A stretch of 64,000 nucleotides of DNA from Escherichia virus TH43. The notes below the pieces were generated by a model. That model was not told where the DNA came from. It made no database searches and worked only from the letters and a program-made list of their open reading frames with translations. The stretch lies in the sequence record MT446414.1, one strand, 5' to 3'. Below, one piece after another: positions 1 through 64,000 of the stretch. The position numbers and the translations under genes were made by a program. Positions within the stretch are counted from its first letter, which is position 1. Each line of letters starts with the position of its first letter.

Positions 1-207
1 GGCTAACAAAGCTCTTGGTGGTGATTGTATTCAATTATTCAACACAAGACAAGAGGCTCGTCTTGCTAAGAAAACTATAAAAGCTACAAAAGCTTTAGGA
101 ATCGCTGAAAAGGTGGAGATTCATCGTTGGATTGAAAATATCCAGAACAGTGCTGGATTCATATCCAGCAAGGTTTATTACTAGTTGGTAGTAGATATGA
201 TAACTCT

Positions 208-230
208 CAAATGTATATACAGTATAAGAA
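208..230 (+). promoter_or_regulatory. candidate phage-specific promoter motif (AAATGTATATACAGTATAAG)
   Basis: member of the recurrent TAATGTA(T)ATA motif family; lies upstream of the first ORF. Confidence 0.35.
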
Positions 231-236
231 TATTGT

Positions 237-584
237 ATGAAACAGGAGAGAGTTATGTTAGATTTGAGTAAAGTGGCCCCGCCATCTGAAGAGATTAGCA
301 AAGCTAAAGTTATGCAGCAGTTCTATCATCGTGATATGCTTGGTCGTTATATCAAGAATCGTGATGTTGTTGCATGGTCTATTGGAAATCAAGGTTATCT
401 TCTCAAAGTGTTGCAAGTTACTGGCTCAACAGCCAAGCGTGTTAAGGTGTATGACCCTGAAATGGGGCGTTCTAAGTCTGTAGACCCACAGAACTGCATT
501 GTTATTACCCAGCAGGTCATGGACAACATTGCTCGTAACGTAGCCAATTCAACCAACTTAGAAGGAGAGACTCCTAATGCATAA
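237..584 (+). CDS. hypothetical protein (more likely start ATG 255 after RBS AGGAGAG)
   Basis: ORF track; RBS at 243-249. Confidence 0.5.
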   Translation: MKQERVMLDLSKVAPPSEEISKAKVMQQFYHRDMLGRYIKNRDVVAWSIGNQGYLLKVLQVTGSTAKRVKVYDPEMGRSKSVDPQNCIVITQQVMDNIARNVANSTNLEGETPNA

Positions 585-1143
585 TAATGTCTTCGACTTA
601 CCTGAACTAACACGAGTGGGTTCTAGTAACCCATTCTCTACAACTGACTCCTCTATCTCTCGTCTTGAGGGAATGAATAAACTGATCAGCGGTAACAGTC
701 TAGAGCACATCCTATGCGGTGTGCAGGCTAACCTTGAGCTTCTACACATCAAAGCAAAGAATTACCACTGGAACGTCTCTGGAGCTGGTTTCCAAGGTGT
801 TCATGGTATGTTCGATGAATTAGAAGACTATGCTCGTGAAACAGGAGACCGAGTAGCTGAGCGAATGCGTTATCACTGTATCAAAGTGGATGCAACAGCT
901 AGTAGCTATCTTAGTTGTGCTTGGTTCAGAGAAGGTAGTGCTGATCTCGACATGGACGGTATGCTTTCCGACATGTGCATGACTCTGATGTGTATCATTG
1001 AAAAGATGGACGAGTTTGATTCAGACTTGTGCACCTATCCAGTAGACCAGAGTATGCTTCAAGAAATTAATGAAGGTCTTGGCAAGTTCTGTTACTTCGT
1101 CAAGAGCAACATGTCCCACTCTAGTGGTGACGTGTCTTACTAA
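577..1143 (+). CDS. hypothetical protein
   Basis: ORF track; RBS GGAGAG upstream; start overlaps previous stop. Confidence 0.55.
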   Translation: MHNNVFDLPELTRVGSSNPFSTTDSSISRLEGMNKLISGNSLEHILCGVQANLELLHIKAKNYHWNVSGAGFQGVHGMFDELEDYARETGDRVAERMRYHCIKVDATASSYLSCAWFREGSADLDMDGMLSDMCMTLMCIIEKMDEFDSDLCTYPVDQSMLQEINEGLGKFCYFVKSNMSHSSGDVSY

Positions 1144-1164
1144 TCAAACCTCCGCCCTGTCTCT

Positions 1165-1386
1165 TTGTTTAAGAGGTGGGGCGAACTTCTTTATAAGGAT
1201 GTGAATATGTTTTCAGCAATCGTATGGTCTGTGTGGGCAATTCTTGTTGGTGGTATCGTTTATCTGGCTCAGAAACAGATGCTTAAAGAAAATCCGAATG
1301 ATGCTAAACCCATTAAACATGGCAGCATTGCTCTGGTAATTTTCTCTGTTGTCATTCCTTTCCTTCTCCACCTGTTGACTGCATAA
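1165..1386 (+). CDS. small membrane protein (alternative start 1207); paralog of the next ORF
   Basis: hydrophobic helices; RBS AAGGA before ATG 1207. Confidence 0.45.
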   Translation: MFKRWGELLYKDVNMFSAIVWSVWAILVGGIVYLAQKQMLKENPNDAKPIKHGSIALVIFSVVIPFLLHLLTA

Positions 1387-1395
1387 GGGTTTGAT

Positions 1396-1581
1396 ATGAT
1401 TTCACTGATTGTGTGGGCCGTGTGGTCGTTAATAGTTGGTACTGTTATATATAAAGCTCGAAATTTAGCAATTAAAGAAAACCCAGCAGAAGAGGATGTT
1501 AAAGCTATCAAGCTAGGTAGTGTTGTTCTGGTACATTTTGCTATAACACTACCTCTTGTTATTATTCTTTGTATGCTGTAA
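1396..1581 (+). CDS. small membrane protein; paralog of 1165..1386
   Basis: shared VW-x-W..LVGG..Y.A....KENP...K.IK.GS pattern. Confidence 0.45.
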   Translation: MISLIVWAVWSLIVGTVIYKARNLAIKENPAEEDVKAIKLGSVVLVHFAITLPLVIILCML

Positions 1582-1593
1582 GGAACCTGAAGA

Positions 1594-1770
1594 ATGAAAC
1601 TAAAACTCCCTGAAGAGTTGCAAGCACACGCCATTATTGTTAGTGGCTGTGTGATGGGTCTTGGTCAGACAAAGAAGATTGCTCATGACTTAGCAAAAGG
1701 TCAGTATAAATCTTTTATTGTTGTTCCTGCTACCCAGCGTCATATCAACCTGTTTATTAACAAGGAATAG
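1594..1770 (+). CDS. small hypothetical protein (58 aa, below track cutoff)
   Basis: manual translation; RBS AAGGAA 9 nt upstream. Confidence 0.35.
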   Translation: MKLKLPEELQAHAIIVSGCVMGLGQTKKIAHDLAKGQYKSFIVVPATQRHINLFINKE

Positions 1771-1771
1771 A

Positions 1772-2047
1772 ATGAGTAAAGTAATTAAGTTTTACAGTAA
1801 TTCATGTGCTCCGTGTGCAGCTATGGCTCCTGTGTTTAAGAAGGTTGTGGCTGACTACAGTGTAGAAGTTGAAGAAGTAAATATCTCTGAAGGTGATGGT
1901 CGAGAGCGAGCCATTGAATACGGTGTTCGCAGTATCCCAGCCTTTGTCGTCCCTGATAAGAATAGTGGTGCTCATTATAGTTTATCAGGTATGCAAACTG
2001 AATCTAATCTCCGTGCATTTTTAGACACGGCTCTGAAAGGTATTTAA
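1772..2047 (+). CDS. thioredoxin-fold redox protein (CxxC)
   Basis: N-terminal KFYSNSCAPCAAMAPVF motif; RBS AAGGAA. Confidence 0.6.
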   Translation: MSKVIKFYSNSCAPCAAMAPVFKKVVADYSVEVEEVNISEGDGRERAIEYGVRSIPAFVVPDKNSGAHYSLSGMQTESNLRAFLDTALKGI

Positions 2048-2048
2048 T

Positions 2049-2264
2049 ATGGAAAAGAAACCTTGGATTACTTTTTGGGTAGTTAAGTGGTTTAATTTTG
2101 ATAGCACAATCCCTAGTTTCTCCTCATATACAACACGGAGAGAGGCTCGCCGCTTTAAGCGAGCTTTAAAAATTGCTAACACTGGCGCTTCTAAGATTAC
2201 AATTCAGAAAGGGATTGAAACAGAAAGTGGAAGCAACATGATTTATAAAAAGATTCATTATTAA
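2049..2264 (+). CDS. hypothetical protein
   Basis: ORF track. Confidence 0.4.
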   Translation: MEKKPWITFWVVKWFNFDSTIPSFSSYTTRREARRFKRALKIANTGASKITIQKGIETESGSNMIYKKIHY

Positions 2265-2278
2265 GGAAGAGTTCAAGG

Positions 2279-2929
2279 ATGAATGAACAATTACAAGCAA
2301 CACTAATCGAAGCAATGGGTTCTGATAAATCTGTTGTTAATGCAGCTCGAGTTTCCTTTGGGGTTACTCGTGAAGGAGAGTTAAATGAACGAGATGAACG
2401 CCTTATCAAATTCCTTGCCAGAGAAAAGCATGTCACACCATTCCGTCATCCGACAATTAGCTTCCGATGCAAAGCGCCAATCGCAATTGCGAGACAGTTG
2501 GGCAAGCATCAAGTTGGATTCTCGTGGAACGAAATGTCCCGGCGGTATAAAGATGGAGCAGTTGAACTCTTCATCCCTAAAGAGATTTTTGAAAGACCTT
2601 CGGACCTCCATGCAGGTGCAGGGAATCTCCTCACCACAGGAGCACAAAACTCTGCACTAGTTCTGATTAATCGAGCATATGAAACAGCTCTTGAGTCGTA
2701 CGATGAATTGATTAAGTTCATTGCTCCAGAACAAGCTCGATTCGTATTACCTCAGGGTATGATCACTGAGTGGGTATGGACTGGTTCTCTATATGGTTGG
2801 TCAGAGTTGTGTCGTCAGAGATTGTCAGACCATGCTCAGTACGAAGTACGAGTGTTCGCATCAACAATTGATGAAGAGCTTCGTAAAATATACCCAATCT
2901 CTTGGGATGCATTACGTGAAGCCCACTAA
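2279..2929 (+). CDS. thyX: flavin-dependent thymidylate synthase ThyX-like protein
   Basis: AARVSF...TPFRH...FRCKAPIAIARQ...SWNEMSRRY resembles the ThyX core; canonical RHR appears as KHQ. Confidence 0.6.
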   Translation: MNEQLQATLIEAMGSDKSVVNAARVSFGVTREGELNERDERLIKFLAREKHVTPFRHPTISFRCKAPIAIARQLGKHQVGFSWNEMSRRYKDGAVELFIPKEIFERPSDLHAGAGNLLTTGAQNSALVLINRAYETALESYDELIKFIAPEQARFVLPQGMITEWVWTGSLYGWSELCRQRLSDHAQYEVRVFASTIDEELRKIYPISWDALREAH

Positions 2930-3101
2930 AGCATGTAGCTTCTGTCGAAAGCAGAAGCTTCTTATCAATTTCAAACTGAATGAGGAAACAGGTTTGGGTC
3001 ATGCTTTTTGTCATGATTGCAGGCACTACCTCGAACAGAAGCAATACATAAACTGGTTGCATTACTACAACCCTAACATCTATAATCACAAGGTTATCTA
3101 A
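2906..3101 (+). CDS. small zinc-ribbon protein (CxxC...CxxC); overlaps thyX 3' end; start uncertain
   Basis: ORF track 2793..3101; Cys pairs CSFC and CHDC. Confidence 0.35.
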
Positions 3102-3581
3102 ATGAAAGCTATTTTTGAAGGAAGGGAGTATGATGTTCCTGATTGGGTTAAATACATAGCCCGTGACTATGATAATCTGGTTTGGGCATATGGAGACGTA
3201 AGACCTGTGTTTAATGAAAACACTGGTAGTTGGTCTAACATGTCAAAATTGCCAGGATTTATTCGGGCACTTGGCTCTTCTAGTCGTCCTGTAGGTTTCG
3301 CTGCTGACTCACTTGTTGAGGTTGGTGTTGAAAAGGAAATAGACAAGCCAGAAACGATTTGGGTTTTATCTTCGAGTACCCCAATCAAAGGGAGTCGTGG
3401 GATTTCCTTCTATGTTGAACCGGTCGCTTACTTCAAAAATAAGCCAACCATCAACGCTCTGATGTTAAAGAACATTCCTTATTCACAAGTTGCTACTCTG
3501 TTAGATAATGGTACAGTGCTTGTTGAGAATAATGGGACAAATCAAATCTTTTATGATTTAGAAGAAAGGGTTTTGGAATGA
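3102..3581 (+). CDS. hypothetical protein
   Basis: ORF track. Confidence 0.5.
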   Translation: MKAIFEGREYDVPDWVKYIARDYDNLVWAYGDVRPVFNENTGSWSNMSKLPGFIRALGSSSRPVGFAADSLVEVGVEKEIDKPETIWVLSSSTPIKGSRGISFYVEPVAYFKNKPTINALMLKNIPYSQVATLLDNGTVLVENNGTNQIFYDLEERVLE

Positions 3582-3787
3582 GAATCTACAAATTAAGTCT
3601 ATGCTTTAGTGAATGGACTCACGACACAGAAGTAAAAGCAACTTATTACAAAGACCGTCCTACTCGTGGTCAGCTGATGCTAGATGGTATGGGTAGTGAT
3701 GCTTGTGATGTTGTTCTTCAATACGGAGCTGTTCAGGACTCTTCTCCCGGATATGTTTGGAAACTTGGGATTATTGAGGTTAAGTAA
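3578..3787 (+). CDS. hypothetical protein
   Basis: ORF track; ATGA overlap with previous gene. Confidence 0.45.
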   Translation: MRIYKLSLCFSEWTHDTEVKATYYKDRPTRGQLMLDGMGSDACDVVLQYGAVQDSSPGYVWKLGIIEVK

Positions 3788-4000
3788 ATGAAAGGTTTAG
3801 TATTAGGAAAACATCGATTTACTTTCCGTATCTCAGACAGGAATCCATACCCCACCAAGATTGAACCTTATGAGATTATCTCTGAAGTGTTTATCTGGCC
3901 TTGGCAAAGCATCTATGATGTTGCCCTTAAATCCAAGAAGAAGCTGATACCTGTTGGTATTTGGGCTGATGTTGATTTAATTAAAATCGAAAAGGTTTAA
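3788..4000 (+). CDS. hypothetical protein
   Basis: ORF track. Confidence 0.45.
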   Translation: MKGLVLGKHRFTFRISDRNPYPTKIEPYEIISEVFIWPWQSIYDVALKSKKKLIPVGIWADVDLIKIEKV

Positions 4001-4001
4001 A

Positions 4002-4322
4002 ATGATTAATGATAATACATTTAGGACTGGTAACGGAAACGAGATTAGTCCTGCTGAAGTGATTAAACGACACAGAACGCAGATGCTTATCCACTCCTAT
4101 TTGTATTATTGGTTGGATGACCCAATCTGGTCTGATGATAAATGGCAACAAGTGGCTGATGACTTAACCACTTTGCAAGAGATGTATCCTGAGCCTATTG
4201 GATTCTTTGATTCAGAGTTCAATGGGTGGAATGGCTCTACTGGTATGCATCTCCCTCATGACGAGCGTATTGCTTGTATGGCTACTGAAGTATATCGTTT
4301 ACATAAGGACAAATCTATCTGA
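4002..4322 (+). CDS. hypothetical protein with NAD-ligase domain Ia-like motif
   Basis: HSYLYYWLDDPIWSDDKW...LQEMYPE resembles the LigA N-terminal Ia domain (recalled). Confidence 0.45.
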   Translation: MINDNTFRTGNGNEISPAEVIKRHRTQMLIHSYLYYWLDDPIWSDDKWQQVADDLTTLQEMYPEPIGFFDSEFNGWNGSTGMHLPHDERIACMATEVYRLHKDKSI

Positions 4323-4500
4323 AATGTTTTAAATGTGAATCCACTCTTCTCCATCTGGACTCGAAAGTAATACGAGAGCTTGCTAAAGGCTCTCCGACGA
4401 AAGGGAAGAATAAGAAATTTGTCGAAGTTAAGGTTATAGGTACTCATTGTTCAGAGTGTAAATCCTGTAGCTACACGTATGAAGAACTTGGAGGTAGAAA

Positions 4501-5238
4501 ATGAATCGCAGAGAAACTCGTAGAGAAGCACGGAAAGCAGCTCGTCGTGGTGAACAGGTGACTAATAAAGGTAAACGTGAGTATCAAGAAGTTGTTCTTG
4601 CTAAGCCTGTAGTCCCTCAGAATCAGTTTCAATCCGAACTGCTCAATGCTATCAAGACTAAACAAGTAGTCTTTACGGATGCTCCTGCTGGCTGTGGTAA
4701 GACCTATGTTATCACAACAACAGTTATTGATGCTCTGAAAAGTGGAAAGATTCAAAAGATTATCCTAAGCCGGCCTGCTGTTGGTATGGGTAACTCACTT
4801 GGATTACTTCCCGGTGGATTGCGTGAGAAGTTCGAACCTTACCTGATGCCTATCGTTGATGTTATCACTCAGCGTTACGGTAAAGGCTTCTACGAGTGTC
4901 AAATTGGTAATGGTAACATAGAGTTCGTACCTCTGGAATACCTCCGTGGTCGTTCGTTCAATGATGCTATTGTGATTGTTGACGAGTTTCAGAACACCAC
5001 CCCTGATGAAGCATATTCTATTATGACTCGTCTTGGTGAAACCTCTCAGATGTTCTGTATGGGTGACACTAACCAGCACGACATGCGTGGTGAGAGTGGT
5101 TTGGAATGGGCTACTGACTTCATTGACAAGCACAACCTGTTTGAGTTTGCTGCTTTGGTTGATGGTGAGTCAGATGATATTGTTCGTTCAGGTTTCTGTA
5201 AAGCTATTGTTAAAGCAATGGAATCTGAAAAATCCTAA
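4501..5238 (+). CDS. phoH: PhoH-like ATPase
   Basis: Walker A GCGKTY; Walker B VIVDEFQN; PhoH-like LEYLRGRS block. Confidence 0.75.
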   Translation: MNRRETRREARKAARRGEQVTNKGKREYQEVVLAKPVVPQNQFQSELLNAIKTKQVVFTDAPAGCGKTYVITTTVIDALKSGKIQKIILSRPAVGMGNSLGLLPGGLREKFEPYLMPIVDVITQRYGKGFYECQIGNGNIEFVPLEYLRGRSFNDAIVIVDEFQNTTPDEAYSIMTRLGETSQMFCMGDTNQHDMRGESGLEWATDFIDKHNLFEFAALVDGESDDIVRSGFCKAIVKAMESEKS

Positions 5239-5239
5239 A

Positions 5240-5256
5240 CATAATGTATACTCCTT
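5240..5256 (+). promoter_or_regulatory. candidate phage-specific promoter motif (ATAATGTATACTCC)
   Basis: TAATGTATA-like motif 27 nt upstream of the 5283 gene. Confidence 0.35.
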
Positions 5257-5282
5257 AGTGTACACTGATATATTAAGGAGTT

Positions 5283-5600
5283 ATGATGACTGATAAGGCA
5301 AAACGTGATTATGCACAAGAACGAAGAACTGCAATCGCAAGGGGTGAAACCGGCGTTGGTAGCAAGAGCGGAGATGCTCAGCGCCACCGTGCACGTCGCA
5401 TCGTTGAAAAGCGCGATGGAAAAGCTGCTGTCCGAGGTAAAGATGTTGGACATAAACGATCAATCAAGTCGGGAGGTTCTAATGCGTCAAGTAACTTACG
5501 TGTTGAATCAGTCTCTGGAAATCGCTCGAACGGCGGCAAAAGTGGAGATCGTGCTGGAAAATCAGCAGGCGGTCGCAAAGGAGCTTTAAGCTCAAGTTAA
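5283..5600 (+). CDS. basic Gly/Ser/Arg-rich protein
   Basis: RBS AGGAG before ATG 5283; terminator follows. Confidence 0.5.
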   Translation: MMTDKAKRDYAQERRTAIARGETGVGSKSGDAQRHRARRIVEKRDGKAAVRGKDVGHKRSIKSGGSNASSNLRVESVSGNRSNGGKSGDRAGKSAGGRKGALSSS

Positions 5601-5604
5601 TATA

Positions 5605-5636
5605 AGGCTACCCATTTCGGGTGGCCTTTTCTTTTA
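5605..5636 (+). terminator. rho-independent terminator
   Basis: AGGCTACCC-ATTTC-GGGTGGCCT hairpin followed by a T-tract. Confidence 0.6.
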
Positions 5637-5656
5637 TATAATCTAAGGTAGTAAAT

Positions 5657-5908
5657 ATGTCTAAAGTAACTTATATCACTGTAACTGATTTCCTCCCTTC
5701 TCAGAATGTAACTGAGAGCTACACTTTTCCTGTAGAAAATGTTACAAGCTCTGTTGAAATGATTCAGTTTAACCCAACAACAGCTCGCACTAATGTAGCC
5801 CTTCGTGGTGCTAATGGTAAGTTCATCTCCTTCCGTGATAAGAGTGTTCCTAAGCGTATTGCTAAGTCTATTGAAAACCTGAAACCTTTCCCTAACTTTG
5901 GTGCATAA
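5657..5908 (+). CDS. hypothetical protein; paralog of the next ORF
   Basis: shared TARTNV.LRG..GKF.S.RD...NLKPFP. Confidence 0.5.
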   Translation: MSKVTYITVTDFLPSQNVTESYTFPVENVTSSVEMIQFNPTTARTNVALRGANGKFISFRDKSVPKRIAKSIENLKPFPNFGA

Positions 5909-6167
5909 TATGAAGATCAGCTTAATCCAAATCCGTGATCATCTTTTTAATGGTGATGCTCAGACTCATGATTACAAGGTTAATCAAGGACAACACCCTA
6001 CCAACCACCTGATTGGAGGGATTTCTTTATTGCCTAATAAAACAGCACGAACTAATGTAATGATTCGTGGTAAGGATGGAAAATTCCTTTCTTATCGTGA
6101 TCTTGAAATCTGTGCTGATGTTCGTACAGCTATGAACAATCTGAAACCTTTCCCGACAGTGGAGTAA
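5898..6167 (+). CDS. hypothetical protein; paralog of 5657..5908 (possible start 5910)
   Basis: shared TARTNV.IRG.DGKF.SYRD...NLKPFP. Confidence 0.5.
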   Translation: MVHNMKISLIQIRDHLFNGDAQTHDYKVNQGQHPTNHLIGGISLLPNKTARTNVMIRGKDGKFLSYRDLEICADVRTAMNNLKPFPTVE

Positions 6168-6170
6168 GTT

Positions 6171-6524
6171 ATGCCAGTACCTCAACGCCTAGAACGTCAC
6201 TGCGTTCTCAAATGGGACAATATTCATGACAACCTCTCCATTCAAGAGTTTCGTCAGTTTATTGAATTAACAGCGAAGATTAACCGAAACCAACCAGCTC
6301 GAAACTTTGTAGTGGTTAGTGATAAGTATCCTGAGTTGTATGAGCAGGTGTGGGGTATGAAACTTGCACAGGTTCAGAGAAACAGCAATGAACGAAGAGA
6401 AACTCGTAGACAGCGAGCAGAAGATATTCCAGCAGTCTTTTATGTGGATGAATTAACGGAATCCTATGAACAGTTAGATATTGTCGAGGATAACCAAGCG
6501 TTCACTGATTTAATATACCAATAA
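6171..6524 (+). CDS. hypothetical protein
   Basis: ORF track. Confidence 0.5.
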   Translation: MPVPQRLERHCVLKWDNIHDNLSIQEFRQFIELTAKINRNQPARNFVVVSDKYPELYEQVWGMKLAQVQRNSNERRETRRQRAEDIPAVFYVDELTESYEQLDIVEDNQAFTDLIYQ

Positions 6525-6537
6525 TTATAAGGAGTGG

Positions 6538-8385
6538 GTGATGGATAACCCTGATAAGTTACCTTTCATAACGGAGATGACAGTCGCTGATATAATCTCA
6601 AAGCAGGCGAAGCATGGCGTCAACTTCCACAGAAGAAACGCTCGGTGGTTTGTTCACCTTCTCAAAGAGATTATTGTCAATATTGATAAAGAACTGATTC
6701 CTCTCCTCCCCAAAATGCGGGTGGATGGTTCAACTTATTCGAAACCTTTTAAGAAGTCAGGTGCTTTACAGAAGTGGCCTCAGCTCTATTGTGACAGAGT
6801 TGGTCTTAAAAGAGAAGATATCGGTGGGGCGTTTACTTGCGTTGAGTATGTAGACTTCGACCCATCGAAAGATGCACGTATCAAAGAAGCCTTGATGGAC
6901 GAAGGCTTTATTCCTCCAGAGTGGAACACATCCAAGAAACCTTGGAATACTTACGAAATCCGTAAAGCGATGAAGAAGTATGGCACATATGCTGCTTGGT
7001 ATTCTGCTTGGATGCGGGGAAACGCTAAAGAAAAACAGACAGCTGAGATGATTGACGCTGACATTCGTCGGTTCTTGGATAAACACTTCCGTTATCACAC
7101 TGTCAATTACATGAAAGCGTACGTTAGTGGTTTAGGTTTGAATCCGAACAGGAAGAAGCCTGTAACCTTTGATGAAATTAAGAAAGCTTTAGCCATGTCA
7201 AACAAGTGGCCTACAGCTCCTACAAACCTCGAGGAGACGCTTGAAGAAGGTCTTGGGGGTGAGCTAGGGGGTGTGGGAGGTTTGCTTAAGAGACGTGTTG
7301 TAGCGGCTCACAGGCTTGGCTTGATTAATGGTCTTATAGACAAGGAACGAGAAGATGGTAAGTTGTCCGCCGAAGCTAATAGCTGCGCTACTCCGACATT
7401 TCGTTTTAAACACCGTATTGTTGTTAATATTCCTTCTCGCGGTTTGTTTGGTCACGAGTGCCGCAGTCTATTTCAGTCTGACTGTACCTCAAGTGATAGT
7501 AATCACAATCCTATCATCATTACCAACCATATCCCTGATGGGTGTTACGTACGAAAAGGTACAAACACTATCTACGAAGTGGGAAAACCGGGCAAGAAAG
7601 ACAAACCGATAGGTGCTCTGAAATATTACATACCTTCTGGTCATGAAGTATTTCTTGGTTATGATGGTTCAGGGTTAGAACTGCGTATGCTGGCTCACTA
7701 CCTTATTAAAGAGTGTCGTGAGATGTTGGCAGAGGCAGAACAAGAGAATAACCCAGCTAAGAAACGAGAAGCTGAACGCGGTTTAGCATCTGCCGTATTG
7801 TACAGAGATATTCTCTTACAGGGTGATATTCACTCCCATAACCAGAAACTTGCTGGCTTGCCTACCCGTGATAATGCTAAGACGTTTATCTACGCATTCA
7901 ACTACGGAGCTGGTGATGCTAAGCTAGGTAGTATTGTTGGTGGTGGGGCTGATGAAGGTTCTATAATGAGAGCTAGATTCTTAGCAGAGAACCCTTGTAT
8001 TGCAATCCTTATTGAACGTATGACAGAGAAAGCACAAAGTGGATACATCTACGGTGTTGACGGTCGTCGTATTACAATGAGACGTGACGGTACAGGAAAG
8101 GTCATGACACACAAAGCCTTAAATACGCTCTTACAGAGCGCTGGGGCGATTGTTATGAAGTATGCAATGCTATTCCTCAATAAATGGATTGAGCGTGATG
8201 GTGTTCGTTGTGCGAAGGTTATCGACATGCATGATGAAGGCCAGTTCACTGTACATCGTGAAGATGTTAACAAACTTCGTACTCTCACTGAAGAGTGTGT
8301 TCGTAAAGCGGGTGAATACCTCAAGATGGAATGTCCTCTTGCATCAGATTGTAAGATTGGGCTTAACTGGAATCATACTCACTAA
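6538..8385 (+). CDS. DNA polymerase, family A (Pol I-like)
   Basis: motif A DGSGLELRMLAH, motif B RDNAKTFIYAFNYGAG, motif C MHDE; RBS AGGAG. Confidence 0.85.
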   Translation: MMDNPDKLPFITEMTVADIISKQAKHGVNFHRRNARWFVHLLKEIIVNIDKELIPLLPKMRVDGSTYSKPFKKSGALQKWPQLYCDRVGLKREDIGGAFTCVEYVDFDPSKDARIKEALMDEGFIPPEWNTSKKPWNTYEIRKAMKKYGTYAAWYSAWMRGNAKEKQTAEMIDADIRRFLDKHFRYHTVNYMKAYVSGLGLNPNRKKPVTFDEIKKALAMSNKWPTAPTNLEETLEEGLGGELGGVGGLLKRRVVAAHRLGLINGLIDKEREDGKLSAEANSCATPTFRFKHRIVVNIPSRGLFGHECRSLFQSDCTSSDSNHNPIIITNHIPDGCYVRKGTNTIYEVGKPGKKDKPIGALKYYIPSGHEVFLGYDGSGLELRMLAHYLIKECREMLAEAEQENNPAKKREAERGLASAVLYRDILLQGDIHSHNQKLAGLPTRDNAKTFIYAFNYGAGDAKLGSIVGGGADEGSIMRARFLAENPCIAILIERMTEKAQSGYIYGVDGRRITMRRDGTGKVMTHKALNTLLQSAGAIVMKYAMLFLNKWIERDGVRCAKVIDMHDEGQFTVHREDVNKLRTLTEECVRKAGEYLKMECPLASDCKIGLNWNHTH

Positions 8386-8696
8386 TGATTGATATCAAAA
8401 CTGAAGTTAAATATAATCCCAAGCTCAATTTTGATGCTTGGGCAAAACGGATTCTTGATATACCTCTCCAAGATGTGGGTTACACACAAGTAACCTGCAC
8501 AGCAGAAATTCCTACTCATGGGTTACGTCCGTGGAAAGGCGTATCAGTTGTAGATGTGATAAAAGAGATGGTTAAAAGATGTGCCACTCAGTACGGAGGT
8601 GCATTAGAAGGTCGTCATTTCTACTACACCCGTAAGCAGGAGTCAACACAATACGAAACTTTCATTGAAGTTAACCTCTTTGTGGTGGAGAAGTAG
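8385..8696 (+). CDS. hypothetical protein
   Basis: ORF track; ATGA overlap with polymerase stop. Confidence 0.5.
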   Translation: MIDIKTEVKYNPKLNFDAWAKRILDIPLQDVGYTQVTCTAEIPTHGLRPWKGVSVVDVIKEMVKRCATQYGGALEGRHFYYTRKQESTQYETFIEVNLFVVEK

Positions 8697-8777
8697 TGAT
8701 TAGTTCAGTGGAAGAGTTGAATGGTATTACGAAATGAACTAGTCTTATTGATTAGTTCTTTTTAAGGAGACAAGGAA

Positions 8778-8912
8778 GTGGAAGAAGTAAAAAGTTCTGA
8801 ATGGTGCTTGAAGCAACAAAAGCTCGCACAGGATGAAGGTCGTTTTGAAGACGCTAAAGCTTATGGTGAATTATTTCAAACATGGGTAGAACGAGAGGAG
8901 AAAGCTAAATGA
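8778..8912 (+). CDS. small hypothetical protein (GTG start, 44 aa)
   Basis: manual translation; RBS AGGAGA upstream. Confidence 0.3.
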   Translation: MEEVKSSEWCLKQQKLAQDEGRFEDAKAYGELFQTWVEREEKAK

Positions 8913-9076
8913 TGGACCTGATTCGTAAACCCGCCCCAAAGTGGAACATCTATTACCAAGATTCCACTGGTAAATTTCATAACCAACTGGTTTATACTGA
9001 TGAAGAGCGAGATGAAGTCGTTGCTCAGATTGAAGCAGATGGTGGTACAGTTCTCAAAATCTACGAAAGGAATTAA
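8912..9076 (+). CDS. small hypothetical protein (54 aa)
   Basis: manual translation; TGATG overlap. Confidence 0.3.
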   Translation: MDLIRKPAPKWNIYYQDSTGKFHNQLVYTDEERDEVVAQIEADGGTVLKIYERN

Positions 9077-9078
9077 TA

Positions 9079-9321
9079 GTGACTCTAACCTCTAAAGAAT
9101 TAAAAGAAACTCTGGAAACAACCGAAGGTAAACAACATCTCCTTGCACAGATTCACTCTATGGGTAAGGATACCTTACGTCAAGCTTTGTATGAACTGAC
9201 TACTGCTGTTATCCAGATTGAAGCTAACGCTGAAGAAAGTTTGATTAAGTTAGAAGCTGCTGATGCAGAGATCAATGGATTGAAGGTTCGTATTGCCGAG
9301 CTGGAAACACAAAATAAATAA
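9079..9321 (+). CDS. coiled-coil protein (GTG start)
   Basis: ORF track; terminator directly downstream. Confidence 0.45.
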   Translation: MTLTSKELKETLETTEGKQHLLAQIHSMGKDTLRQALYELTTAVIQIEANAEESLIKLEAADAEINGLKVRIAELETQNK

Positions 9322-9345
9322 GCTACCTTCGGGTGGCTTTTCTTG
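9321..9345 (+). terminator. rho-independent terminator
   Basis: AGCTACC-TTCG-GGTGGCT hairpin plus T-tract. Confidence 0.6.
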
Positions 9346-9359
9346 TATAAGGGGCTGGT

Positions 9360-9752
9360 ATGAAGATTGGCTTAGATTATGACGACACTTTTACAGCGGA
9401 CAAAGAGATGTGGACACATATCATAGGACTTATGAAGTCCCGTGGTCATGATGTTCGTATCGTGACTTACCGATTCGCTGAACCTAATGGGTATACAAAT
9501 GAAGAACTACTGGCAGATGCTGCTAGTCTAGATATCCCGGTTATCTTTTGCAATGGTGTTCAGAAGGATTCTGTTACCCAGAGCTTAGGTTTCTTTGTGG
9601 ATGTTTGGATTGATGACTTCCCTGTTGGTATTCCTAAAATGGACCACCTAGAAGGGATGCTGAAGGGCGTAAGACTTAACGACCTTAGAGCAGCACCTCC
9701 AGTAGAAATAGCTTCTCCTGTGTACTCTGAAGAGCCTCTGGTGATACGATGA
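9360..9752 (+). CDS. HAD-superfamily phosphatase-like protein
   Basis: HAD motif I LDYDDTF and motif IV WIDDF. Confidence 0.5.
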   Translation: MKIGLDYDDTFTADKEMWTHIIGLMKSRGHDVRIVTYRFAEPNGYTNEELLADAASLDIPVIFCNGVQKDSVTQSLGFFVDVWIDDFPVGIPKMDHLEGMLKGVRLNDLRAAPPVEIASPVYSEEPLVIR

Positions 9753-9928
9753 AAAAGTTCCTATGCTGGTCTATTGCCATTGCTCTATTTCTTTGGGTGA
9801 TGGATGCTCTTGGAGATTACAGTAAAGAAGATTGCGAGACTCGAATCTCAAAAGAGTTTAAATCAGAGACCAAGTGGGTTGACGGTCGCTGTTACATCAA
9901 GGATTGGGGGAGAGTCTTATCAAGATGA
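9749..9928 (+). CDS. small secreted/membrane protein (59 aa)
   Basis: manual translation MKKFLCWSIAIALFLWVMDA...; ATGA overlaps. Confidence 0.35.
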   Translation: MKKFLCWSIAIALFLWVMDALGDYSKEDCETRISKEFKSETKWVDGRCYIKDWGRVLSR

Positions 9929-10104
9929 AGAAATACAGCGTATGGTTTAATGAAGAAGAAGAGGGTTTTGATGAAGTTGGTGGTTGGGTTAATATCCTAA
10001 ACACAGACGACATAGAAGAGGCCGAGAAATGCGCCCTAAACTACAACTCTGGATATTATGAAAGAAATTGGGAGCACGATGAAATACTACAAAGTAGTTT
10101 ATAA
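9925..10104 (+). CDS. small acidic protein; paralog of 10672..10839
   Basis: shared VW..E..E...GGW..IL.TDD.EEAE....NY.YYE. Confidence 0.45.
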   Translation: MKKYSVWFNEEEEGFDEVGGWVNILNTDDIEEAEKCALNYNSGYYERNWEHDEILQSSL

Positions 10105-10264
10105 GTTAAATTTATACCTTCGTGGAACAGGAAGTCTTGAAGTGTCAGGGTGTAAAGTTGTAGAAGAAGAAAACCCTATTAAAGCTGTTGAGAAGGTTGA
10201 AGAGATTATCAAACTTGAAGAAATAGGAAGTTTTGAATTAGTCGATATTGAGGAAGTTAAATGA
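10079..10264 (+). CDS. small acidic protein
   Basis: ORF track 10058..10264; internal ATG 10079. Confidence 0.4.
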   Translation: MKYYKVVYKLNLYLRGTGSLEVSGCKVVEEENPIKAVEKVEEIIKLEEIGSFELVDIEEVK

Positions 10265-10485
10265 TCTACGTTCACACTTACACGATTGGAAAGAAGACAG
10301 TTGACCGAGTTCATACTGATGAATCCGAAGCTCAGGCTTCTCTAGCGGTTCTAGGTGGCAAGGTTAAAAATTATGTAGAGGCTAGTAAACCAGCTAGTAG
10401 CCCACCTGTTCTAGAGTATCTCGGAACAAATAATCCAGTCACAGCGATGACTATCATCAATAATAAACAGAGGGAGTTGTTGTAA
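10261..10485 (+). CDS. hypothetical protein
   Basis: ORF track. Confidence 0.45.
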   Translation: MIYVHTYTIGKKTVDRVHTDESEAQASLAVLGGKVKNYVEASKPASSPPVLEYLGTNNPVTAMTIINNKQRELL

Positions 10486-10688
10486 TGTCTAATATTTACG
10501 TCACACAAACTGTAGGACATATCAGTGATTACAAATACCAAGTGATTGCTGATCGGCATGAACTACTGACTTTTGTTGACCTTATGGCTCTGAAAGAAGA
10601 GGTTGATAAGCTGGTGTCAGATGAACAATCCCGACTCTTACAAGAGTCTCTCAGCGGAGATTATATCTGCGATGGCTGTACTATCTAA
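10485..10688 (+). CDS. hypothetical protein
   Basis: ORF track. Confidence 0.45.
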   Translation: MSNIYVTQTVGHISDYKYQVIADRHELLTFVDLMALKEEVDKLVSDEQSRLLQESLSGDYICDGCTI

Positions 10689-10839
10689 AAGGTTTAAAGT
10701 CTGGCTAGACGAAGGGGCTGAATATCCTGAAGGTTTTGGCTGGAGAGTGATTCTGGAAACAGACGATAGGGAGGAGGCTGAAACGAAAGCCGAATCCTTC
10801 AACTACTCATATTACGAGGACACGTACGAGAATGGCTGA
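10672..10839 (+). CDS. small acidic protein; paralog of 9925..10104
   Basis: ORF track 10603..10839; internal ATG 10672. Confidence 0.4.
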   Translation: MAVLSKRFKVWLDEGAEYPEGFGWRVILETDDREEAETKAESFNYSYYEDTYENG

Positions 10840-11452
10840 AGTTTACTTTGCAGGTGATGGTCACCTAGGCCATCGTAACATCTGTAATTTTAGAAAGAAG
10901 TTTAGCAGTATTGAAGAACATGACAAAGCTATCCTAGCAGCTTTTGACCATGTTACTAAACGTGATAAAACTTTCTTTACAGGTGATTGGGTGTTTGAGA
11001 AATACGCACTTGATATTATCGCTGAAGTGAAAGGAGAGAAACATCTTGTCCTAGGAAACCATGACAGATTAGAACTTCTCCCTGATATGATGAAAGTCTT
11101 TAGACACATCAGTGGTGATTATAAGTACAAAGAGTTTTGGGTAACTCATATTCCTATTCACTCTGATGAAATGAGAGGGAAGTATAATATCTATGCTCAT
11201 ACTCATAATTCTACTATTAAAGATTGGAGATACTTTTGTACTTCTATGGAACAAATTGATTATAGAGCTGTATCTCTGCAAGAGATTAGAAAAGAACTAG
11301 AAAGTAGGAAAGAGTGGGTAGCTTCTTTATTACAAAAAGATTATCCAATTACCAGCGAAGTACAAGAGATGTTAAGTAAACAAGCTGAATCTAACTCACC
11401 TTTTCAGAGAACAGTAGAACAAACTAGCTTTAAAGGTCTTTTAGAATGGTAG
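10832..11452 (+). CDS. calcineurin-like metallophosphoesterase
   Basis: GDGHLGH and LVLGNHD metal-binding motifs. Confidence 0.65.
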   Translation: MAEVYFAGDGHLGHRNICNFRKKFSSIEEHDKAILAAFDHVTKRDKTFFTGDWVFEKYALDIIAEVKGEKHLVLGNHDRLELLPDMMKVFRHISGDYKYKEFWVTHIPIHSDEMRGKYNIYAHTHNSTIKDWRYFCTSMEQIDYRAVSLQEIRKELESRKEWVASLLQKDYPITSEVQEMLSKQAESNSPFQRTVEQTSFKGLLEW

Positions 11453-11724
11453 AAGTTCTTGTTTTTAAGTTAAGTTAATTAGTTTTCTTTTGATTTTAAT
11501 AGAGAATCAAAGTCCTAGGAGTCCTCAACCTAAATCAAGGATTTCCTTAATTCTCTATTTTTATCTCGCAGGTGTCTCCTGCCCTTCGGTACTTGCAAGG
11601 GTTACGATGATTGCCCAATATACAAGCCTGCAATAGCTTTACTAGCTATACCATATATACATTACTACTTACTGTTATCTACTACCAAAAAGGTTATAGT
11701 ATAATAGAACCTTATCTGTATAGG

Positions 11725-11745
11725 TGTAATGTATATAGTATACCA
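11725..11745 (+). promoter_or_regulatory. candidate phage-specific promoter motif (GTGTAATGTATATAGTATACC)
   Basis: best copy of the TAATGTATATA motif, 50 nt upstream of the SSB-like gene. Confidence 0.4.
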
Positions 11746-11794
11746 ACCGCTCAAAGAGAGCAACAATCTTAAATTTATATAAGGAAATATTAAT

Positions 11795-12535
11795 ATGTCT
11801 ATGATCCCTGAACTGTCTGTATCCCGTAAATCCAACTACGATGTAATCCCTGATGGCGAGTACGAAGCACGCATTGTTCGTGTAGTAGGTTTAGGTGTTC
11901 ACAATCGTGACCCTTGGATTGACCCTAAGACCAAAGCAGTTACTCCTAAGAACCCAGCTTTCCGTATGGACTTGGCATTTGAACTGATTGGCGTTGACGC
12001 GACTGGTACAGATAATGATGGTAAGGCATTGGACCCACGTCCGGCTTGTCAGTTTAAATCCTTCGATGTAAACCCACGAGCTAAGAACTCTGGTATTCTG
12101 AACCTAATTAAAATGATCGACCCAAGTGTTCAAGCACTGAAAGGTGATTTGGGTTGGTTCAAAGATATGCTGCTTGGTCAGCCTGTCAACATTCTGGTTA
12201 ACTCTTACACCAACAAAGCTGGTGAGAAGAAAAACTCTATCAAGAGCATCACCCCCATCCCAACTAAGTATCGCGATGCTGTAGGTGCTCCTCGTAGTGA
12301 GTTGATCTTCTTCGAACCGTATGCTGAAACTGACGCTAACTTGGCTGCTTATCAAGCTATGTTCCCATTCCAACGTAACCTTCTGACCCAAGCTAACGAT
12401 GCTAAAAACATTCCTCTGGCTGGTCGTGAGGTTACTCGCGCTTCTGACACTGAACAGAAAGACGCGACTCCAAGTATCCCTACTATTAATGAAGAGCCGC
12501 AATCTACCTTTGAAGAAGATGACAGCCCTTTCTAA
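11795..12535 (+). CDS. candidate single-stranded DNA-binding protein with acidic C-terminal tail
   Basis: C-terminus FEEDDSPF; strong RBS; sits after a 340 bp noncoding region. Confidence 0.5.
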   Translation: MSMIPELSVSRKSNYDVIPDGEYEARIVRVVGLGVHNRDPWIDPKTKAVTPKNPAFRMDLAFELIGVDATGTDNDGKALDPRPACQFKSFDVNPRAKNSGILNLIKMIDPSVQALKGDLGWFKDMLLGQPVNILVNSYTNKAGEKKNSIKSITPIPTKYRDAVGAPRSELIFFEPYAETDANLAAYQAMFPFQRNLLTQANDAKNIPLAGREVTRASDTEQKDATPSIPTINEEPQSTFEEDDSPF

Positions 12536-12557
12536 TGAATCTCTCCTTGTAATAGCT

Positions 12558-12583
12558 TAGCCACCTTCGGGTGGCTTTTTTCG
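12558..12583 (+). terminator. rho-independent terminator
   Basis: AGCCACC-TTCG-GGTGGCT perfect hairpin plus TTTTTT. Confidence 0.65.
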
Positions 12584-12594
12584 TTGGAGTTAAA

Positions 12595-12942
12595 ATGGAA
12601 AAGCTTCAAAACAATATCGGCTTCTTAGTCTTTACAGCCCTTGTATTCTTTGGTGGGATGAAGTTTGAGCAATATCGAAATGATAGTAACACTCTTGACC
12701 AAGAGAAGAAACAACAAGAGATTGAGATTGAGAGAGCTAAGGCTGCTGATGAAGTAGCTCAGAAAGTTCTTACCAGTATAACCAACTGGAAGAAGAACAC
12801 AGAAACTGTTTATAAAGAGATGCATTATGAGAAGACTAAGCCAGTTTTTTACAATGTGTGCGCTAGCGATGAGTATGTCAGCTTGTTCAACGAGCGACAA
12901 CAGCAGGCAGCTAATGCCCTTACCAACAAACCTAAAAGCTGA
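12595..12942 (+). CDS. i-spanin-like protein (N-terminal TM helix, periplasmic coiled coil)
   Basis: TM IGFLVFTALVFFGG then a charged coiled-coil region. Confidence 0.45.
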   Translation: MEKLQNNIGFLVFTALVFFGGMKFEQYRNDSNTLDQEKKQQEIEIERAKAADEVAQKVLTSITNWKKNTETVYKEMHYEKTKPVFYNVCASDEYVSLFNERQQQAANALTNKPKS

Positions 12943-13087
12943 GTGTGATGTTGATCTCCCTTTGCTTCAGAGTGCACAGGGAGTGGCATTTGCAACGACA
13001 TTAGAGTGGTATCAGGATAATTATACAACCTGTGCTGCTAATCATAATGGTTTACTGAAAGCTCTCAAGGAGAGAGGAATACAATGA
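12854..13087 (+). CDS. o-spanin-like secreted lipoprotein candidate
   Basis: signal peptide MCALAMSMSAC; Pro-rich with Cys residues; starts inside 12595..12942 in a different frame. Confidence 0.4.
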   Translation: MCALAMSMSACSTSDNSRQLMPLPTNLKAECDVDLPLLQSAQGVAFATTLEWYQDNYTTCAANHNGLLKALKERGIQ

Positions 13088-13308
13088 TCAGAGCGGAACT
13101 TACAATACCAGAAGGTGTTACTCAATTTCATGCAGTATGGGAACATAATAATCAGATTTGGGGACGAACATTCAAATTCTTCATCAACGATGGTGAGTCT
13201 TATTGGGCTTATTATATAGCAGAAGATGATGAATGGGATAGAATTAGGCAACCTAGTGATCACATCCCTTGTCCTGACACAGCAATGTATTTGTTCTGTG
13301 TAGTTTAA
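13084..13308 (+). CDS. hypothetical protein
   Basis: ORF track. Confidence 0.45.
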   Translation: MIRAELTIPEGVTQFHAVWEHNNQIWGRTFKFFINDGESYWAYYIAEDDEWDRIRQPSDHIPCPDTAMYLFCVV

Positions 13309-13332
13309 TATAAAATAAGTTAAGGACGACTT

Positions 13333-13983
13333 ATGAAGAAGAAGACAACACCCACACGCTATCGTATTCATGGCATTCCTATTAAATATTATCCAACCTT
13401 CGATGAATTCTATCGAGAGAACTGGAAAGTTGTGCATCGCTATTTCATGTATGACATTAAAGATTATCACGAAGCAGAGGATGTTGCTCAGGAAGTGTTA
13501 CTGAACGCTTGGCGTTTTGTGTTCGCAAAGCAAGAAGAACTTCTGCTCACTGATGAAAAAGATATTGAACACATGACCTATCGTGTTAAGAATATCATCT
13601 GGTCTATTCGTTCTAATCGTCAGACAGTTGGAGATCGACGTATCTATTCTATTCCAGAGGCTGATATGTTTAGACCTCCTGAGATGAACTCATGGGAAAG
13701 TCCTTTAGAGATTGCGATGGATAAGCATGACTCTACTGGAGACCCATTCTTGGAATCTAGAATCTTTTTCTTCTTCCAAGACTTAAGTGATATTATGGAT
13801 ACCAAGAAAATGGCAAGCATGTTCTCTATGCTCTTCCTTGGAATACCTCATGATCATATTCAGCAGCAGTTAGGAATTTCACACGGAACCTTCTATCGCC
13901 GATATGCAGAGAATCGTGATCTGTATGAAGCTGTAGTAGAGAAGCACTTTGATAAAGAAGATCTTCAAGGGATGATTCAATAA
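13333..13983 (+). CDS. phage-encoded sigma factor (sigma-70 family, ECF-like)
   Basis: region 2-like RYFMYD...[14 protein letters not shown]; region 4 HTH-like [21 protein letters not shown]. Confidence 0.65.
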
Positions 13984-14579
13984 TGAGTAAACCATTAGTA
14001 GTAATTCTGAATGGACCTCCGGGTTGTGGTAAAGACACAATCGCTAATGCTTGGCTAGAATTCACTAAAGAGAACATCGAATTTAAGCCACATATAAAGG
14101 CTTTTAAGGAGCCTATGTACCGAGTTGCTGCTGCTGCATTAGGTATTCCTATTGACGAGTTCATGGAGCTGTATAGCGACCGTGAGTGGAAAGAACGAAG
14201 CCGTCCTGAATGGGGCGGTAAGTCAGTTCGAGATTTAATGATTGCAACTAGTGAGAGCTACTTGAAGCCAATGTTTGGTGACACCTGTATGGGTAAATTG
14301 GCTGTTAGTAGTATCAAACAACAACTGTTAGGACAGAAAGATGTTATCGTCTTCTCTGATGGTGGATTCAAAGCAGAGGTTTCAGAACTGGAAGAACAAT
14401 TCCATGTTCAAGTAGTTCAGATTCTTCGTGATGGTTGCACTTTTGAAGGAGACTCTCGTTCTTACATCGAAGGCAGTCAGAGAAACACATATTACCTAGT
14501 AAACGATTCTACTGTAGAAGATGCAATAGACTATTTAAATTGGATTGTTGTACGGACACGGAGAGATCTCTATGTCTGA
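13983..14579 (+). CDS. P-loop kinase, deoxynucleoside monophosphate kinase-like
   Basis: Walker A GPPGCGKDT. Confidence 0.55.
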   Translation: MSKPLVVILNGPPGCGKDTIANAWLEFTKENIEFKPHIKAFKEPMYRVAAAALGIPIDEFMELYSDREWKERSRPEWGGKSVRDLMIATSESYLKPMFGDTCMGKLAVSSIKQQLLGQKDVIVFSDGGFKAEVSELEEQFHVQVVQILRDGCTFEGDSRSYIEGSQRNTYYLVNDSTVEDAIDYLNWIVVRTRRDLYV

Positions 14580-15393
14580 TGTAATTTATCCTGAAGTAGC
14601 AATTGTGGATGCAGATGTTCTGCGATATGAAGTCGGTGCTCTTACACAAGAGCATCCTTTTCTAGACACAGGTCGTGTTCCAGTTGATTATGGATTCTTG
14701 ATTGAACGACTTCAACATAAAATAGATGTAATCATTGCAAGGTCTGGTTGCGAGAAAACAATCTTTTACTTCAGCGAAGGTGGTAATTTTCGGTTTGATA
14801 TTGCTAAGCAGCAAGGTTATAAAGCTAATCGACCACCGGGAGAAAGACCTCACCACTGGCAAAATGTTAGTGATTACATTAAAGAGAATTATGAATTCGT
14901 TGAAGTTTTTGGGAGAGAGGCAGATGACGCCTTAGCTGAAAGACAGAGACGTGATAAGAACACTATCATTTGCACCCGTGATAAAGATTTGTTAATCACC
15001 CCCGGATGGCATTACCGTTGGGCTTGCGGGGAGAGACAGAAAGAAGTACCTCCTCACTATGTACCAGAGGAAGTAGCATGGCAGAACTTCTTCTATCAGA
15101 TGTTGATTGGGGACAGTACAGATAACATCCCCGGATGTGGTGAGAAAGTTGAAATGATGTGGGGCGGTAACTTAGTTATGCGTCGTAAGGGTATTGGTAG
15201 CAAAGCTGCTATCAAGCTTATTGAGAAGGTATTCGATAAGTGGACTCTTTATCATATTATACGAATGGAATACTATAAGAGGTTCGAGGAAGAAGCAGAA
15301 GCTAAGATGTTAGAAAATGCTCGATTGCTCTTCGTTGGACAAGCTGAAGGCGACCTCTTTGATTGGTCGTGGTTAGATAAATCTTGGGAATAA
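14572..15393 (+). CDS. 5'-3' exonuclease / flap endonuclease
   Basis: FEN motifs GYKANR, READDAL, TRDKDLL, GDSTDNIPG; RBS GGAGAG. Confidence 0.75.
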   Translation: MSDVIYPEVAIVDADVLRYEVGALTQEHPFLDTGRVPVDYGFLIERLQHKIDVIIARSGCEKTIFYFSEGGNFRFDIAKQQGYKANRPPGERPHHWQNVSDYIKENYEFVEVFGREADDALAERQRRDKNTIICTRDKDLLITPGWHYRWACGERQKEVPPHYVPEEVAWQNFFYQMLIGDSTDNIPGCGEKVEMMWGGNLVMRRKGIGSKAAIKLIEKVFDKWTLYHIIRMEYYKRFEEEAEAKMLENARLLFVGQAEGDLFDWSWLDKSWE

Positions 15394-15403
15394 GGATATT
15401 ATA

Positions 15404-15595
15404 ATGGGTAAATTTGACTATCGTTCGTATGATGAAAATTCCTCTAATCGTGAGTCTCGTAAAGACCAGAAGATTAAACATCAAGCATTTGATCGTCGTA
15501 CTGGACGTATCCCTCGTGCTGAAAAAGAATCACATCGTATTAACAAACGTATTTGGGAAGATGCTGATATGGATGTAGGTTATGGCGAAAGCTGA
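15404..15595 (+). CDS. small basic protein
   Basis: ORF track. Confidence 0.4.
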   Translation: MGKFDYRSYDENSSNRESRKDQKIKHQAFDRRTGRIPRAEKESHRINKRIWEDADMDVGYGES

Positions 15596-15986
15596 GAAAA
15601 CTAGATGCTCCGGTCAGTGGACTGAAGCACGATATAACTCCTTCATCAAATCAGGGATTCGTTCTCTGACTAGAAAATGGAAGCCTATGTTTGACTCTCT
15701 TAAAGAGGCTCAGACAGAGCGTAAGATCAACCCTAAAACTGGCAAGCTGGCAATGCACTATAAGTGTGCCTTGTGTGGTAATGACTCTCCTCTGAAAGAG
15801 GTAGCTGTCGACCATATAGAACCTATTGTTCCAGTGGACCATGAAGCTACTTGGGATGAAATTATCGAGAGAGCTTTGGTTGAAGTAGATGGCTTTCAAG
15901 TCTTGTGTAAAGAACCTTGTCATAAGATTAAAACTAAGGAAGAGAATGATGCAAGACGAGAATTTAAAAAATCTAGAGACTCCTGA
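15582..15986 (+). CDS. HNH endonuclease
   Basis: CALCG...VDHIEPIVPV...CHKIKTKEEN. Confidence 0.65.
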   Translation: MAKAEKTRCSGQWTEARYNSFIKSGIRSLTRKWKPMFDSLKEAQTERKINPKTGKLAMHYKCALCGNDSPLKEVAVDHIEPIVPVDHEATWDEIIERALVEVDGFQVLCKEPCHKIKTKEENDARREFKKSRDS

Positions 15987-16248
15987 AGAAAGAGAAGTCT
16001 TTGAATCTATGAATAAGGAAAACACCTATGATCAAGTATCTACGAAACAAGTTCTTCGCTTTAGCTATCGTAATTGGAGAGGTGAAATTGCAGACCGCTC
16101 CGTTGTTCCTATACGAACCTCAGTTGCTTCTTCCCGTTATCATAATGGGGGCAAACCTTGTTGGATAATGACCGCTTGGGACAACGATAAGAATGACATT
16201 AGAGAGTTTAAGCTCTCTGATATTATTAAGTATTATGATTTAATCTAG
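15946..16248 (+). CDS. hypothetical protein
   Basis: ORF track 15889..16248; internal ATG after RBS AAGGAAGAGA. Confidence 0.45.
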   Translation: MMQDENLKNLETPEEREVFESMNKENTYDQVSTKQVLRFSYRNWRGEIADRSVVPIRTSVASSRYHNGGKPCWIMTAWDNDKNDIREFKLSDIIKYYDLI

Positions 16249-16256
16249 GAGAACAA

Positions 16257-16523
16257 ATGGATTTTAGTTCAGCACTTGTTAAAGTAAAAGAAGGGAAAAA
16301 GATCACCCGCTCTGGTTGGAATGGTGCAAACCAGTTCGTCTTTAAAGCAGGTGGTTATGAAGTAGAGGAAGCTCGACCGGGTTCTCTTTATGAAAAAGCT
16401 GATATTGTAGGTCAATTCTATATTGCCCCTCATTTAGTTTTAAAGAATGCTCAAGGTATTATACAGCCCGGATGGGTTCCATCTCAAGGCGACCTGTTTG
16501 CAAACGATTGGGAGATTTTATGA
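16257..16523 (+). CDS. DUF2829-like small protein (candidate Tad2-like anti-Thoeris sponge)
   Basis: MDFSSALVKVKEGKKITRSGWNG...GW.PSQGDLFANDWEIL pattern, recalled as DUF2829-like. Confidence 0.45.
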   Translation: MDFSSALVKVKEGKKITRSGWNGANQFVFKAGGYEVEEARPGSLYEKADIVGQFYIAPHLVLKNAQGIIQPGWVPSQGDLFANDWEIL

Positions 16524-16718
16524 TTGACTTCGAAGAAGAAAATTGGGATGTATGATGAATTCGATGGATTCTAGTAGCCTTGGGTTTTCTCTTTGTTCTA
16601 ATAACTTCTATTAAGAGCAAGGACACACCCCTACTGTACAGTAGATATGGCAAGAGAAGTGGAAAAGGTTTGATATTTAAGTGTCGAATCTTTTCTTATT
16701 TATATCTAGAAATAAAGA

Positions 16719-16752
16719 AGCCCCCTTCCTTTTCAGGTTGGGGGCTTTTCTC
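16719..16752. terminator. bidirectional rho-independent terminator at the convergent junction
   Basis: AGCCCCC...GGGGGCT hairpin with T-tracts on both strands. Confidence 0.6.
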
Positions 16753-16754
16753 GT

Positions 16755-19700
16755 TTACTCTTTAGCTCGAACTCTAACCCGGAGTTTAGCTTGACGCTTA
16801 CTTCTCTCCAACTTGTCAGACAGAGAACCACGTTTGACTTTCAACTCTCCCTCGTCATTATACTTCTCCAAGAACTGTAAATACTCTTGTCGAGTAGTTG
16901 TCTTGTAAGAAGGAATCTTAACATCAGGATTCTCTTCAATCACACGTCTAATCTTCGCTACATCATCCCGCCCTAAAAGTTTCCCTTTAGCTTGTTCAGC
17001 AGTAGAACCAAAGATTTTCTCCAGTGCTCTAGATTTGTTACCACCCGCTGAAGCAGCACCAAGTTTCGCAATAGCAGAGTAATCGTCAGCACTAAACCAA
17101 GCCACTGGATTATCTCCATATTGTTTCTTGTTCTCCGCAGCAGTTTGTAAAGCACGCACAAAGCGACGGTTATTACCAGCTTTGTCAGCACCATGAACCC
17201 TATCTAGAACTTCTGCTACACTAGCCAGCTCCTGCAAGTCTTTCCCTTCGATAAAAGCTTTCTCTGCTTTGTTAGCAAAGTCATCTTCCTGCTTCTTAAT
17301 ACTTTCCAGTATATCAGAGGAGGCTTGAGACCTTTCATCTTCCGGCAACGCCGAACGAACTTTCTCCATTTCCAACTCTTCATCCTGAAGTTTCTTCAAC
17401 TCAGAATCTACCTTCCTAGCATCTTCGATAGCTTTCGAAGTATCTGCATCCACCTCTACCTTCCCATCCATATCACCAGTTGCCTTAGCAATATCTTTCT
17501 CGATTGGTGTCATCTTCTCAAAATCCTTAGCAAACTTTGAAATATCCGATTCAATACGAGAACGAGCATTCTGGTGCTCAGTAGGAGTCATAGGTTTCTC
17601 CAGAAGAGAGTAACGGTTATCCATATAAGAACCTGCAAAGATTTCTGCATCTTCTTTAGGAATCCCTTTATCCTCCATAGAACGCATCAGGCGCTTATGA
17701 ATGTCATCACGTTGGCGTTGTATTGCCATGCGATCGTTCTCTGCTTCCTGAGCTTCTTTGAGCTTCTTGTCACGTTGTACACGGGAATCAATGTCGTATT
17801 TACGGTTCATCTCTTCCGCCTGTTCGTACATCTTATTCCACTTAGCTTCTCGAGCATCTTCTTCCGCTTCAGTGAGACGACGCTTACGGTCAATGTAATC
17901 ACTTTCTGCGTTGTGGATACGTTCGATAATACTACGGAAACGCTCCGGTGGCACAGGAGAGTTCTTATCGTGGTGAGCTGCTAACTGTTTCAGTGTACGA
18001 CCTTCCTGAGACTCACGTACCGACTCTGGTAAATCTTTCAACAGGTTCTCCATCTCCGATTTCTGAGCCGCTATAGCTTCGAGAGACTGTCTTTCTGTCT
18101 CTACTGCTGCCTTGGCATCACTACGAGCTTTAGCCCTGTTACGGAGCGTCTCAAGACGTTCTTGACGTGCTTGCAAATGTTTAGCTGCTGCTTCGTACTG
18201 AGAGTTCTTATTAGCTTTGTTGAACATGTTAACTTCACGGTTATATGTGTTAATGAAGCCATCCCATATATCCTTCATCTGTCCCACTTCCAAAGCATCT
18301 TCCCTTCCAGCCTTCTCTGAAGCTTTAAACTTCCCATCTACAAAGTCTTCCATCAACTTACGCATAGCATCTTTTTGAGCTGGACGTAATGGCTCTGCAT
18401 CAAGAAGTAAATTGATTTCGCTGTGTAACTCTTTCTTCTGGTCAACCAGCTTAGGAGCATCAGCTTTATCAAGCTTCTTATTCTCTGCAAGAGCTTCTTC
18501 ATACATCCTATTAAATTCATCATCACGTTGTTTCTGATACAGACGTTCAGACCTACGCTTCAGTGAGTCTAGACTAGTCACGTTCCCACCAATACCTTTC
18601 TCCTCAGCACGTAATGCCTTGGTAGCAATATCAGAAGGTAGACCACGTTCCTTAACCCAATCAGCAAACGAAGAACGAACACGTTGTGACTTAGCAGCAG
18701 CAATACCCTGTTGAGAAGCAAGTTGGTTACGAGCCATCTCAGCATGACGTTCAGCATTGTTGGCTTGGTCTTCCTGACGGATACGACGCATCAACTCTTT
18801 CGGGTCACCTTTATAAGAAAGGAAGTTCTCAGCTGTGGCTTTAGCCTTAGCACCTGCCGTATACAGAGAACGAGCAAAGCGATCTGCACGATCTTTAGTA
18901 GCTTGACGGGCAGCACTTGACATAGCAGCCAGACGCTCTATTCCAGTAGCTGGTTTAACAGGCTCAGGCTCAACCTCAGGAGCTTTAGGAGCACGGGTAG
19001 GTAATGGCTCGGCTTGAACGATAGGCTCCTCAGGAACGCTCTCAGCAGCCTTGCTAGCCTCTTCTGCTTCTTGACGTTTACGAGCTTCTGCAACAGCACG
19101 ACGCTGAGCAACTAAATCCCTTGCGGTAGTAACTGGTTCTTGTGGAACTGGCTCTGGAGTTGGTTCTTCCTGAACCCTGTTAGCTTCGGCTTCTTGACGT
19201 CTAGCTTCAGCTTCCTTCAAAGCACGTCTCTGTGCGACCAAATCACGAGCAGTTAAAGGAGAGGTTTCTGGAGAGGAAATTTCTTCCGTCACAGTAGTAG
19301 CAGAAGGCTCCCGAACCGGTTCGATTTCCGTGTCATTTTGAGTCTTAAATTTAATGTCATCAACTTCAGGTTCTTTCTCCATCGCAGCACGGGCTTCATC
19401 AGCCTGAGCACGAGCACGAGTTACTTCCATATCACTACGAGCAAGAGAACGAATAGCTTCACTGTTAGCAGCCTGCTGGCTTTCACGTTGAGAGCGAGCA
19501 CGGTCAGAACGGAAACGGTTAAGAACATGCTTAGCAGCACCAAGAGGATTCTTAATCAGAACTGGAGGAGCAGCTTCTTTAAAACCATCAGCAGTCAGAG
19601 AAGTCCAACCACGGTCTTGGTTACTCATTAACTTAGCTGTGTTATTCAGAGTGAAAGCATCTTGGATTGGGTTGAAACCTTCAGGCATTCCTTTAAGTTT

Positions 19701-21173
19701 CTTCAAACCACCAATAGCAGTTTTCATTTCTGGAGATACATTATCAGCCAGTTTCTGAAGCTCTGTAGCTTTCTCTATGAAGTTATTAAAGTCTTCACCA
19801 TCACGAGCTTTGAATCGATTAGCTTCGTTATAGAAAGTTTTATAAGCATCAATGAAATCACGATCTGCTTGGGTACGATTCTTAATGTCCATAGCACTAC
19901 CAGTAAAATCACCACTGGCACGAGCAGCTGTTAATTCACGATCAAGGTTATCCAGAACATCAGACAAAGATTTAGTGTTGTCTTTTGTATAATCAGCCAT
20001 TGCATCTTTCATTGCCACAGCTTGTTTCTGGTTATGTTCGTTGTCTGCGTTAGCTTTACCTTGCTTCTTATTAGGAGCAGCAAGAGGATTTAAACCCGGA
20101 ACATTAGAACGATCTTCCAGAATAGTAGCAGCCTTCTCGGCACGACTTTGATCAGTATTAAGGATACGCTGAGCAGCAGGAGAGTCCATAGCCACAGCAT
20201 CAGTAACACGGAAACCGTTCTCATCGAGGAGATTAAGAGCAGAAGCTGTGTTAGCGTTATCAGCTTTAGAGTAAGCCTCTCTTAGTTCGTCTGCATTTTT
20301 AGCTGAGCGAATAGCTTCATCTTCAGCGGCAATGTCAGTCTTAACGTGTTCTGGAGTACGGTCAAAGACTTGAGGACTAGGACGACTTATCAATCCATGA
20401 ACCCCACCAATAGCCCCACCGTAAGCAGCACCCATCGCACCTTCTTCTACAGCACCTTCAATGATATTAGCAAGAGTAGTGTCATCACCATATTTGTTCT
20501 GTGCTTCAGCAGCACCTACAAGAGCACCACCTTTAGCACCAGCCACTGCGTTAGATGCTACACTCTGACCAACACGACCTAGGGTAGTAGAAGCAGTGCC
20601 TGTCATCCCCGGAAGAATCTTCTGAGCTGCAAAGTTAGCACCACCAACTAAACCAGCATCAAGAACAGACTTCTCTTCACCCTCTTCTGGAGTTTGGTCT
20701 GCATAAGCTCTACCTGTTTCACGAGCTGCAATAACAGCAGCAGCTACAGCTGGGTTAGCAACCGTAAGACCAATATCAGCGGCAACGCCAGCATACTGAC
20801 CTACAGATTTACCTACACCATCTTCGATTTGAGAGAGACGTTCTTCTAGTAAGTTTTTAGAGTTGTCTTGAATACGCTTACCGTAACTTGTCTGTGTACC
20901 AGCTAGATTTTCTCCAATCTCAACTAATCCACCAATACCTCTAGCAGCACTGGCTGCAATGTTTGCACCACCTGATTGAATAGCGTTGGACACACCTTGG
21001 GCAAAATCACCAACCAACCCCGGTTGCTCTTCTTGTTTAGGAGCTGGAGCAGCCTCAGGAATCGTTCCACCCGCTGCTTTATACTGTTCTCGCATCTGAG
21101 ACTGTTGCTCAGGGGAGGCATTCAAATACGCAGGGCTTTTAGAAGCTTCTTCCCACGGTTTTAAGTTCGCCAT
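16755..21173 (-). CDS. large virion structural protein (internal/ejection protein candidate), 1472 aa
   Basis: long charged coiled-coil regions with internal tandem repeat; last gene of late block. Confidence 0.55.
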   Translation of the reverse strand: MANLKPWEEASKSPAYLNASPEQQSQMREQYKAAGGTIPEAAPAPKQEEQPGLVGDFAQGVSNAIQSGGANIAASAARGIGGLVEIGENLAGTQTSYGKRIQDNSKNLLEERLSQIEDGVGKSVGQYAGVAADIGLTVANPAVAAAVIAARETGRAYADQTPEEGEEKSVLDAGLVGGANFAAQKILPGMTGTASTTLGRVGQSVASNAVAGAKGGALVGAAEAQNKYGDDTTLANIIEGAVEEGAMGAAYGGAIGGVHGLISRPSPQVFDRTPEHVKTDIAAEDEAIRSAKNADELREAYSKADNANTASALNLLDENGFRVTDAVAMDSPAAQRILNTDQSRAEKAATILEDRSNVPGLNPLAAPNKKQGKANADNEHNQKQAVAMKDAMADYTKDNTKSLSDVLDNLDRELTAARASGDFTGSAMDIKNRTQADRDFIDAYKTFYNEANRFKARDGEDFNNFIEKATELQKLADNVSPEMKTAIGGLKKLKGMPEGFNPIQDAFTLNNTAKLMSNQDRGWTSLTADGFKEAAPPVLIKNPLGAAKHVLNRFRSDRARSQRESQQAANSEAIRSLARSDMEVTRARAQADEARAAMEKEPEVDDIKFKTQNDTEIEPVREPSATTVTEEISSPETSPLTARDLVAQRRALKEAEARRQEAEANRVQEEPTPEPVPQEPVTTARDLVAQRRAVAEARKRQEAEEASKAAESVPEEPIVQAEPLPTRAPKAPEVEPEPVKPATGIERLAAMSSAARQATKDRADRFARSLYTAGAKAKATAENFLSYKGDPKELMRRIRQEDQANNAERHAEMARNQLASQQGIAAAKSQRVRSSFADWVKERGLPSDIATKALRAEEKGIGGNVTSLDSLKRRSERLYQKQRDDEFNRMYEEALAENKKLDKADAPKLVDQKKELHSEINLLLDAEPLRPAQKDAMRKLMEDFVDGKFKASEKAGREDALEVGQMKDIWDGFINTYNREVNMFNKANKNSQYEAAAKHLQARQERLETLRNRAKARSDAKAAVETERQSLEAIAAQKSEMENLLKDLPESVRESQEGRTLKQLAAHHDKNSPVPPERFRSIIERIHNAESDYIDRKRRLTEAEEDAREAKWNKMYEQAEEMNRKYDIDSRVQRDKKLKEAQEAENDRMAIQRQRDDIHKRLMRSMEDKGIPKEDAEIFAGSYMDNRYSLLEKPMTPTEHQNARSRIESDISKFAKDFEKMTPIEKDIAKATGDMDGKVEVDADTSKAIEDARKVDSELKKLQDEELEMEKVRSALPEDERSQASSDILESIKKQEDDFANKAEKAFIEGKDLQELASVAEVLDRVHGADKAGNNRRFVRALQTAAENKKQYGDNPVAWFSADDYSAIAKLGAASAGGNKSRALEKIFGSTAEQAKGKLLGRDDVAKIRRVIEENPDVKIPSYKTTTRQEYLQFLEKYNDEGELKVKRGSLSDKLERSKRQAKLRVRVRAKE

Positions 21174-21204
21174 AATTTCTCCTTATAAATAAAAATGTCC
21201 TACC

Positions 21205-21222
21205 TCCTATATACATTATAAG
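21205..21222 (-). promoter_or_regulatory. candidate phage-specific promoter motif (minus strand TATAATGTATATAGGAGG)
   Basis: TAATGTATATA motif ~35 nt upstream of ATG 21173. Confidence 0.35.
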
Positions 21223-21238
21223 AGATAGGACTTAGGTC

Positions 21239-22870
21239 TTACTGAGTCATCCAATCAGTGTTAGAAGACAAAGCACCGTTAAGTTTAGGATTGGTTGCTG
21301 AACCACCAACAGCTGCTTCAGACTCTGCTTCGAATACACCGAGAGGGTCATAGAAACCAGCAGAAGGAATAGCTCGGTTAACAAGAGCAGTTGCACGTTT
21401 CTTGTCCATACCAGAACCAACATAAGCTTCAATAGTTGCTTTCTTAGAATCTTTAACACCTTTCTCAGCAGAAGTAGCACCGACCGTCGCTTGTTTACGA
21501 GCATAAGACAGAGCAGCATCAGATGGACGATAACCAGCTTTAAGAGACCAAGTGTTACCTACCTTAACAAGAATGGATGGGTCTTCTGCGAAGTGTGACA
21601 AGTCATCAGCTTGCAGAGAACGGTTAGCTCCAATCTCAGCTCTTGCGGAGTTCATAATAGCCTGCATGTAAGCAGAACGAGCAGTCTGATAATCACCATC
21701 CTTAACTGCTTTGTCTGCCAAATCCAAATCTTTATGAGACTGGTTAAACAGTCCTGCCTTCTCTGCCCACTGTTTAGCAACCGTACCTTCAGCAGTGTTC
21801 TGAGCAAGACGAACTTCTTTCGGGTTAAAGTTAAAACTTTGAGCAGCTTGTTCTGCACGGTCTGCCTTAACTTGATCACGATAACCAATCAACTCTTTCT
21901 GTTTCTCAAACTGAGCATCAGCACGTTGTTCAGCAGCACGACGAGTTTCAGCAGCACGTTCCCGCATCGAATTCTCTTGAATCTGTTGACGTCTGTCCCA
22001 CTCTTGATTAGCACGAGCTTCGTCTTGAGCGGCTAGAGCCATCTTCTCTTGAGGACTAATCTGACGCATCTTCAGAAGAGAAGGATCACCAGCAGCTACA
22101 GCAGCAGCTACAGAATCCTGAGAGTAACCTTGTTCGATCAGGTTATCACGGTTCAGTTCTAATTGTTGTTTAGCTTCATCCTGAGATGCCATACCAGAGC
22201 CAATCTGGAATGCTTCAATCGGAGATTTACCAGACATAATAGAAAGACCCACACCCATCAATCCTGTATAGAAACTAGAGTTTTGATAGAAAGGTTGTTT
22301 CTGCATAGTCTTCCAAGCTTCTGCTGGATTCTTGGACTGTGCAACTTTAAGAATATCCTGATTCACACGTTCCTGATCAGCAGCACGAGTAGCACCACCC
22401 ATACCTTCACCCTGAGGAACACCAGAAGCGATAGTATTCATGACACCTTGGGCCTGTTGTACTTGCTCAGGGGCAAACTCTTTATCTGACTCTTCAATTG
22501 GTTTAGCAGGAGCTGTAACCGGAAGAGGGTTAGAAGCAGGAGCTACGTCAGCAGGCATCATAGAGCCTTCATCACCCGGATTAATGCCAGCATCAATACC
22601 AGCCAAACTAGTAGGAGTAGAAATACCCTGCTGTTCATAAAGACGTTGCTTGAATCCCGGATTCATCATAGCTTCTTGGTCAGCCTGTGCTTGTTCGACT
22701 GTAGCTCCTAAGACAGCAGGAAGAGCTGGACGCTGATACATAGATAAGTCAGCTGCTGGACCAGCAGGTCTGGACATGTAAGGAGAGGCCGTAACCCCTC
22801 TCTGACGATCACCATAAATCTGATTTCGCGGGTCTTGACTACGAAGATACGCGTAAGATGTTTGTTGCAT
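21239..22870 (-). CDS. virion structural protein (internal virion protein candidate)
   Basis: position in structural block; low-complexity regions. Confidence 0.5.
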   Translation of the reverse strand: MQQTSYAYLRSQDPRNQIYGDRQRGVTASPYMSRPAGPAADLSMYQRPALPAVLGATVEQAQADQEAMMNPGFKQRLYEQQGISTPTSLAGIDAGINPGDEGSMMPADVAPASNPLPVTAPAKPIEESDKEFAPEQVQQAQGVMNTIASGVPQGEGMGGATRAADQERVNQDILKVAQSKNPAEAWKTMQKQPFYQNSSFYTGLMGVGLSIMSGKSPIEAFQIGSGMASQDEAKQQLELNRDNLIEQGYSQDSVAAAVAAGDPSLLKMRQISPQEKMALAAQDEARANQEWDRRQQIQENSMRERAAETRRAAEQRADAQFEKQKELIGYRDQVKADRAEQAAQSFNFNPKEVRLAQNTAEGTVAKQWAEKAGLFNQSHKDLDLADKAVKDGDYQTARSAYMQAIMNSARAEIGANRSLQADDLSHFAEDPSILVKVGNTWSLKAGYRPSDAALSYARKQATVGATSAEKGVKDSKKATIEAYVGSGMDKKRATALVNRAIPSAGFYDPLGVFEAESEAAVGGSATNPKLNGALSSNTDWMTQ

Positions 22871-22884
22871 AATTAATCTCCTAA

Positions 22885-23853
22885 TTAAGAACTAGCCAAC
22901 CCACCGATAACCCCACCTGCTAACGCACCCCAAGGTCCGAAGGAAGAGCCTGCTGCTGCGCCACTCATAGCACCACCTAAGAAACCACTCCCACCACCTG
23001 AAACCTTATTAGTAGTTGTAGTACCTAAAGCACCGTTGAGAACACCAGCTGCACCGAGTTGGTTGTTAATGTCTTGCCAGCCCCAATTGGCTGCATTCTG
23101 AGCATTTGTATAAGCATTATCCAGACCAGCTTGTTGCTGTTGCTGTTGCTGCAAACCTGCTGCCCACTGATTCTGCATCTGCTGCTGGGATAGTTGACCT
23201 GCTTGGGTTCCTAGATTAGATAAAGAACTACCAATTCCAGAGAGTCCACTTAGAGCAGAAGCTTGAGATTGTCTATTACCTGACAGAATGCTTTGAGCTT
23301 GATTAAGAGCTGAATCATAAGCACTGTTGGTAATATTGGTTGCTGTGTTCTGCATCTGATTAAGAGCATCACCTTGAGCAAAAGATTTAGCCATTCTAGC
23401 ACCTGAACCTTGCTGTCCAGCATATTGCTGAGCCAACTGAGGTAGAGCATTACGAGCCAAATCCTGTTGTGTCTGTTCATTGTTAGCTGTAATAGCAGCC
23501 TGAACAGCTTCATCGTCATAGAGCTGACCAGCCAAGGCACCAATCTGTTCACCAGTAATTTGACCAGAGTTAGATAGGTTGTTATATCCTGAATTGGCTT
23601 GGTCGAGATACCCCAGACCAGATTGAGCAGCATCCATATATTGAGAAGACAGAGCACCAAGTGCTCCTGATTGAGAAAGGTTATTCAGAGCCTCAGTTTG
23701 GTTCTGATTGAAACCTACATTATCTCTATAAACATAATCGCCTGAACTTGTGTTATTCACCTGATTAACCAGTTGGTCAATATAGGATTGAATATATTCA
23801 GGTCTTGTCATTTTGGAAGTAGAAGAGCTACTCCCTCCACCGAATAAAGCCAT
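22885..23853 (-). CDS. Q/N/G/S-rich low-complexity virion protein; paralog of 23863..24912
   Basis: M-x-LFG N-terminus, Q/N-rich body, Gly-rich hydrophobic C-terminus. Confidence 0.5.
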   Translation of the reverse strand: MALFGGGSSSSTSKMTRPEYIQSYIDQLVNQVNNTSSGDYVYRDNVGFNQNQTEALNNLSQSGALGALSSQYMDAAQSGLGYLDQANSGYNNLSNSGQITGEQIGALAGQLYDDEAVQAAITANNEQTQQDLARNALPQLAQQYAGQQGSGARMAKSFAQGDALNQMQNTATNITNSAYDSALNQAQSILSGNRQSQASALSGLSGIGSSLSNLGTQAGQLSQQQMQNQWAAGLQQQQQQQAGLDNAYTNAQNAANWGWQDINNQLGAAGVLNGALGTTTTNKVSGGGSGFLGGAMSGAAAGSSFGPWGALAGGVIGGLASS

Positions 23854-23862
23854 AAACCCTCC

Positions 23863-24912
23863 TTAGTTTGCCCCGAAGGCACCTAGAACACCACCCAAAA
23901 TATTACTCCCAGCTGTAGACAACCAGTTATTCTGATTACTCTGATTGGACAGGTTAGACCCACCGATCATAGGACCAGCCATACCAGATTGACCACCCGA
24001 AGCATTATAAGAGTTCCAAGCATTCTGAGTTTGTTGACTAGGAGTGAAAGCACCCAATCTACCAGCAATACCTAGACCAGTCACTCCAGCACCGAGAATT
24101 TGCTGGGATGTGTTAGGAGAGGCTCCTTTATTAGTAATTGTATAACCAGCCATAGGGCTTACTGAGTTTAATACATTTAATTGGTTGTTGAGTTGATTCC
24201 ATCCGTACTGTTGACTACCAATAGCATTCTGCCAATTAAGGTCAGCTTGAGTCTGATCTTGCTGCTGCTGTAAGTTACCAGCAGTAAGTTGATTCTGGAT
24301 AGCCTGTTGAGCTGCCTGAGTGCCTTGAGAGCCGAGGTTAAGGTTTTGTCCAGCCAACCCTGTTTGTGCGTTCAGAAGGCCTTGCTGGAAGGAACTGTTA
24401 GACCTTAAAGCGTCAACACCTAAGTTCTTACCAGAGATAGTACGAGACAGGTTGGTATTAGCAGAATTCAAAGCAGCACCCTGAGCAGCAGCCCTACGAA
24501 GAGACCCTGAATCAGAACCATTACCAAGAGATACGTTAGATGCAGCCTTTCCTGTTGCCTGAGCCAGTGCAGAACTGTTTAGACCAGAACTGAACTTGTT
24601 AACATCACTAGCACTGATTGAACTATTAGCCAAGTCTTGATATCTCTGAGCCAAAGTGTTCATCTGATCCAGACCTTGTTGTGTCCGAGGAGTATACATA
24701 TTACTCAGTTGATTCAAGGTGGAAGAGTTAGCTAAGTTAGATAGAGCAGCTTGTTGGTTAGGGTTAAGGCCAGCTAGTTGCTGAGAAATAAATCCAGCAT
24801 CATTGCTGTTCATATTCTGAGCATTAGCCACAATCTGTTTTAACAGAGCATCAACCTGAGAGGATGGAGCCACTGTAGTTTTAGTCTTAGAAGCAGACCC
24901 GAATAAAGACAT
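23863..24912 (-). CDS. Q/N/G/S-rich low-complexity virion protein; paralog of 22885..23853
   Basis: same architecture as its neighbour. Confidence 0.5.
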   Translation of the reverse strand: MSLFGSASKTKTTVAPSSQVDALLKQIVANAQNMNSNDAGFISQQLAGLNPNQQAALSNLANSSTLNQLSNMYTPRTQQGLDQMNTLAQRYQDLANSSISASDVNKFSSGLNSSALAQATGKAASNVSLGNGSDSGSLRRAAAQGAALNSANTNLSRTISGKNLGVDALRSNSSFQQGLLNAQTGLAGQNLNLGSQGTQAAQQAIQNQLTAGNLQQQQDQTQADLNWQNAIGSQQYGWNQLNNQLNVLNSVSPMAGYTITNKGASPNTSQQILGAGVTGLGIAGRLGAFTPSQQTQNAWNSYNASGGQSGMAGPMIGGSNLSNQSNQNNWLSTAGSNILGGVLGAFGAN

Positions 24913-24924
24913 ACGTCCTCCTTA

Positions 24925-25719
24925 TTATTTAATAACACCAACACTTGCCAAACGTCTAAGAACGGCTTGTGTCTGTGGGCTGTATTGAGAACCTGCTTGA
25001 GTTGGTGCATGTGCTCTCTGAACTGTTTGAGACTTAGGAGCCTTTCCTGCTAACATCGCAGCAGCAGCTAGTGCAGCATTACCGAAGTTCTGTTGTGGTT
25101 TCTGATCTTCCCCAGCCTCTTCTGCATCGTCAGAATAGAACTCAGCAGGAGAACCTCCTAGAGCGCCTGTCTTAGCAGCAGCAATCTCAGCTTGAGTAGG
25201 AGCATTAGCAGCACCTTCTTTAGTAACCAACTCAGGAGAGAATTGGTTCACTGGCTGTGCTGATTGTAAAGCCCCAACAGGATTAGCCACCTGACCAGCA
25301 GCATCATTAGCTGTATAGAAAGGAAGGAAGTTCTTATTGTTCATAGAATCCAAGGCTTGAGGTGTAAACCCCTTCTTACCAGCGAACATTTGTTTTGCTC
25401 CACCAGTCCCTTCAGAGTATCCCACCATAGCTTTCTTCACATCACCATTAAAAGCTTTCAAATTATCACGAATATATCTAGCACCCATGTCAATGTTTTT
25501 GGCTGGGTCTAAACGATCTTCTAGTTTGTATCCATAGTCTTTAGCCAACCCTTTACTAATTTGCATTAAACCTACTGGCCCTGTACCTGATGCAACAGAA
25601 GGTCTACCACTAGACTCCCTCTGAATGACCGCATGGATAAGAGCAGCAGGAATGCCATACTTCTTAGAAGCTTGCTGGACCATAGGGTCAAGCTCGGACA
25701 CTCCCATGCGTATTGTCAT
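24925..25719 (-). CDS. lytic transglycosylase (SLT domain) virion protein
   Basis: SLT motif IQRESSGRP...GLMQIS...Y. Confidence 0.7.
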   Translation of the reverse strand: MTIRMGVSELDPMVQQASKKYGIPAALIHAVIQRESSGRPSVASGTGPVGLMQISKGLAKDYGYKLEDRLDPAKNIDMGARYIRDNLKAFNGDVKKAMVGYSEGTGGAKQMFAGKKGFTPQALDSMNNKNFLPFYTANDAAGQVANPVGALQSAQPVNQFSPELVTKEGAANAPTQAEIAAAKTGALGGSPAEFYSDDAEEAGEDQKPQQNFGNAALAAAAMLAGKAPKSQTVQRAHAPTQAGSQYSPQTQAVLRRLASVGVIK

Positions 25720-25731
25720 AAATCCTCCTTA

Positions 25732-26763
25732 TTATAGACCCGCAAAAACTTTAGCCGCATTTATTACCGGAATTGATATATTAATGGCAGAGTTAGAACC
25801 TAGGTCATAATTGGTAGACCACTGGAACATATACCTACCATAGCCAGTACCTATAGAAGATCCTGTCATTACATGAGATCTCATTTGCTGATAGTACCAA
25901 CCACTACCACTACCCCGAATAGCACCTACACCAGAGGAGAGTGGTATCATTGGGTATGCCATACCAGTATCACCTCCAGCAGAACCTACAAAATTATCAA
26001 CAGTAAAAGGTGTTCTATTAGTAGAGAACACACACTGAGTTGTTCCGGGAGAATAAATATTTAATCCACCATTGTGCTCAGGAACTCCTGCTCCATTACA
26101 GAATACTGCGACCCTAGCAAATACAGAACCGCCTTCGTTAGAGTTTCCGTTATTATAAGATCTGTTCTGATATACACGGATCACTCTATCTCCAGATGTA
26201 TAAGAAAGGCCAACCCCTCCGTCAGACCAGTTAGCAAAGACTACAGCATTAGGCATATAAAACCCACCAATGTCAGGAATCTGTAAAGCGCCGTTTATAG
26301 TCCCTTGCCAAGCCCAAATACACTGACCAACAACACCAGCATCAGAGATAGAGAAGTAATCAGCTGTATTAGAGAAGGTAATACCATAATTTCTGTCAGC
26401 TCTTGGGTAGATTTGGTAAACGTTAAACCCACAATCAAACAGGGGGTTACTTCCGGGATTCTGGTTTAAGTTAACTCTGAAAGAGGAGTTATTCTCTACA
26501 TAAATGTTATTAACACAATAAACATCAGGAACCAAGTTAGGAGGAACTTCCCACTGCCAGCACAGAGACCCAGTAGGGACGATAATTATCTGACCGCTAC
26601 CATCCCAACCATTAATAGGGAAAGATCTCCCACCCCCGTTAAAGTTGAAACTCCCACTAATAGAGTTCTTAATCTGAGGGAATGTACTCCCACTATCAAT
26701 AAACAAAGGAGCCGGAGAGGCTGGCCCCGGTCCTACAGGTTGACACCATATTCCATATGCCAT
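25732..26763 (-). CDS. tail protein (Gly/Asn-rich, beta-rich)
   Basis: position; composition. Confidence 0.45.
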   Translation of the reverse strand: MAYGIWCQPVGPGPASPAPLFIDSGSTFPQIKNSISGSFNFNGGGRSFPINGWDGSGQIIIVPTGSLCWQWEVPPNLVPDVYCVNNIYVENNSSFRVNLNQNPGSNPLFDCGFNVYQIYPRADRNYGITFSNTADYFSISDAGVVGQCIWAWQGTINGALQIPDIGGFYMPNAVVFANWSDGGVGLSYTSGDRVIRVYQNRSYNNGNSNEGGSVFARVAVFCNGAGVPEHNGGLNIYSPGTTQCVFSTNRTPFTVDNFVGSAGGDTGMAYPMIPLSSGVGAIRGSGSGWYYQQMRSHVMTGSSIGTGYGRYMFQWSTNYDLGSNSAINISIPVINAAKVFAGL

Positions 26764-26764
26764 A

Positions 26765-27787
26765 TTACCAACTCCCTATTCTAATTCTCAAAGCACCACC
26801 ACCGTCATAGAAATCAATCCTGTTACCATTCATCCACAGCTGTGCCCCACCTGTACCACCCATAACAAAATCCCCACCAACTGTAAGTCTCCAGTTAGAA
26901 CCACTCATAGAGCCAGCAGTAATCTTGTTAGCAGTAAGGTTAGCAATCTGTCCATCTTGAATCCACACGTTATCAATCTGAGCAAACTGGATTCGAGCAT
27001 TAGCAATCTGAGCAGTTGTAATGTTGACATTCTTGATATCAGCGAATTCCATTCTAGCTCTACCACCTTCAAAAACAAAAGGAGTATTACCAGAGTTGCC
27101 ATCACCAACAATAAACTTATTAGCCGTTACTTGGAATTGGCTGTTCGTGCCGTTGTTAGTTAGTTTAACACCAGCGTACTGACCATTAACAGAAGAGTTG
27201 ACACCCCATGTAGCTTCGTAACTATCTAGTCTCATGTATTGAGAAAGAGAGTTCTGTACAGTAGTAACCTTACCATCCACTTCGGCAATCTGAGTACCTT
27301 GAGCAGTAAGTTCTGTCTGAACTAAAGCAATCTCTTGTCCTTGTTCATTCACAATACCTTGTACTGTCTGAATCTTTAAATCATTACCTTCAATAGAAGT
27401 TTTGAAACCTGCAACTGTACCATCTAGTTTAGTCGGAGGGTTAGTGCTTCTATCCCAAATATCTTCAGTAGAAAGATTACCCATCTGTGTTTGGATATCA
27501 GCAATAGCTGTTTCAATCTCTGTAGTAATTCGGTTCTCAAGTTCATCAAACTGTAGGTTCATTGCATTAAGAGCTTTAATACGAACATCTATCTCTTCAT
27601 GAATCTCGTCGATTGCTTGGAACATCTGGTTAGTTGCTGTACTGACTTTCTGTAATTCATCATAAACTGCAACGTTGTATTTATCCGTATCCTCTACATT
27701 GTTTAGAAACCCAACGTTGTAGGGAAGTGTGGTGTTGTTTCTTCCAGTATTCTTACGAAAACCTCCAGCACCCATAAGTACCTCCAA
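26765..27787 (-). CDS. tail fibre-like protein
   Basis: N-terminal coiled coil then repetitive beta-rich region. Confidence 0.5.
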   Translation of the reverse strand: MEVLMGAGGFRKNTGRNNTTLPYNVGFLNNVEDTDKYNVAVYDELQKVSTATNQMFQAIDEIHEEIDVRIKALNAMNLQFDELENRITTEIETAIADIQTQMGNLSTEDIWDRSTNPPTKLDGTVAGFKTSIEGNDLKIQTVQGIVNEQGQEIALVQTELTAQGTQIAEVDGKVTTVQNSLSQYMRLDSYEATWGVNSSVNGQYAGVKLTNNGTNSQFQVTANKFIVGDGNSGNTPFVFEGGRARMEFADIKNVNITTAQIANARIQFAQIDNVWIQDGQIANLTANKITAGSMSGSNWRLTVGGDFVMGGTGGAQLWMNGNRIDFYDGGGALRIRIGSW

Positions 27788-27824
27788 TTATAAACAATAA
27801 AAGGGAGCCGAAGCTCCCTAGTTG

Positions 27825-30800
27825 TTATCTTCGACCGCCAACAGCAAACTCTATGGTTAAACCATTCATAGACGCATTACTGTTAACATCATTATCTATA
27901 ACATTATAGAATAGGTATGGATGGTTCAGTCTGACTGCTACGTGACGATCTACACCAACCCTAAACTCTTTAGTAGAATGGTTGTGTCCATACTCGTTAG
28001 AGAATTGACTACCACCTGCTTCAAAAGTATAAGTCCCTGTTCCTGTTACTTGAGGTCTAAATCGGTTAATGTGTTTCTGATTCCATTCATTAGTGACGTT
28101 ATCAAAATCAATCCCCGTTCTCTCTAGTCTCATTTCCAGAGGCTTCTCTATAACCACATCATTTGTTCTGTCATAGATATAATCCAAAGCTCCTATATCA
28201 ACTTGGTAGAATCCTTTCAAGAAAGAACCTATGATTGTAACTCTCTGACGGAAGTTAGTTGCATCTTTTCTCCACACCAGTTTGTCAATCGAAGGGTCAT
28301 CCCAAGTGATCTCTTGGAAATCAGCCCAGATAGGACCACGTTCCAGAACCGGAGGATCAACCAGACCAATACAGTAAGAGTAAGGAATCGTACGGAAAGA
28401 CCAAGTATCGAACTCATAATTCCATACTGCTGCTTTAGTACAGGCAAAACTTTCCTTAGGCTCACCCGGACCTACATAAAGAACCCATACTTCTTTCTTA
28501 TCCTGATGAAGATGAACTCGTGTAGCAATTGGGTTCACCAGACAAATCTCATTAATGAGCATGTTCTTCACTCGGTTAGAAGCAATAGATTTCTTAGAAG
28601 CACCATTGTGCAGAATGACGTCGTTCTGAGTTACCACAAAGTGACCACCTTCAACTTCCACCACACACTCAGGAGCAAGTATCCCTGAATCATTAAACAG
28701 CTTTTTAAACATCAAAGGCTGATATGTGTTGTTAGTAGGAGAGCCGATATAAGTTTCAAACTCAGTGTAAACGAACAGATAATCTTTCAGAGGAAGAACA
28801 TCTAACAAACTACCATTAGAGTCAGCCAAATCAATATATCCTGCATAACCATTCTCAAGAGCTTCTGTCTGTCCTACGATGTTAGCTGCTAGGTCAGAAC
28901 TCACTGCTCGGTCATATGCATAATCATCCCAAAGCTGAGGGGCTTTGTTTTCCTCTGCAAAGTTAGACCAACGCAAACGAAGAGGGTAGTGAGTAGTAAC
29001 ACCAGAGGCATTAGACTCTCTCATATTCAGAGCAAACAGTCTATTGTTAAAAGCTCTCACTCGTTCACATTTCCAGTTATACTTCTTAACAGAAGGATTA
29101 CCATCTGCATCAACAACCGTCTGCTCACCCCATCCCGGAAGGTCAGTGAAGTATTCAGAATCGAATTCCTTAACCTGAGGAGTTTCGTAGTGAGTAGTTG
29201 CTACTGCACAGTTAGAGATGATCGCATGATACCAAGGATAATCTTCAAACGCATCATAGTCTTTCTGAACCATCTGGCTTACAGTACAAGTCACTTTAAC
29301 CTCACCCTTACGAATAGCAGTAAGTTTCAAAGTTGAGTTAGTTGTAGAAGTAGTAGAAACATAACCACTCTTATCAACTGTCCACTTGTAAGTATAGCTT
29401 CCAGTAGGAGATGCTGTAGCTGTGATAACAATCTCTTCACCTACATCAAGAGAGGCATCAATAACATCAAGAGTAACTCCAGTCAAAGGTGGATCATTAG
29501 CAAGCATTGCTGCTCTACCAAAACCTTCCAAGTCCATGACGTTAGAGTAGTCGTAGAAGTTGTTTCCTTCCGCCATCCCTGTTGTATCAATGCCAATTGT
29601 ATCAGCGTCAAAATAAGTAACTTCTTCTGACTCAACAATTGGTTCTTCTACAGGAGCTTCTGTAGTGATAGTCATTGCTGACATAGCCCTACTTGCCAGA
29701 CGAGAAGATAAATCAACACGTACAGTACAAACTGCTGAACGACCTCCTTCCGCTGTAACTGCTGTAATCTCTGTATACCCCGCAAGCAATCCAGTTATTG
29801 TAGCTTCTGTACCTGTACCACTTACTGTAGCAATGTTGGTGTTAGAAGAAGTCCAAGTGATCGTTTGGTTGGGTGCGTTAGCTGGACTAACTGTTGCAGT
29901 TAAGATGTACTGAGTACCACGACTCATTTGAATATCTGTCTGACTTAATGTGATGCTATCAATTTGAGGTATTGCTGTTACTGTACAAGATGCAGTCTTT
30001 GTTCCATTATCAGCAGTTATAGTTACCTGTCCTTCTCCAAGAGCTGTAAGAACAACTGTCTTTGTATTAGCATTAGGAGAAACAGAAACTAAGGATGGGT
30101 TAGAGGAAGACCAAGTTACAGACGGTTTGCCTGTAATTGCTGTAAGGGTTGATGTACCACCTTTACGCACAGTCAAAGTGTCTTGGCTCAAATAGATACC
30201 TGAATCACTATCAAGGATGTTAACTGCAATCTGAGCTGAGATAGATTCATCAGATGTGCTCACTGTCACAACTAAATTACCTTCAACAGACTTAGAAGTT
30301 AGGGTAGCCTTCTTGGAGTCAGTAGGGTCAACTTCAATACTACCATAAGAAGAGTTGCTTACTTCCCAAACTAGATTAGCATTTTGAGCATCTGTAGGGG
30401 TGACTTCAACTTCGAGAATCTTGGTCTGGTTAAAATTCATAGATACAGAAGTCTCTTTAGGAACAATATTTGAGACTACTGGATAAATCTTAATTGTCGC
30501 TGATGCTTTCTTTGTCGCTGTAGCAACCTTACGGCTGATATCAGTTAAACTCTCGTCGGTAAGTTTATACAGTTTCTTATCTGTACCTACCACAAGAAAG
30601 CTATTACCTGCGCTATAATAATCGAAAGGCATTGAAAGGAATGAGAGAGGAGTCAGATCTTTATCTTCGTCTACATAAGAAAGAGGGGCATTGCCCCCCG
30701 TCTTAAAGACTCTCTGCTCAACAAACCGAGCATTAATAGCGTTAGTGAAAGCATTTGGTGCTAAGTCAGTAGGTGCTTGGTCAGCGATAACCCCAACTGC

Positions 30801-30830
30801 GCCTAGTGATTTAATTGGATAGAGAGCCAT
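27825..30830 (-). CDS. large tail protein with Ig-like (BIG2-type) domains, 1001 aa
   Basis: repeated Ig-like segments (VTV..TD..A......SSN...A.V...G). Confidence 0.55.
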   Translation of the reverse strand: MALYPIKSLGAVGVIADQAPTDLAPNAFTNAINARFVEQRVFKTGGNAPLSYVDEDKDLTPLSFLSMPFDYYSAGNSFLVVGTDKKLYKLTDESLTDISRKVATATKKASATIKIYPVVSNIVPKETSVSMNFNQTKILEVEVTPTDAQNANLVWEVSNSSYGSIEVDPTDSKKATLTSKSVEGNLVVTVSTSDESISAQIAVNILDSDSGIYLSQDTLTVRKGGTSTLTAITGKPSVTWSSSNPSLVSVSPNANTKTVVLTALGEGQVTITADNGTKTASCTVTAIPQIDSITLSQTDIQMSRGTQYILTATVSPANAPNQTITWTSSNTNIATVSGTGTEATITGLLAGYTEITAVTAEGGRSAVCTVRVDLSSRLASRAMSAMTITTEAPVEEPIVESEEVTYFDADTIGIDTTGMAEGNNFYDYSNVMDLEGFGRAAMLANDPPLTGVTLDVIDASLDVGEEIVITATASPTGSYTYKWTVDKSGYVSTTSTTNSTLKLTAIRKGEVKVTCTVSQMVQKDYDAFEDYPWYHAIISNCAVATTHYETPQVKEFDSEYFTDLPGWGEQTVVDADGNPSVKKYNWKCERVRAFNNRLFALNMRESNASGVTTHYPLRLRWSNFAEENKAPQLWDDYAYDRAVSSDLAANIVGQTEALENGYAGYIDLADSNGSLLDVLPLKDYLFVYTEFETYIGSPTNNTYQPLMFKKLFNDSGILAPECVVEVEGGHFVVTQNDVILHNGASKKSIASNRVKNMLINEICLVNPIATRVHLHQDKKEVWVLYVGPGEPKESFACTKAAVWNYEFDTWSFRTIPYSYCIGLVDPPVLERGPIWADFQEITWDDPSIDKLVWRKDATNFRQRVTIIGSFLKGFYQVDIGALDYIYDRTNDVVIEKPLEMRLERTGIDFDNVTNEWNQKHINRFRPQVTGTGTYTFEAGGSQFSNEYGHNHSTKEFRVGVDRHVAVRLNHPYLFYNVIDNDVNSNASMNGLTIEFAVGGRR

Positions 30831-30839
30831 GCTACCTCC

Positions 30840-31643
30840 TTAGCTAATACGTCTCCAAATATGTGCTGCTCGGAATGGCGGTAATGTGTTGATAGGCTGA
30901 CGAGAAATGTCATCATAACCAAAACTAACAGAACCTGAGATTGAGTGTGAGTGAGTGTTTGTGTCAGTTACTTGAGTATAACCACCACCCGGACTATACC
31001 AGTTAGGGCTGCTGTTATGACCACTAGCATCCCCTCGGCCCATCGTAATGTTATGTGCGTGAGAGTAGGAGCTAACTTGGAAACTAGAACCATTGATTGT
31101 AGTTAGAGGCATATTCTCAGTACGAACTGTATTAAACACACGACCACCTGTACCGCCTGCTTGGAACTCAACACGCTGGGCGTTAGGAACAGACCCATCG
31201 GGGTTGACAACACCAGTACCCATAACAACACCAGTAACTTTAGCCCAAGAGCCAAAGCCGAGAGAGCTAGAATCACCGGGGTTGATATCTTCTTCAGTGA
31301 TGTAGTAAGCACCAATACGATACAGCTTGTTCTGCATCCAATTCAACATGAAAGCTTCCATCTGACCTTTGGTTACAGCGTCTTTATCACCAGTGCCCGG
31401 AGTCAGGTTTTTAATCATCAGATTACCAACATCCATAGCATCGCCAGTAAAAGTGATTTTCTCTGACAAAGCCTTAAAAGATTCAGAAGAAAGGTTCACT
31501 GGTTCAGTAATGTTAGGGAATGTGTTAATCAAGACTTGTTTGATAAGGCGGAGTTGAGCCGCCCCTTCATAAATATAATCCCTGTCACGAGGGTACAGGG
31601 GGTTTAAATCGGTAGTGACTACCGCTGTAGTTTCAATAGCCAA
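30840..31643 (-). CDS. tail fibre-like protein with His-rich tip motifs
   Basis: HAHNITMG and HSHSISGS HxH motifs. Confidence 0.45.
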   Translation of the reverse strand: MAIETTAVVTTDLNPLYPRDRDYIYEGAAQLRLIKQVLINTFPNITEPVNLSSESFKALSEKITFTGDAMDVGNLMIKNLTPGTGDKDAVTKGQMEAFMLNWMQNKLYRIGAYYITEEDINPGDSSSLGFGSWAKVTGVVMGTGVVNPDGSVPNAQRVEFQAGGTGGRVFNTVRTENMPLTTINGSSFQVSSYSHAHNITMGRGDASGHNSSPNWYSPGGGYTQVTDTNTHSHSISGSVSFGYDDISRQPINTLPPFRAAHIWRRIS

Positions 31644-31655
31644 AAGGCACCTCCA

Positions 31656-32147
31656 TTAGTATTTACCTGTGGTGTATAGGTCTGCTTCTGCAACCCTTCG
31701 GTTGTGAAGTCCCGGACTCTGTTGTTTTACACCTCTGACTGTTATTTTATCCCAACGGAGGAATTCAGAATAAACATCACCCTTCACATCTCCGTTAATA
31801 ACTTTCCTAAGTTTAGAAGTTGATAAAGCCCCACCACCAACGTTGAAATTGAAAGAGGTGAGAGCATCAAACTCGTGGGTTAACAAAGGAACCCTAATAT
31901 TTTTCTGAGTAGCACGAACAGAGTCTTGTGTGTCTCTATCTAGCAGAGCTAGACAATCCTCTATAGAATACGTTAATCCCTGTCTAACTGGATACCCATT
32001 CATATCGCGCGTAGCCCCAACACATATCGTCCAGATACCTGCGGAATCTCGGTAAGCACGAGTTCTCATACCTTCATGCTTCATGATGAATTCCATCCCT
32101 TCTGGGCTTAAGCTCAGTTGTATCGGTGGCAATGCGACATTATCCAT
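31656..32147 (-). CDS. lysozyme (GH24, T4/lambda-type endolysin)
   Basis: EGMRTRAYRDSAGIWTICVGAT catalytic region. Confidence 0.75.
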   Translation of the reverse strand: MDNVALPPIQLSLSPEGMEFIMKHEGMRTRAYRDSAGIWTICVGATRDMNGYPVRQGLTYSIEDCLALLDRDTQDSVRATQKNIRVPLLTHEFDALTSFNFNVGGGALSTSKLRKVINGDVKGDVYSEFLRWDKITVRGVKQQSPGLHNRRVAEADLYTTGKY

Positions 32148-32177
32148 TTTTCACCTCCCTTTCCAGTCAGCCCTAAA

Positions 32178-32396
32178 TTACTGAAGCATATTTCTCAGAG
32201 CACTAGAATCAGAGTCCGGACAAATAACCACAAGATTATTTTGAATTGTACGCTGCTTACATAATGCACTCAATTTCTCAATTGGTGCAGGTTGTGTTAC
32301 CAGAGGATGCACTGCGTTAACAGGAACAGCCACTGACACAGCAAAACCGGTAGCAACACAAGCTAGCCCATAACTGATTTGTTTCATCATTTTCAT
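32178..32396 (-). CDS. small secreted protein (signal peptide)
   Basis: N-terminal signal-like MKMMKQISYGLACVATGFAVSVAVPVNA. Confidence 0.45.
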   Translation of the reverse strand: MKMMKQISYGLACVATGFAVSVAVPVNAVHPLVTQPAPIEKLSALCKQRTIQNNLVVICPDSDSSALRNMLQ

Positions 32397-32491
32397 CTTT
32401 GTATCTCCTATGTGTATTCCTTTTGTGATATAGTAGTTTCATTACTTCTTGAACATACTCACTACTAAAGCCCCCCGAAGGGGCTATTAGA

Positions 32492-34699
32492 TTACTTCTC
32501 TGCTAACTTAGCTTCCAACAACTCAATACGCTTAAGCAAATCTTGAACAACCTGCATGGTATCTAAAAGCATCGGAGTTGCATCCAACTCTTTCTGTTCC
32601 TGCTCTACCCCATCGTTGCCATGGAAGTTACGAGTCTTAACATAAAGAGGTTCAACTTTCTCTGCCTGTTGTGCAATGATACCACGACGAGTTCTTCCTT
32701 GTTCATCGTTGTTGTACACAAACGATTTGAAATCCAAACCTTTTATCGCACGAATTGCTTCATCAGGTGAGATATCTTGGATGTTATGTTTCAACCTTTC
32801 ATCAGATACAGGATTCATAGCAAGAGTATAAGTTCCAGCGGAACCGGGCTGCCATGTGTAATAGAAAATCTCATTTCTGTTTGGTCGAAGGGTTAAACGA
32901 CAACCGTACTTGTTGTCTTCATTCCCCGAAATATGCCAGCAGGAGTCAGCAAAAGTTCCATTATCATTATGAATCATACCAATGTGAGTTGAGGTTTTAT
33001 ACCCACCACTAGATGATTGAGCTGCACTCAGTATAGAATTGAAAGAGTAGGTATTTCCTATTGCTTGATTGTCTATAGAGAAGGTGCCTTTTTTGAATCC
33101 AGTCTCATTCCAACCCATCGATGTCCCAAACCGAGCAACATATCTATCAGAGTTCAGGGTTCCAGAATCGTCAAAAGCTAATTGCTTAGTAACTCCTTTG
33201 GTTTTATTATAAACATTGATAATCCCATAATAAGCTCCGTCGATATAAGCATCAGTTTGGAGCGTAGTAGAAGCCTCTACTTCTGAACCAATTTTATATT
33301 CAGCAACAACAGAACCACTAGAAGCTCTGGTTCCACCAGCAGGGCGATTTGCATCACTGTTAATAACACTCCAAGAAGTGTTAGCAGCAGTAAAACCGCC
33401 ATTAGCACGGATAGTCCAAACACCTATAAAGTTACGAGGTATTACGTTTGATGTAATTCCATATCTACCATAGGTAGGATCAGATTGATTAGCATCAAAA
33501 CGAATGTTAGTATAAAGACCAGCCCCTCCACTAACAGGCCATACACCTTGAGTTGATGTGGTTGAAGTGAAAGCTCCATCAGTTGCCACCTGTCCTTGAG
33601 AGCTCGCCGCTGTTAGCAGGGTATGTGCGGTATAGCCCACGATATTAGGAAGAGCTGCATCATACATCATACCGTTATTAGAAGAATTACCACCGTCGCC
33701 ACGGGCAAACAATTCTTTAAGAGACCCTGCTTGTACGCCGTTTCTATCCGGAACCCTGAAAGTGGTTGTACCATCACCAGTAGAGTATTTACCCCTCTGC
33801 TGTGCATCCGCCAACCAAGCAGCGTCACTGATTGGAGTTAAGAGTTGAGCATAAGCCCATAAATCTGGGTAGTCAGCGCGATTCAAAAGCTGTCCATCAG
33901 AGACTACCTCAAAAGCGGGGATGAAAGCACGACTGTCACGTAGGTGAAAATCACCAATACCAAAGTTAGAAATACCACTCATGGTAGGACCACCAGAACC
34001 ACCACTATTACGAAGCTGTCTCAAAGTTACTGCATCATAATCACCTACAGCATCTGCAACAGTTACTGGTTGAGTGAAGGTTACTTTCTGAGTCATCTGA
34101 GTTATATCAGAGTTAATGCCAGTACGAGTTACACCAATAGTGCGACCCTTGGAATCCTTAACATATGAACCAATAGCTGCAAAAGGGAGTTCATCAATCT
34201 CAGGACGATAGCGTTTGGAGTAGATAGGATATTTAGTTTCTACACCACCGTCATTCAAATCTACAACCTGAAGACGACCAGCAGTGTGAACTTCTACTCC
34301 CTGAACAGAAGAAGCGTAGCTACCGATTTTGATAGTGTTCTCTGGTGTAACTTTAATCATATCGACAGACTCTACACCATTAGCCCCAGCAGCGCGGAAT
34401 GGTACATCGTTAGCTACAAAAGGGTCAGATTTAAACAGAGCACCTTCCATAATAGGAGCAATAGAGTCTGCAACATAAACCTTAGTAGCACCTTCAGTTT
34501 TTGTCATATAGGTGTTTTCAGCTGCAGTCTTCTGTAAATATTTATTAGTTAGGTCGATAGCGCCAGCAACACCATCAACAGTTGAGACACCCACCACCGC
34601 AGCATCTCGGTTAATAACAACATGAGGCATCATTATGCCAGATTTGGGCATTAATTCTCTAGACATTAAAATCTCCTTAAAGCTCCCCGAAGGGAGCAT
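32492..34699 (-). CDS. tail fibre/tailspike with C-terminal S74 intramolecular chaperone domain
   Basis: C-terminal SDERLKHNIQDI...GLDFKSFVYNN and terminal coiled coil. Confidence 0.7.
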   Translation of the reverse strand: MLPSGSFKEILMSRELMPKSGIMMPHVVINRDAAVVGVSTVDGVAGAIDLTNKYLQKTAAENTYMTKTEGATKVYVADSIAPIMEGALFKSDPFVANDVPFRAAGANGVESVDMIKVTPENTIKIGSYASSVQGVEVHTAGRLQVVDLNDGGVETKYPIYSKRYRPEIDELPFAAIGSYVKDSKGRTIGVTRTGINSDITQMTQKVTFTQPVTVADAVGDYDAVTLRQLRNSGGSGGPTMSGISNFGIGDFHLRDSRAFIPAFEVVSDGQLLNRADYPDLWAYAQLLTPISDAAWLADAQQRGKYSTGDGTTTFRVPDRNGVQAGSLKELFARGDGGNSSNNGMMYDAALPNIVGYTAHTLLTAASSQGQVATDGAFTSTTSTQGVWPVSGGAGLYTNIRFDANQSDPTYGRYGITSNVIPRNFIGVWTIRANGGFTAANTSWSVINSDANRPAGGTRASSGSVVAEYKIGSEVEASTTLQTDAYIDGAYYGIINVYNKTKGVTKQLAFDDSGTLNSDRYVARFGTSMGWNETGFKKGTFSIDNQAIGNTYSFNSILSAAQSSSGGYKTSTHIGMIHNDNGTFADSCWHISGNEDNKYGCRLTLRPNRNEIFYYTWQPGSAGTYTLAMNPVSDERLKHNIQDISPDEAIRAIKGLDFKSFVYNNDEQGRTRRGIIAQQAEKVEPLYVKTRNFHGNDGVEQEQKELDATPMLLDTMQVVQDLLKRIELLEAKLAEK

Positions 34700-34706
34700 A
34701 TATTAT

Positions 34707-37484
34707 TTACTCGGTTGGCATCTCTACACGAAGATCTACCCAACGGCCCTCTGGAATGTCAACAGGTTCTCCATCAACAACCCCTTCTTTTTCATTACTA
34801 GCAAAAGAAGGAACCTCACTGTGAACTCTGTGGTAAGTCTTAAGGGTTATATCACCAATCTCATCCACTTCATAATCCACCCACAGTAAAGGGAGTCCAT
34901 TAGAGTTTTGAGGAATAGAGAATCCACCCCCATTACCACCCCAAGAAGGGTCGGAGTTAAAACCTAAGACTCCAGAGATCTTATAAACACCAACATCTAA
35001 TCTTTCTGTGATTACGCCTTGTGCTTGATCATTAACTTCAGAGGAGCCATCTGGTTTAAGCTTGACAATAGGGGATGCTATTTTAACAAAACCGTTAACA
35101 TCCACAGTTGTGTTTAAGTCTCTGACCAAGAAGTCTCTCCAGTTAGTAATCAAAGCTGGGTCATTAGTTCTTTGACGATACCGAGGAGCTTGGTTGGTGA
35201 TGGTAGAGAAACCAATCTGAGACCAATTCCCACCACGACCTCCTTCAGAGATGGTCATAATCTCTGCATAGGAGTAGGGTGCTCCATTACCCCCGGGGAA
35301 CGGGGAAACATCTTGACTGTAGAATCCAATACCTGTTGGCAAATCTTCACTACCATAAAAAGTCGATTGACCATACTGATAGTGCATAGCTCCTAGTTTT
35401 TCAGAACCCTCGGCTGGAGTCTTCCCTCCTGTACCACCACTTATTACCGGCAAAGCTATTCGAGAAGAATCGGAGTTATTGAAATACCCCCAATCTGCAT
35501 CTGTAATAAAGAAGGTGTGTTCTCCAGAACCGTCCAGAAGTTTTGTGTCTGTTGAACTTTGAACAAGCTTATCCACCTTCAGATTGACACGAGCAGCAGC
35601 TTCAGAGGTCGCTCCTGTACCTCCTTGAGCAATATTCAAAGCTACGGTCCCTTTTGATGCACTGTAACACCCCCAAGATACGTCATTGATATAGATGTAC
35701 GATCCGTAGTCAGGAGAAATAACTTTGGTTTCCCCAACCTCTTCCCTAAATCTCCCCAAACCTAAAGAAATACGGGCATCATAAGCAGAGGTAGCTCCTG
35801 TTCCACCGGAATCTAAAGAAACAGGCACTGTAGAGCCATCAGAAACTTTGATTACTTGAGCAATGCCAGAGTTATTCATCTTCCACGCATATTGTGTATT
35901 CGGGGAATGGAAACTATTATAACTCTCTGGTCCCGTCTGATCGTTACACTCTACACCTTGGACCAAGGTGGCCCTACGGAGTGCACCAATATCAGTAACA
36001 CCTGTACCTCCCTGAGCAACAGAAAGAGGGGTAGTCAATCCACTAAGGGATGTGATATCAGAGTTAGCGCCTGAAGATGCTGCCCCAACATTAGCTGCTG
36101 TTAGAATCACATTCCCGTTAGCATCATCAGGAGCTTTACCGTTAACTGTAACAATATAAGGAACCTGAGACAAAACACGACCTTTGTAGTTAGCATCTTT
36201 ATCAGAGTCAGGGGAGCGAATAGCTTCGCCACCTGTCCAATCAGGAAGTCTTATGTTAATAAAATTAGAAGAATCAGCATCAGTAATACCATCAGCCAAT
36301 TTACCCCAAGAAAAATATTGACGAGCACCAGCTTGCCACTCTGTTTCAGAAACTACAGGCAATTGACCACTGACTAAAGAGGGTCCAAGGTCTGCTGCGG
36401 TTGCTTTCGGAACAAGACGACCGTCCGCAGGAAGAACTCCCGGATATGAAACAGTTTTAGCTGGGTCATAAGGGAACATCACCATCTCACCTAGATATAA
36501 AGATGGGTTTCCTGTTGGAATGGTAATGTCGATGTTACCTGTTGAATCAGGAGCACGAGAGTTAACAGTTAGGATACGGCCTTCTGTTTTAACTGGAGTG
36601 AGGGTCTTATCCGCTGCAACAGTATAGAATTCATACTTCGTTGAGTCCCACACCAAAACCTTTTCCCCTACCTGTCGGTATTGAGCATCTAAATCAGCTT
36701 CAGCTTTCGATTGGTATGTTTTAGTTGTTTTATCAAACTTATCGTTAATCTCTTGGCGACTATACTGAGCCACGTTCAAAACATTACCAAGACCTACAGT
36801 TTCTTTGTTGATCGTAAGAGATACTTCACCGTCAAGTGTAGGGCCTCCGTTAACAGAAATAGAACGAACAGATGGTATCAAGTTGGCAATATCTTCGAGA
36901 GTTGTTTTGTGAACAGTATTATCATCTTTGTCAACATAGAAACCAATGTCCCCCAATTCTGGTGTACCGGTAGGAGCAGTAGATAGGTCAGTAACAGAAC
37001 CATCTGCACCTTTCTCACCTTCAGGAATACCAAGTTTGATTTCACCAGTTTGGTTATTGAAAGAACCAGTAGCTTCAGAACCCGGAGGAAGGGTAGTCAC
37101 TGTAACTTTCATAGCCAACAGGATATCAAGTTGCTGATCGACTTCAATCAGTTTTTGGTTAATCAAAGCAATAGAGTTGTTAGCATTAGCAACAGCTGCG
37201 TTAGTCTGTGCAATCAGTTGCATCAGTCGAGCATCTTGATCTTTAAAGTCCTGTTTCAGATCTTCAATATCTTGCTGTAATAGAATACCTTGCTTATAAA
37301 GTTTCTCCACTTCAGCAATAAGATCATCAACTGTACCAAACTTAGACTCAGCTAAAAGTGCCCAATATTTAGAATCAGCAGCATACTCAGCTGCTTGTTT
37401 ATAGGCTCCGATAGAGCCTTCTGTTGCACCAAATTGGCCTACATTATTTACTGTAGTAGGTTCTTGGTTGTTATAAACGATCAT
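34707..37484 (-). CDS. tail fibre protein, 925 aa
   Basis: N-terminal tail-fibre-like region and coiled coil; long beta-rich body. Confidence 0.55.
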   Translation of the reverse strand: MIVYNNQEPTTVNNVGQFGATEGSIGAYKQAAEYAADSKYWALLAESKFGTVDDLIAEVEKLYKQGILLQQDIEDLKQDFKDQDARLMQLIAQTNAAVANANNSIALINQKLIEVDQQLDILLAMKVTVTTLPPGSEATGSFNNQTGEIKLGIPEGEKGADGSVTDLSTAPTGTPELGDIGFYVDKDDNTVHKTTLEDIANLIPSVRSISVNGGPTLDGEVSLTINKETVGLGNVLNVAQYSRQEINDKFDKTTKTYQSKAEADLDAQYRQVGEKVLVWDSTKYEFYTVAADKTLTPVKTEGRILTVNSRAPDSTGNIDITIPTGNPSLYLGEMVMFPYDPAKTVSYPGVLPADGRLVPKATAADLGPSLVSGQLPVVSETEWQAGARQYFSWGKLADGITDADSSNFINIRLPDWTGGEAIRSPDSDKDANYKGRVLSQVPYIVTVNGKAPDDANGNVILTAANVGAASSGANSDITSLSGLTTPLSVAQGGTGVTDIGALRRATLVQGVECNDQTGPESYNSFHSPNTQYAWKMNNSGIAQVIKVSDGSTVPVSLDSGGTGATSAYDARISLGLGRFREEVGETKVISPDYGSYIYINDVSWGCYSASKGTVALNIAQGGTGATSEAAARVNLKVDKLVQSSTDTKLLDGSGEHTFFITDADWGYFNNSDSSRIALPVISGGTGGKTPAEGSEKLGAMHYQYGQSTFYGSEDLPTGIGFYSQDVSPFPGGNGAPYSYAEIMTISEGGRGGNWSQIGFSTITNQAPRYRQRTNDPALITNWRDFLVRDLNTTVDVNGFVKIASPIVKLKPDGSSEVNDQAQGVITERLDVGVYKISGVLGFNSDPSWGGNGGGFSIPQNSNGLPLLWVDYEVDEIGDITLKTYHRVHSEVPSFASNEKEGVVDGEPVDIPEGRWVDLRVEMPTE

Positions 37485-37493
37485 ATGTTCTCC

Positions 37494-38240
37494 TTATCTG
37501 TATCTACGAATGCCGTACACTTCTCGTGAGCTATTAAGACGGCTAATAGTATTAGGGATTACTAGAGGGGAACCTGAGTATTCTGCTTTCTTACTCTGCT
37601 CCACAATCTCGTCAAGGATTGCTTTACCAAGTGCTGACCACTTTTGAACTCCATTATCATCTTGAACGAATAAAGAAGCATGACGCAGCGTAAAATATAG
37701 AAGCAGCTCAGGAGCAATAGTTAGAATAGCACTGGTATCTTCATCAGAGTGGAACTCCGGTGGGTCTGCATAATAACTTAAAACTACAGCATTCTCAGCA
37801 GGGATTTCAGGTGCTCCATCATCAGGATAAACAGGAGTATCTGCATCAATTAGAGGGTAGAACATAAACCGACTACCTAAACGAGCAAAAACAACTTCCC
37901 CTTGATTCCAATTGGATGGGTTGACTGAGTTATTTCTCTTCAACCAGTCAAGTTCTTCAGGAGAGGTTACTCTGAACATCATCCCATTTGAAGCTCTCAT
38001 AATCCATTGTGCTTCTAAAAAGTCAGGAGGGATAAAAGCAATACCATCCTTGATATCTAAATATACTTCTTTTTCCAGAGGAGGAATTCGTAAGTTACGA
38101 TAAATTTCCTTCTCTGCAAAGTTGATGAAATTTGGAATTTGATTAACAAATTCGTCGTCATCCCTATCGGCCCAGAGTGACACAGCCTTTTTAAGCCAGC
38201 CATAGGTGTTGATAGGATACTGAACTTCAGGCATTGCCAT
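37494..38240 (-). CDS. virion structural protein (head-tail adaptor candidate)
   Basis: position directly downstream of capsid; RBS AGGAGG. Confidence 0.45.
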   Translation of the reverse strand: MAMPEVQYPINTYGWLKKAVSLWADRDDDEFVNQIPNFINFAEKEIYRNLRIPPLEKEVYLDIKDGIAFIPPDFLEAQWIMRASNGMMFRVTSPEELDWLKRNNSVNPSNWNQGEVVFARLGSRFMFYPLIDADTPVYPDDGAPEIPAENAVVLSYYADPPEFHSDEDTSAILTIAPELLLYFTLRHASLFVQDDNGVQKWSALGKAILDEIVEQSKKAEYSGSPLVIPNTISRLNSSREVYGIRRYR

Positions 38241-38270
38241 AGTGTGTCCTCCTAATTATGTATAGACAAA

Positions 38271-38287
38271 GAGAGTACATTACATAT
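38271..38287 (-). promoter_or_regulatory. candidate phage-specific promoter motif (minus strand ATATGTAATGTACTCTC)
   Basis: TAATGTA motif between capsid terminator and next gene. Confidence 0.3.
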
Positions 38288-38304
38288 CTCCTTATAAGGG
38301 TCTT

Positions 38305-38337
38305 AAAATGAGAAAAGGCCACCCGAAGGCAGCCTTA
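38305..38337 (-). terminator. rho-independent terminator after the capsid/Ig ORF
   Basis: minus strand GGCTGCC-TTCG-GGTGGCC hairpin then TTTTCTCATTTT. Confidence 0.55.
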
Positions 38338-38340
38338 GTT

Positions 38341-39459
38341 TTAAGCACCAGATTTAACGGTGTAGGTTTTGAACACTGTAGAACCTGGGTCAGTTCTCAG
38401 GGTTACTTTAGTATCTTCACTAGTGATAGCACCAGAGAGCGTAATTGTTAAAGCATCACCAGAAATGGTAATACTCAATTTGTCTGCATCTGTGCCTTCT
38501 ACATCATATACGATAGTTCCTAGTGGAGCACCTTGAGGAACAGAAGCTATGTTAAAAACTCCTGGTTGGCTTGGGTCTGAGATTGTCAAAGTATCACCAG
38601 CTACTGACCCATCAGACACTGCTGAAACAACTAAACCAGTAAGTTTAGGTATTACGTCTTCTATGGTAGAAGTTGCAGTTACTGAAGTCTGGGTTTTATG
38701 AGTAGCCTTAACAGTTACATTGTCATTCGCTGTATCTGACAAGGTTAACAAGCCAGAGGTAGCATTAACAGAACCGGCAGCAGTAGGGGTTACTACAAAA
38801 TTATAGTCACTAGCAGCTGAGCGTTGAACAGTAAACATATCTGTAAAAGCGACACTGTCTCCACCAGATTTTCCAGTAATAGCAGCTTTAGCCGCGATAG
38901 TTGGAGGCTGAGGGTTGACAACAACGTTAATCACTTTAGTGACAGAAGGTTTAGTAGAAGATTTAACTGTAAGAGTAGTACTACCTGCTGCAACAGCAGT
39001 TACACGACCAGCAGTTGTTACCGTAGCCTTAGTCGGATCTGCAATTTCCCAAGTAACACCTTGAGGTGCACCAGCAGGAGATACAGAAGCAGTCAGATTG
39101 GTAGCATCTGGAACAGTTATGGTAAGAGTATCACCAGTTAGACCACCACCAGTTACAGCAATGGAAGCTGGGTCAGGGATTGGAGCTTTAATTTCCGAGA
39201 TAACGGCAGTACCTGATACATCTTTAAGAGTAGCAGTCACTGTAATATCAGCGGTTTGAGGCGAACCCGGAGCAGTGAACAGTCCAGAAACAGAAATGGC
39301 CCCACCACCGGCTACTGACCAATCGAAGCCTGTAGTAGATGTGGAGCCATCGCTTAGTTCTGCTTCAGCTGTAAACTGTTGGGTAGCCCCGGTCAGCAGA
39401 CTAGCCACTGACGCGGGACTAACAGTTACGCTGTCAACTGTTACGCCCCCGCCTTTCCC
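38341..39459 (-). CDS. Ig-like domain C-terminal extension of capsid, reached by -1 frameshift (minor capsid fusion)
   Basis: ORF in -1 frame overlapping the capsid 3' end; slippery GGGAAAG; BIG2-like repeats. Confidence 0.5.
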   Translation of the reverse strand, partial: GKGGGVTVDSVTVSPASVASLLTGATQQFTAEAELSDGSTSTTGFDWSVAGGGAISVSGLFTAPGSPQTADITVTATLKDVSGTAVISEIKAPIPDPASIAVTGGGLTGDTLTITVPDATNLTASVSPAGAPQGVTWEIADPTKATVTTAGRVTAVAAGSTTLTVKSSTKPSVTKVINVVVNPQPPTIAAKAAITGKSGGDSVAFTDMFTVQRSAASDYNFVVTPTAAGSVNATSGLLTLSDTANDNVTVKATHKTQTSVTATSTIEDVIPKLTGLVVSAVSDGSVAGDTLTISDPSQPGVFNIASVPQGAPLGTIVYDVEGTDADKLSITISGDALTITLSGAITSEDTKVTLRTDPGSTVFKTYTVKSGA

Positions 39460-40499
39460 GCAGCGGTGAACAGTACACCAGAAGCATACGGGTTGCGGTG
39501 ACGCAGACCAACTTCCATTTCGATCATCCACTTCTCGTAAGAACCATCTTTAGCCAGTTCAGTACGCTTCGGAGCACGAAGGACCATCTGAGTCCAGTCA
39601 GAGCTGCGGAAGAAGTAAACTGCATCAGTAGGCATCCAACGGTTAACGATGATTTTATAGCTCTGACCCAGCGGGTCGGTGATGCTGTTAACTTCGTAGA
39701 TGAATTGTTTAGTGTTCTCAAAGATACGCTGACGAGAACCAACAGAGTTTTCCTGCAGCTTAGCAAAAATGCTAGCGTGAGCAGGGTTAATCATGATGAT
39801 ATCAGCTTCAGAACCTGCGGTATACAGCTGAAGAGTCATATCAAAGATATCTGCTTCATCAAAGCCTACGTTAGTGGTAGGGTTAGATGCGTTCTGTGCA
39901 ACTTTAACAGTTACTGCACCGGTATCCGGGTCAGCAGGGCCGTTCTTAGTCTTATCAACAACGCTACCAGACAGACCACCATGAGCACACAGGAACTGGA
40001 AAGCACCAGTCTTACGAGCTGCATGAGTATCATTCAGACCAGCCAGAGCAGGATCAGCTGCTGAGTTAGTCAGATACTGGTCAGCCAGAACGTCGGTACG
40101 AGCCTGACCGGACAGCAAGATTTTCTCGAGATCACGTTTAATCTCTTTACCTTTCTTCTCCAGCTGATACATCAGTTCACGACCACGACCGTAGTTAGCG
40201 GTGGTGTTAGCAGTATCAGAAACACGAACTACTTTACGCAGGATCTGAGTTACGTTAGATTTGATAACAGTCGGTTGCATTTCACCGTCATCAGCGCGAG
40301 AGCCTTCAACGTGTGCGTTGTTAGCATCAACACTTGCCAGTGCATCGGTCTGCCAGCTGAAAATAGTCTGGTTGATAGACTCTTTACCAGTCATAGACAC
40401 AAACGGAGTATCTTGCGGAGAGAGGACAGAAATCCAGTTAGCAAAAGAAAGTTTTTTACCGTTCTGGTCGTAAGATACAAATAAAGTTGGATTTGCCAT
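39441..40499 (-). CDS. major capsid protein
   Basis: follows portal and acidic scaffold; strong RBS; frameshift into Ig extension; terminator downstream. Confidence 0.6.
   Translation of the reverse strand: MANPTLFVSYDQNGKKLSFANWISVLSPQDTPFVSMTGKESINQTIFSWQTDALASVDANNAHVEGSRADDGEMQPTVIKSNVTQILRKVVRVSDTANTTANYGRGRELMYQLEKKGKEIKRDLEKILLSGQARTDVLADQYLTNSAADPALAGLNDTHAARKTGAFQFLCAHGGLSGSVVDKTKNGPADPDTGAVTVKVAQNASNPTTNVGFDEADIFDMTLQLYTAGSEADIIMINPAHASIFAKLQENSVGSRQRIFENTKQFIYEVNSITDPLGQSYKIIVNRWMPTDAVYFFRSSDWTQMVLRAPKRTELAKDGSYEKWMIEMEVGLRHRNPYASGVLFTAAGKAGA
39453..39459 (-). other. slippery heptanucleotide G_GGA_AAG for -1 programmed frameshift
   Basis: X_XXY_YYZ pattern 4 codons before the capsid stop; stem-loop follows. 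Confidence 0.5.
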
Positions 40500-40539
40500 G
40501 TTATGTTAGCTCCTATACTATTTAAAAATAATTTGTCGA

Positions 40540-41619
40540 TTAATCTACGAGATACTTAAATGCATCTTCGTGACGAATGCGACCCTCTGAAAATGCCTTG
40601 GCAACCTTAGCGTTGTCTGGCGTATTGGAAGTACGAGACTTAGAAGAGTCGGACTTCACAACCTTACGTGGAGAACCCGGACGTTTAATCTTAGCCATTA
40701 CCTGTTGCTTACCTTTATCGAATTGGTATGCTTTGTGCAAAGCTAGGAAAATAGACGGACGATTCTCTTTCAAGACTTCTTCTTCTGTAGCACCGAGATC
40801 AATTGCATATTGCATCAGATTCTGATAAACACTGTCATCCCAATTAGGAATTTCACGTTTCAATACATTAACACATTCGGTACATTTAGCTTGGAAGGCT
40901 TGCTGTTCTTTTGCTGCTGCATCTTGCTTGATCTTAACTTGCGCTTGTTCAAGCTGCTGACGACGAGCAGTGTACTTCTCTAAAAAGCGTTTGTTTTCAA
41001 CATAGGCTTGTGGATCTTCAACTGCTAGCTTGTCCCAATCAAAACCGTTATAATCTTCAATTACTCGGTCTGCTTCTAAGGACGCTAATTCTAATACATC
41101 CGCTAAACCACCTACACGCTCTTCAAAAGCTTCAACATGACGCTGAAGAACAGCTTCCCGTTCAGTCATATCGGAGCCAGTAACATAGCCATTTGATAAC
41201 TCTTCAATAGTCATCTCACGACCATCAGGAAGGGTGATAACAGTTTCATAATCTACGTCGAAAGCATCACCTTCTTCGTATTCACTGTCAGTAGAATCAT
41301 CGTGATCTACATCACTTGGTTCTTCATCTTCAACAACTTCATCAGAGTCGTCGTCTGAATCACCTTCATCGTCTTCTCCTTCCTCTTCTGAATCATCCCA
41401 TCCTTCTTCATCTTCGAACGTGAGTTCATCACCCTTACCGAGAAGGTCGGAATCAAAGTCAAAGTTATCTCCAGTATCTTCTGGAAACTCACTGTCAATG
41501 TCCACTTCTGGTTCTTGTTCAGATTCTAATCGACTTAGGTCTTCTTTAAAAGATCCTTTCAAGTCATCAAGTTGGAGGAATGATTTAAAATCGTTTGGGT
41601 CTAAAAATTCATTTGCCAT
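40540..41619 (-). CDS. scaffolding protein (highly acidic N-terminus, coiled coil)
   Basis: D/E-rich N-terminal region; position between portal and capsid. Confidence 0.55.
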   Translation of the reverse strand: MANEFLDPNDFKSFLQLDDLKGSFKEDLSRLESEQEPEVDIDSEFPEDTGDNFDFDSDLLGKGDELTFEDEEGWDDSEEEGEDDEGDSDDDSDEVVEDEEPSDVDHDDSTDSEYEEGDAFDVDYETVITLPDGREMTIEELSNGYVTGSDMTEREAVLQRHVEAFEERVGGLADVLELASLEADRVIEDYNGFDWDKLAVEDPQAYVENKRFLEKYTARRQQLEQAQVKIKQDAAAKEQQAFQAKCTECVNVLKREIPNWDDSVYQNLMQYAIDLGATEEEVLKENRPSIFLALHKAYQFDKGKQQVMAKIKRPGSPRKVVKSDSSKSRTSNTPDNAKVAKAFSEGRIRHEDAFKYLVD

Positions 41620-41855
41620 TAGGAATTATCTCCTGCACTATTGATAGCAGCTTTTATGACCTCTTTTAAGCTACCAACCATTTTATACTTTTGATAACAC
41701 TCTTCGCGTTTCTTTGACTCATGCACATCAGTTAAAACTATGTCTTTCATGAGGGTTTCTTTTAATGCCTCTAATGCTGCGTCAAGAATGCCGTTATGAT
41801 TGAGAGCCGCCAAAGCGGCGGCATGCTCTTTATTGAATTGTTGTCTAGTATTCAT
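41619..41855 (-). CDS. small hypothetical protein
   Basis: ORF track. Confidence 0.4.
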   Translation of the reverse strand: MNTRQQFNKEHAAALAALNHNGILDAALEALKETLMKDIVLTDVHESKKREECYQKYKMVGSLKEVIKAAINSAGDNS

Positions 41856-41864
41856 TTAGTGTCC

Positions 41865-44108
41865 TTATTTTCTACTACCAAGCTTTCTATTAGGAATCCT
41901 AGAATCTTTGAGAGAACTCTGTTGTTCTTTCTTAGTTTCATTTGCTTCTTTCTTTTGGAGTTCCAAAGTCTTATCTTGAATTTTAGCTTGCTGGTCTACC
42001 TTCTCAAGATCAACCTGATGATTCATGGTCATCTGAAGTTCTTTCAGTATAGATTCATATTGACGAACCTGTTGCTGAAGGAGAGAAAGCTTATGCTTAG
42101 CTTGTTCAAGAGTAGCTGAGTTATCTTCCTTACGATTTTCAAGAGTCATCTGATCAGCAGCATTCTCTTGCTTGAATTGCAATTCTTCTTGACGTAAGCT
42201 GAACTCGTCCGCAGCTTTCTGCTGTTCAAACGTAGTACGTTCACGCTGGTCGAATGCATCAGCAATCATCTTCTGAGAAGAAGCCTGTACGTTCTCAACC
42301 TGAGCTTTAGTCATCTCGAGCTGGAGGATTTCCATCGGAGAAGGCTGAGGAGGTTGATACTGTTCAAGAGGCATAAGATATTTATGAGTGTCTTTAATAC
42401 CCATCAACTCAAAGATCTGTGCAGTCATATAACGATCTTGCTCCAGAGTAAAGAGAGGTGCAAGCTGAGCATCAGCAGCAATCAATTGCTTCAGGCTAAT
42501 CAGTTTCTGTGCACGTTCTGATTTCTCAGTAGGAGAGATAGCTACAACAACTTGTAAATTATGACGAGCTGGTAATTGTTTAGGATTTACTTCAACCATA
42601 CCACGAGGGGTTTGAACCTGTAAAGGAACTTCACCATTTTCTCTGATAAGGTTGTAAATACCACGCATTAATTCAACCATACCATTATGAGCAATGTTAC
42701 GACAGACCATACGGAGACGGTTCTGTGCAGCATTCATCATTAGACCTACGGTTGCATATGCGTTATCATTCTTAAATACATCAGGGTTAATACCCATACC
42801 AAGTTTAGTAACACCTGTACGAGTTTCTTTCAACTCTTCAGACATTCCTAACAGACCATCAATACCTTGAGGTAGATTGTGGTAAGGGAAGAGATCAATC
42901 GCATCCTGACGCTCCATTTCAACTACACCACCCGGACGGTTGTCTAGTAAAGAACGACGGTCATAGGCTCCTACAATGGCTTTATATCGACCATAGTTTG
43001 CGTTGTTAACGTTATCAATGTAACCACGGACAAGTGCTGTACGTAGGTCTTGAATATCTTTAGTAATGTCATACACGGATTGACCATAGAAGGAACCCGG
43101 AATAGGATAAGGACAGAAAGTAACAAACGGAATGCTAGTTACTTCTTCACAAGAGAGAATATGCTCACCTGCTTGGATTACTTGATAGAGTTTAGATTCT
43201 TTGTTATTATCCAATACACCTGTACGGATGTAATGCTCATAAACCCAAACCATGCAAGCCACATCTTCAGTGTCCACACCAATGTCTGCATCAATGTCCT
43301 GTCTCCAGTCAGTACGTGACCAAGCAACTGTAGACTGAGTGGTGTCCATTGTATCAGTCCAGTCGTTAAACGCTTCGATCTCGTCTTTAGGGAAGCCCAT
43401 TGCTAATAAATCATCTTTAGATTTACGTGTGCGATGACAGAAATACTGAGCATCTGCAAAAGAGGTAGCATGTTCATCAACAAAGATTTGCTCTGAAGGA
43501 ACATATTCTACTTTAACACGTTTTACTGTTTGTTTGTAAGTTACTTTAACATCCACTGTTCCATCATCGTTTTCAGTGGTAAAAATTTCTAAATCTTGAA
43601 GTCCGCCTGCTTCCATACCTTGTACGTATGCAGCCAAAGCTTCTGGAGGTACGCCCTCAGCCTCTTCTGTTTGAGTGGAGGTTTGTTCATCCCAATAGTA
43701 TTTGATAAAAGAGTTACGTGTAACCAAACATTCCTGAGCCGCTGAGGAAATGATGTTATATCCCGGATTATCACGAAGCAAAATTTGGTTTACCAGCTTA
43801 GTTGCTACATCAGCTGCATCAGAATCTGCTTGGTTGTCCGCAACAAACGTCACCGCTTCATCGCCTGAACAGAATACGTTAATGATATCTTGGAGAGTTC
43901 CGTTAACAGACTCCCATACTGTACGGTCTACCCAACTAGAGCTTCCAGCAGTTACTGGAGCTGGTAAGTTTCCGTAGAAATATTCCCATGCTTCACGAGA
44001 ATAGCCTTTTACAGCGAGGTCTACATAACCTTGTGCATAATTGAATCGACGTTGAAGGTCAACGCGTAATTCATCCAAAATATCTTCACTAAATTTCTTC
44101 TTAGCCAT
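41865..44108 (-). CDS. portal protein
   Basis: 747 aa ORF directly downstream of terminase large subunit; C-terminal coiled coil. Confidence 0.65.
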   Translation of the reverse strand: MAKKKFSEDILDELRVDLQRRFNYAQGYVDLAVKGYSREAWEYFYGNLPAPVTAGSSSWVDRTVWESVNGTLQDIINVFCSGDEAVTFVADNQADSDAADVATKLVNQILLRDNPGYNIISSAAQECLVTRNSFIKYYWDEQTSTQTEEAEGVPPEALAAYVQGMEAGGLQDLEIFTTENDDGTVDVKVTYKQTVKRVKVEYVPSEQIFVDEHATSFADAQYFCHRTRKSKDDLLAMGFPKDEIEAFNDWTDTMDTTQSTVAWSRTDWRQDIDADIGVDTEDVACMVWVYEHYIRTGVLDNNKESKLYQVIQAGEHILSCEEVTSIPFVTFCPYPIPGSFYGQSVYDITKDIQDLRTALVRGYIDNVNNANYGRYKAIVGAYDRRSLLDNRPGGVVEMERQDAIDLFPYHNLPQGIDGLLGMSEELKETRTGVTKLGMGINPDVFKNDNAYATVGLMMNAAQNRLRMVCRNIAHNGMVELMRGIYNLIRENGEVPLQVQTPRGMVEVNPKQLPARHNLQVVVAISPTEKSERAQKLISLKQLIAADAQLAPLFTLEQDRYMTAQIFELMGIKDTHKYLMPLEQYQPPQPSPMEILQLEMTKAQVENVQASSQKMIADAFDQRERTTFEQQKAADEFSLRQEELQFKQENAADQMTLENRKEDNSATLEQAKHKLSLLQQQVRQYESILKELQMTMNHQVDLEKVDQQAKIQDKTLELQKKEANETKKEQQSSLKDSRIPNRKLGSRK

Positions 44109-44175
44109 CTAATCTCTCCCTCGGTTGATAGCTTGGAGTAAACTACTAAAGGGAGGACTAGCCTCCCCACTATAT

Positions 44176-45717
44176 TTAGTAGCTTTGATTCCATCTGTTA
44201 ATATTTTCTTGATAAAGCGACGAGCTACCATAGCTAGCGTCATGCTTAGACCGACCTCTGTGTGTAACAGAACAAGCTGAATATCGCATTGCGTCCATAA
44301 GGTCATCATGTTCTTTAATAATCTTACCAACTTTTCGATGGTAACGTGCTTTCTCTTCAAAGAGCTTAGCACATGCGGTAGTATTAAAGACTTTGAATCG
44401 ACCTGACATCATACGCTCACGAATATCAGTAATTCCTGGCTCCACAAAGAAGTTCTTCTTACCATCCATTCCGATCTTGTTATGGAAGGTATCATTTTGT
44501 ACGTTTACTCCTGCATTTTTATAGAATTGTGCTACAGAAGCACCACTTCCCTTCTCAATGTTATCAGCATCGTGAGGAAGAATGACTGGAATCCACTGAC
44601 CACGACCATTAATAGCTGGTGCATGATACACTGGAGTAAAGCCACTTTCTTTATAGCAGTCATAAATGTAGATTGTATCGGTGTTAGCATCATAAGCTGA
44701 CCATACAGCTGCCGTCGGGTGATCAATACCAATATCAATGGCACAAACACGTTTCCACGTATCAGGAATTTCAAACGGGTCACACTTAATTGAATCATCA
44801 GATACATCATAAATCAAACCTGAACCCAACAGAGGCATACCTTTAGAGCGCATCTCTAGCTGCCATGCCGGAATACCTTCTGTCATATCCTTTATGTCTT
44901 GGTCAGAGATGTGACCACCTAGGTCCACATGAGCATCCCACCAAGAAGCATTTTGGAAATATAGAGAACCTGTGTTCTCGTCCCCTTCACCTTTCATAAA
45001 CTTGTCCACCAGCTCTGTTAATCCGTTCTCTGGTGTAGCTGTAATCGTAACTAAACCTTTAGTAGTAAGTGTACGTGTTACGCACTGAGAGAAGATTGCC
45101 ATACTTTCATAAGGATCTTCTTCGTCCAGCCAAATGTAATCCACTGTAGCACCCATTAATGTGTGTTCACCCTGTTGGGTAGAACGAAACTCTAACGTAC
45201 TCAGCCCATCAAATTCGCCTCTAGCATTTTGGTGCTTGATTTGTACGATCTGTAATTTGTTTCCATCTCGTTCTATCGTGTCAATGACGATAGCGTCACG
45301 AGGAATAACACCCGTCCCTAATAAGTTTGTATCCTTTCCGATAGGTGTTCCAAATAATTCCTTTTGCAATACCTTTCTTGTAGAGTCCCCTGTAATCCCT
45401 ACTGCCCAAGCCAATATGGGTCGATTAAATCTATATCCTGTCCACCAAGTTGGGTAGCGACCTGTGACATGACAAGCAAACTCGTATGCCTCGCTGTAAG
45501 ATTTACCAACACGGTTAGCTGCACACAGGAATCTAAAGCGATGCTTCAGTCCCGCTGCATAAAAGTCTTTCTGAAACTGGTATGCTTTAAAAGAAAGAAT
45601 CCTATTATACTTTCTCCATTGATCTCTATCCTTCAGCATTTCAAGCAGAGCCTTCTTCTCCTCTACCGATAGCTTGTCTCCAGTTAGTGCTTCATATATT
45701 TCTTTATCTAATGACAT
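44176..45717 (-). CDS. terminase large subunit
   Basis: Walker A CAANRVGKS, Walker B IWLDEE, C-terminal nuclease-like region. Confidence 0.8.
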   Translation of the reverse strand: MSLDKEIYEALTGDKLSVEEKKALLEMLKDRDQWRKYNRILSFKAYQFQKDFYAAGLKHRFRFLCAANRVGKSYSEAYEFACHVTGRYPTWWTGYRFNRPILAWAVGITGDSTRKVLQKELFGTPIGKDTNLLGTGVIPRDAIVIDTIERDGNKLQIVQIKHQNARGEFDGLSTLEFRSTQQGEHTLMGATVDYIWLDEEDPYESMAIFSQCVTRTLTTKGLVTITATPENGLTELVDKFMKGEGDENTGSLYFQNASWWDAHVDLGGHISDQDIKDMTEGIPAWQLEMRSKGMPLLGSGLIYDVSDDSIKCDPFEIPDTWKRVCAIDIGIDHPTAAVWSAYDANTDTIYIYDCYKESGFTPVYHAPAINGRGQWIPVILPHDADNIEKGSGASVAQFYKNAGVNVQNDTFHNKIGMDGKKNFFVEPGITDIRERMMSGRFKVFNTTACAKLFEEKARYHRKVGKIIKEHDDLMDAMRYSACSVTHRGRSKHDASYGSSSLYQENINRWNQSY

Positions 45718-45783
45718 GTTTCCTCCAATTAAAACAGAAAAGGGAGAGATCCCTCGCGAAAAGAACCCTCCCCTTTATTCCTA

Positions 45784-46251
45784 TTAACTCTCGTCCGCTT
45801 CCTCCTCCTTTTCAGCGTCCTCAGAGTCCTCTGGAGGTAGCACATCTGCACCTAATGCTCCAGCCAAGAAGTCCTTGATTTGTGCGTTCAATGAATCTTC
45901 ATTAATTACATTCTCTTCCTCAATCTTAATCTCAACAGAAGCTGCCTTCGGATATACCAGATCTGCAACTTTACTTGCAGCCTTGAATCTAAGATCAGGT
46001 GGAATATTTGGATCTTCATAAATTTGAATCAACACTTCATCAGGGGACAGATGACTTGAAGCAACTCGGTCCAACATGAGCTGTGTCAACTTACCTCTAC
46101 TACCTTTGGGTCGTCCGAACTTATTTCCCTTTTGGAACTTCCCTGTGCTTGGCTCCATACCACGGTTTTCCAATTCATCAGTTACACCGGGCAATCTTCC
46201 TGTAACCTCAGCTACCTGTGCAGGCGTGAGTTCTCCTTTTTCTCCAAACAT
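45784..46251 (-). CDS. terminase small subunit candidate
   Basis: small basic/acidic protein directly upstream of TerL with HTH-like GNKFGRPKGSRGKLT. Confidence 0.5.
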   Translation of the reverse strand: MFGEKGELTPAQVAEVTGRLPGVTDELENRGMEPSTGKFQKGNKFGRPKGSRGKLTQLMLDRVASSHLSPDEVLIQIYEDPNIPPDLRFKAASKVADLVYPKAASVEIKIEEENVINEDSLNAQIKDFLAGALGADVLPPEDSEDAEKEEEADES

Positions 46252-46260
46252 CTTATACTC

Positions 46261-46275
46261 CTTCTACATTATCGT
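46261..46275 (-). promoter_or_regulatory. candidate phage-specific promoter motif (minus strand ATAATGTAGAAGGAGTATAAG)
   Basis: TAATGTA motif immediately upstream of the terminase small subunit. Confidence 0.3.
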
Positions 46276-46279
46276 TATA

Positions 46280-46306
46280 ACAAAAAGCCTCCCACTAGAG
46301 GAGGCA
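46280..46306 (-). terminator. rho-independent terminator
   Basis: minus strand GCCTCC-TCTAGT-GGGAGGC hairpin then TTTTTG. Confidence 0.55.
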
Positions 46307-46316
46307 ACACTTTTTA

Positions 46317-47003
46317 TTAATCTACATTACCTACGTGCAGGTTGAACAAAGTCTGGAGAGCTACGGTTTCACCTTCCCAAGTCACTGGAACAGATTTGTC
46401 ATTCTCTACATCAAAAGAAGAGGACGCCAAAAATTTTTTGTATTCTTCAAGCTCGGGGTCCAGAGCTTGTTCACTAGCATGTACCCACGTAACTACTTCA
46501 TTACCTTCTTCATCAATTACTACATTACGTGACCATTGATCTTTTGAATTTAAATAATTATTCAGAGCCTCATACTCGGCTTCTTCAATCATCTCAATCA
46601 TCTCACGGGCATAATCCGGTAGGTGTGCATGTTTGTCAGCTACATACGGAACAACTTCTAAATTGGATGGACACTTACGTTTAACTTCTTTTGCTACAGT
46701 GAAATAGTCTTTCACATCTTTAGCTTCTGTACGAGGAATCAAACCTTCCCATAGTTCACGGGTTGAAGGAGCGTGACCATACACAGAACCATGAGCCAAT
46801 TGTTTTACCATCTCAACTCGGGATTTACCTCCAGTGGTTTCATGAACACGATTCAGATAGAGAGTGTCCTCTGATAAAGGACGGAGATTACCATTGTAAA
46901 CAACCTCACCTTTACATCCCATGTTCTCGTAGATTGCGTTCAGTGTACTAGTTCCTGTCATATTGTTATTCATCATTCTCTCCTTCAGTGTCAGTGTTAT
47001 CAC
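46317..47003 (-). CDS. hypothetical protein
   Basis: ORF track. Confidence 0.5.
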   Translation of the reverse strand: MITLTLKERMMNNNMTGTSTLNAIYENMGCKGEVVYNGNLRPLSEDTLYLNRVHETTGGKSRVEMVKQLAHGSVYGHAPSTRELWEGLIPRTEAKDVKDYFTVAKEVKRKCPSNLEVVPYVADKHAHLPDYAREMIEMIEEAEYEALNNYLNSKDQWSRNVVIDEEGNEVVTWVHASEQALDPELEEYKKFLASSSFDVENDKSVPVTWEGETVALQTLFNLHVGNVD

Positions 47004-47232
47004 TATAACGATAGTCTTTATAAGTCTCAGCTTTGTAGGTTACAAAGCATCTCATGTACAACCAGCCCAATGAACTCAGGTCTATTGTAACATCAAAATC
47101 TTCATCATCGTCTAGGTCTACTAATCTACCCAAACAAGTTATTACTTCAGTGTCCCCAACTTCTTCAACTTTAAATGCACATTTTTCAGTGCGGAAGTAA
47201 GGAATCAACTCTGATAAAAAGTCTAGAATCAT
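46966..47232 (-). CDS. hypothetical protein
   Basis: ORF track. Confidence 0.4.
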   Translation of the reverse strand: MILDFLSELIPYFRTEKCAFKVEEVGDTEVITCLGRLVDLDDDEDFDVTIDLSSLGWLYMRCFVTYKAETYKDYRYSDNTDTEGENDE

Positions 47233-47264
47233 TTTTATATCTCCTCTGATAAACGAGAGTGGCT

Positions 47265-47361
47265 AACCCATAAAGGCGTATTCATCTAAAGGCCCACCCA
47301 TGTATGAACCCATGTACGCTGATGTAAAGGGGACTCTATAAAGGCATACCCATAAAGGCCA
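47265..47361. repeat. cluster of ACCCAT(AAAGGC / GTA) direct repeats
   Basis: ACCCATAAAGGC twice, ACCCATGTA twice, ACCCATGAG once. Confidence 0.5.
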
Positions 47362-47454
47362 TGTCACATTAAGGCCACCTCATACCCATGAGCATGTCTC
47401 CACTCTACTTCATAATCCTCTTCGGTGAAGCTACCGTAGTCTTCTTCAGTCATG

Positions 47455-47646
47455 TTAAGGCCTATCCACCCATTTACTATTCCTCACCTTACCACAGTCT
47501 GCACATCTCCATGTACTCTTGTAATAAGCGTGTAATCGTTCATCACCTCTTGATATCCGGATTGGATAGTACTCGTGATTACATTTGAATTGCTTAACTA
47601 GTAACTTAATCTTCCACATAAAGTTGTTCCTCACTCTTAAATCCAC
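47455..47646 (-). CDS. small zinc-finger protein
   Basis: CNHEY...CADCGK Cys/His pattern. Confidence 0.4.
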   Translation of the reverse strand: MDLRVRNNFMWKIKLLVKQFKCNHEYYPIRISRGDERLHAYYKSTWRCADCGKVRNSKWVDRP

Positions 47647-47819
47647 AACTAACGTTGGGGCATATAGTTATATATAAGGGTTTTAAATTCTGATTTGACC
47701 GAGTGGACCTAGCCCCTCCGAGCGCGTTTCCTAAAAAGGGGGAGTCCTCATTTAAAAAAGGGTTATTACCAATGCAATTGCCTTTAGGAAATCAATCAGC
47801 CTTTAAGCTCTAAGCCTTG

Positions 47820-48395
47820 CCCTACCTGCTATCAGTGGCATGCCTACCCATAAATACCCTACCCATTAATATAAGCCATCTATTTAATACCCATGTATAT
47901 CTAACCAGTGATTTCCTACCCGTATTTCTCTTACTCATATTGAGAAGGGATGAAAGGCTAGACTCTGATGCACTGTTAAGGGGTTATAATAAGAGGGCTA
48001 ATAGTAAGGGCTATTATAGTAAGGTTAGTGATGGTAACACCATGCAATTATATCAATCCTCACACTACCCCACGTTTAATAGTAATAACCTATGTTAATG
48101 TTTCATGAGTGGATTATTGATGTATGTATCATTAGACTGGAAGTAATAACTTTCTTTTATTATTCTCTTTTAATCTTTTCTTTTTCAGCGTGCTGTTGGT
48201 CTTTTTCTTTTGTTGTTTGAGTAAATTATTTGACTGGTAATTAACTCCCGCATGGTCTGGTCTGTCATCTGTAACTAACTTACATTATACCCTACCCGTT
48301 TCCCCTTCCTCGTTAGGCTTCTTACCCATTGGCTAACCTATGCGGCACGTTCTACCCATCTGTCGTTGCCGTTGGTCTGCTACCCGTTCTATAAG
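47820..48395. repeat. dispersed YTACCC(A/G)T repeats plus TAAG(A/G)GGCTA direct repeats in ORF-free region
   Basis: about 8 CTACCC(A/G)T copies; AATAAGAGGGCTAATAGTAAGGGCTATTATAGTAAGG at 47981-48020. Confidence 0.5.
48100..48240. other. AT-rich segment (candidate DNA-unwinding element)
   Basis: long AT-rich stretch between repeat clusters. Confidence 0.3.
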
Positions 48396-48504
48396 TGTTA
48401 TAAAGTAACATTCTGTTAGTAAGCTGTACCTCTGAGTAAGAAAGTTTAGTAAATTAAATTCCTTTTAGATTCAATGAGTTATGAAATAGTTTGAAAATAA
48501 GTGG

Positions 48505-48532
48505 TTGACATGTTTTTCCTTTAATATATAGT
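48505..48532 (+). promoter_or_regulatory. sigma70-type promoter (TTGACA-16-TATAGT)
   Basis: consensus -35 and near-consensus -10; ~40 nt upstream of gene at 48571. Confidence 0.6.
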
Positions 48533-48570
48533 TGCGACTGTAGTTCACATCAACCGAAAGGATTAATGAA

Positions 48571-49434
48571 ATGTCAAAGTTAGCAATTAAATACTTGAAT
48601 CAGGCAAATGATGTACTTTCTCTGTTAGGTCTTTCCGTTGGTGTGCCTTCTCAATGGATGGATAACCAGCAAGCTCGTACCAGCTTTAAAAACTCTGTCA
48701 TTCTGGCTTGTCTTATCATAGATTCCGCTGCGAACGCCTTACAGTGTGAAGATGAGCAGTCAATGAAAGAGAATGGTTTTACAGATATGCAAGATGCTAT
48801 CAACTGTTACATTCAGGCTAATTTAGATAGTTGGACTCAGAATGATTGGCCTGAATCTTGCCGCGATGTTAACGCAGTATTATCCCGCTTGTCTGCTATG
48901 GTTGAAGCTGTTCAGAACAAGAAGAAGAAAGATAGCAAGCCTTCTATTGCAAGTAAGATTATGAAGTCTGTCAACCTTGCAAGTTATGCACTGGTTGCAG
49001 CTATCGGTGTCAGTGCTATCGCTCCCAATGTGCAGGCAAAAGACTCTCTTTCTACTGGTCTGCAATCCTTTGTTAGCACGTTTAAGAATGCTCCTGATAT
49101 GGCTTGCCGTGACGTTGGCAGTGATGGTAATGATTCATTCTGGAAGGTGCATTTTAACTCTGTAACCGTAAAAGATGTGCGTGTCACTCTTACCCCGTTA
49201 GGTGAGAAATCAGGCATTCAGTCGGTTATTAATTTAAAGCGTGCTGACAGTGATCATGATATGGTTACTTATTCTCTATATCAGAAGATTGAGAAAGAGA
49301 AATTACAGTTTGTAACTAATCTCGTTAGTTATGGTGATGTGAGTGAAACTGTACTCGCTACCACTGCTTACAATGACGGTGTAGCAGTTTATACAACCTT
49401 TATTAACTTTGCTAATTGCGAGGCTATCCAGTGA
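48571..49434 (+). CDS. hypothetical membrane protein (one TM helix)
   Basis: RBS AAAGGA; TM segment LASYALVAAIGVSAIAP. Confidence 0.5.
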   Translation: MSKLAIKYLNQANDVLSLLGLSVGVPSQWMDNQQARTSFKNSVILACLIIDSAANALQCEDEQSMKENGFTDMQDAINCYIQANLDSWTQNDWPESCRDVNAVLSRLSAMVEAVQNKKKKDSKPSIASKIMKSVNLASYALVAAIGVSAIAPNVQAKDSLSTGLQSFVSTFKNAPDMACRDVGSDGNDSFWKVHFNSVTVKDVRVTLTPLGEKSGIQSVINLKRADSDHDMVTYSLYQKIEKEKLQFVTNLVSYGDVSETVLATTAYNDGVAVYTTFINFANCEAIQ

Positions 49435-49679
49435 ACGAATCATTTGCAACCGTAATAAACTCTCATATGTGCATTCAGCATGGTGATTTGGTTATCAGCG
49501 GTAAATATGGGCTTGTACTGATCCCTATCCGTGCGCTAGTGTCTTTATCTTCATTGCGTGCACGCATGACCATCGCTCAGTTGTCCGGCCTTGATCCGAT
49601 GGATGCTAACGAATATCGTGATTTGCTGGTTAAATCTGGTCTATCGCTGGAAGAATTACTAACCATTGAGGATAATTAA
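49431..49679 (+). CDS. hypothetical protein (GTG start; track ORF begins 49416)
   Basis: ORF track. Confidence 0.4.
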   Translation: MNESFATVINSHMCIQHGDLVISGKYGLVLIPIRALVSLSSLRARMTIAQLSGLDPMDANEYRDLLVKSGLSLEELLTIEDN

Positions 49680-49681
49680 CG

Positions 49682-49954
49682 ATGGAAACTATTGCCATTA
49701 TTGAAACACATAATTACGGCGTAGGCATTACACTGAATTATGATGCTATGGCTGACGTTGGTAATTTGTTATTGATCACCCCTAGCGATATGAAAATTAT
49801 TGCCTTCACTGGTATTATGCTTATTGGTGCGGATTATCTTGAGCTAGCCCAATTCTTTGCCCGTAATGGCCTACTATTGGACGTTGACGAGGTGCAAGCC
49901 ATTTGTGAAACCTTTGATAACTATCTAGATAAGGTAGTAAGTGGTGAGCAATGA
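49682..49954 (+). CDS. small acidic protein
   Basis: ORF track. Confidence 0.45.
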   Translation: METIAIIETHNYGVGITLNYDAMADVGNLLLITPSDMKIIAFTGIMLIGADYLELAQFFARNGLLLDVDEVQAICETFDNYLDKVVSGEQ

Positions 49955-50053
49955 TTCATAAATATTTCTTGCATTGCCTGATTGCTTTCTGTATCATGTT
50001 ATTTACCTATGACATGATTTCTTATGTTGCACGTTCCTTGTAAGGGTTGGATT

Positions 50054-50380
50054 ATGAAAATTAAATTAGCTGTATGTGCTGCCTTGTTCGCTGTTTCTTC
50101 CGTGTCACATGCTGCCGTATTCAATGAGGCTAGCCTTGATGGTCTGCAATGCACCTATCTAATGGAAAATTACGACACTGGCAAAAAGTCTAGCAAGGTA
50201 GTATTGATTGACCTGAATGATTATGATCATCGTGTCGTTGATGGCAAGCATGCAATGCTAGTCAATGAAACTACAGGCAAGCAAATTACTATTGATCACA
50301 TGATGCGGTCTAGCATGACGTTGTTCGATGAGTCGATGAACGAAATAGCATCAGGTAACGGCACTTGCACCAATCCGTAA
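50054..50380 (+). CDS. secreted protein (signal peptide)
   Basis: MKIKLAVCAALFAVSSVSHA signal peptide; RBS AAGGG. Confidence 0.5.
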   Translation: MKIKLAVCAALFAVSSVSHAAVFNEASLDGLQCTYLMENYDTGKKSSKVVLIDLNDYDHRVVDGKHAMLVNETTGKQITIDHMMRSSMTLFDESMNEIASGNGTCTNP

Positions 50381-50400
50381 CCAACCCGTAAGACTCTCTA

Positions 50401-50426
50401 AGCGCCCTTTTGAGGCGCTTTTTTCA
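50401..50426 (+). terminator. rho-independent terminator
   Basis: AGCGCC...GGCGCT hairpin plus TTTTTT. Confidence 0.55.
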
Positions 50427-50586
50427 TTTCTAAGGTGATTGCACATCTTGCCCCTGTTTATCTCGTTAGAACGCCTCCTACATGCCTAGCTTTTGATTAT
50501 AATGCTTGTTTTCTTCCTCCCTTGATGTTATTCGTGCGCGTGCTCATCTATACCTAAAAGAAAGTGAAATTATTTTAGAAAAAGGT

Positions 50587-50615
50587 ATTGCTTTCTTTGC
50601 TTGATAGATTTATAT
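50587..50615 (+). promoter_or_regulatory. sigma70-like promoter (TTGCTT-17-TATATT), weaker
   Basis: sequence match only. Confidence 0.3.
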
Positions 50616-50675
50616 TTGAATCTCAGGTTTAGTTATGCAGTCGGTAGCAAGCCTGATAGGCTAGACTTTTAGCCT

Positions 50676-50688
50676 TGCTCTTTAAAAA
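50676..50688 (+). promoter_or_regulatory. boxA-like antitermination element (TGCTCTTTAAAAA)
   Basis: matches rrn/lambda boxA consensus; preceded by short hairpin. Confidence 0.5.
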
Positions 50689-50742
50689 CTCGATTAGTGT
50701 ATCTTGATAAACTCCCAACCATGCCATAATGAGGATTTATCA

Positions 50743-50943
50743 ATGAACATCTATACCTTCTCAAGCAAAGACACACAAATCACTTGCACTAGCATTAACG
50801 TTACTAACATGATTATGAGAATAGTCGGTAGTACATTACAGCAAGCGAAAGAAATGGTAGCCGATGCCGATAAAGGTAAAGCTATCGCGGTCTTATCGCT
50901 GGTAAGTACAGATAAAGATTTAACCTTTAAACGTATGAACTAG
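50743..50943 (+). CDS. small hypothetical protein
   Basis: ORF track 50704..50943; ATG 50743 after RBS TGAGGA. Confidence 0.45.
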   Translation: MNIYTFSSKDTQITCTSINVTNMIMRIVGSTLQQAKEMVADADKGKAIAVLSLVSTDKDLTFKRMN

Positions 50944-51010
50944 GGTAAGGTAAGGTTAGCGGCCTTAATGGTCGCTAGTTTATCAAGATGCATTAATCGA
51001 AAAATAGTTG

Positions 51011-51038
51011 TTGACACGTCGAATCGTTATGATAAGAT
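51011..51038 (+). promoter_or_regulatory. sigma70 promoter (TTGACA-16-TAAGAT)
   Basis: consensus -35; -10 TAAGAT. Confidence 0.55.
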
Positions 51039-51084
51039 GTGCACATGGTCAGCGATGACATAAAACATCCGGCACTAAGTGCCC

Positions 51085-51097
51085 CGCTCTTTAATAA
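51085..51097 (+). promoter_or_regulatory. boxA-like antitermination element (CGCTCTTTAATAA)
   Basis: preceded by hairpin GGCACTAAGTGCC; followed by TTTATC as in rrn leaders. Confidence 0.55.
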
Positions 51098-51172
51098 TTT
51101 ATCGTCTTGCCCTTTCGCAAAGATTCACGCGAGATAAGGGAAGAGAACAAAAAGAAGACGATAAAAAAAGAG

Positions 51173-51200
51173 TTGACAAGGTGAAACGTTCTGATAGAAT
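51173..51200 (+). promoter_or_regulatory. sigma70 promoter (TTGACA-16-TAGAAT) with A-rich UP-like element
   Basis: consensus -35, strong -10, A-tract upstream. Confidence 0.65.
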
Positions 51201-51223
51201 GTTCACTAAGCAGTAAGAAACAC

Positions 51224-51236
51224 CGCTCTTTAAAAA
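51224..51236 (+). promoter_or_regulatory. boxA-like antitermination element (CGCTCTTTAAAAA)
   Basis: ~25 nt downstream of promoter at 51173. Confidence 0.5.
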
Positions 51237-51340
51237 TATGAATCAGAAAGTTAAGCGCAACCGCTTACAATCTTGTTAATCCAATACGTGATTAACTGGT
51301 CATTCGAAAGAATAGACGAGAAAAAGATTTAAAAAAGTGG

Positions 51341-51369
51341 TTGACACGCTAAACAGGATGATTCATAAT
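51341..51369 (+). promoter_or_regulatory. sigma70 promoter (TTGACA-17-CATAAT) with A-rich UP-like element
   Basis: consensus -35, good -10, A-tract upstream. Confidence 0.65.
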
Positions 51370-51458
51370 GAGCACTCACTAAGCAAATCACCGCGAAGTG
51401 AACAGCGTAACAACGGCTAACAGTTGCATAGTGTGAGAAAGCACACTGATAGATTTAC

Positions 51459-51472
51459 CGCTCTTTAACAAT
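51459..51472 (+). promoter_or_regulatory. boxA-like antitermination element (CGCTCTTTAACAATTTA)
   Basis: near-identical to E. coli rrn leader boxA; preceded by hairpin GTGTGAGAAAGCACAC. Confidence 0.6.
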
Positions 51473-52285
51473 TTAAACATTCTCCTATATCGGTTGAATA
51501 TGCTAGATGATAATAACCATCGGATAGCATACCAGATAAAACGGTGTAAGATTCTCTAAGTTATCAGAGTAAACAATCTCACAATCCCTTACTGGAAACG
51601 TCACCACTGATAAGCAGATTCATCGAGTGCACGCAAAGACTTAAGCTAATCGCCCACGGTTAAGGGTAGCGGCGGTCATCGCTAACAAGGCGCTACGGTG
51701 AAAGAAGTTAATCAGGGTAGACAAGCCCGACTAATTAACGCTCAATTGAGAGCGGCGGGGAGTGGTTAAAAAGTGGCAAATTGCTATTTAACAATAAGGT
51801 TTAGTGTGAACGTTTACGAAGTGAATGATTTGAGGCCACTATTGATGGCGTACATAATCAGTTTATGTAGTAAACCTGCTGAAAGATATAAAACGTCAAT
51901 GTATCAGGCGGCTAATGACTCTTTCGCAATAACCTCCCGTAGTGGGCGATGGTTAGCGATTGAGAGTTGGTATAAAAGGATAGGCGGGAGCGAAAGCAAA
52001 GTAAACGATATTACCGACGGTTACAATAAAGTAACTAATTAGAGTCGGGCACACTGCCTTATTGTGATGATTGATCATCGCTATCAGGTCGGCTTCGTTT
52101 ATAGCGACTAATTAAAGATACCAGATGAAACATCACGGATAATGGGGCGGCTAGGTTAACTCCTGATAAGACCGCCCCACTTACCTATAACTACTTAATA
52201 ACGAGCGGTTATAGTTAAGTCATTGTGACTTGAATAGCTCATAGAGAGCGGCGCATAGAGCGTTTCAATTAAAAGGTAAATTATC

Positions 52286-53188
52286 ATGGCTAAATCTTTC
52301 AATCTGGTTAACGAATCTGGCTTTAACGCACTGGCTAACAACATTCGTAGCAACAACGCAGCGATTAAGCAAGATGTTTCTAACTTCCTGTTAGGTCACT
52401 TACAGCACTTCCGTGCTAACGGTAAGAAGTTAGATGTATTGCAGGCGGCAGTAGACTTCCTGTTAACCGAGCGTTACCGTGATTTAGATGTGATTGCGGT
52501 TGCAATCTCTTTCCTCACTCCTATCAAGTACAACAGCGACGGGGCGAACGGTAAAAAGAAATGGATTAATCTGGAAGGTGAAGCGAAAGCGAAAGAAGAC
52601 GCTAAGCCGGAACAAGTTAAGGCCAAAATGGAACAAAACCGTGCCCGCTGGTCTAACTCCTTTGAACGCTTTGCGAAAGGTGAAGACGTGCAGGTTGATA
52701 ATCCAGCTTTCTATAAAGGTTGCAATGACAACGTGCCAGTTGCCAACCAAATCAACCAGAAAGTTGGCGAAAACTTCAGCCAGGATATTTACGCCTTAAC
52801 TGATCGTTTGGCTGCAATCCGTATTGAAGCGGCCTTACTGGCTGATGAGCGCAACGGTGCATCTTCTGATAACACTATCGCATTGAGTGAAGAGGTAGGC
52901 AAAGTTAAGAAAACTTTTGATTCACTCCTTAAGAAAGTAACCGCATCAACTGTATCTATCAGCGATGACTATCTGATCAATGCCTCAGCCAAAGAGCTTG
53001 AATCTCTGGATTCATACGCTGATGAAATGGAGAAAGCGATCAACGAAATGACTGAAAAATTGTCTAACCTTCGCGGTCGTATCTCAAATGCTTCAACTGT
53101 CAAAGCGAACGAGAAGGCGGCGGCAGATGAGGAAGAAGTATTGCGCAAAGCTGCCGCAATCATGGCAGCACGCCAACAAGCTGCATAA
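52286..53188 (+). CDS. hypothetical protein (300 aa), first gene downstream of the tandem early promoters
   Basis: ORF track; terminator downstream. Confidence 0.55.
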   Translation: MAKSFNLVNESGFNALANNIRSNNAAIKQDVSNFLLGHLQHFRANGKKLDVLQAAVDFLLTERYRDLDVIAVAISFLTPIKYNSDGANGKKKWINLEGEAKAKEDAKPEQVKAKMEQNRARWSNSFERFAKGEDVQVDNPAFYKGCNDNVPVANQINQKVGENFSQDIYALTDRLAAIRIEAALLADERNGASSDNTIALSEEVGKVKKTFDSLLKKVTASTVSISDDYLINASAKELESLDSYADEMEKAINEMTEKLSNLRGRISNASTVKANEKAAADEEEVLRKAAAIMAARQQAA

Positions 53189-53208
53189 CTTACAATAAAG
53201 AACATATA

Positions 53209-53242
53209 AGGCGCTATTCGAAAGGGTAGCGCCTTTTCTTTT
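53209..53242 (+). terminator. rho-independent terminator
   Basis: GGCGCTA-TTCGAAAGGG-TAGCGCC hairpin plus T-tract. Confidence 0.6.
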
Positions 53243-53296
53243 ACTAGTGCATTGATTCAGTGTACTAATCAAAGAAGCTAAAAAGAGATAAACACC

Positions 53297-53521
53297 ATGC
53301 CAAAATTGAAAACAGAAGTTAAGATGTATCGTAATATCTTAAACAACATGACCTATCGTAAAACCGATAAGTATGGAATCGAGTGTAAATGCATCCTTAC
53401 CGGTGAATGGTATCCGTCACCGATTCAAGAACAAGCATTGATTGAAAACTCTGTTACTTACACCATCACGCAGGAAACTAAGCTAGGCCGATTCCTTCGT
53501 AAGTTAGGGCTACGCAAATGA
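53297..53521 (+). CDS. hypothetical protein
   Basis: ORF track. Confidence 0.45.
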   Translation: MPKLKTEVKMYRNILNNMTYRKTDKYGIECKCILTGEWYPSPIQEQALIENSVTYTITQETKLGRFLRKLGLRK

Positions 53522-53739
53522 TCTTAACTCAATCCCACCTTTGCCCTATCTGTAAGAAAGCGCGTGCTAATAACAACCATCGCAAGTGTAGTAGAATCTT
53601 ACAACGACGTCGTAATGATGCCGAGATGGATAAGCTGCACAAAAATCAGCATGAGCACGAAAGAAAACAAGCGGCGATTAGTGCATCTTCTGTAATGTAT
53701 CGTCGTGTAAGATCACTCCAATATAGGGAGGTTATTTAA
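53518..53739 (+). CDS. small basic protein with CxxC
   Basis: ORF track. Confidence 0.45.
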   Translation: MILTQSHLCPICKKARANNNHRKCSRILQRRRNDAEMDKLHKNQHEHERKQAAISASSVMYRRVRSLQYREVI

Positions 53740-53948
53740 TGACCAGCTTAAGCACGTTAGAGAAGAAAGCTACTCGTTTGTTAGGGCGTCGTGTCCGCTA
53801 TCACTACCTGAATAAAGGCAAGGCATTAACCGGACGTATTACCACGGTATCCAGTTGTCGCGGTAAACTGATCTCTGTAAGTGTTCTCTTTGATGGCGAA
53901 CGGGTAGCAATTACGCGTAGCTGGAAGTCGTTTAGTTTGATTGATTAA
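53739..53948 (+). CDS. hypothetical protein
   Basis: ORF track. Confidence 0.45.
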   Translation: MTSLSTLEKKATRLLGRRVRYHYLNKGKALTGRITTVSSCRGKLISVSVLFDGERVAITRSWKSFSLID

Positions 53949-54018
53949 GTTATTTGGTTAAGCCTTGCTATGTGGTAAGGCTTGCACGATATAATTTATC
54001 AGCGAAAGGAATAAAGCA

Positions 54019-54462
54019 ATGGCTAAATCTAAAATCAGCATGAAAGGCGGGCGTGTGTTCTCGATGAGTGAACTGGAAAAAGATAAGCCAGTCGCCACTA
54101 ACCACGTTAGCAAACGTAGCCTTAAACGTAGAGCTATCAAACAAGCCGCTCAAGAACATAAACCGTCTACCGTAGCAAAGGTGTTAGGGCGTCGTGTTCA
54201 CCGTGCTGATGCGCTTCTTCTTGCTGATCATAAGCGTTCCTTGTTAACCAACGGTGCAGCGAAAACAGAAGAAGAGAAACGTTTAGAAATCTTCTGTAAT
54301 GGTCGCACTAAGGGTAAGCAAAAGAATAAAGGTAGCACTAAGCCACCGAAAGCTTTCCCTACTACCAGCCAATGTGCACCTGATGTTTTCTACGCTGACA
54401 GTCAGCATAAATGGGGAGTCGAAAAATACATCGACCCCATCAAGGAAGCGAGAGTGAAGTAA
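54019..54462 (+). CDS. basic hypothetical protein
   Basis: ORF track; RBS AAAGGA. Confidence 0.5.
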   Translation: MAKSKISMKGGRVFSMSELEKDKPVATNHVSKRSLKRRAIKQAAQEHKPSTVAKVLGRRVHRADALLLADHKRSLLTNGAAKTEEEKRLEIFCNGRTKGKQKNKGSTKPPKAFPTTSQCAPDVFYADSQHKWGVEKYIDPIKEARVK

Positions 54463-54494
54463 GCCTCTTCTCTGTACCAGTAGTCAACTACTAT

Positions 54495-54547
54495 GACGCT
54501 CTTCTTGAGCGTCTTTGTGTCTGCCGCCTTTGTGCGGCTTTTTGCGT
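54495..54547 (+). terminator. two tandem rho-independent terminator hairpins
   Basis: GACGCTC...GAGCGTC then GCCGC...GCGGC, each followed by T-tract. Confidence 0.5.
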
Positions 54548-54703
54548 AGCTAGTGATGCCTAAAGGGAAAGCCCTTTGTGAATCATTGGCATGGTTCAAT
54601 CCCTATTGGATGGTCATTTGACCGGGCCTTTAACGAGGCCGCTTTTTTAAGAGTCTTTACGAGGATTCTTAAATGAGTGAGGTCATGTTCACTCTTTCAG
54701 GTC

Positions 54704-54730
54704 GCCCCGTCTTCGGATGGGGCTTTTTTA
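54704..54730 (+). terminator. rho-independent terminator
   Basis: GCCCCGTC-TTCG-GATGGGGC hairpin plus TTTTTT. Confidence 0.6.
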
Positions 54731-54781
54731 TGCCCGTAAAACAGGAGGTAGTAAGTTCTGATAACGACAGCCCAGCTACTT

Positions 54782-55168
54782 TTGACATTGACTATTTATT
54801 ATGAGGCAGGGAATCAGCCAACCGCTTGCAAAGCATTAGTAGCGGATACCGTAATAAACAGAATGTCACAACGAAAACTGACTGCCGAGCAGGTTATAAA
54901 CCAACGAAACCAGTTCGAGTGGATACCCGTCTTATTAAAGAAGGAGAAACCTTTCAAACGTTATGTAAAGCTAATTCGTGATGATAACCCTCTGACGAAG
55001 AAGTCAATCAGGGAGAGCGAGCAGCTTGCAAGACGTGCACTGAAGAAAAGTTATGTGCCTTTGTATAGCGGTACATACTTTCAGAGTAAGAGCGAAGGGG
55101 TGCCAAAGTGGTATACCAATCCAATGTATTGTGGTGATTTAGTGTTCAATAATAGTGCCCGTGACTGA
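54782..55168 (+). CDS. cell wall hydrolase SleB/CwlJ-like (Hydrolase_2-like) protein; start codon uncertain (no ATG)
   Basis: IYYEAGNQP...VADTVINRMSQRK...VINQRNQFEW resembles the SleB-type domain; AGGAGG at 54744. Confidence 0.45.
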   Translation: MTLTIYYEAGNQPTACKALVADTVINRMSQRKLTAEQVINQRNQFEWIPVLLKKEKPFKRYVKLIRDDNPLTKKSIRESEQLARRALKKSYVPLYSGTYFQSKSEGVPKWYTNPMYCGDLVFNNSARD

Positions 55169-55369
55169 TTCATAGGTGCCAAGATTGACAAACTAAATTC
55201 CCTTATAAATCACCTACTTATGATTTTCTCTGCAAAAAGTGGTAGTGATTCGGAACCAGAGGTAATGACTGTATATAGACCTCTGAAAATTATTGATAGA
55301 AATTAAGTTTAGAAATAATAAATTCTAAATAATATTTCTTATAATATCTTACTTTAAGAGGATAAAGAT

Positions 55370-55675
55370 ATGACTTTAGAGGTTTATAAGCTCCTTCTCG
55401 TACTCACTGTAACGATTTCTACTCTAGGATTTATTGCTTTAAGTAATAAGTCAGCAAGCTGGAAGCGTCGTTATGAGTTCCTTCTTAAGCAAGAGGAAGT
55501 CTTTAATGCTGATATTCGTTCCAAGTTGGTCAAGATGCAGGAGCAAATTGAAGCACGTAATGATCGTTTGGCTTCTTTGGGTTGGGAGATTAAGCGTATT
55601 CAAGATCTCAATAAGCAACTCACTGAAGAAATTAAACGCCAGAATGAGGAAACAGAGGATGCGCTCAAGGGTTAA
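55370..55675 (+). CDS. membrane-anchored coiled-coil protein
   Basis: N-terminal TM helix; coiled-coil C-terminus. Confidence 0.5.
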   Translation: MTLEVYKLLLVLTVTISTLGFIALSNKSASWKRRYEFLLKQEEVFNADIRSKLVKMQEQIEARNDRLASLGWEIKRIQDLNKQLTEEIKRQNEETEDALKG

Positions 55676-55835
55676 GTTCACCACTGGTCACACTGTTCGC
55701 CTTGTTGGCGGTACTCAAACAGGTGTTATTCGTCGGAGAACAACGATTGATGGTGTTCTCTGTTATCTTGTTCAGTGGAATGGTGAATCCTCTCCTTCCT
55801 TCGAACGTCGTACTGATTTGGTGTTAATCAAATGA
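55644..55835 (+). CDS. small basic beta-rich protein
   Basis: ORF track 55473..55835; internal ATG. Confidence 0.4.
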   Translation: MRKQRMRSRVKFTTGHTVRLVGGTQTGVIRRRTTIDGVLCYLVQWNGESSPSFERRTDLVLIK

Positions 55836-56062
55836 AAATTAATCTCCCATCTTTAGTTGTTACTAAAAAGCTCAGCGATCTACGTCCGGGTGATGTATTC
55901 CGTCTACCAACTAACTCTGAACACCTCTATCTAAAGACAGACACCTGCCTGAATGATATGCATCGTGTGGTTGGTCTTCGTCAGGGAACACTATTCCAGT
56001 TACAGGAACATCATGAAGTTATCCCTGTATTTGATGTTCAAGTGACTAATATTGGTGGTTAA
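55832..56062 (+). CDS. small protein, PGDxF paralog family
   Basis: LSDLRPGDVFRL motif. Confidence 0.5.
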   Translation: MKINLPSLVVTKKLSDLRPGDVFRLPTNSEHLYLKTDTCLNDMHRVVGLRQGTLFQLQEHHEVIPVFDVQVTNIGG

Positions 56063-56287
56063 ATGAAGATTGACATTGATAGTACGCCAGAGGTTGTAAC
56101 TCTCGGAGACCTAAATCCGGGTGAAGTCTTCCAGTTTAACTACAATGAAACTCAATACTACATGCGTACTGCGTGTTATGGTGAAAACAAAAGTTATTTT
56201 GTTAACCTTTATACAGGTAAGCGTGATTCTGAGTGTAAATCGACTGTAGTCAGACCTGTACCTAACGCACAACTAACCAACAAGTAA
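56063..56287 (+). CDS. small protein, PGDxF paralog family
   Basis: LGDLNPGEVFQF motif. Confidence 0.5.
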   Translation: MKIDIDSTPEVVTLGDLNPGEVFQFNYNETQYYMRTACYGENKSYFVNLYTGKRDSECKSTVVRPVPNAQLTNK

Positions 56288-56296
56288 CATCGACTT

Positions 56297-56324
56297 ATAG
56301 CCCTTGTGCTTATCAGAGGGCTAT
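56297..56324 (+). repeat. conserved hairpin ATAGCCCT-N12-AGGGCTAT (copy 1 of 2)
   Basis: near-identical copy at 62206..62233. Confidence 0.6.
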
Positions 56325-56589
56325 GTGAGGATGTTCCTCAATTAACTATAATCTCAATGCCATATGGCTCACCGCTAGGGCGAGACTTGTCTCAAACATC
56401 CGGTGATAGACTAAAACCTGTTAATTTTCGAATGGCATTCCGATATGTAGGGGTATGTATCGGTTTGGGATAGAGAACAATCTAGGGGTAGAAAGTTCTC
56501 GACAGTTTGTACAAGCGGAAGCCTTAACGTGTAGGGCTTCCCTTTATATTAACTGGCAATCCTGCCTCCATTAACAAAGAGAGAACGTT

Positions 56590-56730
56590 ATGAAAAAGAC
56601 AACCAAACGTATGAACCGTCCTGAACGTATGGATGCAGTAGCAAATGGTGCTCTGAAGATTGAGTCTGCCATGCTCCGTCTGACAACTAACATCCGTAAA
56701 CGTCAGGGTGATTGGTTCTATGGCGGCTGA
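56590..56730 (+). CDS. small basic protein (46 aa)
   Basis: manual translation; RBS AAAGAGAGAA. Confidence 0.3.
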   Translation: MKKTTKRMNRPERMDAVANGALKIESAMLRLTTNIRKRQGDWFYGG

Positions 56731-56923
56731 GCATGACATTGGTATTCGTGAGATTATTCGTCTTGCGATAATTGACCATCCTAATAGTCGTGATGGTTTG
56801 TTGTTACAGATCTCTAAATGTCTCAATTGCGATCGGGATGTAGCAAAAGAGTTGTTCTATGCATTCCTGTATAATGCAGAAGATCGCTTCTTGAATAACA
56901 AACTGCGTAGTGCTTGCACTTAA
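56720..56923 (+). CDS. hypothetical protein
   Basis: ORF track 56708..56923; internal ATG. Confidence 0.45.
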   Translation: MAAEHDIGIREIIRLAIIDHPNSRDGLLLQISKCLNCDRDVAKELFYAFLYNAEDRFLNNKLRSACT

Positions 56924-56928
56924 ATAAG

Positions 56929-56960
56929 AGGCTGCCCTTCGGGGTGGCCTTTGTTGTTTT
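56929..56960 (+). terminator. rho-independent terminator
   Basis: GGCTGCCC-TTCG-GGGTGGCC hairpin plus T-rich tail. Confidence 0.55.
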
Positions 56961-57003
56961 AATTAAGGGGCAACTCTTACTTAAACTAACAAGAGAGGTT
57001 GGT

Positions 57004-57213
57004 ATGAACATTCGTTTAGTTCGTAAACAAGATGGCAGACAGGTTGTGCTAGGTGAGATTGTTTGTGCTGCACACAACCTACTCCCTGAAAAAGATGAAA
57101 CTATCTGGTTTGATGGAGAACAGCGCCGAGTATTATCGGTTGTTAAATCCTTTGAGCCAAAACGCAACAATGAAAAAGCTCTTACCTGTTGGTTTGAGGT
57201 TGACATTACATAA
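57004..57213 (+). CDS. small hypothetical protein
   Basis: same frame as track ORF 56914..57213; RBS AGAGAGG. Confidence 0.45.
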   Translation: MNIRLVRKQDGRQVVLGEIVCAAHNLLPEKDETIWFDGEQRRVLSVVKSFEPKRNNEKALTCWFEVDIT

Positions 57214-57222
57214 GGGGTTGAT

Positions 57223-57474
57223 GTGTTCAATCGTTTATTTGACCGTAAAGGTCGCACTGACATACTGATACCTTCTATCGGTGTGCCAGCTAAGTTCGGT
57301 GAGATACGTGCTGGTGACTTCTTCATGGAATCAGGTCGTCTTCATCTGAAGATCAACCTCGATCACGCTGTTGAAATCCTCAGTGATGATAAGCCAATCA
57401 TCGGCACTTCGGTGTACAGTGCAAACCATACTGTATTTGTTGTCAATGTTCAGATTGAGATTAAATCACCATGA
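57223..57474 (+). CDS. small protein, PGDxF paralog family (GTG start)
   Basis: FGEIRAGDFFM motif. Confidence 0.45.
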   Translation: MFNRLFDRKGRTDILIPSIGVPAKFGEIRAGDFFMESGRLHLKINLDHAVEILSDDKPIIGTSVYSANHTVFVVNVQIEIKSP

Positions 57475-57728
57475 AGACAAACTTCCGAGCAGCAGTTATT
57501 ACGAAAGTAATAGCAGTTGGCGATGTAATGATGCAGGTTCCTCTGAACACTCGTTACATTGCCATTGACCGAATGGGTTATGTGTGGGCTTGGAAGTGGA
57601 AGCCTACTTATAACGAACTGTTCGACGAATACCAGTGCGCTGGACCTTACATGCCAACCTTAATCGGTGTGTATGAAGATGGTCCTTGTCGTACTCCTCA
57701 GTTAATCGAACTACCGGCGTGTGCTTAA
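57471..57728 (+). CDS. hypothetical protein
   Basis: ORF track. Confidence 0.45.
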   Translation: MKTNFRAAVITKVIAVGDVMMQVPLNTRYIAIDRMGYVWAWKWKPTYNELFDEYQCAGPYMPTLIGVYEDGPCRTPQLIELPACA

Positions 57729-57729
57729 T

Positions 57730-57891
57730 ATGATTAAGTGGCTAAAGCGTGTCTTCCATTGTCATGATTGGAAGATTATTAACACCCGTCCTCTGGTCTA
57801 TACAGATTCAGATGGGAACAATGACAAGGGCACACGTTACGTTATTCAGTGTAAGGTGTGTGGTGATGTTAGTCATCGTGATGTAATCTAA
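57730..57891 (+). CDS. small zinc-ribbon protein, tandem paralog A (53 aa)
   Basis: manual translation MIKWLKRVFHCHDW...CKVCG. Confidence 0.4.
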   Translation: MIKWLKRVFHCHDWKIINTRPLVYTDSDGNNDKGTRYVIQCKVCGDVSHRDVI

Positions 57892-57900
57892 GGAATCATT

Positions 57901-58065
57901 ATGATTAAATGGTTCAAACGTCTATTTCATTTCCATGAGTGGGAAGATCTTTCTACTTATGAACTGACGATCACAAATAAACTTACTGACAGAGAGCGAC
58001 AAGGGTTGCGTATCTACTCTCGCTGTAAAGTGTGTGGTCTGCACAAGAAAACAGACCTGATTTAA
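57901..58065 (+). CDS. small zinc-ribbon protein, tandem paralog B (54 aa)
   Basis: manual translation MIKWFKRLFHFHEW...CKVCG. Confidence 0.4.
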   Translation: MIKWFKRLFHFHEWEDLSTYELTITNKLTDRERQGLRIYSRCKVCGLHKKTDLI

Positions 58066-58073
58066 GGGGTGTT

Positions 58074-58283
58074 ATGTTCTTTCGTAAGAAAAAGCCCGAA
58101 GATTCTGGATGTAAACACGAGTGGGTGATCACTGAAAACCTTCAAATCACTCACGCTAAAGACACTCCAGTCGAGAGAAAAGAGTCTCGTGTATCTCGTA
58201 TCTGTAAACGCTGTTTGAAAATAGAACAGCATAAAGTTCCCGGTCATATCGGTCACGATGTGGCCTTGCGTATCTTCAGTTAA
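58074..58283 (+). CDS. small zinc-ribbon protein, tandem paralog C
   Basis: CKHEW...CKRC; same frame as track ORF 58032..58283. Confidence 0.4.
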   Translation: MFFRKKKPEDSGCKHEWVITENLQITHAKDTPVERKESRVSRICKRCLKIEQHKVPGHIGHDVALRIFS

Positions 58284-58317
58284 ACAAACTCAGCATCCTT
58301 AGCTCAATGGAGGGGTT

Positions 58318-58740
58318 TTGAAGATAGAGTTAGAATACCCCTTCGTTAATGACTGGCGATTGGGCTACTTAAGAACAAGCAGAGACGGTAGGAAGCGTGT
58401 TGATTTGTATAATACCGACACGGAGAGGACAACCATTTCTTACGCAAGATATTTAATGTCTTGTCACATAGGCAGGTACCTAACTGAAGACGAGGAGGTT
58501 GATCATATTGACAGAAATAAAACTAATGATGACATATCTAATCTTCAGATACTTTCCATAGAAAATCACAGAAAGAAGTCAACATTAGAAGCAACTACTG
58601 GAAGAACAATGATTTCAGTTGTTTGCTCTTATTGTGGAAGATCTTTTGAAAAAGAAAAGCGAAATGTTAAATATGCAAATTCTTTTTGTAACAGATCATG
58701 TGCAGGTAAGTATAACGGTTTCAAATCTATCGGGGCGTAG
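58318..58740 (+). CDS. HNH homing-endonuclease-like protein
   Basis: EEVDHIDRNKTNDDISNLQILSIENHRKK HNH motif. Confidence 0.55.
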   Translation: MKIELEYPFVNDWRLGYLRTSRDGRKRVDLYNTDTERTTISYARYLMSCHIGRYLTEDEEVDHIDRNKTNDDISNLQILSIENHRKKSTLEATTGRTMISVVCSYCGRSFEKEKRNVKYANSFCNRSCAGKYNGFKSIGA

Positions 58741-58806
58741 TCTAGTGGAACAGGCAGCGAGCTTCTAACTCGCCTTACGAGGGTTCGAATCCTTCCGTCC
58801 CGACCA
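58731..58806 (+). tRNA. tRNA-Arg (anticodon TCT)
   Basis: hand-folded 76 nt cloverleaf: 7 bp acceptor, D-loop with GG, anticodon loop CTTCTAA, T-loop TTCGAAT, encoded CCA. Confidence 0.8.
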
Positions 58807-58951
58807 ATTTTAAACAAGGGCTAGTATGGGTACGGCACCAGAGTTAGTGTATCCCTGTTGAGGCAAGTGCTTTTATAACAGTGGGAATTGCTTTCTTAGT
58901 GAGCTTCTGGTTCGATTCCAGATAGTCCACCAAATCAAATAGGAGGTGCTT

Positions 58952-59278
58952 ATGAGTTGGGGTGGTGTAATTACCTTAACCTGTATCTTTATCGCCTGTG
59001 TAGCTCTTACAGGCTGCGTACAGCATCGTCCTGATGGATGGTGTGCATTATCGGTAGAAGGTGTCTGTGTTTCCCGTTGGCATAGCGGGGAGAAGATTCC
59101 TAGTGGTGAAATTGATATGCGTTATGCTGGTGCTTCTTGTTCCAATGGCGGTGCTGTTGACGAGAAGGCTTATGCAAAGCGTGATATGGCTACCCAAGGT
59201 GATTGGTCACGTTATGACTTCATCTCCCGTGGTGAGCTGTGTGGTGGCTCTGTGACAACAACAGGTAAGGAGTGGTGA
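58952..59278 (+). CDS. lipoprotein (lipobox LTGC), Cys-rich
   Basis: signal peptide with lipobox ALTGC; RBS AGGAGG 5 nt upstream. Confidence 0.5.
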   Translation: MSWGGVITLTCIFIACVALTGCVQHRPDGWCALSVEGVCVSRWHSGEKIPSGEIDMRYAGASCSNGGAVDEKAYAKRDMATQGDWSRYDFISRGELCGGSVTTTGKEW

Positions 59279-59279
59279 T

Positions 59280-59534
59280 ATGTCCGGTCATTATTCTGAT
59301 ACGAAAGCTCTACTTGAAACAGCGGCTCAAACTTCATGCCAACAGCAAGTAAAAATGCTGTTGGTTGATATCCGTAATCTTCGTTGGCTTATTAAAGAAG
59401 GTCATCTCGGTAACGCTGCCTATTACAACGTTAAAGATATCCTTCGCCGCCAGCACTTTCTTATCCACGGAAACGTGGTAACTCGCAACTATCAATGGAA
59501 CGGTGAATGGTTACAGCAGCGTATGTCCTCCTGA
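59280..59534 (+). CDS. hypothetical protein
   Basis: ORF track. Confidence 0.45.
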   Translation: MSGHYSDTKALLETAAQTSCQQQVKMLLVDIRNLRWLIKEGHLGNAAYYNVKDILRRQHFLIHGNVVTRNYQWNGEWLQQRMSS

Positions 59535-59761
59535 TTTATGTTATTGGTTGGTGGTTGGCAGCCATTGTAGTTAAATGGTGCTTCAAAACCAATACACTCT
59601 ACAACTTCTTCCATTCCTCATGGAGTGGTAAGCCTGATGAATACTCTATTTGGACGGTGATATTCTTCTGGCCTTTTATGCTGATCTTTATCCTCTTCTT
59701 ACCTTTACTTATGTTGATAGGCTGGGTAATGGATAAGGTGACAGTCTTTATTACTAAGTAA
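59507..59761 (+). CDS. small membrane protein (2-3 TM helices)
   Basis: hydrophobic segments. Confidence 0.45.
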   Translation: MVTAAYVLLIYVIGWWLAAIVVKWCFKTNTLYNFFHSSWSGKPDEYSIWTVIFFWPFMLIFILFLPLLMLIGWVMDKVTVFITK

Positions 59762-59780
59762 TATCATCCTTGGAGTTTTT

Positions 59781-60029
59781 ATGTCTTCTAAAAAGAAAGA
59801 ACTGTTCAACAAACGCCTTTCTGATGCCCTTCAGTGGCGTCGTGATGTTGCTAATGGCTGCGTAAAAGCAAGCTATGAAACATTCAGTGGGTTTGATGAA
59901 ACCTATGCAGGGTTCAAAGGAAGCATCTCCTGTGATGATCTCGATAAGATTTGTGAAAAGTCTTATGAGATGGAAGATAATCTTTGTATTGGCTGGAGCA
60001 TGGGGGAGCTTCGTCCCAACACTAAGTAA
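59781..60029 (+). CDS. hypothetical protein
   Basis: ORF track. Confidence 0.45.
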   Translation: MSSKKKELFNKRLSDALQWRRDVANGCVKASYETFSGFDETYAGFKGSISCDDLDKICEKSYEMEDNLCIGWSMGELRPNTK

Positions 60030-60305
60030 TATCGTGAAGGATTCTTACGAGAGTCCTTTGAGATAGGACTTCAGATCTCCTATCAACTAACCGCTCAATG
60101 TTGAGCATTTTAATCACATAAGCCCCTCATGGGCTGGGTTTAATGCCGGTAAGCGTTTTATGCTATCCACTACAGCATCGGATTGTTAGGTCTTACATGC
60201 AACATTAATTAATAGGATATGGGAGGATTCGTCCCCTCCCCCTATTTATGAAAGCATTCTTCCGAGAGTTCTCTCATAAATTGGTCCATAACTAAAGGTG
60301 GTAAA

Positions 60306-60560
60306 ATGAAAGTTAACATGCCAGCAGGTAAAAATTCAATACCCCTCAGTGCTTTGCGACTTGGGGATTGCTTCATGTACCCTAACAGTGAAGATGGTGA
60401 TTTGTACATCTTACTGTCTACCGAGTTCTCAACTCGCTTGTGCATTAAGGGTGCGGACGAGCACAGACTTGTAGCCTGTCTTAACACAGGCCGAGCGACA
60501 GCGCCTCGTAAAGATGTTGCTGTTATTCCTATTAAAGCTGAAGCAATTATTAAGGAATAA
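60306..60560 (+). CDS. small protein, PGDxF paralog family
   Basis: LSALRLGDCFMY motif. Confidence 0.5.
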   Translation: MKVNMPAGKNSIPLSALRLGDCFMYPNSEDGDLYILLSTEFSTRLCIKGADEHRLVACLNTGRATAPRKDVAVIPIKAEAIIKE

Positions 60561-60563
60561 GCA

Positions 60564-60830
60564 ATGACAGTTCTTACTATCAATAAGACTCGTGTTGCAG
60601 ATATCCCTCTGACTGTTCAGGGGATTCTTCCCGGCTCTTTCTTTACCCTTAAAGAAGATAAAGAACAAACCCTTTACATGAAGGTAAACAAAAGCTCTAA
60701 CGGTTCTGAATACTCTCGAGCCGTGTCTATGCAGAGTGGGTACGTTCGTAATATGGCACCTAATATGCCAGTTGGTGTTGTATTTGAATCAGCAACTCTG
60801 GATTTAGTGGAGAAGGTTAGTGAAACGTAA
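60564..60830 (+). CDS. small protein, PGDxF paralog family (divergent)
   Basis: GILPGSFFTL motif. Confidence 0.45.
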   Translation: MTVLTINKTRVADIPLTVQGILPGSFFTLKEDKEQTLYMKVNKSSNGSEYSRAVSMQSGYVRNMAPNMPVGVVFESATLDLVEKVSET

Positions 60831-61092
60831 AGATCATCCAAAATATGTGTCACTATTGGATGCAGCCCTTCTCTGCACATATTGGCTCCTCATTGTTGTT
60901 GGTGTCGTGCTAATAATATGTGGTGTCGTACAGTTCTTTATGTATCTGCAAAGCGTGTTAGATATCACATTAGCTAACACTATAATCCTTGCAATTCTCG
61001 GTATTATTGCTTTCTGTGTGATTGTCTTCTTCGTTTGGTTATCTATGAACGACGACTCTACACACCTTCTATTGACAGGAGAAAATCAGTGA
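60820..61092 (+). CDS. small membrane protein (2 TM helices)
   Basis: hydrophobic segments. Confidence 0.45.
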   Translation: MKRKDHPKYVSLLDAALLCTYWLLIVVGVVLIICGVVQFFMYLQSVLDITLANTIILAILGIIAFCVIVFFVWLSMNDDSTHLLLTGENQ

Positions 61093-61273
61093 GAAAACGT
61101 GCCTACTCTGAAGAAGAAATGGTTAACCTGAAAGGCTTTGGTCAGCGACAGCCTGATGGCTCAGTTATCTGGTACATTAACGGACAGAAAAAGGCAAGTA
61201 AATAAGCCCTCTTCTCTCCTCCCTTTAGCTACTATGACGCCTCTCTTTTCGGCGCTGTTTTGGAGCTTCAAAA

Positions 61274-61687
61274 ATGGCTGGGAAACTCCCCAACGTAAGC
61301 AAGAAATTGGCCTACCTCACGTATAAAGAAAACATTGATCTTCTGGTCAAGCTTTATCCGGCTTCATTCAACAAGCAATTCCCTCTTCCTTTGGAGCTTA
61401 ACATCCATAAGGAAATAGCCCGTAAGACCGGTTGGTCAGCGGAGAAAACAAGCATGGTGCTCAACATCTGGACTACTCGTATGGAGTATGTGATGATGGC
61501 CTGTAGCACTGGTAAACGCTTCAAGCTGCACTCTGTAGCTATGAAGATTCGTAGTCCTATTGACCCTGAGCCAATGGCTGGGTTCAGCAGCCGTCTGAAA
61601 TCTTTCCGTGATCGTGGTCGTGTAGTGAAGTTTAAGCACGACTTCTCTTATAAGTTTGGATACGAAGCGTTCCAATTCGTTGTTTAA
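61274..61687 (+). CDS. ProQ/FinO-domain RNA-binding protein candidate
   Basis: LVKLYPASF...PLPLELNIHKEIARKTGWSAEKTSMVLNIWTTRMEY...GKRFKLH resembles the ProQ N-terminal domain (recalled). Confidence 0.5.
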   Translation: MAGKLPNVSKKLAYLTYKENIDLLVKLYPASFNKQFPLPLELNIHKEIARKTGWSAEKTSMVLNIWTTRMEYVMMACSTGKRFKLHSVAMKIRSPIDPEPMAGFSSRLKSFRDRGRVVKFKHDFSYKFGYEAFQFVV

Positions 61688-61715
61688 TCTCTCTTTAATA
61701 TAAGGTAATAGAAAC

Positions 61716-61949
61716 ATGTCTAAAGTTAGCGCAATTGATGCCATCCGCCAGCCGTTCCAGTTCCAGTCCAAATCAACCCAAACCTTCAGCGAACCTCGCC
61801 AGATTCGTCTGGGCGGCACAGAGAAATCTGTGTTTGATATTGCGAAAAATAAAAGCGTGACCATCGTCGAAGGTGGTGAGCTGGTTAATGTTTCCCATCG
61901 TATCCGCACTGGTAAAACTGCCAAAGATCGTGCTAAGAAAGGTCTGTAA
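61716..61949 (+). CDS. hypothetical protein
   Basis: ORF track. Confidence 0.45.
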   Translation: MSKVSAIDAIRQPFQFQSKSTQTFSEPRQIRLGGTEKSVFDIAKNKSVTIVEGGELVNVSHRIRTGKTAKDRAKKGL

Positions 61950-62200
61950 TGCAAATTGCTAATAAAACCCCTCCTGAATCAATTATCCAAGTAAAGGATA
62001 TGTCACCGGGAGATGTATTTCGTGCAACGGAATATCCGGGGGATTTCTTTATTCGAATCCCCTCAGCATCTGTTGGTGGTATCGCTAAACCGGTAACAGC
62101 AGTTCAGCTAAGTACGGGTCATCTCTTCCGTTTAGAGATTGATATGATTGTGATTCCTGTTCCAACAGCAATCCTCCGCTTCGACGGAGCCACAGAGTAA
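61949..62200 (+). CDS. small protein, PGDxF paralog family
   Basis: KDMSPGDVFRA motif. Confidence 0.5.
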   Translation: MQIANKTPPESIIQVKDMSPGDVFRATEYPGDFFIRIPSASVGGIAKPVTAVQLSTGHLFRLEIDMIVIPVPTAILRFDGATE

Positions 62201-62205
62201 CATCT

Positions 62206-62233
62206 ATAGCCCTTGTGAGTATCAGAGGGCTAT
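62206..62233 (+). repeat. conserved hairpin ATAGCCCT-N12-AGGGCTAT (copy 2 of 2)
   Basis: near-identical to 56297..56324. Confidence 0.6.
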
Positions 62234-62441
62234 GTGAGCTATTCTGGCTCAACTAACCTAAACTTAATTTAATCTTACCCGTATGGGGCCGATGCTAGGG
62301 AGAGGAACAGTCCTCGAACATCCGTCGGATAGAATATTTTAAGAGCAGGTTATCCACAGATATTGGGTGATATCTATTTAATTGGCCTTAAAGCTTGGCT
62401 CTCTTAGGAGAGTCCTTTTTTAAGTTCAAAGAAGAGGTTGT

Positions 62442-62609
62442 ATGGATAATAAGTTGAAAGTTAAGTTCTTATTGGCAGCAATCTTTATTTGCTTAGCCAC
62501 CGTGGGGTTTGCCCGTGTGACTTCCTTTGTATCTTGTGAATTAAGCAAGAACAACAGAGGGTCTTATAACTGGCTTACCAATCAATGTGATAAACAGGAG
62601 AAGTTATGA
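62442..62609 (+). CDS. small secreted protein (55 aa)
   Basis: manual translation MDNKLKVKFLLAAIFICLATVGFA...; RBS GAAGAGG. Confidence 0.4.
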   Translation: MDNKLKVKFLLAAIFICLATVGFARVTSFVSCELSKNNRGSYNWLTNQCDKQEKL

Positions 62610-62968
62610 ACCTACGCCCCATCAAAGGCCATGTGAACCTGTCTACGCTGCATAAAGTAGCAAATGATTTGGGTGGCATGGACGAGAATGATTTGGAGCA
62701 GCAATTGCTCTGGATTGCTCATGGCATCAAGGCGGCAAAGGCCAAAATGGCTCGTGCACAAAGCAAGTTAAAGGCGAATAAATATCTTATTCGTCGTCGT
62801 AATACCTTACCTCAGGATGTGGTGAGTTTGGCTGTGGCAGGATACAATGCAGCAGAGGTAGAACTTCAGGAAGCAGAATTCGAAAAAATGCGCTTCCAAG
62901 AAAACTACCGAAACTTCCGTAGCATTGCCTACATTCGCAAATCTCTGGGCCTTCTGGTAGCAGAGTAA
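62606..62968 (+). CDS. hypothetical protein
   Basis: ORF track. Confidence 0.5.
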   Translation: MNLRPIKGHVNLSTLHKVANDLGGMDENDLEQQLLWIAHGIKAAKAKMARAQSKLKANKYLIRRRNTLPQDVVSLAVAGYNAAEVELQEAEFEKMRFQENYRNFRSIAYIRKSLGLLVAE

Positions 62969-62979
62969 AGAGGTAAAAG

Positions 62980-64000
62980 ATGTTCCCTGTAACACTTCAA
63001 AGCTGGAAAGAATCAGAAGATGTTGTAACCGTCTGGCCTCCTTGTTATGGTTTCCTTAAAGCAGGTTACTATCAGGGTGGTGATTATGATGAAGATGATG
63101 AAGACGGTGATCCTGACTACTACAACACGTATGACAGCAACTACGGCTGGAATATCCGCATCAAGGTGTGGAGTACAAATATGATGGTTCGTCAAGGCAC
63201 TGCTGAAGAGAATGTTCTTGAGAATATGTTGCCTATGTCTGAAATCAAGTATATCTGGAACTCCGGAACACATCTTCCAGCTCACGGTGTAAGACGTTAT
63301 GGTGATACTGAATATATCGCTACTCAGTATTTCCGTGAAGGGTTAGAAAATGAAGACCCTCGTCCTCCTTCTCATGTAGAAACATGGGCAGAAGAAAACA
63401 ACCGTCCTGACATCACTGATCGTGTTGTTATGGAAACCTTTGCAGCATTTATGGACAAAGACTCTGACTCATGTCTGGTGTGGCATGAAGTGGGGTTCAT
63501 GGGTGTTTGCACTGATGGCTGTCCCGCTGATCGTGCTCTGTTCTATCTGATGTTGAATCGCACATTCTATACAGATGATGAAAAATCTGCTGTGTATGAA
63601 ATGTTGAACAAGATGTATAAGAAGGGCTGGTCTCCTTTAGCCTCTCTTGCATTCAGCCGACTGATCAACTCTTCAGTGGATGTGTTCGGTAACGAACGTG
63701 TTGCTTTAACAGGGAATGATTACGATTCCTGTATCTTCCAAGCATCTCTGTATACAGTGGGTGTTGGTAGTACAATGGTTGAGCCTCGCCAGACCAAATG
63801 GCGACAGTGTGAATACACTGAAGGTGAAGGTCATCTTCGTGATGAAGACTTCTCCAGTCTGATCTATCGCAGTGAAGGTGTTCGTGATTGTCGAGTGAAC
63901 AACTCGATGTTCTTGCCAATCCTTTTGCCTCAATATTGCCATCTGTCGGAAGATACCCGCCCAATCATCACAGAAAAGTCACTCTTGGTTGAATTTATCC
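62980..64000 (+). CDS. hypothetical Cys-rich protein, 5' partial (open to window end)
   Basis: manual translation from ATG 62980 after RBS AAGAGG; no stop before 64000. Confidence 0.5.
   Translation, partial: MFPVTLQSWKESEDVVTVWPPCYGFLKAGYYQGGDYDEDDEDGDPDYYNTYDSNYGWNIRIKVWSTNMMVRQGTAEENVLENMLPMSEIKYIWNSGTHLPAHGVRRYGDTEYIATQYFREGLENEDPRPPSHVETWAEENNRPDITDRVVMETFAAFMDKDSDSCLVWHEVGFMGVCTDGCPADRALFYLMLNRTFYTDDEKSAVYEMLNKMYKKGWSPLASLAFSRLINSSVDVFGNERVALTGNDYDSCIFQASLYTVGVGSTMVEPRQTKWRQCEYTEGEGHLRDEDFSSLIYRSEGVRDCRVNNSMFLPILLPQYCHLSEDTRPIITEKSLLVEFI

Follow-up and report, generated by a model that had tools for sequence, protein, structure and literature searches.

The locus at 13333–13983 on the plus strand of the window (i.e., the whole 64,000-nucleotide stretch of DNA analyzed here) raises the question of whether its product is a sigma factor and, if so, of which kind it is and from which promoters it would act. 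The initial annotation had read it as a phage-encoded, ECF-like sigma factor, with which the phage reprograms the host RNA polymerase (RNAP) instead of encoding a polymerase of its own. Exactly this interval is occupied by an ATG-to-TAA open reading frame (ORF) of 216 amino acids:

13333–13983 (+), stop codon included: sigma factor gene, 216 aa, ortholog of phiEco32 gene 36 (PHROG 1740, Bas88_0026, 9M7Y_F).

The protein is 100% identical in tblastn to Bas88_0026, which is annotated as "RNA polymerase sigma factor", and 81% identical over 214 aa, i.e., over the full length, to gp36 of phiEco32 (phi32_36 of the Kuravirus phiEco32; tblastn and alignment). PHROG 1740, 'RNA polymerase sigma factor', matches it with E = 2.9e-44, and a PDB sequence search returns chain F of 9M7Y, "RNA polymerase ECF sigma factor", as a full-length match (E = 4.9e-119). 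It belongs by full-length homology to the phiEco32 gp36 family represented by PHROG 1740, and we regard it as nearly certain that the ORF is the gp36 ortholog, which would replace sigma70 on the E. coli RNAP core for middle and late phage transcription. The case made here is one of homology, residue conservation and promoter positions.

The functional framework for this family comes from published work on phiEco32. The 9M7Y structure is a cryo-EM reconstruction that shows E. coli RNAP together with gp36, gp79 (a second phage protein) and the promoter P68 (Xu et al., NAR 2025, PMC12276001). Both phage proteins co-purify with RNAP from infected cells (PMC12276001 and work cited there), and gp36 directs transcription in vitro (PMC12276001). 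The early genes of phiEco32 are transcribed by the sigma70 holoenzyme and the middle as well as the late ones by the gp36 holoenzyme, which uses an AATGTA element centered at -11.5 (PMC12276001). In the structure, gp36 residues 1–103 adopt a sigma2-like fold on the clamp helices, residues 138–214 a sigma4-like fold on the flap-tip helix and the -35 region, and the linker between them passes through the active-center cleft, while gp79 ousts sigma70 region 4 and steadies the C-terminal domain of gp36 (PMC12276001). The demonstrations of RNAP binding, in vitro transcription and structure pertain to phiEco32 gp36 only (PMC12276001), and the 81%-identical window protein would be expected to behave in the same way. 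It can be divided into the same three parts:

13333–13641 (+): N-terminal sigma2-like domain, residues 1–103 (limits from PMC12276001; pLDDT about 90).
13642–13749 (+): long linker, residues 104–139 (role from gp36 residues 104–137; pLDDT 52–65 in the free model).
13750–13980 (+): C-terminal sigma4-like domain, residues 140–216 (groove residues kept; pLDDT about 80–87).

The predicted N-terminal domain would bind the clamp helices and recognize and melt the -10-like AATGTA element, whereas the predicted C-terminal domain would bind the flap-tip helix, helix 1 of gp79 and the -35 region. The linker, into which the 2-residue insertion relative to gp36 falls, is expected to thread the active-center cleft in the manner of sigma region 3.2. 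The window protein was aligned to gp36 and every residue named in PMC12276001 was compared, with the following result for each contact surface:

Clamp helices: gp36 D44, E47, E49, D50 and E54; all identical in the window protein.
-10 region: gp36 E79, H80, Y83, R84, W90, S91, S94 and N95; all identical in the window protein.
-35 region: gp36 Y186 and R187; Y188 and R189 in the window protein.
Flap-tip-helix groove: gp36 M138, I142, F166, L167 and F204; L140, I144, F168, L169 and F206 in the window protein.
gp79 groove: gp36 F146, M164, L167 and I169; F148, M166, L169 and I171 in the window protein.

Counted as distinct residues, 22 of the 23 published contacts are identical, the sole change being the conservative replacement of M138 by Leu, and most of the contact positions are invariant across the 20 clusters of homologs found in 5.8 billion proteins. 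Along with PHROG 1740, the 81% identity and the match to 9M7Y_F, this bears out the claim of a sigma factor. The two segments from which that claim had been made also held up: the region-2-like one beginning RYFMYD corresponds to residues 36–62 (nt 13438–13518), where both Sigma70_r2 and ECF models align, and the helix-turn-helix-like one assigned to region 4 corresponds to residues 176–197 (nt 13858–13923), which include Y188 and R189, the equivalents of the gp36 -35 contacts Y186 and R187. The start codon can be taken as right because the N-terminus is residue 1 of the gp36 chain that was expressed and solved.

On these grounds, a mechanism can be proposed in which a highly diverged two-domain sigma of group-4 (ECF-like) architecture would take the place of sigma70 on the RNAP core. 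Its sigma2-like domain would dock on the beta-prime clamp helices via the acidic patch formed by D44, E47, E49, D50 and E54, and would read and melt AATGTA at -14 to -9, with W90 and Y83 acting as wedges and E79, H80, S91, S94 and N95 reading the bases. The linker would run through the active-center cleft, and the sigma4-like domain would lie on the beta flap-tip helix, with Y188 and R189 touching the -35 region. gp79, encoded outside the window, would evict sigma70 region 4 and clamp the C-terminal domain of the phage sigma; as a consequence, host and early transcription would be turned off, and gp36-dependent middle and late transcription would rise from six, possibly seven, AATGTA promoters.

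As to the kind of sigma factor, structure and sequence speak with different force. The AlphaFold model of the window protein, with the homolog alignment as input, consists of two confident helical domains and a floppy linker. Compared by Foldseek with the PDB, it ranks 9M7Y_F first (E = 3e-21); ranks 2–30 are almost all ECF sigmas, aligned over about 185–200 columns with probabilities up to 1.0 but with E-values of only 2e-3 to 1, and the ECF neighbors that follow 9M7Y_F are Mtb SigE, SigL and SigH, AlgU, sigmaE, SigW, SigK and BldN. The model has the sigma2-like and sigma4-like folds and the linker that structurally define the sigma-70/ECF type, and has no sigma1.1 or sigma3 domains. Since the Foldseek neighbors are nearly all ECF sigmas, the term 'ECF-like' is right for architecture and fold. 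The further description of the segments as typical of the sigma-70/ECF family was overstated. Pfam Sigma70_r2 (E = 5e-4, residues 26–61) reaches 20.3 bits where its gathering score is 24; Pfam Sigma70_r4 and r4_2 have no match in the protein; and NCBIfam TIGR02937 (sigma70-ECF), whose alignment spans both domains (residues 23–191), attains 21.2 of the 42.9 bits required. Weak alignments at residues about 22–62 are given by more than 15 ECF subfamily models of NCBIfam, and none of the curated sigma-70/ECF sequence thresholds of Pfam or NCBIfam is reached.

The same tendency appears across the family. A precomputed Pfam domain is present in one of the 20 homolog clusters; Sigma70_r2 is weakly detectable in 15 of 20 members (best E = 1.9e-5) and Sigma70_r4_2 in a single one (E = 0.0036). 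A profile built from the 20 homologs and compared with PDB sequences finds no ECF sigma at significance, the best being SigW with E = 0.025. At the level of sequence, the link of the gp36 family to sigma-70 is confined to a region 2.1/2.2-like motif, with region 4 being undetectable. In the search against sigma-70 region profiles, which the initial annotation had put forward as a check, Sigma70_r2 aligns below threshold and region 4 gives no match; with all of the sigma-70 profiles sub-threshold, a rule that discards candidates for want of a significant profile hit would nearly have rejected a true sigma factor.

These observations also bear on an alternative in which the phage has recently acquired a genuine ECF sigma of the bacterial type from a host, one kept under anti-sigma control and directed to ECF promoters (AAC at -35, CGT at -10). 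Deposited records do name the protein 'RNA polymerase ECF sigma factor', and the best neighbors outside the gp36 family, in sequence as well as in fold, are ECF sigmas. Yet every ECF model remains below its threshold, TIGR02937 by the margin given above, and the homologs amount to only 20 clusters, all of about 213–216 aa and at least 44% identical. Moreover, the known partner gp79 is an activator rather than an anti-sigma, and gp36 departs from canonical sigma2 and sigma4 structures, with helix 1 rotated by about 70 degrees, a short helix 4 in the C-terminal domain and the flap-tip helix rotated by about 100 degrees (PMC12276001). The functional hallmarks of ECF sigmas, namely a cognate anti-sigma and ECF-type -35/-10 elements, are not seen here: the cognate promoters are of the AATGTA type, and the sigma gene has a 74-aa ORF on one side and a dNMP kinase gene on the other. 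A recent host capture is accordingly very improbable. Even less probable is an ordinary helix-turn-helix regulator (TetR-like or similar) that would bind DNA alone and be no RNAP subunit, for which one might adduce weak C-terminal matches to TetR_N (E = 0.22) and TetR-family structures (E = 0.018–0.21) along with the missing Sigma70_r4 match, but which is effectively refuted by the 81%-identical gp36 sitting on the RNAP core as a sigma (9M7Y) and transcribing in vitro, by the conserved clamp-helix and flap-tip-helix contact residues, and by fold matches after gp36 that are almost all ECF sigmas and span both domains.

The gp36-type sigma can be compared with several known systems. It shares with bacterial ECF sigmas (e.g., Mtb SigE, SigL and SigH, and E. 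coli sigmaE) the sigma2-linker-sigma4 organization, a length of about 200 aa and the region 2.1/2.2-like motif, and differs from them in its 10–20% identity, in its promoter element, and in depending on, or being stimulated by, a phage co-factor. The gp47 protein of Salmonella phage 7-11 is likewise the sigma of a phiEco32-like phage, with late promoters at similar genome positions, but is only about 15% identical and recognizes a bipartite GTAAtg-N16-aCTA element; phage 7-11 is also without a gp79 homolog, a middle gene class or host shut-off (PMC8948821). A parallel with AsiA and MotA of T4 has been struck by the authors of PMC12276001: in both cases one protein disables sigma70 region 4, a second brings promoter specificity, and a switch from early to middle transcription results. 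In T4, however, the host sigma70 is remodeled and stays on RNAP, whereas the phiEco32 type swaps in a phage sigma, and the two systems share no homology.

The immediate neighborhood of the gene is that of a phiEco32-like phage. A 3-kb stretch around it matches 98 phage records, all of them phiEco32-like coliphages or Shigella phages, with the best matches (4E8, Bas87, Bas88, ECBP2 and SU7, of the genus Suseptimavirus) at 90–93% nucleotide identity and phiEco32 itself at 77%. On this sequence similarity, the source of the window is a phiEco32-like coliphage of the subfamily Gordonclarkvirinae, closest to ECBP2, SU7 and Bas88. The order gp40-spanin-sigma-dNMP kinase-exonuclease is shared with phiEco32, inserted or replaced genes aside. 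Against the 214-aa gp36, the window protein has two additional linker residues and Leu in place of M138, and its gene is preceded by the 74-aa ORF (13084–13308), which is unrelated to the macro-domain gene 37 (Appr-1-p processing) that it stands in for. The GTP-binding gene 35 of phiEco32 is missing around the sigma gene of the window. The dNMP kinase (13983–14579) has 198 aa versus 297 aa in phiEco32. Its ATG overlaps the stop of the sigma gene as TAATG, which suggests translational coupling; the sigma gene's own ATG is preceded, at a distance of 7 nt, by an AAGGA ribosome-binding site.

The idea of a phage that redirects the host RNAP, in place of encoding a polymerase, agrees with the phiEco32 literature and with the gene content: the nine ORFs of at least 380 aa in the window code for DNA polymerase, virion, tail-fiber, portal or terminase proteins, and none for an RNA polymerase. 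To this it must be added that the system also needs gp79, which is encoded outside the window. Within the 64 kb, tblastn finds nothing credible for gp79 (best E = 0.085); by synteny with Bas87 and Bas88, its gene would lie about 19–20 kb upstream of the sigma gene, i.e., about 5–6 kb before window position 1. Homologs of gp79 occur in 97 records as against 98 for gp36, the nearest relatives included, and that of Bas87, at 76% identity, has retained the hydrophobic residues of helix 1 through which gp79 docks on gp36.

If the protein is the gp36 ortholog, its cognate promoters should be recognizable. Six gp36-dependent promoters have been mapped in phiEco32, 5' of genes 6, 13, 26, 40, 58 and 68, with the consensus tAATGTAtA (PMC8948821, PMC4331800), and a published supplementary table has already predicted all six sites for ECBP2, which belongs to the same clade as the window. 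When phiEco32 is scanned for the motif, all six published promoters are recovered, and each has a counterpart in the window at the same relative position and in the same orientation, 12–60 nt 5' of the homologous gene:

185–217 (+): P68 equivalent (middle), TTGGTAGTAGATA-N12-AATGTATA, with the 9-mer AAATGTATA at 209.
5242–5250 (+): P58 equivalent, TAATGTATA, intergenic, 33 nt 5' of a 105-aa ORF at 5283–5600.
11727–11735 (+): P40 equivalent, TAATGTATA, 60 nt 5' of the gp40 homolog at 11795–12535.
21210–21218 (-): P26 equivalent (late), TAATGTATA, 37 nt 5' of the 1472-aa virion gene at 16755–21173 (-).
38274–38282 (-): P13 equivalent (late), TAATGTACT, AATGTA core intact, intergenic, 34 nt 5' of the ORF at 37494–38240 (-).
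46263–46271 (-): P6 equivalent (late), TAATGTAGA, 12 nt 5' of the ORF at 45784–46251 (-).

The P68 equivalent is identical to phiEco32 P68 in its boxes and their spacing, and is intergenic, 20 nt 5' of the ORF that begins at 237; the P6 equivalent has the same sequence variant and the same spacing to its gene as in phiEco32; and the P40 equivalent, which heads the transcription unit upstream of the sigma gene, is invariant in seven relatives. Over the whole window, TAATGTATA is not over-represented, with 17 occurrences at no more than one mismatch versus 20.6 expected, and only position and orientation are informative. Its placement is non-random, in that all but one of the four exact copies fall between genes when a conservative gene map is used (P = 0.003), the exception sitting in a spurious 56-aa antisense ORF.

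Two features of the wider gene map may be recorded here. The 1472-aa protein encoded at 16755–21173 (-) is a highly charged, Ala/Glu/Lys-rich member of the function-unknown family PHROG 14629 and the homolog of phiEco32 gp26; it would be driven from the late P26 equivalent, and is likely to be an internal virion or ejection protein. A tRNA gene at 58731–58803 (+) (Rfam RF00005, 52.9 bits) lies among small plus-strand ORFs of the early region, and the tRNA-Arg of phiEco32 (record 66354–66427) is likewise found among small early-region genes.

How the sigma gene is itself expressed is less obvious from this promoter set. A distance of 1.6 kb separates it from the P40 equivalent upstream, and between the two stands a conserved hairpin:

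12559–12585 (+): intrinsic-terminator-like hairpin, AGCCACC-TTCG-GGTGGCT followed by T6, directly 3' of the gp40 homolog.

It is kept in phiEco32 with one change, which falls in the loop. P40, gene 40 and the terminator look like a self-contained unit that is probably highly expressed, and, given the conserved terminator between P40 and the sigma gene, the latter probably relies on read-through. No convincing promoter dedicated to the sigma gene was found, and a sigma70-type scan of the upstream region stays at the level of shuffled sequence (12 vs 9.3). At 13283–13291 (+), 42 nt 5' of the sigma start and within the 3' end of the 74-aa ORF, there is a copy of CAATGTATT with an intact AATGTA core and no -35-like box; in phiEco32, TAATGTTTA occurs 67 nt 5' of gene 36. 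The copy of CAATGTATT could be a weak autoregulatory promoter or a chance occurrence.

The region just upstream of gene 40 holds a further candidate. In an ORF-free stretch of 342 bp (11453–11794), two exact copies of TAATGTATA stand back to back, one being P40 (+) and the other, at 11656–11664 (-), belonging to a longer element:

11656–11688 (-): seventh gp36-type bipartite promoter candidate, antisense and leftward, TTGGTAGTAGATA-N12-AATGTATA, with boxes and spacing as in P68.

Its upstream box, TTGGTAGTAGATA, includes -37G and -34A, the positions contacted by the C-terminal domain of gp36 (PMC12276001). The window has exactly two copies of the whole 33-nt bipartite pattern (P68 and 11656–11688) versus none expected by chance, and phiEco32 also has exactly two, in the same two places, the antisense copy there being at record positions 36680–36712 (+). 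Across seven relatives, which represent three genera, the antisense candidate keeps both of its boxes unchanged, whereas its spacer is scrambled. The candidate is absent from the published six-promoter lists compared here, and a PLoS Pathogens 2026 paper on Kuravirus infection makes no mention of the 11453–11794 region. A degenerate third copy of the bipartite pattern, TTGGTAGTAGAAA-N12-AATGAATA with two mismatches, is found at 41849–41881 (-), at the 3' end of the portal gene (41865–44108, -) and upstream of the next minus-strand ORF (40540–41619); it might serve as a further, weak late promoter.

Leftward transcription from the antisense candidate would enter a core of about 92 nt (11498–11589), in which 88 of 92 positions are invariant in seven phages from three genera. 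The first 100 nt of this region are 97% identical to phiEco32, versus 70–80% for the flanking genes, and frame-shifting indels speak against coding. The core has a long hairpin, ATAGAGAAT...ATTCTCTAT, followed by T5 on the plus strand, and also a GCAGG..CCTGC hairpin. For both strands, its RNA folds only weakly better than shuffled sequences (z about -2.1 to -2.2), and the region varies too little for covariation to be tested. A search of the conserved non-coding region against Rfam returns no family at either the gathering or a permissive threshold. Nothing similar to the core turns up in 5,426 complete E. coli genomes, and no repeats other than the promoter boxes are found within it. It could serve as a terminator, an RNA, an origin or a protein-binding site. 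That the seventh promoter fires antisense into the core, yielding a new gp36-dependent non-coding or antisense RNA, or else a transcript that activates an origin or cis-element, is a tentative proposal, which we consider rather unlikely than likely.

The sigma gene itself is already known, its ortholog having been studied biochemically and by cryo-EM and being annotated as such in deposited genomes; it adds little here, all the more as promoters in the ECBP2/SU7/Bas88 clade had been predicted from the phiEco32 consensus. It might better be seen as a calibration case, wherein a true sigma can be recognized only with the help of a family specific to phages, of a structure already solved and of a comparison of folds. 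As it fails every curated sigma-70/ECF sequence threshold, screens that use profiles only would miss it. The antisense candidate and the invariant core are the only items that might repay more work, and they may be new. Should they prove real, the phage transcription program of the phiEco32 type, which has been thought to be fully mapped, would gain a non-coding or antisense output or a function linked to an origin.

Follow-up and report, generated by a model that had tools for sequence, protein, structure and literature searches.

The gene at positions 16257-16523 of the window, the 64,000-nt stretch of phage DNA analysed here, encodes a genuine member of the Tad2 (DUF2829) family. It is a phage counter-defence gene of the expected kind, and its binding pocket is of a subtype that we call Q/G. 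By analogy with solved Tad2 proteins, the product is probably a homotetrameric sponge for a TIR-made signal of the ADPR type. The window comes from a Gordonclarkvirinae (phiEco32-like) podophage of E. coli, the nearest genus being Suseptimavirus.

The Tad2-like gene and its conservation

The open reading frame (ORF) lies on the plus strand, starts with ATG, ends with TGA and encodes a protein of 88 aa, MDFSSALVKVKEGKKITRSGWNGANQFVFKAGGYEVEEARPGSLYEKADIVGQFYIAPHLVLKNAQGIIQPGWVPSQGDLFANDWEIL, with a mass of 9.7 kDa and an acidic pI of 5.7. An AGGAG Shine-Dalgarno sequence, read directly from the sequence at 16247-16251 (+), ends 5 nt upstream of the ATG and overlaps the TAG stop codon of the upstream WYL-like ORF. 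Annotation of 16257-16523 (+) as a Tad2-like coding sequence (PF11195/DUF2829) is based on Pfam, sequence matches in the PDB, an AlphaFold2 (AF2) model, Foldseek and dN/dS. The N- and C-terminal sequences quoted in an earlier note, which was made from the sequence alone, are both correct for this ORF.

The gene is under strong purifying selection, with dN/dS of 0.07-0.16 among orthologues from four Suseptimavirus phages. All 16 positions that vary among the four orthologues lie outside the pocket residues, and variation is greatest in the middle segment of the protein. Public collections already include an identical protein, encoded on contigs of about 78 kb, and one of the siblings in its 90% cluster has been named 'DUF2829 domain-containing protein [Shigella sonnei]'. 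The public labels of siblings are either DUF2829 or 'Thoeris anti-defense 2-like'.

Family membership and predicted fold

Pfam family PF11195, formerly DUF2829 and now named 'Tad2-like, Thoeris anti-defense 2-like domain', matched residues 1-88 of the protein over the entire profile (1-73 of 73) with E=7.9e-23 and 81.2 bits, the gathering cut-off being 25. The earlier note had likened the protein to DUF2829 by its termini and had proposed a profile search; the strong full-length match, far beyond chance, bears the assignment out. PHROG 1048 (E 5e-25) and PHROG 872 (E 2e-22), both of unknown function, were also matched. When the PDB was searched with phmmer, the protein matched SptTad2 (8WJD, 8.7e-11), ModTad2 (8V3E/9EIB, 4e-10), HgmTad2, which is AcrIIA7 (8KBI, 1e-9), and SPO1 Tad2 gp34.65 (8SME, 2.5e-9). 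An exhaustive HMMER search was run against 1.84 billion cluster representatives, and 2,687 of them belonged to the PF11195-type family at E<=1e-3. The window protein is a small accessory protein encoded in a lytic Suseptimavirus phage genome, as is expected of the Tad2 family.

An AF2 monomer model built from 52 homologues had a mean pLDDT of 95 and a pTM of 0.80. Helices were predicted at residues 3-11, 44-47 and 77-81, and strands at residues 16-18, 27-31, 34-36, 54-56, 59-63, 69-71 and 85-87. The order of these elements (alpha1, beta strands, a short alpha2 and a short alpha3) is that of SPO1 Tad2. Foldseek against the PDB gave 24 matches at E<=1e-3, all 24 of them Tad2/AcrIIA7 chains with TM scores of 0.65-0.79, and the next match had E>=1. 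The top match was ModTad2 bound to His-ADPR (E 1.6e-7, TM 0.78). Comparison of the predicted structure with Tad2, also proposed in the earlier note, thus returned solved Tad2 structures only. Residues F3, A6 and L7 of helix alpha1 are at least 90% conserved, consistent with the interlocking of the tetramer through alpha1. The profile match, the fold and the retained ribose-diphosphate contacts described below support the reading as a 'Tad2-type sponge' at the level of family and mechanism.

The ligand pocket and the Q/G subtype

Pocket residues of solved Tad2 proteins were transferred to the window protein through HMMER alignments. The 3'cADPR ligand of SPO1 Tad2 is bound through W25, W73, N26 and D79; D67, H71 and S76 coordinate waters, and the adenine makes contact with I63, T65 and, by a hydrogen bond, T78 (10.1101/2023.05.01.538930). 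In HgmTad2, gcADPR is contacted by W21, N22, G23, W87, L88, S90, T92 and D93, and adenine is surrounded by M76, A78, T82 and V84 (PMC10680739). The ribose and diphosphate contacts are all identical in the window protein (W21, N22, G23, W73, S76 and D79). Codons W21-N22-G23 at 16317-16325 (+) form the first half of the pocket and correspond to W25/N26 of SPO1 Tad2 and to the diphosphate contacts W21/N22/G23 of HgmTad2. The second half, at the start of alpha3, comprises codons W73-V-P-S76-Q-G78-D79 at 16473-16493 (+) and was located by HMMER mapping and conservation. Among about 220 aligned homologues, W21 was conserved in 220 of 220, N22 in 216 of 220 and G23 in 200 of about 220; the corresponding counts for the second half were 217 of 219 for W73, 204 of 218 for S76 and 217 of 218 for D79.

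Differences were found on the base side of the pocket. The Thr that contacts adenine (T78 in SPO1, T92 in HgmTad2) is replaced by G78 in the window protein, and the other changes are T65/A78 to N64, D67 to Q66, H71/V84 to Q70 and M30 to Q26. Q26 and G78 are invariant in an alignment of the 52-sequence clade, in which N64, A65, Q66 and P71 are at least 90% conserved. Across the 220 aligned homologues Q26 was combined with G78 in 129 sequences and M26 with T, S or A at position 78 in 44, and mixed combinations were rare. A second sample, which was seeded with the M/T scaffold, showed 'M...T' in 110 of 124 sequences. Because the Q26/G78 and M26/T-S-A78 changes are coupled, the Tad2 family, as judged from these alignments, holds two discrete pocket subfamilies, Q/G-type and M/T-type, both of them large. 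The characterised Tad2 proteins whose sequences were compared (SPO1, Hgm, Spt and Mod) are M-type, whereas the window protein is Q/G-type. We found no experimentally tested Q/G-type Tad2 in the literature, in which the sequences of several tested homologues were not obtainable. The pan-Thoeris inhibitor Tad2_71, whose termini were available from primer sequences only, was absent among the homologues collected, and a chimeric query did not recover it.

ModTad2 has Ser at the position of the Thr, so that the change from Thr to Gly bears on the claim of specificity and not on family membership. Taken together with the four other base-side differences, this change means that affinity for 3'cADPR is not to be assumed. 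The replacement residues Gln and Asn can read the adenine edge, and for this reason the ligand of the Q/G pocket probably still contains adenine.

Tandem Tad2 domains were observed in single chains, among them representatives P0062, P0063, P0085 and P0094. The pocket types of the two domains sometimes differ, as in P0094, in which an M-type domain is followed by a Q-type domain. These chains suggest that combining specificities within one protein is common in the family.

Fusions to other immune-signal sponges

The 150 nearest representatives all match PF11195. Extra Pfam domains among them were PF21825 (n=7), PF13876 (n=1) and PF24729 (n=1), with no others; these are Sequestin, Acb4 and the Acb2/Tad1 hairpin, all known modules of immune-signal sponges. 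Q26 and G78 were found in six of the seven Sequestin fusions, five with the exact signature WNGQNQQPWSGD and one with two other positions changed, and they were also present in the Acb4 fusions recovered. Within the Sequestin/Acb4 fusion set, the Tad2 domain of P0060 is 69% identical to the window protein and has the exact pocket signature. The fusions provide good indirect evidence that Q/G-type Tad2 domains act as sponges. As to the ligand, Sequestin binds 3'cADPR and among five systems tested blocks only type I Thoeris, and the Acb4-Tad2 fusion of Pasteurella phage Pm86 acts against CBASS as well as type I Thoeris (PMC12265669). Fusion to a partner specific for 3'cADPR is evidence that cuts both ways, since the specificities of the two domains could be complementary. 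The Pm86 fusion was found neither in the phage collection searched nor by name, and the species-representative genomes yielded no Pasteurella locus. No other sponge gene (Acb4, Sequestin or Acb2/Tad1) was detected in the window by tblastn or by a Pfam scan of 83 ORFs.

The N4-like Salmonella phage vB_SalP_TR2 carries a 64%-identical Q/G-type Tad2 gene at 2495-2767. It is located two genes from an Acb4-like (PF13876-type) ORF at 3003-3434, forming a small sponge cluster. A further TR2 ORF at 1520-1903 was deposited as 'DUF2829 domain-containing'; on visual inspection it shows no clear Tad2 motifs, and the annotation may be wrong.

Genomic context and transcription

The Tad2-like gene is the last substantial ORF of a rightward cluster encoding the phage sigma factor (13333-13983), a dNMP kinase, a 5'-3' exonuclease, an HNH endonuclease and a small WYL-like protein. 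On its 3' side, two tiny ORFs are followed by a GC-rich hairpin at 16716-16749 with T-runs on both strands, which was identified by RNA folding and as an inverted repeat at 16718-16747. The hairpin has a folding energy of -22.8 kcal/mol (z=-4.0), was not equalled by any of 200 shuffles and is conserved in all four aligned phages. A convergent late gene encoding 1472 aa occupies 16755-21173. The hairpin is a probable bidirectional intrinsic terminator, serving both the rightward cluster and this late gene. A simple scan missed this main terminator because its stem has an internal loop, and as the phage has its own sigma factor, a simple scan for sigma-70 promoters and terminators is uninformative here.

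The promoter consensus of the sigma factor phi32_gp36 is tAATGTAtA, and the cluster of DNA polymerase, nucleotide metabolism and sigma factor genes belongs to the middle class (PMC8948821). The exact phi32_gp36 promoter element, TAATGTATA, was present in four copies in the window against 0.71 expected. These exact matches, at 5242-5250 (+), 11656-11664 (-), 11727-11735 (+) and 21210-21218 (-), are probably middle and late promoters of the phage. The copy at 11727-11735 (+) is a candidate promoter for the unit ending with the Tad2-like gene, being the nearest upstream copy on the coding strand, and the copy at 21210 (-) lies just upstream of the 1472-aa late gene. Judged from the promoter motif and gene order only, the Tad2-like gene is likely expressed with the middle genes, a timing that follows from the published class of the cluster.

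The upstream neighbour at 15949-16248 (+) (the longest ORF starts at 15889) encodes about 99 aa and overlaps the end of the HNH gene. It matched Pfam PF13280 with E=6.9e-6 and 26.4 bits (cut-off 21.8) as well as PHROG 3715, and a sequence search of the PDB gave no match. This WYL-like protein is conserved across the subfamily, being gp29 in phiEco32, and is present also in IME267, which has no Tad2. In many defence regulators a WYL domain serves as the ligand-sensing module; the phage copy is a solo one.

Two other ORFs of the window were recorded. [quoted passage not shown] It was placed at 4002-4322 (+) by alignment to what we take to be the N-terminus of E. coli LigA. Solo Nlig-Ia domains are known in 81 phages, with ECBP2_0056 among the examples, and have been proposed to be NAD+/ADPr sensors (Iyer et al. 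2022, PMC9503650). The ORF may represent a second NAD+-related player beside the Tad2-like sponge. In the early region, a 137-aa ORF at 61274-61687 (+) gave a borderline ProQ/FinO match (PF04352, E=4e-6, 27.2 bits with a cut-off of 27), and its product may be an RNA chaperone-like phage protein.

Distribution among phages

The Tad2-like gene is an accessory gene at a replacement hot spot. Phages EK010, Bas86-88, NC-B and E20-1 share 88-93% DNA identity with the window over 4 kb. A 1.8-kb stretch around the gene was matched by 105 phage records, 12 of which covered at least 80% of it. In tblastn searches at a minimum of 83% identity the protein was found in six distinct phages only, namely Bas88 (95.5%), NC-B (93%) and Bas87, E20-1, EK010 and Bas86 (83-86%). 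The ORF is cleanly absent from the Suseptimavirus phage IME267, in which the junction is located between two flanking GGAG ribosome-binding motifs, one of them lost together with the ORF. In Kuravirus (phiEco32 and Bas90) the slot is filled by two unrelated small ORFs, gp28 and gp27. Homologues with 64-75% identity were found in the coliphages IME_EC2 and sortsyn (about 42 kb), in E. fergusonii phage EF2-1 and in the N4-like Salmonella phage TR2; their occurrence in unrelated phages points to horizontal spread of the gene.

The sequence downstream of the gene was also compared. The start codon of an 11-codon ORF, MIDFEEENWDV, at 16520-16555 (+) overlaps the stop codon of the Tad2-like gene (ATGA). 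This ORF is what remains of the C-terminal end of phiEco32 gp27 (...SEENWDV). When four Suseptimavirus genomes were compared, it differed by four synonymous substitutions and a single conservative one (I2V), which suggests that it is still translated or that its sequence is constrained for translational coupling. Between the micro-ORFs and the terminator, the window and EK010 have an intergenic segment of about 135 nt (16566-16700 in the window), in place of which Bas88 has other sequence and which IME267 lacks. A perfect palindrome of 14 nt, CTACTGTACAGTAG, lies within it at 16631-16644. Rfam searches of 16200-16800 gave sub-threshold, terminator-like matches only.

Proposed function and alternative explanations

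By analogy with the solved Tad2 structures, four 9.7-kDa protomers would form two V-shaped dimers and these together a homotetramer, with two deep pockets between non-dimeric protomers, to which W21/N22/G23 would be contributed by the beta1-beta2 loop and W73/S76/D79 by the start of alpha3. The pockets would bind and hide, without degrading it, an ADP-ribose-derived messenger produced by a TIR-domain sensor of the host. The downstream effector would then never be switched on and abortive infection would be prevented. The sponge would presumably be made with the middle genes, before late structural proteins accumulate.

Tad2 homologues differ in ligand, those reported being 3'cADPR, His-ADPR, N7-cADPR, cyclic dinucleotides and cUMP/cCMP, and 18 homologues have been assayed against 7 systems (PMC12393519). 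For the window protein, we give 3'cADPR of type I Thoeris nearly an even chance of being the ligand. We rate somewhat lower the possibility that the ligand is His-ADPR (type II Thoeris) or that more than one Thoeris signal is bound, and another signal is unlikely. The specific proposal of the earlier note, that gcADPR is the sequestered signal, is plausible. It is also conceivable, though we hold it to be rather doubtful, that the Q/G pocket (Q26, N64, Q66, Q70, P71 and G78) represents a large separate specificity class for a TIR signal other than 3'cADPR. Candidate signals for such a class could be His-ADPR (type II Thoeris) or the product of another E. coli TIR system. Tuning of the Q/G class to a signal other than 3'cADPR would explain the repeated fusions to Sequestin, which in tests bound 3'cADPR only; the fusions would then give broader coverage and not duplication. 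No published test of the window protein or of its orthologues in Bas86-88 for signal binding or Thoeris inhibition was found, and the BASEL paper on the characterisation of Bas86-88 is silent on Thoeris.

A separate pocket of HgmTad2 and SptTad2 accommodates cGG and 3'3'-cGAMP (PMC10680739). Pycsar, an E. coli Pycsar included, is blocked by MoTad2 and Tad2_70, which bind cUMP/cCMP (PMC12393519). The window protein, whose top structural match is ModTad2, might likewise be a sponge mainly for non-Thoeris signals, either the cyclic dinucleotides of CBASS or the cyclic mononucleotides of Pycsar, with a second pocket at the intra-dimer A-C interface as described for HgmTad2, SptTad2 and MoTad2; both systems are encoded in E. 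coli. However, cyclic-dinucleotide binding requires a beta2-beta5 insertion of 35-41 residues, and this insertion has about 26 residues in the window protein and 24 in SPO1 Tad2. N85 of HgmTad2 is P71 in the HMMER alignment, and R31 is A31 by position only, an approximate mapping one residue past the aligned stretch. A cyclic-dinucleotide pocket of the HgmTad2 type, which needs the insertion together with R31, S47, F70 and N85, was rejected because of the short insertion and the lack of residue conservation. In addition, it is around the canonical ADPR pocket that strongly conserved residues of the clade are concentrated, the middle segment varies most among orthologues, and we regard a sponge mainly for non-Thoeris signals as improbable. 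Less probable still is the use of the Tad2 fold outside the sequestration of immune signals, for example in binding NAD+ or a host metabolite, or a functionless passenger. Most of the 2,687 family representatives are functionally untested, the pocket subtype of the window protein differs from that of characterised Tad2, and the gene is dispensable in most relatives. Against this stand the strong purifying selection, the invariance of the ligand-contact residues and published screens in which a signalling defence system was inhibited by the majority of the Tad2 homologues assayed. Fusion partners among the 150 nearest representatives are other immune-signal sponges only, and this pattern together with the selection makes a function unrelated to defence unlikely.

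An anti-CRISPR function of the AcrIIA7 type, in which tracrRNA is bound in a basic groove of the tetramer and Cas9 is blocked, is the least probable of these alternatives and very improbable in itself. AcrIIA7 (HgmTad2) and pdAcrIIA7 are DUF2829 proteins that are matched by sequence and fold, and the tracrRNA mechanism of AcrIIA7 has been published (PMC13133391). RNA binding by pdAcrIIA7 requires K58, K66 and K71, which are K11, K19 and K24 in the short form (PMC13133391). The window protein keeps one of these three lysines (K11, S19 and A24) and has a pI of 5.7. With RNA-binding lysines missing and the protein acidic, the AcrIIA7-type function was rejected. To our knowledge, E. coli has CRISPR-Cas systems of types I-E and I-F only, without Cas9 or tracrRNA, so that the target of AcrIIA7 would be absent from the host.

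Sequestration of a TIR-made ADPR-type signal, the function that we prefer, is matched by host systems. In a survey of 2,289 E. coli genomes, the 781 TIR proteins found fell into 64 clusters, the largest being type II Thoeris; type I was also present, both were active, and about ten further TIR systems were active (PMC11350192). A type IV Thoeris system of E. coli has been cloned (PMC13243611). Coliphages escaped E. coli TIR systems through mutations in tail, capsid and replication proteins (PMC11350192), which fits a sponge made before late proteins appear.

As a single gene call the result is ordinary, since Tad2 homologues number in the thousands; the point worth following is the Q/G pocket signature. 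The Q/G and M/T signatures are a simple sequence marker that splits the Tad2 family into two large groups. If they track ligand specificity, annotation of anti-defence genes could predict which type of Thoeris a phage overcomes. Gordonclarkvirinae (phiEco32-like) phages are little studied candidates for phage therapy against E. coli, and the carriers (Bas86-88, EK010 and NC-B) and non-carriers (IME267 and Kuravirus) form a natural, isogenic-like panel for limits that Thoeris and TIR systems set to host range.

Comparison with known Tad2 systems

SPO1 Tad2 (gp34.65; PDB 8SME/8SMF/8SMG) is the founding member, a 3'cADPR sponge against type I Thoeris. The window protein resembles it in Pfam family, length (88 against 89 aa), order of secondary structure, acidic pI of about 5.7 and short beta2-beta5 insertion (about 26 against 24 aa). 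The W/N and W..S..D pocket residues are also shared, and the numbering of W73, S76 and D79 coincides. The two proteins differ in that identity is only about 31-36%, the host is Gram-negative and not Bacillus, and T78, T65, D67, H71 and M30 of SPO1 Tad2 are G78, N64, Q66, Q70 and Q26 in the window protein.

ModTad2, also written MoTad2 (PDB 8V3E, 9EIB), is a His-ADPR sponge against type II Thoeris that also binds cUMP (Pycsar). It is the best structural match, with the same length range (88-89 aa) and the same core residues, but its pocket is M-type (GWNGKGMF ... WTPSVSD). HgmTad2, identical with AcrIIA7, and SptTad2 (PDB 8KBI-8KBM, 8WJC, 8WJD) are dual sponges for gcADPR and cyclic dinucleotides, and AcrIIA7 also binds tracrRNA. 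The window protein shares their fold; relative to HgmTad2, W21/N22/G23 agree in both number and residue, and W87/S90/D93 correspond to W73/S76/D79. In contrast to HgmTad2 and SptTad2, it does not have the insertion of 35-41 aa that forms the cyclic-dinucleotide pocket. It further differs from HgmTad2 in the changes T92 to G78, N85 to P71 and, by position only, R31 to A31, and in missing two of the three RNA-binding lysines. The closest typed relatives are the Sequestin-Tad2 and Acb4-Tad2 fusions (PMC12265669), and the typed fusions all have Q26 and G78, whereas the window protein is a stand-alone domain.

Follow-up and report, generated by a model that had tools for sequence, protein, structure and literature searches.

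Judged by homology and synteny, the two adjacent genes that we analyze here, in a window of 64,000 nucleotides of Escherichia virus TH43 (MT446414.1), code for the pair of small ejection proteins of a podophage of the Kuravirus type (phiEco32/SU10-type): paralogue A, 349 aa long (MSLFGS..., positions 23863..24912, minus strand), the orthologue of SU10 gp21, and paralogue B, 322 aa long (MALFGGG..., positions 22885..23853, minus strand), the orthologue of SU10 gp22. This identification is already known, being both published and carried as the label 'DNA ejection protein' in RefSeq and PHROGs; what is new here is the size of the family to which the pair belongs and its resemblance to gp7 of phage P22. 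From this comparison, we consider it probable that A and B are ejection proteins acting as a gp7-like channel between the tail and the outer membrane, possibly in the form of a hetero-oligomer. To our knowledge, no part of the podophage virion is less well understood than its ejection proteins, and in the Kuravirus group, which is represented in phage-therapy cocktails and characterized by an unusual extending tail nozzle, none of the five ejected proteins has been assigned a role. Likewise, we know of no publication that gives the structure, the number of copies, the target membrane, or the separate roles of SU10 gp21 and gp22.

The window belongs to a Kuravirus-like coliphage that is 98.7% identical to phage Bas88, in which both genes are annotated as 'DNA ejection protein'. 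The PHROG bearing the same name (phrog_4287) matches paralogue A over residues 2-349 (E = 2.4e-102) and paralogue B over residues 1-310 (E = 6.4e-100), SU10 gp21 is 79% identical to paralogue A, and SU10 gp22 is the syntenic counterpart of paralogue B; SU10 gp21 and gp22 are direct orthologues, with no substantive difference from the pair of the window. The order of the open reading frames is that of SU10 gp16-gp24 and of Bas88 alike, namely SLT, A, B, a protein of ~540 aa and a protein of ~1470 aa, downstream of the nozzle and tail-needle genes, the hexameric nozzle protein being the 1001-aa protein of the window, equivalent to SU10 gp17. The five-gene ejection-protein block, entirely on the minus strand, opens with the gene of an SLT lytic transglycosylase of 264 aa (24925..25719; PF01464, E = 4.3e-24; phrog_12507; orthologue of SU10 gp20), which the gene pair adjoins, thereby standing in a context of envelope penetration. 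After A and B come a 543-aa ejection protein (21239..22870; phrog_12130 over its full length, and synteny; orthologue of SU10 gp23) and a 1472-aa ejection protein (16755..21173; phrog_14629 over its full length, and synteny; orthologue of SU10 gp24). An AAGGAGG Shine-Dalgarno site precedes each paralogue gene, and gaps of 9-14 nt separate the two genes from their neighbours. The layout drawn in the preliminary description, with two adjacent frames of 322 and 349 codons lying between the transglycosylase and the large proteins, is therefore recovered exactly, coordinates included.

As for the virion itself, nanoLC-MS/MS of SU10 particles detected gp21 (53% coverage, 11 peptides), gp22 (49% coverage, 5 peptides), and gp24 (73% coverage) (PMC4281155), and SDS-PAGE combined with mass spectrometry found SU10 gp20-24 in virions and missing from genome-release intermediates (PMC9509320, Supplementary Fig. 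4C). The presence of A and B in the particle and their ejection are supported by these observations, which were made on the SU10 orthologues only. The preliminary description had regarded the two proteins as probably ejected or internal virion proteins, a view to be given up were they absent from virions; since both orthologues were detected in purified SU10 virions and are lost on genome release, that absence is not what is seen.

The two proteins are true paralogues. They share 30% identity over 285 aa (BLASTP with compositional adjustment, E = 2e-10), and their Smith-Waterman score of 296 stands far above those of global shuffles (94.5 +/- 11.8, z = 17) and of 20-residue block shuffles (114 +/- 13, z = 13.6), so that the paralogy first proposed holds against shuffles at z = 14-17, as it does through the common match to phrog_4287. 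A recent DNA duplication or an artefact can be ruled out because the identity is only 30% and both proteins were detected by mass spectrometry in SU10. The common M-x-LFG N-terminus that had been pointed out is also genuine and conserved: it reads M-S-L-F-G in paralogue A (24898..24912, minus strand; alignments A1 and A5) and M-A-L-F-G in paralogue B (23839..23853, minus strand; column conservation of 0.76 for L, 0.76 for F, and 0.81 for G in 22 non-redundant sequences), and 'MGLFG' is the most frequent N-terminus among distant relatives.

Both proteins are strongly biased in composition. The window has 59 open reading frames of 100 aa or more, with medians of 29% for Gln, Asn, Ser, Gly, and Ala taken together and of 24.5% for charged residues; in the two paralogues, the five residues add up to 62.2% and 63.0% and the charged ones to only 6.6-7.8%, and a count over each sequence returned neither Cys nor His. 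PolyQ runs are found at residue 215 in paralogue A (Q4) and at residues 223 (Q3) and 235-241 (Q7) in paralogue B, in agreement with the Gln/Asn/Ser/Gly/Ala-rich body with polyQ noticed at the outset. The further claim that such a composition is unusual for virion components is right within this genome and fails for the protein class, mature P22 gp7 having nearly the same profile (61% of these five residues, 8.6% charged residues, no Cys or His). Searches of Pfam and NCBIfam gave nothing above threshold for either paralogue, and the weak matches to Muted, FmdA, and ComGC were dismissed as noise; searches of PDB sequences with each protein and with the family profile gave no credible match, the best being Rab-43 and TIP20 (E ~0.6-1).

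The Gly-rich hydrophobic C-termini of the preliminary description are likewise present, and they can be described more precisely as Gly-zipper tails. Paralogue B has a C-terminal tail at residues 283-322 (22888..23007, minus strand) made of a Gly-zipper arm, an F-G-P-W-G turn, and a second Gly-zipper arm, with a register that runs over residues 286-306 and resumes over 309-317. Nothing else in paralogue B is as conserved as this tail (mean 0.76), which is predicted to form a membrane-inserting hairpin. Paralogue A displays a first hydrophobic Gly-zipper arm at residues 270-289 (QQILGAGVTGLGIAGRLGAF; 24046..24105, minus strand), which contains the hydropathy maximum of paralogue A (1.29 for the 19-residue Kyte-Doolittle window at residue 272) and is kept across the A family and in a distant relative (P0093), and a terminal Gly-zipper arm at residues 336-349 (SNILGGVLGAFGAN; 23866..23907, minus strand), close to a second hydropathy peak at residue 330 and kept in the closer members of the A family, from the window protein (A349) through P0037. 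The two layouts thus differ, B ending in a compact two-arm hairpin and A in an arm, a Q/N/G spacer of ~55 aa, and another arm, and in both the hydropathy is low by the standard of a classical transmembrane helix (maximum of 0.94-1.29 over 19-residue Kyte-Doolittle windows). With regard to the Gly-zipper families of Pfam (PF05433, PF13441, PF13488, and the bacteriocin family PF10439), the resemblance lies in the (G/A/S)xxx(G/A/S) register of the B tail over ~35 residues and stays at the level of the motif, every score being under the gathering threshold: the isolated B tail reaches 16.6 bits for the Glycine zipper 2TM family PF05433 (cutoff 24.2) and 12.3 bits for PF13441 (cutoff 28.9), it is sub-threshold for the class IIc bacteriocins (PF10439), and one relative (P0097) comes closer to PF13441 with 24.7 bits.

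A parallel to this ensemble of features is found in P22 gp7 and Sf6 gp11. Both are, like the window proteins, small ejection proteins encoded at the head of an ejection-protein block, with a Q/N/S/G/A-rich, charge-poor composition free of Cys and His and a helical body, which in A and B is predicted. In gp7, moreover, the tail layout is the same as in paralogue B, a Gly-zipper, PWG, and a Gly-zipper following each other in both ('...GGGASGAIAGAGLAKLIGSSTPWGAAIGGGIGL' in gp7, '...GGGSGFLGGAMSGAAAGSSFGPWGALAGGVIGGL' in B), and the motif 'FGPWGAAIGG' also occurs in distant family members. According to an in situ cryo-EM study of P22 (bioRxiv 10.64898/2026.09.03.749273, a preprint not yet peer reviewed), processed gp7 forms a dodecamer of helical hairpins, bundled by a network of Q/N hydrogen bonds, on a hexameric hub, 24 helices from the V-shaped C-terminus (I191-F229) lie within the outer membrane, and a single polypeptide alternates between 'inner' and 'outer' conformations, which fits the 12-mer onto the 6-fold hub.

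At the profile level, hhalign aligned the B family with the gp7 family in a short local match of 54 columns (probability 74%, E = 2.8e-5, score 41.8, to be read against a within-family reversed-sequence control of 73.9), together with a second, colinear match in the tail (score 32.9). As the reversed-sequence controls show that composition can inflate hhalign scores, column-shuffle nulls were added: their maxima were 22 for global and 31.4 for block-25 shuffles, and none of the 45 reached the observed score. The match of a tail-only HMM to gp7 was statistically marginal, being equalled or exceeded by 39 of 2,000 composition-matched shuffles, and is therefore treated as an architectural resemblance. 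The gp7 family of Pfam (PF25688) did not match either paralogue even at E <= 10, the gp7 PHROG (phrog_598) matched neither the paralogues nor any of 82 relatives, and plain HMMs derived from the family alignments A1 and A5 did not find gp7 at E <= 1e-3. The window proteins also depart from gp7 in being 100-120 residues longer (322-349 aa vs. 229 aa), in being two diverged paralogues where P22 has one gene, in an MxLFG N-terminus that is not the gp7 leader, and in a docking partner that would be the SU10-type nozzle instead of the gp10 hub of P22. Altogether, we regard the homology of A and B to gp7 as suggested, not established.

T7 gp14, the smallest ejection protein of its phage, is expelled first, is helical, and forms a pore in the outer membrane (PMC8954989), and it resembles A and B in functional class only: it is 20% charged, less Q/N-rich, and devoid of a Gly-zipper/PWG tail, and the SLT domain that T7 fuses to gp16 is a separate protein in the window phage. 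A relationship with gp14 (phrog_805) was ruled out (hhalign probability 0.08%; gp14 itself matches only phrog_805), as was one with P22 gp20 (hhalign probability 0.5%).

On the gp7-like reading, the first steps of DNA delivery could proceed as follows. The orthologues of A and B have been shown to be packaged in the head and to exit the particle on genome release along with the counterparts of the SLT transglycosylase, the 543-aa protein, and the 1472-aa protein. After detachment of the tail needle, A and B would pass through the tail in an extended form and refold outside the virion, where their Q/N-rich bodies could fold into helical hairpins lying side by side and joined by Gln/Asn hydrogen bonds, thereby forming a tube on the hexameric tail nozzle. 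The 'Gly-zipper - PWG - Gly-zipper' hairpin would then enter the outer membrane and open a first pore, after which the SLT enzyme, the 543-aa protein, and the 1472-aa protein would carry the conduit onward through the periplasm and the inner membrane. The charge-poor, Q/N/G/S/A-rich composition would suit a protein that has to be soluble in the capsid, threadable through a narrow passage, later able to zipper with itself, and compatible with a membrane. If gp21 and gp22 were indeed gp7-like, this composition would gain a structural rationale (self-zippering helical hairpins and a Gly-zipper membrane hairpin), and DNA delivery by Kuraviruses would have, for its first step, a template in the in situ structure of P22. 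The basic, already published identification is left unchanged by this reading.

From a broader perspective, the family is far larger than the Kuraviruses. An exhaustive profile search gathered 1,119 cluster representatives, a breadth visible only by this approach, since a word-indexed protein search returned only 48 clusters per paralogue; tblastn against phage genomes retrieved Kuravirus-like phages only (98 records). All 82 distant relatives examined match phrog_4287, and if gp21 and gp22 were gp7-like, more than 1,000 mostly unannotated metagenomic proteins would gain a testable function. Two long relatives carry the family domain fused to a cell-wall hydrolase. As a side note, the E. coli chromosomal relative (L003) found no match in a search of complete E. 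coli genomes.

These relatives also bring up a different view of the family, in which the helical body would be a parallel three-stranded coiled-coil rod, akin to a tape measure or a needle extension, that resides in the lumen of the portal or tail and is the first to be expelled, with a Gly-zipper tip that is membrane-active outside any 12-mer pore. Indeed, a Peptidase_S74 domain, typical of trimeric fibres, directly follows the family body in 14 of the 82 short relatives and 6 of the 24 long ones. The replacement of the tail by this trimer chaperone does not fit the gp7-like channel, as it suggests a trimer, not a dodecamer. This feature, which likens 20 of the 106 distant members examined (~19%) to chaperone-bearing fibre proteins, is however lacking in paralogues A and B and in the Kuravirus proteins at large. 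Matches of one relative to a tape-measure PHROG and of several to tail-fibre PHROGs point in the same direction, but the fibre matches may merely reflect the S74 domain or Gly-rich segments. A rod would also be in keeping with a single-copy locus (L005) where the family gene lies immediately upstream of the tail-needle gene, and with the unassigned density in the portal barrel of SU10 (PMC9509320). P22 gp7, which the window proteins resemble in composition, in the layout of the tail, and through the local profile match, points to a hairpin-bundle channel, and we consider the rod unlikely for the window proteins.

Several views can be taken on why there are two genes. Paralogues A and B are each present in 98 Kuravirus-like phage records, and more distant SU10-like phages hold a single copy of the family gene. 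Paralogue A is the more diverged copy and B the more conservative one (182 vs. 249 bits with the broad-family HMM), A has an extra ~55 Q/N/G-rich residues towards its C-terminus, and a divergence map locates the main differences between the two in the central segment and the tails. One proposal is that the tandem pair is a hard-wired version of the two P22 gp7 conformers, six gp21 and six gp22 alternating in a heterododecamer on the hexameric nozzle, with residues 112-186 of A (where a 16-residue indel is found) serving as a hub-docking 'fingertip' and the diverged tails giving an asymmetric pore in the outer membrane; we find it doubtful. If gp21 and gp22 were gp7-like, the duplicated pair would amount to a natural experiment on how a symmetry mismatch (12 on 6) is resolved. 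The co-retained copies, the single-copy distant relatives, the divergence map, and the two-conformer structure of P22 all fit such a heterododecamer, none of them being a direct test. The same strict retention of both copies, the diverged tails, and the ability of distant relatives to manage with one copy would also suit a division of labour without a shared ring, with the paralogues inserted in different membranes, outer and cytoplasmic, or with one of them lining the lumen as P22 gp20 does; however, the periplasm and the inner membrane would more naturally fall to the 543-aa and 1472-aa proteins, by comparison with T7 gp15/gp16 and P22 gp20/gp16 (PMC8954989), which makes us think such a division rather improbable.

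Finally, the term low-complexity, under which the pair had first been filed, calls for a caveat. The reduction in sequence entropy is moderate (2.7-3.8 bits in windows of 40 aa), conservation at Q/N positions matches that of the remaining residues (0.51 vs. 0.47), 16 of these positions being at least 80% conserved, and 24 columns are invariant in the paralogue B family alignment (A2). AF2 run with the family alignments predicts a helical body at about residues 18-270 in both paralogues, with low confidence (pLDDT 47 and 43); a Foldseek search of the PDB with the model gave no match, these pLDDT values being too low for a fold comparison. With Q/N sites conserved and a helical body predicted, the pair does not show the compositional bias free of positional conservation and regular structure that would characterize disordered or prion-like proteins. 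That the two proteins are disordered filler, acting as pressure or DNA-packing buffers, or amyloid-forming Q/N domains with no defined channel, might be argued from their composition with its polyQ runs, the low AF2 confidence, and the virion structure of SU10, where gp20-24 have no resolved density in the head (PMC9509320), but it is very improbable given these conserved Q/N sites, the strongly conserved tail and N-terminus, the consistent helix pattern predicted in both paralogues, a charge so low as to disfavour DNA binding, and the fact that P22 gp7, for all its similar composition, forms an ordered helical assembly once ejected.

The two adjacent minus-strand genes encoding A349 (23863..24912, 349 aa) and B322 (22885..23853, 322 aa), whose extents match exactly those of the preliminary description, are each preceded by an AAGGAGG ribosome-binding site and lie just 9–14 nt from adjoining genes, a spacing expected of genes in an operon. 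On the coding strand, a nozzle-like 1001-aa protein, a tail needle (Phage_Tail_Tip), a DUF6453 protein, and an SLT transglycosylase (24925-25719, directly preceding A349) come before the pair, and a 543-aa and a 1472-aa protein come after it. That the pair are tandem paralogues is borne out by an alignment spanning 285 residues at 30% identity (E = 2e-10, compositionally adjusted); the Smith–Waterman score, 296, exceeds that of global shuffles by 17 SD and that of shuffles preserving local composition by 13.6 SD. The two proteins are closest to each other at A349 residues 1-110 and 187-265, and furthest apart in their tails and centre (A349 112-186, including a 16-residue indel).

The polyQ runs, MxLFG N-termini, and Gly-rich hydrophobic C-termini described earlier are all present in the pair, and the Q/N/G/S/A-rich bodies make these the two most biased ORFs of the window: Q, N, S, G, and A together account for 62-63% of residues against a median of 29%, charged residues for 6.6-7.8% against 24.5%, and Cys and His are absent from both. 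The label "low-complexity" carries the caveat that a helical body is predicted in both paralogues and that, among 22 non-redundant relatives, Q/N positions are no less conserved than the rest (0.51 vs. 0.47), 16 of them being conserved at 80% or more. The segment of highest conservation in these relatives is the C-terminal tail (0.76). This positional conservation contradicts a role as disordered filler, which we regard as very improbable.

The identity of the pair and its virion and ejection status are, as a matter of fact, already known. Identity of the region is 98.7% with Escherichia phage StefiGeyer_Bas88 and some 80% with SU7, phiEco32, and SU10-type phages. The Bas88 and RefSeq SU10 records label each of the two genes "DNA ejection protein", and phrog_4287 is matched end to end by each protein. 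Since the SU10 locus tags agree with the numbering of the SU10 papers (gp16 short fibre, gp17 nozzle, gp18 needle, and gp20 transglycosylase), A349 is the orthologue of gp21 (79% identity) and B322 that of gp22. In purified SU10 virions, LC-MS/MS detected 11 peptides of gp21 (53% coverage) and 5 of gp22 (49% coverage) (PMC4281155). Moreover, SDS-PAGE and MS found gp20-24 in virions and no longer in genome-release intermediates, leading the authors to name them ejection proteins, with no density assignable to them (PMC9509320). Packaging and ejection with the genome have therefore been shown for the SU10 orthologues, and these two experiments support the earlier reading of "ejected or internal virion proteins", albeit as published knowledge; that A349 and B322 are themselves ejection proteins is highly probable. 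The present analysis adds, more modestly, the size of the family, its single-copy ancestral state, a gp7-like architecture, and the S74 variants.

Word-indexed searches returned just 48 clusters for each paralogue, whereas a profile run exhaustively against 1.84 billion cluster representatives identified 1,119 relatives at E <= 1e-3, of which 189 reach E <= 1e-10; the relatives are mostly 300-430 aa long and matched over their full length. All 82 shorter relatives scanned belong to phrog_4287; they have a median Q+N+S+G+A share of 53%, most commonly begin with "MGLFG", and in half of cases carry a Gly-zipper chain of 4 or more. The relatives lie in modules that also encode an SU10-type capsid, portal, and adaptor. 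Two tandem copies are found in the Kuravirus group and in an E. coli chromosomal element, and a single copy in two more distant loci. A349 and B322 each occur in 98 phage records, and because the broad-family HMM scores B322 higher (249 vs. 182 bits), B322 is the more conservative of the two, A349 having diverged further. The chromosomal element (locus L003, 1-20969; assembly GCA_023211535.1, 389-kb contig DAHCAP010000002.1) is an SU10-like structural module ordered SU10_MCP, terminase, SU10_portal, then SLT-334-322-498-1113 aa, both paralogues included; it tentatively suggests that the Kuraviruses, otherwise lytic, have an integrated or temperate relative, and a search of 5,426 complete E. 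coli genomes found no similar DNA. On a 101-kb contig of a distant SU10-like phage (locus L005, 10001-12171), the single-copy member lies directly upstream of the gene for the tail needle instead of following an SLT gene; that block has no called SLT domain.

Neither Pfam nor NCBIfam families are matched by the pair, and sequence and profile searches retrieved no PDB relatives. AF2 models built with family alignments reached pLDDT of 47 and 43, with a common helix pattern at about residues 18-270 followed by an unstructured tail, and Foldseek gave no PDB match. Low monomer confidence is expected of proteins that fold only inside an oligomer; with such confidence, no fold claim is possible.

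The family profile gave nothing against T7 gp14 or P22 gp20, but aligned with P22 gp7 through the C-terminal tail of the latter ("GGGASGAIAGAGLAKLIGSSTPWGAAIGGGIGL" in gp7, "GGGSGFLGGAMSGAAAGSSFGPWGALAGGVIGGL" in B322), and the motif "FGPWGAAIGG.IG", likewise resembling this tail, recurs in distant family members. Mature gp7 also resembles the pair in composition (61% Q+N+S+G+A, 8.6% charged, free of Cys and His). With hhalign, the gp7-family alignment matched the B322 family over 54 N-terminal columns (probability 74%, E = 2.8e-5, score 41.8); column-shuffled gp7 alignments peaked at 22 (global) and 31.4 (block-25), none of 45 of either kind reaching the observed score. A tail match (score 32.9) is colinear with the N-terminal one. 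Against homology, a reversed-sequence control inside the family scored 73.9, a tail-only HMM test was marginal (p ~0.02), plain HMMs of the family did not retrieve gp7, and neither window protein matched the gp7 Pfam family PF25688. We conclude that the two families share a common architecture and possibly a distant common origin, membership of the pair in the gp7 family not being established.

In situ cryo-EM of infecting P22 (September 2026 preprint) shows processed gp7 as a dodecamer whose subunits, fold-back two-helix hairpins, form a 24-helix extracellular channel on the hexameric hub gp10; many hydrogen bonds between Gln and Asn residues network the bundle together, neighbours alternate "inner" and "outer" conformations, reconciling C12 with C6, and the V-shaped C-terminus I191-F229 contributes 24/36 outer-membrane-embedded helices (10.64898/2026.09.03.749273). 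I191-F229 is exactly the Gly-zipper/PWG tail of gp7, and this structure offers a rationale for each odd feature noticed here: Q/N richness, low charge, and a Gly-rich hydrophobic end.

On this basis, A349 and B322 would leave the virion first once the needle is lost, refold on the nozzle as a hairpin-bundle tube, and embed their tails in the outer membrane, after which the SLT enzyme, together with the 543-aa and 1472-aa proteins, would complete the conduit, in parallel with the gp14/gp15/gp16 and gp7/gp20/gp16 schemes (PMC8954989). A role in envelope penetration is supported by two long relatives, P0174 and P0229, in which a cell-wall hydrolase (Hydrolase_2, ~residues 535-655) is joined to the family domain. 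We consider a gp7-like mechanism evenly balanced, and the joint statement that the pair are ejection proteins acting in this way somewhat probable.

The rival that survives best, although unlikely, is a trimeric rod or tape-measure-like model. S74 domains are known in trimeric fibres. In 14 of the 82 short relatives and 6 of 24 long ones, a Peptidase_S74 intramolecular chaperone stands where the Gly-zipper tail would be (the main support for this model); the domain directly follows the family domain in P0174, P0190, P0229, and 14 members of an alignment of distant relatives. A parallel trimer is accordingly suggested, and does not obviously fit a dodecameric ring of hairpins. One further relative (P0093, L005 10001-11170) looks S74-like by eye only. 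Within the gp7-like mechanism, gp21 and gp22 might be hard-wired to fill the inner and outer positions of a 6+6 channel, which we hold to be doubtful; another rival, that A349 and B322, so divergent in their tails, are aimed at different membranes, seems slightly more doubtful still.

Among the neighbours, the DUF6453 protein (phrog_1265 "membrane protein"; 25732-26763, minus strand, 343 aa), between the needle and SLT genes within the virion-gene block, is G/N/S-rich and contains Cys; its SU10 equivalent, gp19, is not on the published SU10 virion proteome list. The tail-needle ORF, called mechanically at 26765-27787 (minus strand) from a TTG start, encodes 340 aa (MEVLMGAGG...), when the Bas88 annotation gives 336 aa from an internal ATG, a trivial start-codon ambiguity.

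Follow-up and report, generated by a model that had tools for sequence, protein, structure and literature searches.

The 72 aa protein encoded upstream of the lysozyme gene in Escherichia virus TH43 is best explained as a small, membrane-targeted endolysin partner in phiEco32-like phages. We judge the chances to be even that it is a membrane-anchored N-in/C-out (class III-type) holin. The protein fits the textbook picture of a holin poorly; it has a signal-peptidase-like site, its periplasmic domain is under the strongest constraint and there is no charged tail. It would be useful to know if a single-pass protein of 72 residues is able to act as a holin, or if it is instead a periplasmic regulator of lysis of a new kind.

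The analysis covered one window, a stretch of 64,000 nucleotides. Sequence comparison places TH43 among the phiEco32-like E. coli podophages (Gordonclarkvirinae: Kuravirus, Suseptimavirus and relatives). The region has 80-85% DNA identity to phiEco32-like podophages of E. coli and Shigella. By comparison with annotated phage Paul, the late structural genes are likely to occupy the minus strand from ~16.7 to 48.9 kb. Middle and early genes would lie on the plus strand, either side of the late block. The gene and its neighbours are:

32178..32396, minus strand: CDS of the 72 aa protein (ATG start), from the ORF list, with a match to PHROG 11161
32405..32408, minus strand: ribosome-binding site GGAG, 8 nt ahead of the start codon (G96 and A99 are invariant and the flanks variable)
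31656..32147, minus strand: soluble GH24 endolysin, 163 aa (PF00959, E 3.9e-31; PHROG 7, endolysin)
32492..34699, minus strand: tail fibre, 735 aa, the upstream neighbour (Peptidase_S74 at residues 632-685, E 5.5e-14)

The first-pass annotation described a small protein that starts with a signal-like sequence and is encoded between the genes for the S74-chaperone tail fibre and the lysozyme. The ORF list, Pfam and hydrophobicity bear this out. In TH43 the protein reads MKMMKQISYGLACVATGFAVSVAVPVNAVHPLVTQPAPIEKLSALCKQRTIQNNLVVICPDSDSSALRNMLQ. Homologues of the gene are present in about 98 phage genomes and form 24 protein clusters of 69-74 aa, to which the TH43 protein is 64-96% identical. Overall pairwise dN/dS is 0.06-0.17 with synonymous sites saturated, indicating purifying selection. 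We conclude that the ORF is a genuine conserved gene and not a chance reading frame. An overlapping 41 aa ORF (32317..32442) was rejected as a gene, its reading frame being disrupted by indels in relatives. We also rejected a dual start of the lambda type (MKM), because M3 and M4 are not conserved. The gene has a recombinant, mosaic structure. Over codons 1-28, its DNA is almost the same as in phage Paul (dS 0.11), and synonymous differences between the two phages are saturated across codons 29-72. The joint, near codon 28/29, coincides with the boundary between export segment and mature domain.

The gene is the TH43 copy of phi32_16 of phiEco32, and the family is already known. In 2008, phi32_16 was labelled 'putative holin' in record EU330206. 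Other records use 'holin', 'putative holin', 'holin class III' or 'hypothetical protein'. Specialist annotators named the phage Paul copy, CPT_Paul_014, 'holin class III'; according to the note in that record, BLAST similarity to the phiEco32 entry is the sole basis for the label. The PHROG 11161 "holin" profile matches the TH43 protein end to end (residues 1-72 on profile positions 1-72, E 8e-46). All 'holin' labels in the family go back to position and BLAST, and genome papers have repeated them. We found no functional study of the family in the literature searched, the scope of which left out the 2008 and 2012 phiEco32 papers. In the one paper that assayed a 'holin', the phage chosen was T4-like and was not the Kuravirus also studied there. 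In particle preparations of phage SU10, 34 proteins were detected; the holin (CDS14) and the lysozyme (CDS15) were not among them, as expected for non-structural lysis proteins. The phiEco32 and Paul proteins are 73% and 87% identical to that of TH43, respectively; each has 72 aa and is encoded between tail fibre and lysozyme. Apart from the mosaic DNA of TH43, there is no material difference. The KBNP1711 and ECBP2 copies are 97% identical. Searches of Pfam, NCBIfam, PADLOC and PDB sequences with the 72 aa protein returned zero matches. When Pfam was searched at E 10 with 10 family members, no family was matched, including the holin families and Phage_holin_T.

An indication of function is the constant association with the lysozyme gene, which starts 30 nt after the stop codon of the 72 aa gene. 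We examined TH43, Paul, phiEco32, Bas87, SU7, 4E8, KBNP1711 and two distant metagenomic lineages. In all of these loci, the 72 aa gene is 18-33 nt upstream of the lysozyme. In the phage collection, 98 records contain the lysozyme (at least 80% identical) and 98 contain the 72 aa gene. In relatives L005, L006 and L007, the small protein is 96-97% identical and the lysozyme 92-98% identical; the fibre is 54-59% identical or almost unrelated. Conversely, L001 and L002 have a fibre of 80-82% identity, a small protein of 68% and a lysozyme of 91%. In the divergent metagenomic lineages, identity is 56% and 41% for the small protein and 70% and 60% for the lysozyme. Here, other tail genes are upstream, encoding a Phage_tail_C_2 or Gp53-like_C protein. 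These comparisons indicate that the 72 aa sequence tracks the lysozyme and not the mosaic tail fibre. The two metagenomic lineages came from an exhaustive HMM search of 1.84 billion representatives, in which two additional true relatives (P0025 and P0026) were recovered, both with the lysozyme context kept. Three other hits look spurious; two are low-complexity repeat proteins and one is a chimera-like 76 aa protein. The nearest outside lysozymes, those of FelixO1-like phages (~40% identity), have no such small gene upstream.

The first-pass annotation offered two roles for the protein, as a receptor blocker resembling T5 llp or as a lysis accessory. The link to lysis gains support, with a GH24 lysozyme directly downstream in every relative examined. 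On the sequence evidence, the tail fibre is not functionally coupled to the 72 aa gene and provides context only. The S74-chaperone fibre is highly mosaic among relatives L005-L009, the flanking genes being 76-98% identical. The TH43 fibre shares 83% identity with that of NJ01 over residues 1-481 only, and just 46 residues align with the fibre of L007. The lysozyme itself has no N-terminal hydrophobic, signal or SAR segment according to a hydrophobicity scan. The homologue in phage MN03 (MT129653) is annotated as a 'SAR-endolysin'. This label is probably wrong, since the TH43 lysozyme, 91-98% identical, has no hydrophobic N-terminus.

The 95 nt spacer between the fibre and the 72 aa gene contains two conserved elements:

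32465..32490, minus strand: GC-rich stem-loop directly after the tail fibre stop codon, conserved in 7/7 relatives
32427..32447, minus strand: conserved intergenic block AAGTAATGAAACTACTATATC, largely invariant across 7 divergent relatives

Both elements are kept even in the metagenomic lineage with 56% protein identity. The stem-loop (MFE -13.7 kcal/mol, z -1.83) may be a terminator-like or RNA-stabilising element. Its T-run is weak and, hence, it was not called by a consensus terminator scan. The promoter element consensus for the phage sigma factor gp36 is AATGTA (PMC12276001). The block AAGTAATGAAACTACTATATC contains AATGAA, a 5/6 match, which was set beside intergenic AATGTA sites within the window. 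The block is a possible variant gp36 promoter. Together, the stem-loop and promoter-like block suggest that the lysis pair has its own expression level inside the tail gene operon.

Other genes in the window have a known or potential part in lysis:

12571..12942, plus strand: i-spanin, Rz-like (PHROG 1152, E 9.5e-36; Paul homologue annotated i-spanin)
12827..13087, plus strand: o-spanin lipoprotein, lipobox MSAC (phrog_2425; homologous Paul position annotated o-spanin)
1207..1386 and 1396..1581, plus strand: tandem phrog_9296 paralogues of 59-61 aa, each with two hydrophobic segments (2 TMDs)

The spanin genes overlap, and lie in the middle gene block just upstream of the phage sigma factor gene. 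They are about 19 kb from the endolysin gene and on the opposite strand. Hence, with spanins in the middle block and endolysin in the late block, the lysis genes are split between two temporal classes. Genes for phrog_9296 are found in 97 phiEco32-like phage records, often as two copies, and are annotated 'hypothetical' everywhere. This core small membrane protein might be the holin instead, or a partner of the holin. The multi-TMD ORFs in the early region, at 59507 and 60820, were rejected as holin candidates; they are not core and occur in only 20-25 records. In a scan of the late gene block, the 72 aa ORF was the only small ORF found with a hydrophobic segment.

Three further small proteins were noted. 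The plus strand gene at 9749..9928 encodes a 59 aa middle gene product with an N-terminal hydrophobic segment and three cysteines (phrog_14089; 66% identity to Paul), and looks like another small exported protein. At 50024..50380 (plus strand) is a 118 aa protein with a classic signal peptide, in which SVSHA precedes the cut and AVF follows it. Its PHROG 13168 label, 'terminase', looks like a mis-annotation. The gene at 55370..55675 (plus strand) encodes a 101 aa early protein that has an N-terminal TMD and a coiled-coil, an i-spanin-like architecture. The corresponding label, PHROG 12154 'DNA helicase', is probably also a mis-annotation.

We aligned first 25 and then 27 sequences of the 72 aa family, down to 39% identity. 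The protein divides into three parts:

32313..32396, minus strand: export/anchor segment, codons 1-28 (alignments, periodicity, AF2 helix)
32277..32312, minus strand: variable Pro-rich linker, codons 29-40 (alignment, dN, AF2)
32181..32276, minus strand: near-invariant exported domain, codons 41-72 (alignment, selection, AF2)

The first segment consists of an n-region (MKMMKQ), a hydrophobic stretch of 18 residues (7-24), half of them G/A/S/T/C, and the sequence P25-V26-x-A28. Across the 27 sequences, Y9, G10, C13, G17 and A28 are invariant, and S21, A23, P25 and V26 are near-invariant. There are 0 indels between Q6 and A28. Small residues recur at every fourth position (Y9/G10-C13-G17-S21-P25), a stripe still present at 39% identity. 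Consistent with this, conservation in the segment has a periodicity that peaks at 90-100 degrees (permutation p=0.007). Synonymous sites in the hydrophobic segment are saturated and, hence, constraint acts on the protein. The stripe suggests packing of this helix with others inside the membrane. As a control, we compared the exported protein at 50024..50380 with its Paul counterpart. The mature parts are 69% identical and the N-terminal export segments are unalignable.

The end of the segment matches, in sequence, the -3/-1 pattern recognised by signal peptidase I (P25-V26-x-A28). V26 is found in 26/27 sequences, with Thr in the other, and position 27 is free (N/S/G/T/A/V). The segment also has the sequence features of a Sec/signal peptidase I substrate; a basic n-region, an h-region, small residues at -3 and -1, and no Pro from -3 to +1. 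Between positions 7 and 28, 11/22 residues are G, A, S, T or C. The insertion energy of the segment, as a simple sum, is +4.1 kcal/mol over 19 residues. This is in the range of cleaved signal peptides, although lambda S and T7 gp17.5 are similar; the comparison with known holins, SAR domains and signal peptides was non-discriminating.

The linker has 0 invariant columns, the highest entropies, dN of up to 0.8 and pLDDT below 50, and is where the indels are located. The domain that follows has the consensus KLSxxCKQRTIQNNLVVICPD..S..LR. It contains 15 invariant columns, with C46 and C59 both invariant. Between clades, residues 41-61 differ at 0 nonsynonymous positions and 10-13 synonymous positions. 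With 4 K/R and 2 D/E, residues 41-72 do not form the highly charged, hydrophilic tail typical of holins. AF2 was run on the family alignment and gave a low confidence model (pLDDT 55.7). In this model, residues 3-23 are helical and residues 24-46 are disordered. Two strands (47-51 and 54-58) lie between C46 and C59, and a helix follows at 64-70. The C-terminal domain is thus predicted to be a β-hairpin between two invariant cysteines. The two Lys residues at the N-terminus and the positive-inside rule point to a periplasmic location for the C-terminal part. Here, C46 and C59 could form a disulfide.

As a holin, the protein would act as follows. The Lys-rich N-terminus would stay in the cytoplasm and residues 7-24 would cross the inner membrane as one helix, giving class III topology (N-in/C-out). 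The 44-residue C-terminal part, comprising the linker, a β-hairpin stapled by Cys46-Cys59 and a short helix, would face the periplasm. Late in infection, the protein would build up in the inner membrane. It would self-associate via the helix stripe (G10/C13/G17/S21) and possibly also via the periplasmic hairpin, through its hydrophobic LVVI strand. Once the protein reached a critical level, the membrane would become permeable and cytoplasmic lysozyme would reach the wall. The separately encoded spanins would then break the outer membrane.

A holin is expected because the lysozyme has no signal or SAR segment. The 72 aa gene is beside the endolysin gene and co-inherited with it. Its product has one hydrophobic segment (7-24/29), which may span the membrane or, given the conserved V/T-x-A motif, may be a cleaved signal peptide. 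The topology of a T-type holin, N-in/C-out, is predicted from the two N-terminal Lys residues and the one hydrophobic segment, provided that the protein is not cleaved. The conserved stripe also favours a holin, given that the control export segment (50024..50380) is not conserved. Several observations weaken the case. The segment resembles a classic Sec signal peptide, with its basic n-region and P at -4. The -1 position is invariantly A and -3 is nearly always V/T, while -2 is free, a pattern that helix packing does not readily account for. Cleavage would leave the protein without a membrane segment. In addition, the C-terminus is not a typical charged cytoplasmic holin tail, the periplasmic domain, and not the membrane segment, is under the strongest constraint, and no Pfam holin family was matched. 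Finally, the existence of phrog_9296, a core 2-TMD family, means that the argument by elimination is not clean. A precedent is the class III holin T of phage T4, which has one membrane segment, N-in/C-out topology and a periplasmic domain with a disulfide. The same features are predicted here. However, T has 218 aa rather than 72 and a cytoplasmic N-terminus of about 34 residues rather than about 6. There is no sequence similarity, and it is the 72 aa protein whose segment ends in a signal-peptidase-like site.

The main competing explanation, somewhat unlikely in our view, is that residues 1-28 are a Sec/signal peptidase I signal peptide. Cleavage between VNA and VH would release a soluble 44-residue periplasmic lysis modulator. 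It might, for example, set the timing of lysis as antiholins do, regulate the spanins or the endolysin, or bind a host envelope protein that is conserved. Another gene would then encode the true holin, with phrog_9296 an available candidate. The segment has a basic n-region, an h-region of 14-18 residues and a P-V-x-A c-region; in the 27 sequences, including the one of 39% identity, -1 is invariant, -3 near-invariant and -2 free. In the AF2 model, the helix ends at residue 23 and residues 24-46 are unstructured, so the site would be exposed. Selection is strongest on the exported domain, where the predicted hairpin lies between two invariant cysteines, an arrangement that would suit a disulfide formed in the periplasm. 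However, a conserved stripe and an invariant Cys13 in the h-region are unexpected for a disposable signal peptide, and the control exported protein of the same phages has no such conservation in its segment. The putative site comes 23 residues after the last Lys, further than the 16-18 residues of the E. coli signal peptides used as comparators. Furthermore, T4 RI has a similar predicted signal peptidase site and yet is reportedly not cleaved. For their part, the phrog_9296 proteins lack a charged tail and are predicted to expose almost nothing to the periplasm. Hence, they are neither an obvious partner nor a typical holin.

In a related scheme that we regard as improbable, the protein is a SAR-type lysis regulator. 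The segment would tether it to the inner membrane and then exit the bilayer, spontaneously or on depolarisation, as do the SAR segments of T4 RI and P1 Lyz. Release could expose Cys13, reshuffle the C46-C59 disulfide and so switch the activity of the periplasmic domain. Half of positions 7-28 are G/A/S/T/C and the insertion energy is marginal. This composition does not discriminate; the OmpA signal peptide scores similarly. The three invariant cysteines, one in the hydrophobic segment and two in the exported domain, have the layout of P1 Lyz, where they are reportedly C13, C44 and C51. The cysteine in the N-terminal hydrophobic segment is at position 13 in both proteins. The likeness is one of analogy only; Lyz is the enzyme itself and the TH43 protein is a 72 aa non-enzyme beside a soluble lysozyme. 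A second analogue is the T4 antiholin RI, which has a SAR domain and a periplasmic domain with Cys. RI is of similar size and has a role in lysis. Its weakly hydrophobic N-terminal segment has a P-x-x-A-like end and a predicted cleavage site that is reportedly unused. Conversely, the RI domain is helical rather than a predicted β-hairpin, the RI gene is not beside the endolysin gene and a T-like target holin is absent here. The case for a SAR-type regulator is one of analogy only. There is no sequence similarity to RI or SAR endolysins, the lysozyme with which the protein is paired is not of the SAR type, and we see no holin with a periplasmic domain that could serve as the target. More broadly, we consider it possible, if doubtful, that the 'holin' label is wrong. 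The timing of lysis, or the envelope, would then be controlled by a cleaved or SAR-released β-hairpin mini-protein of 44 residues, and the real holin would be an unrecognised protein (from phrog_9296, for instance). Control might operate through a three-cysteine switch (C13/C46/C59) like that of P1 Lyz.

The other role offered by the first-pass annotation was that of a receptor blocker, and this does not hold up. A receptor-blocking or superinfection exclusion factor like T5 Llp or phi80 Cor, or a periplasmic factor like T4 Spackle, is very unlikely. The 72 aa gene does adjoin the tail fibre gene and its product is exported. Likewise, a small exported protein is encoded beside the receptor-binding protein in the T5 Llp and phi80 Cor systems. 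T4 Sp is also a precedent for a small secreted protein able to act on a GH24-type lysozyme. However, the TH43 protein has no lipobox. The only N-terminal cysteine, C13 (in Y-G-L-A-C), is inside the h-region; it has Gly at -3, and its -1 residue may be A, V, L or I depending on the homologue. Identity of the 72 aa protein is uncoupled from that of the adjacent fibre, the exported domain is invariant across phages carrying different fibres, and lysozyme adjacency persists where the upstream gene encodes another tail protein. In addition, the gene sits in the late block, PADLOC gives no hit and a genuine phage lipoprotein is encoded elsewhere. Without a lipobox or co-variation with the fibre, and with a near-invariant exported domain beside mosaic fibres, a lysozyme-coupled protein of this kind is not supported as an Llp. 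The lipoprotein gene (58946..59278, plus strand) encodes a 110 aa early region protein with lipobox LTGC (PF24052, Phage_lipoprotein, E 3.8e-36). It is a better candidate than the 72 aa protein for surface exclusion of the Llp/Cor type.

A membrane-targeted endolysin partner thus remains the best explanation. The 72 aa gene is an ordinary lysis cassette gene of a well-sampled phage group, and its annotation holds no surprise. Even so, a putative label given by position in 2008 has since been passed on to a PHROG family and to the annotation of about 100 genomes. Should the label prove wrong, lysis in these phages would be controlled by a secreted or releasable, disulfide-stapled hairpin protein, which would be moderately interesting. 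Kuravirus-like phages are under development for therapy against pathogenic E. coli, and knowledge of lysis timing would be useful.
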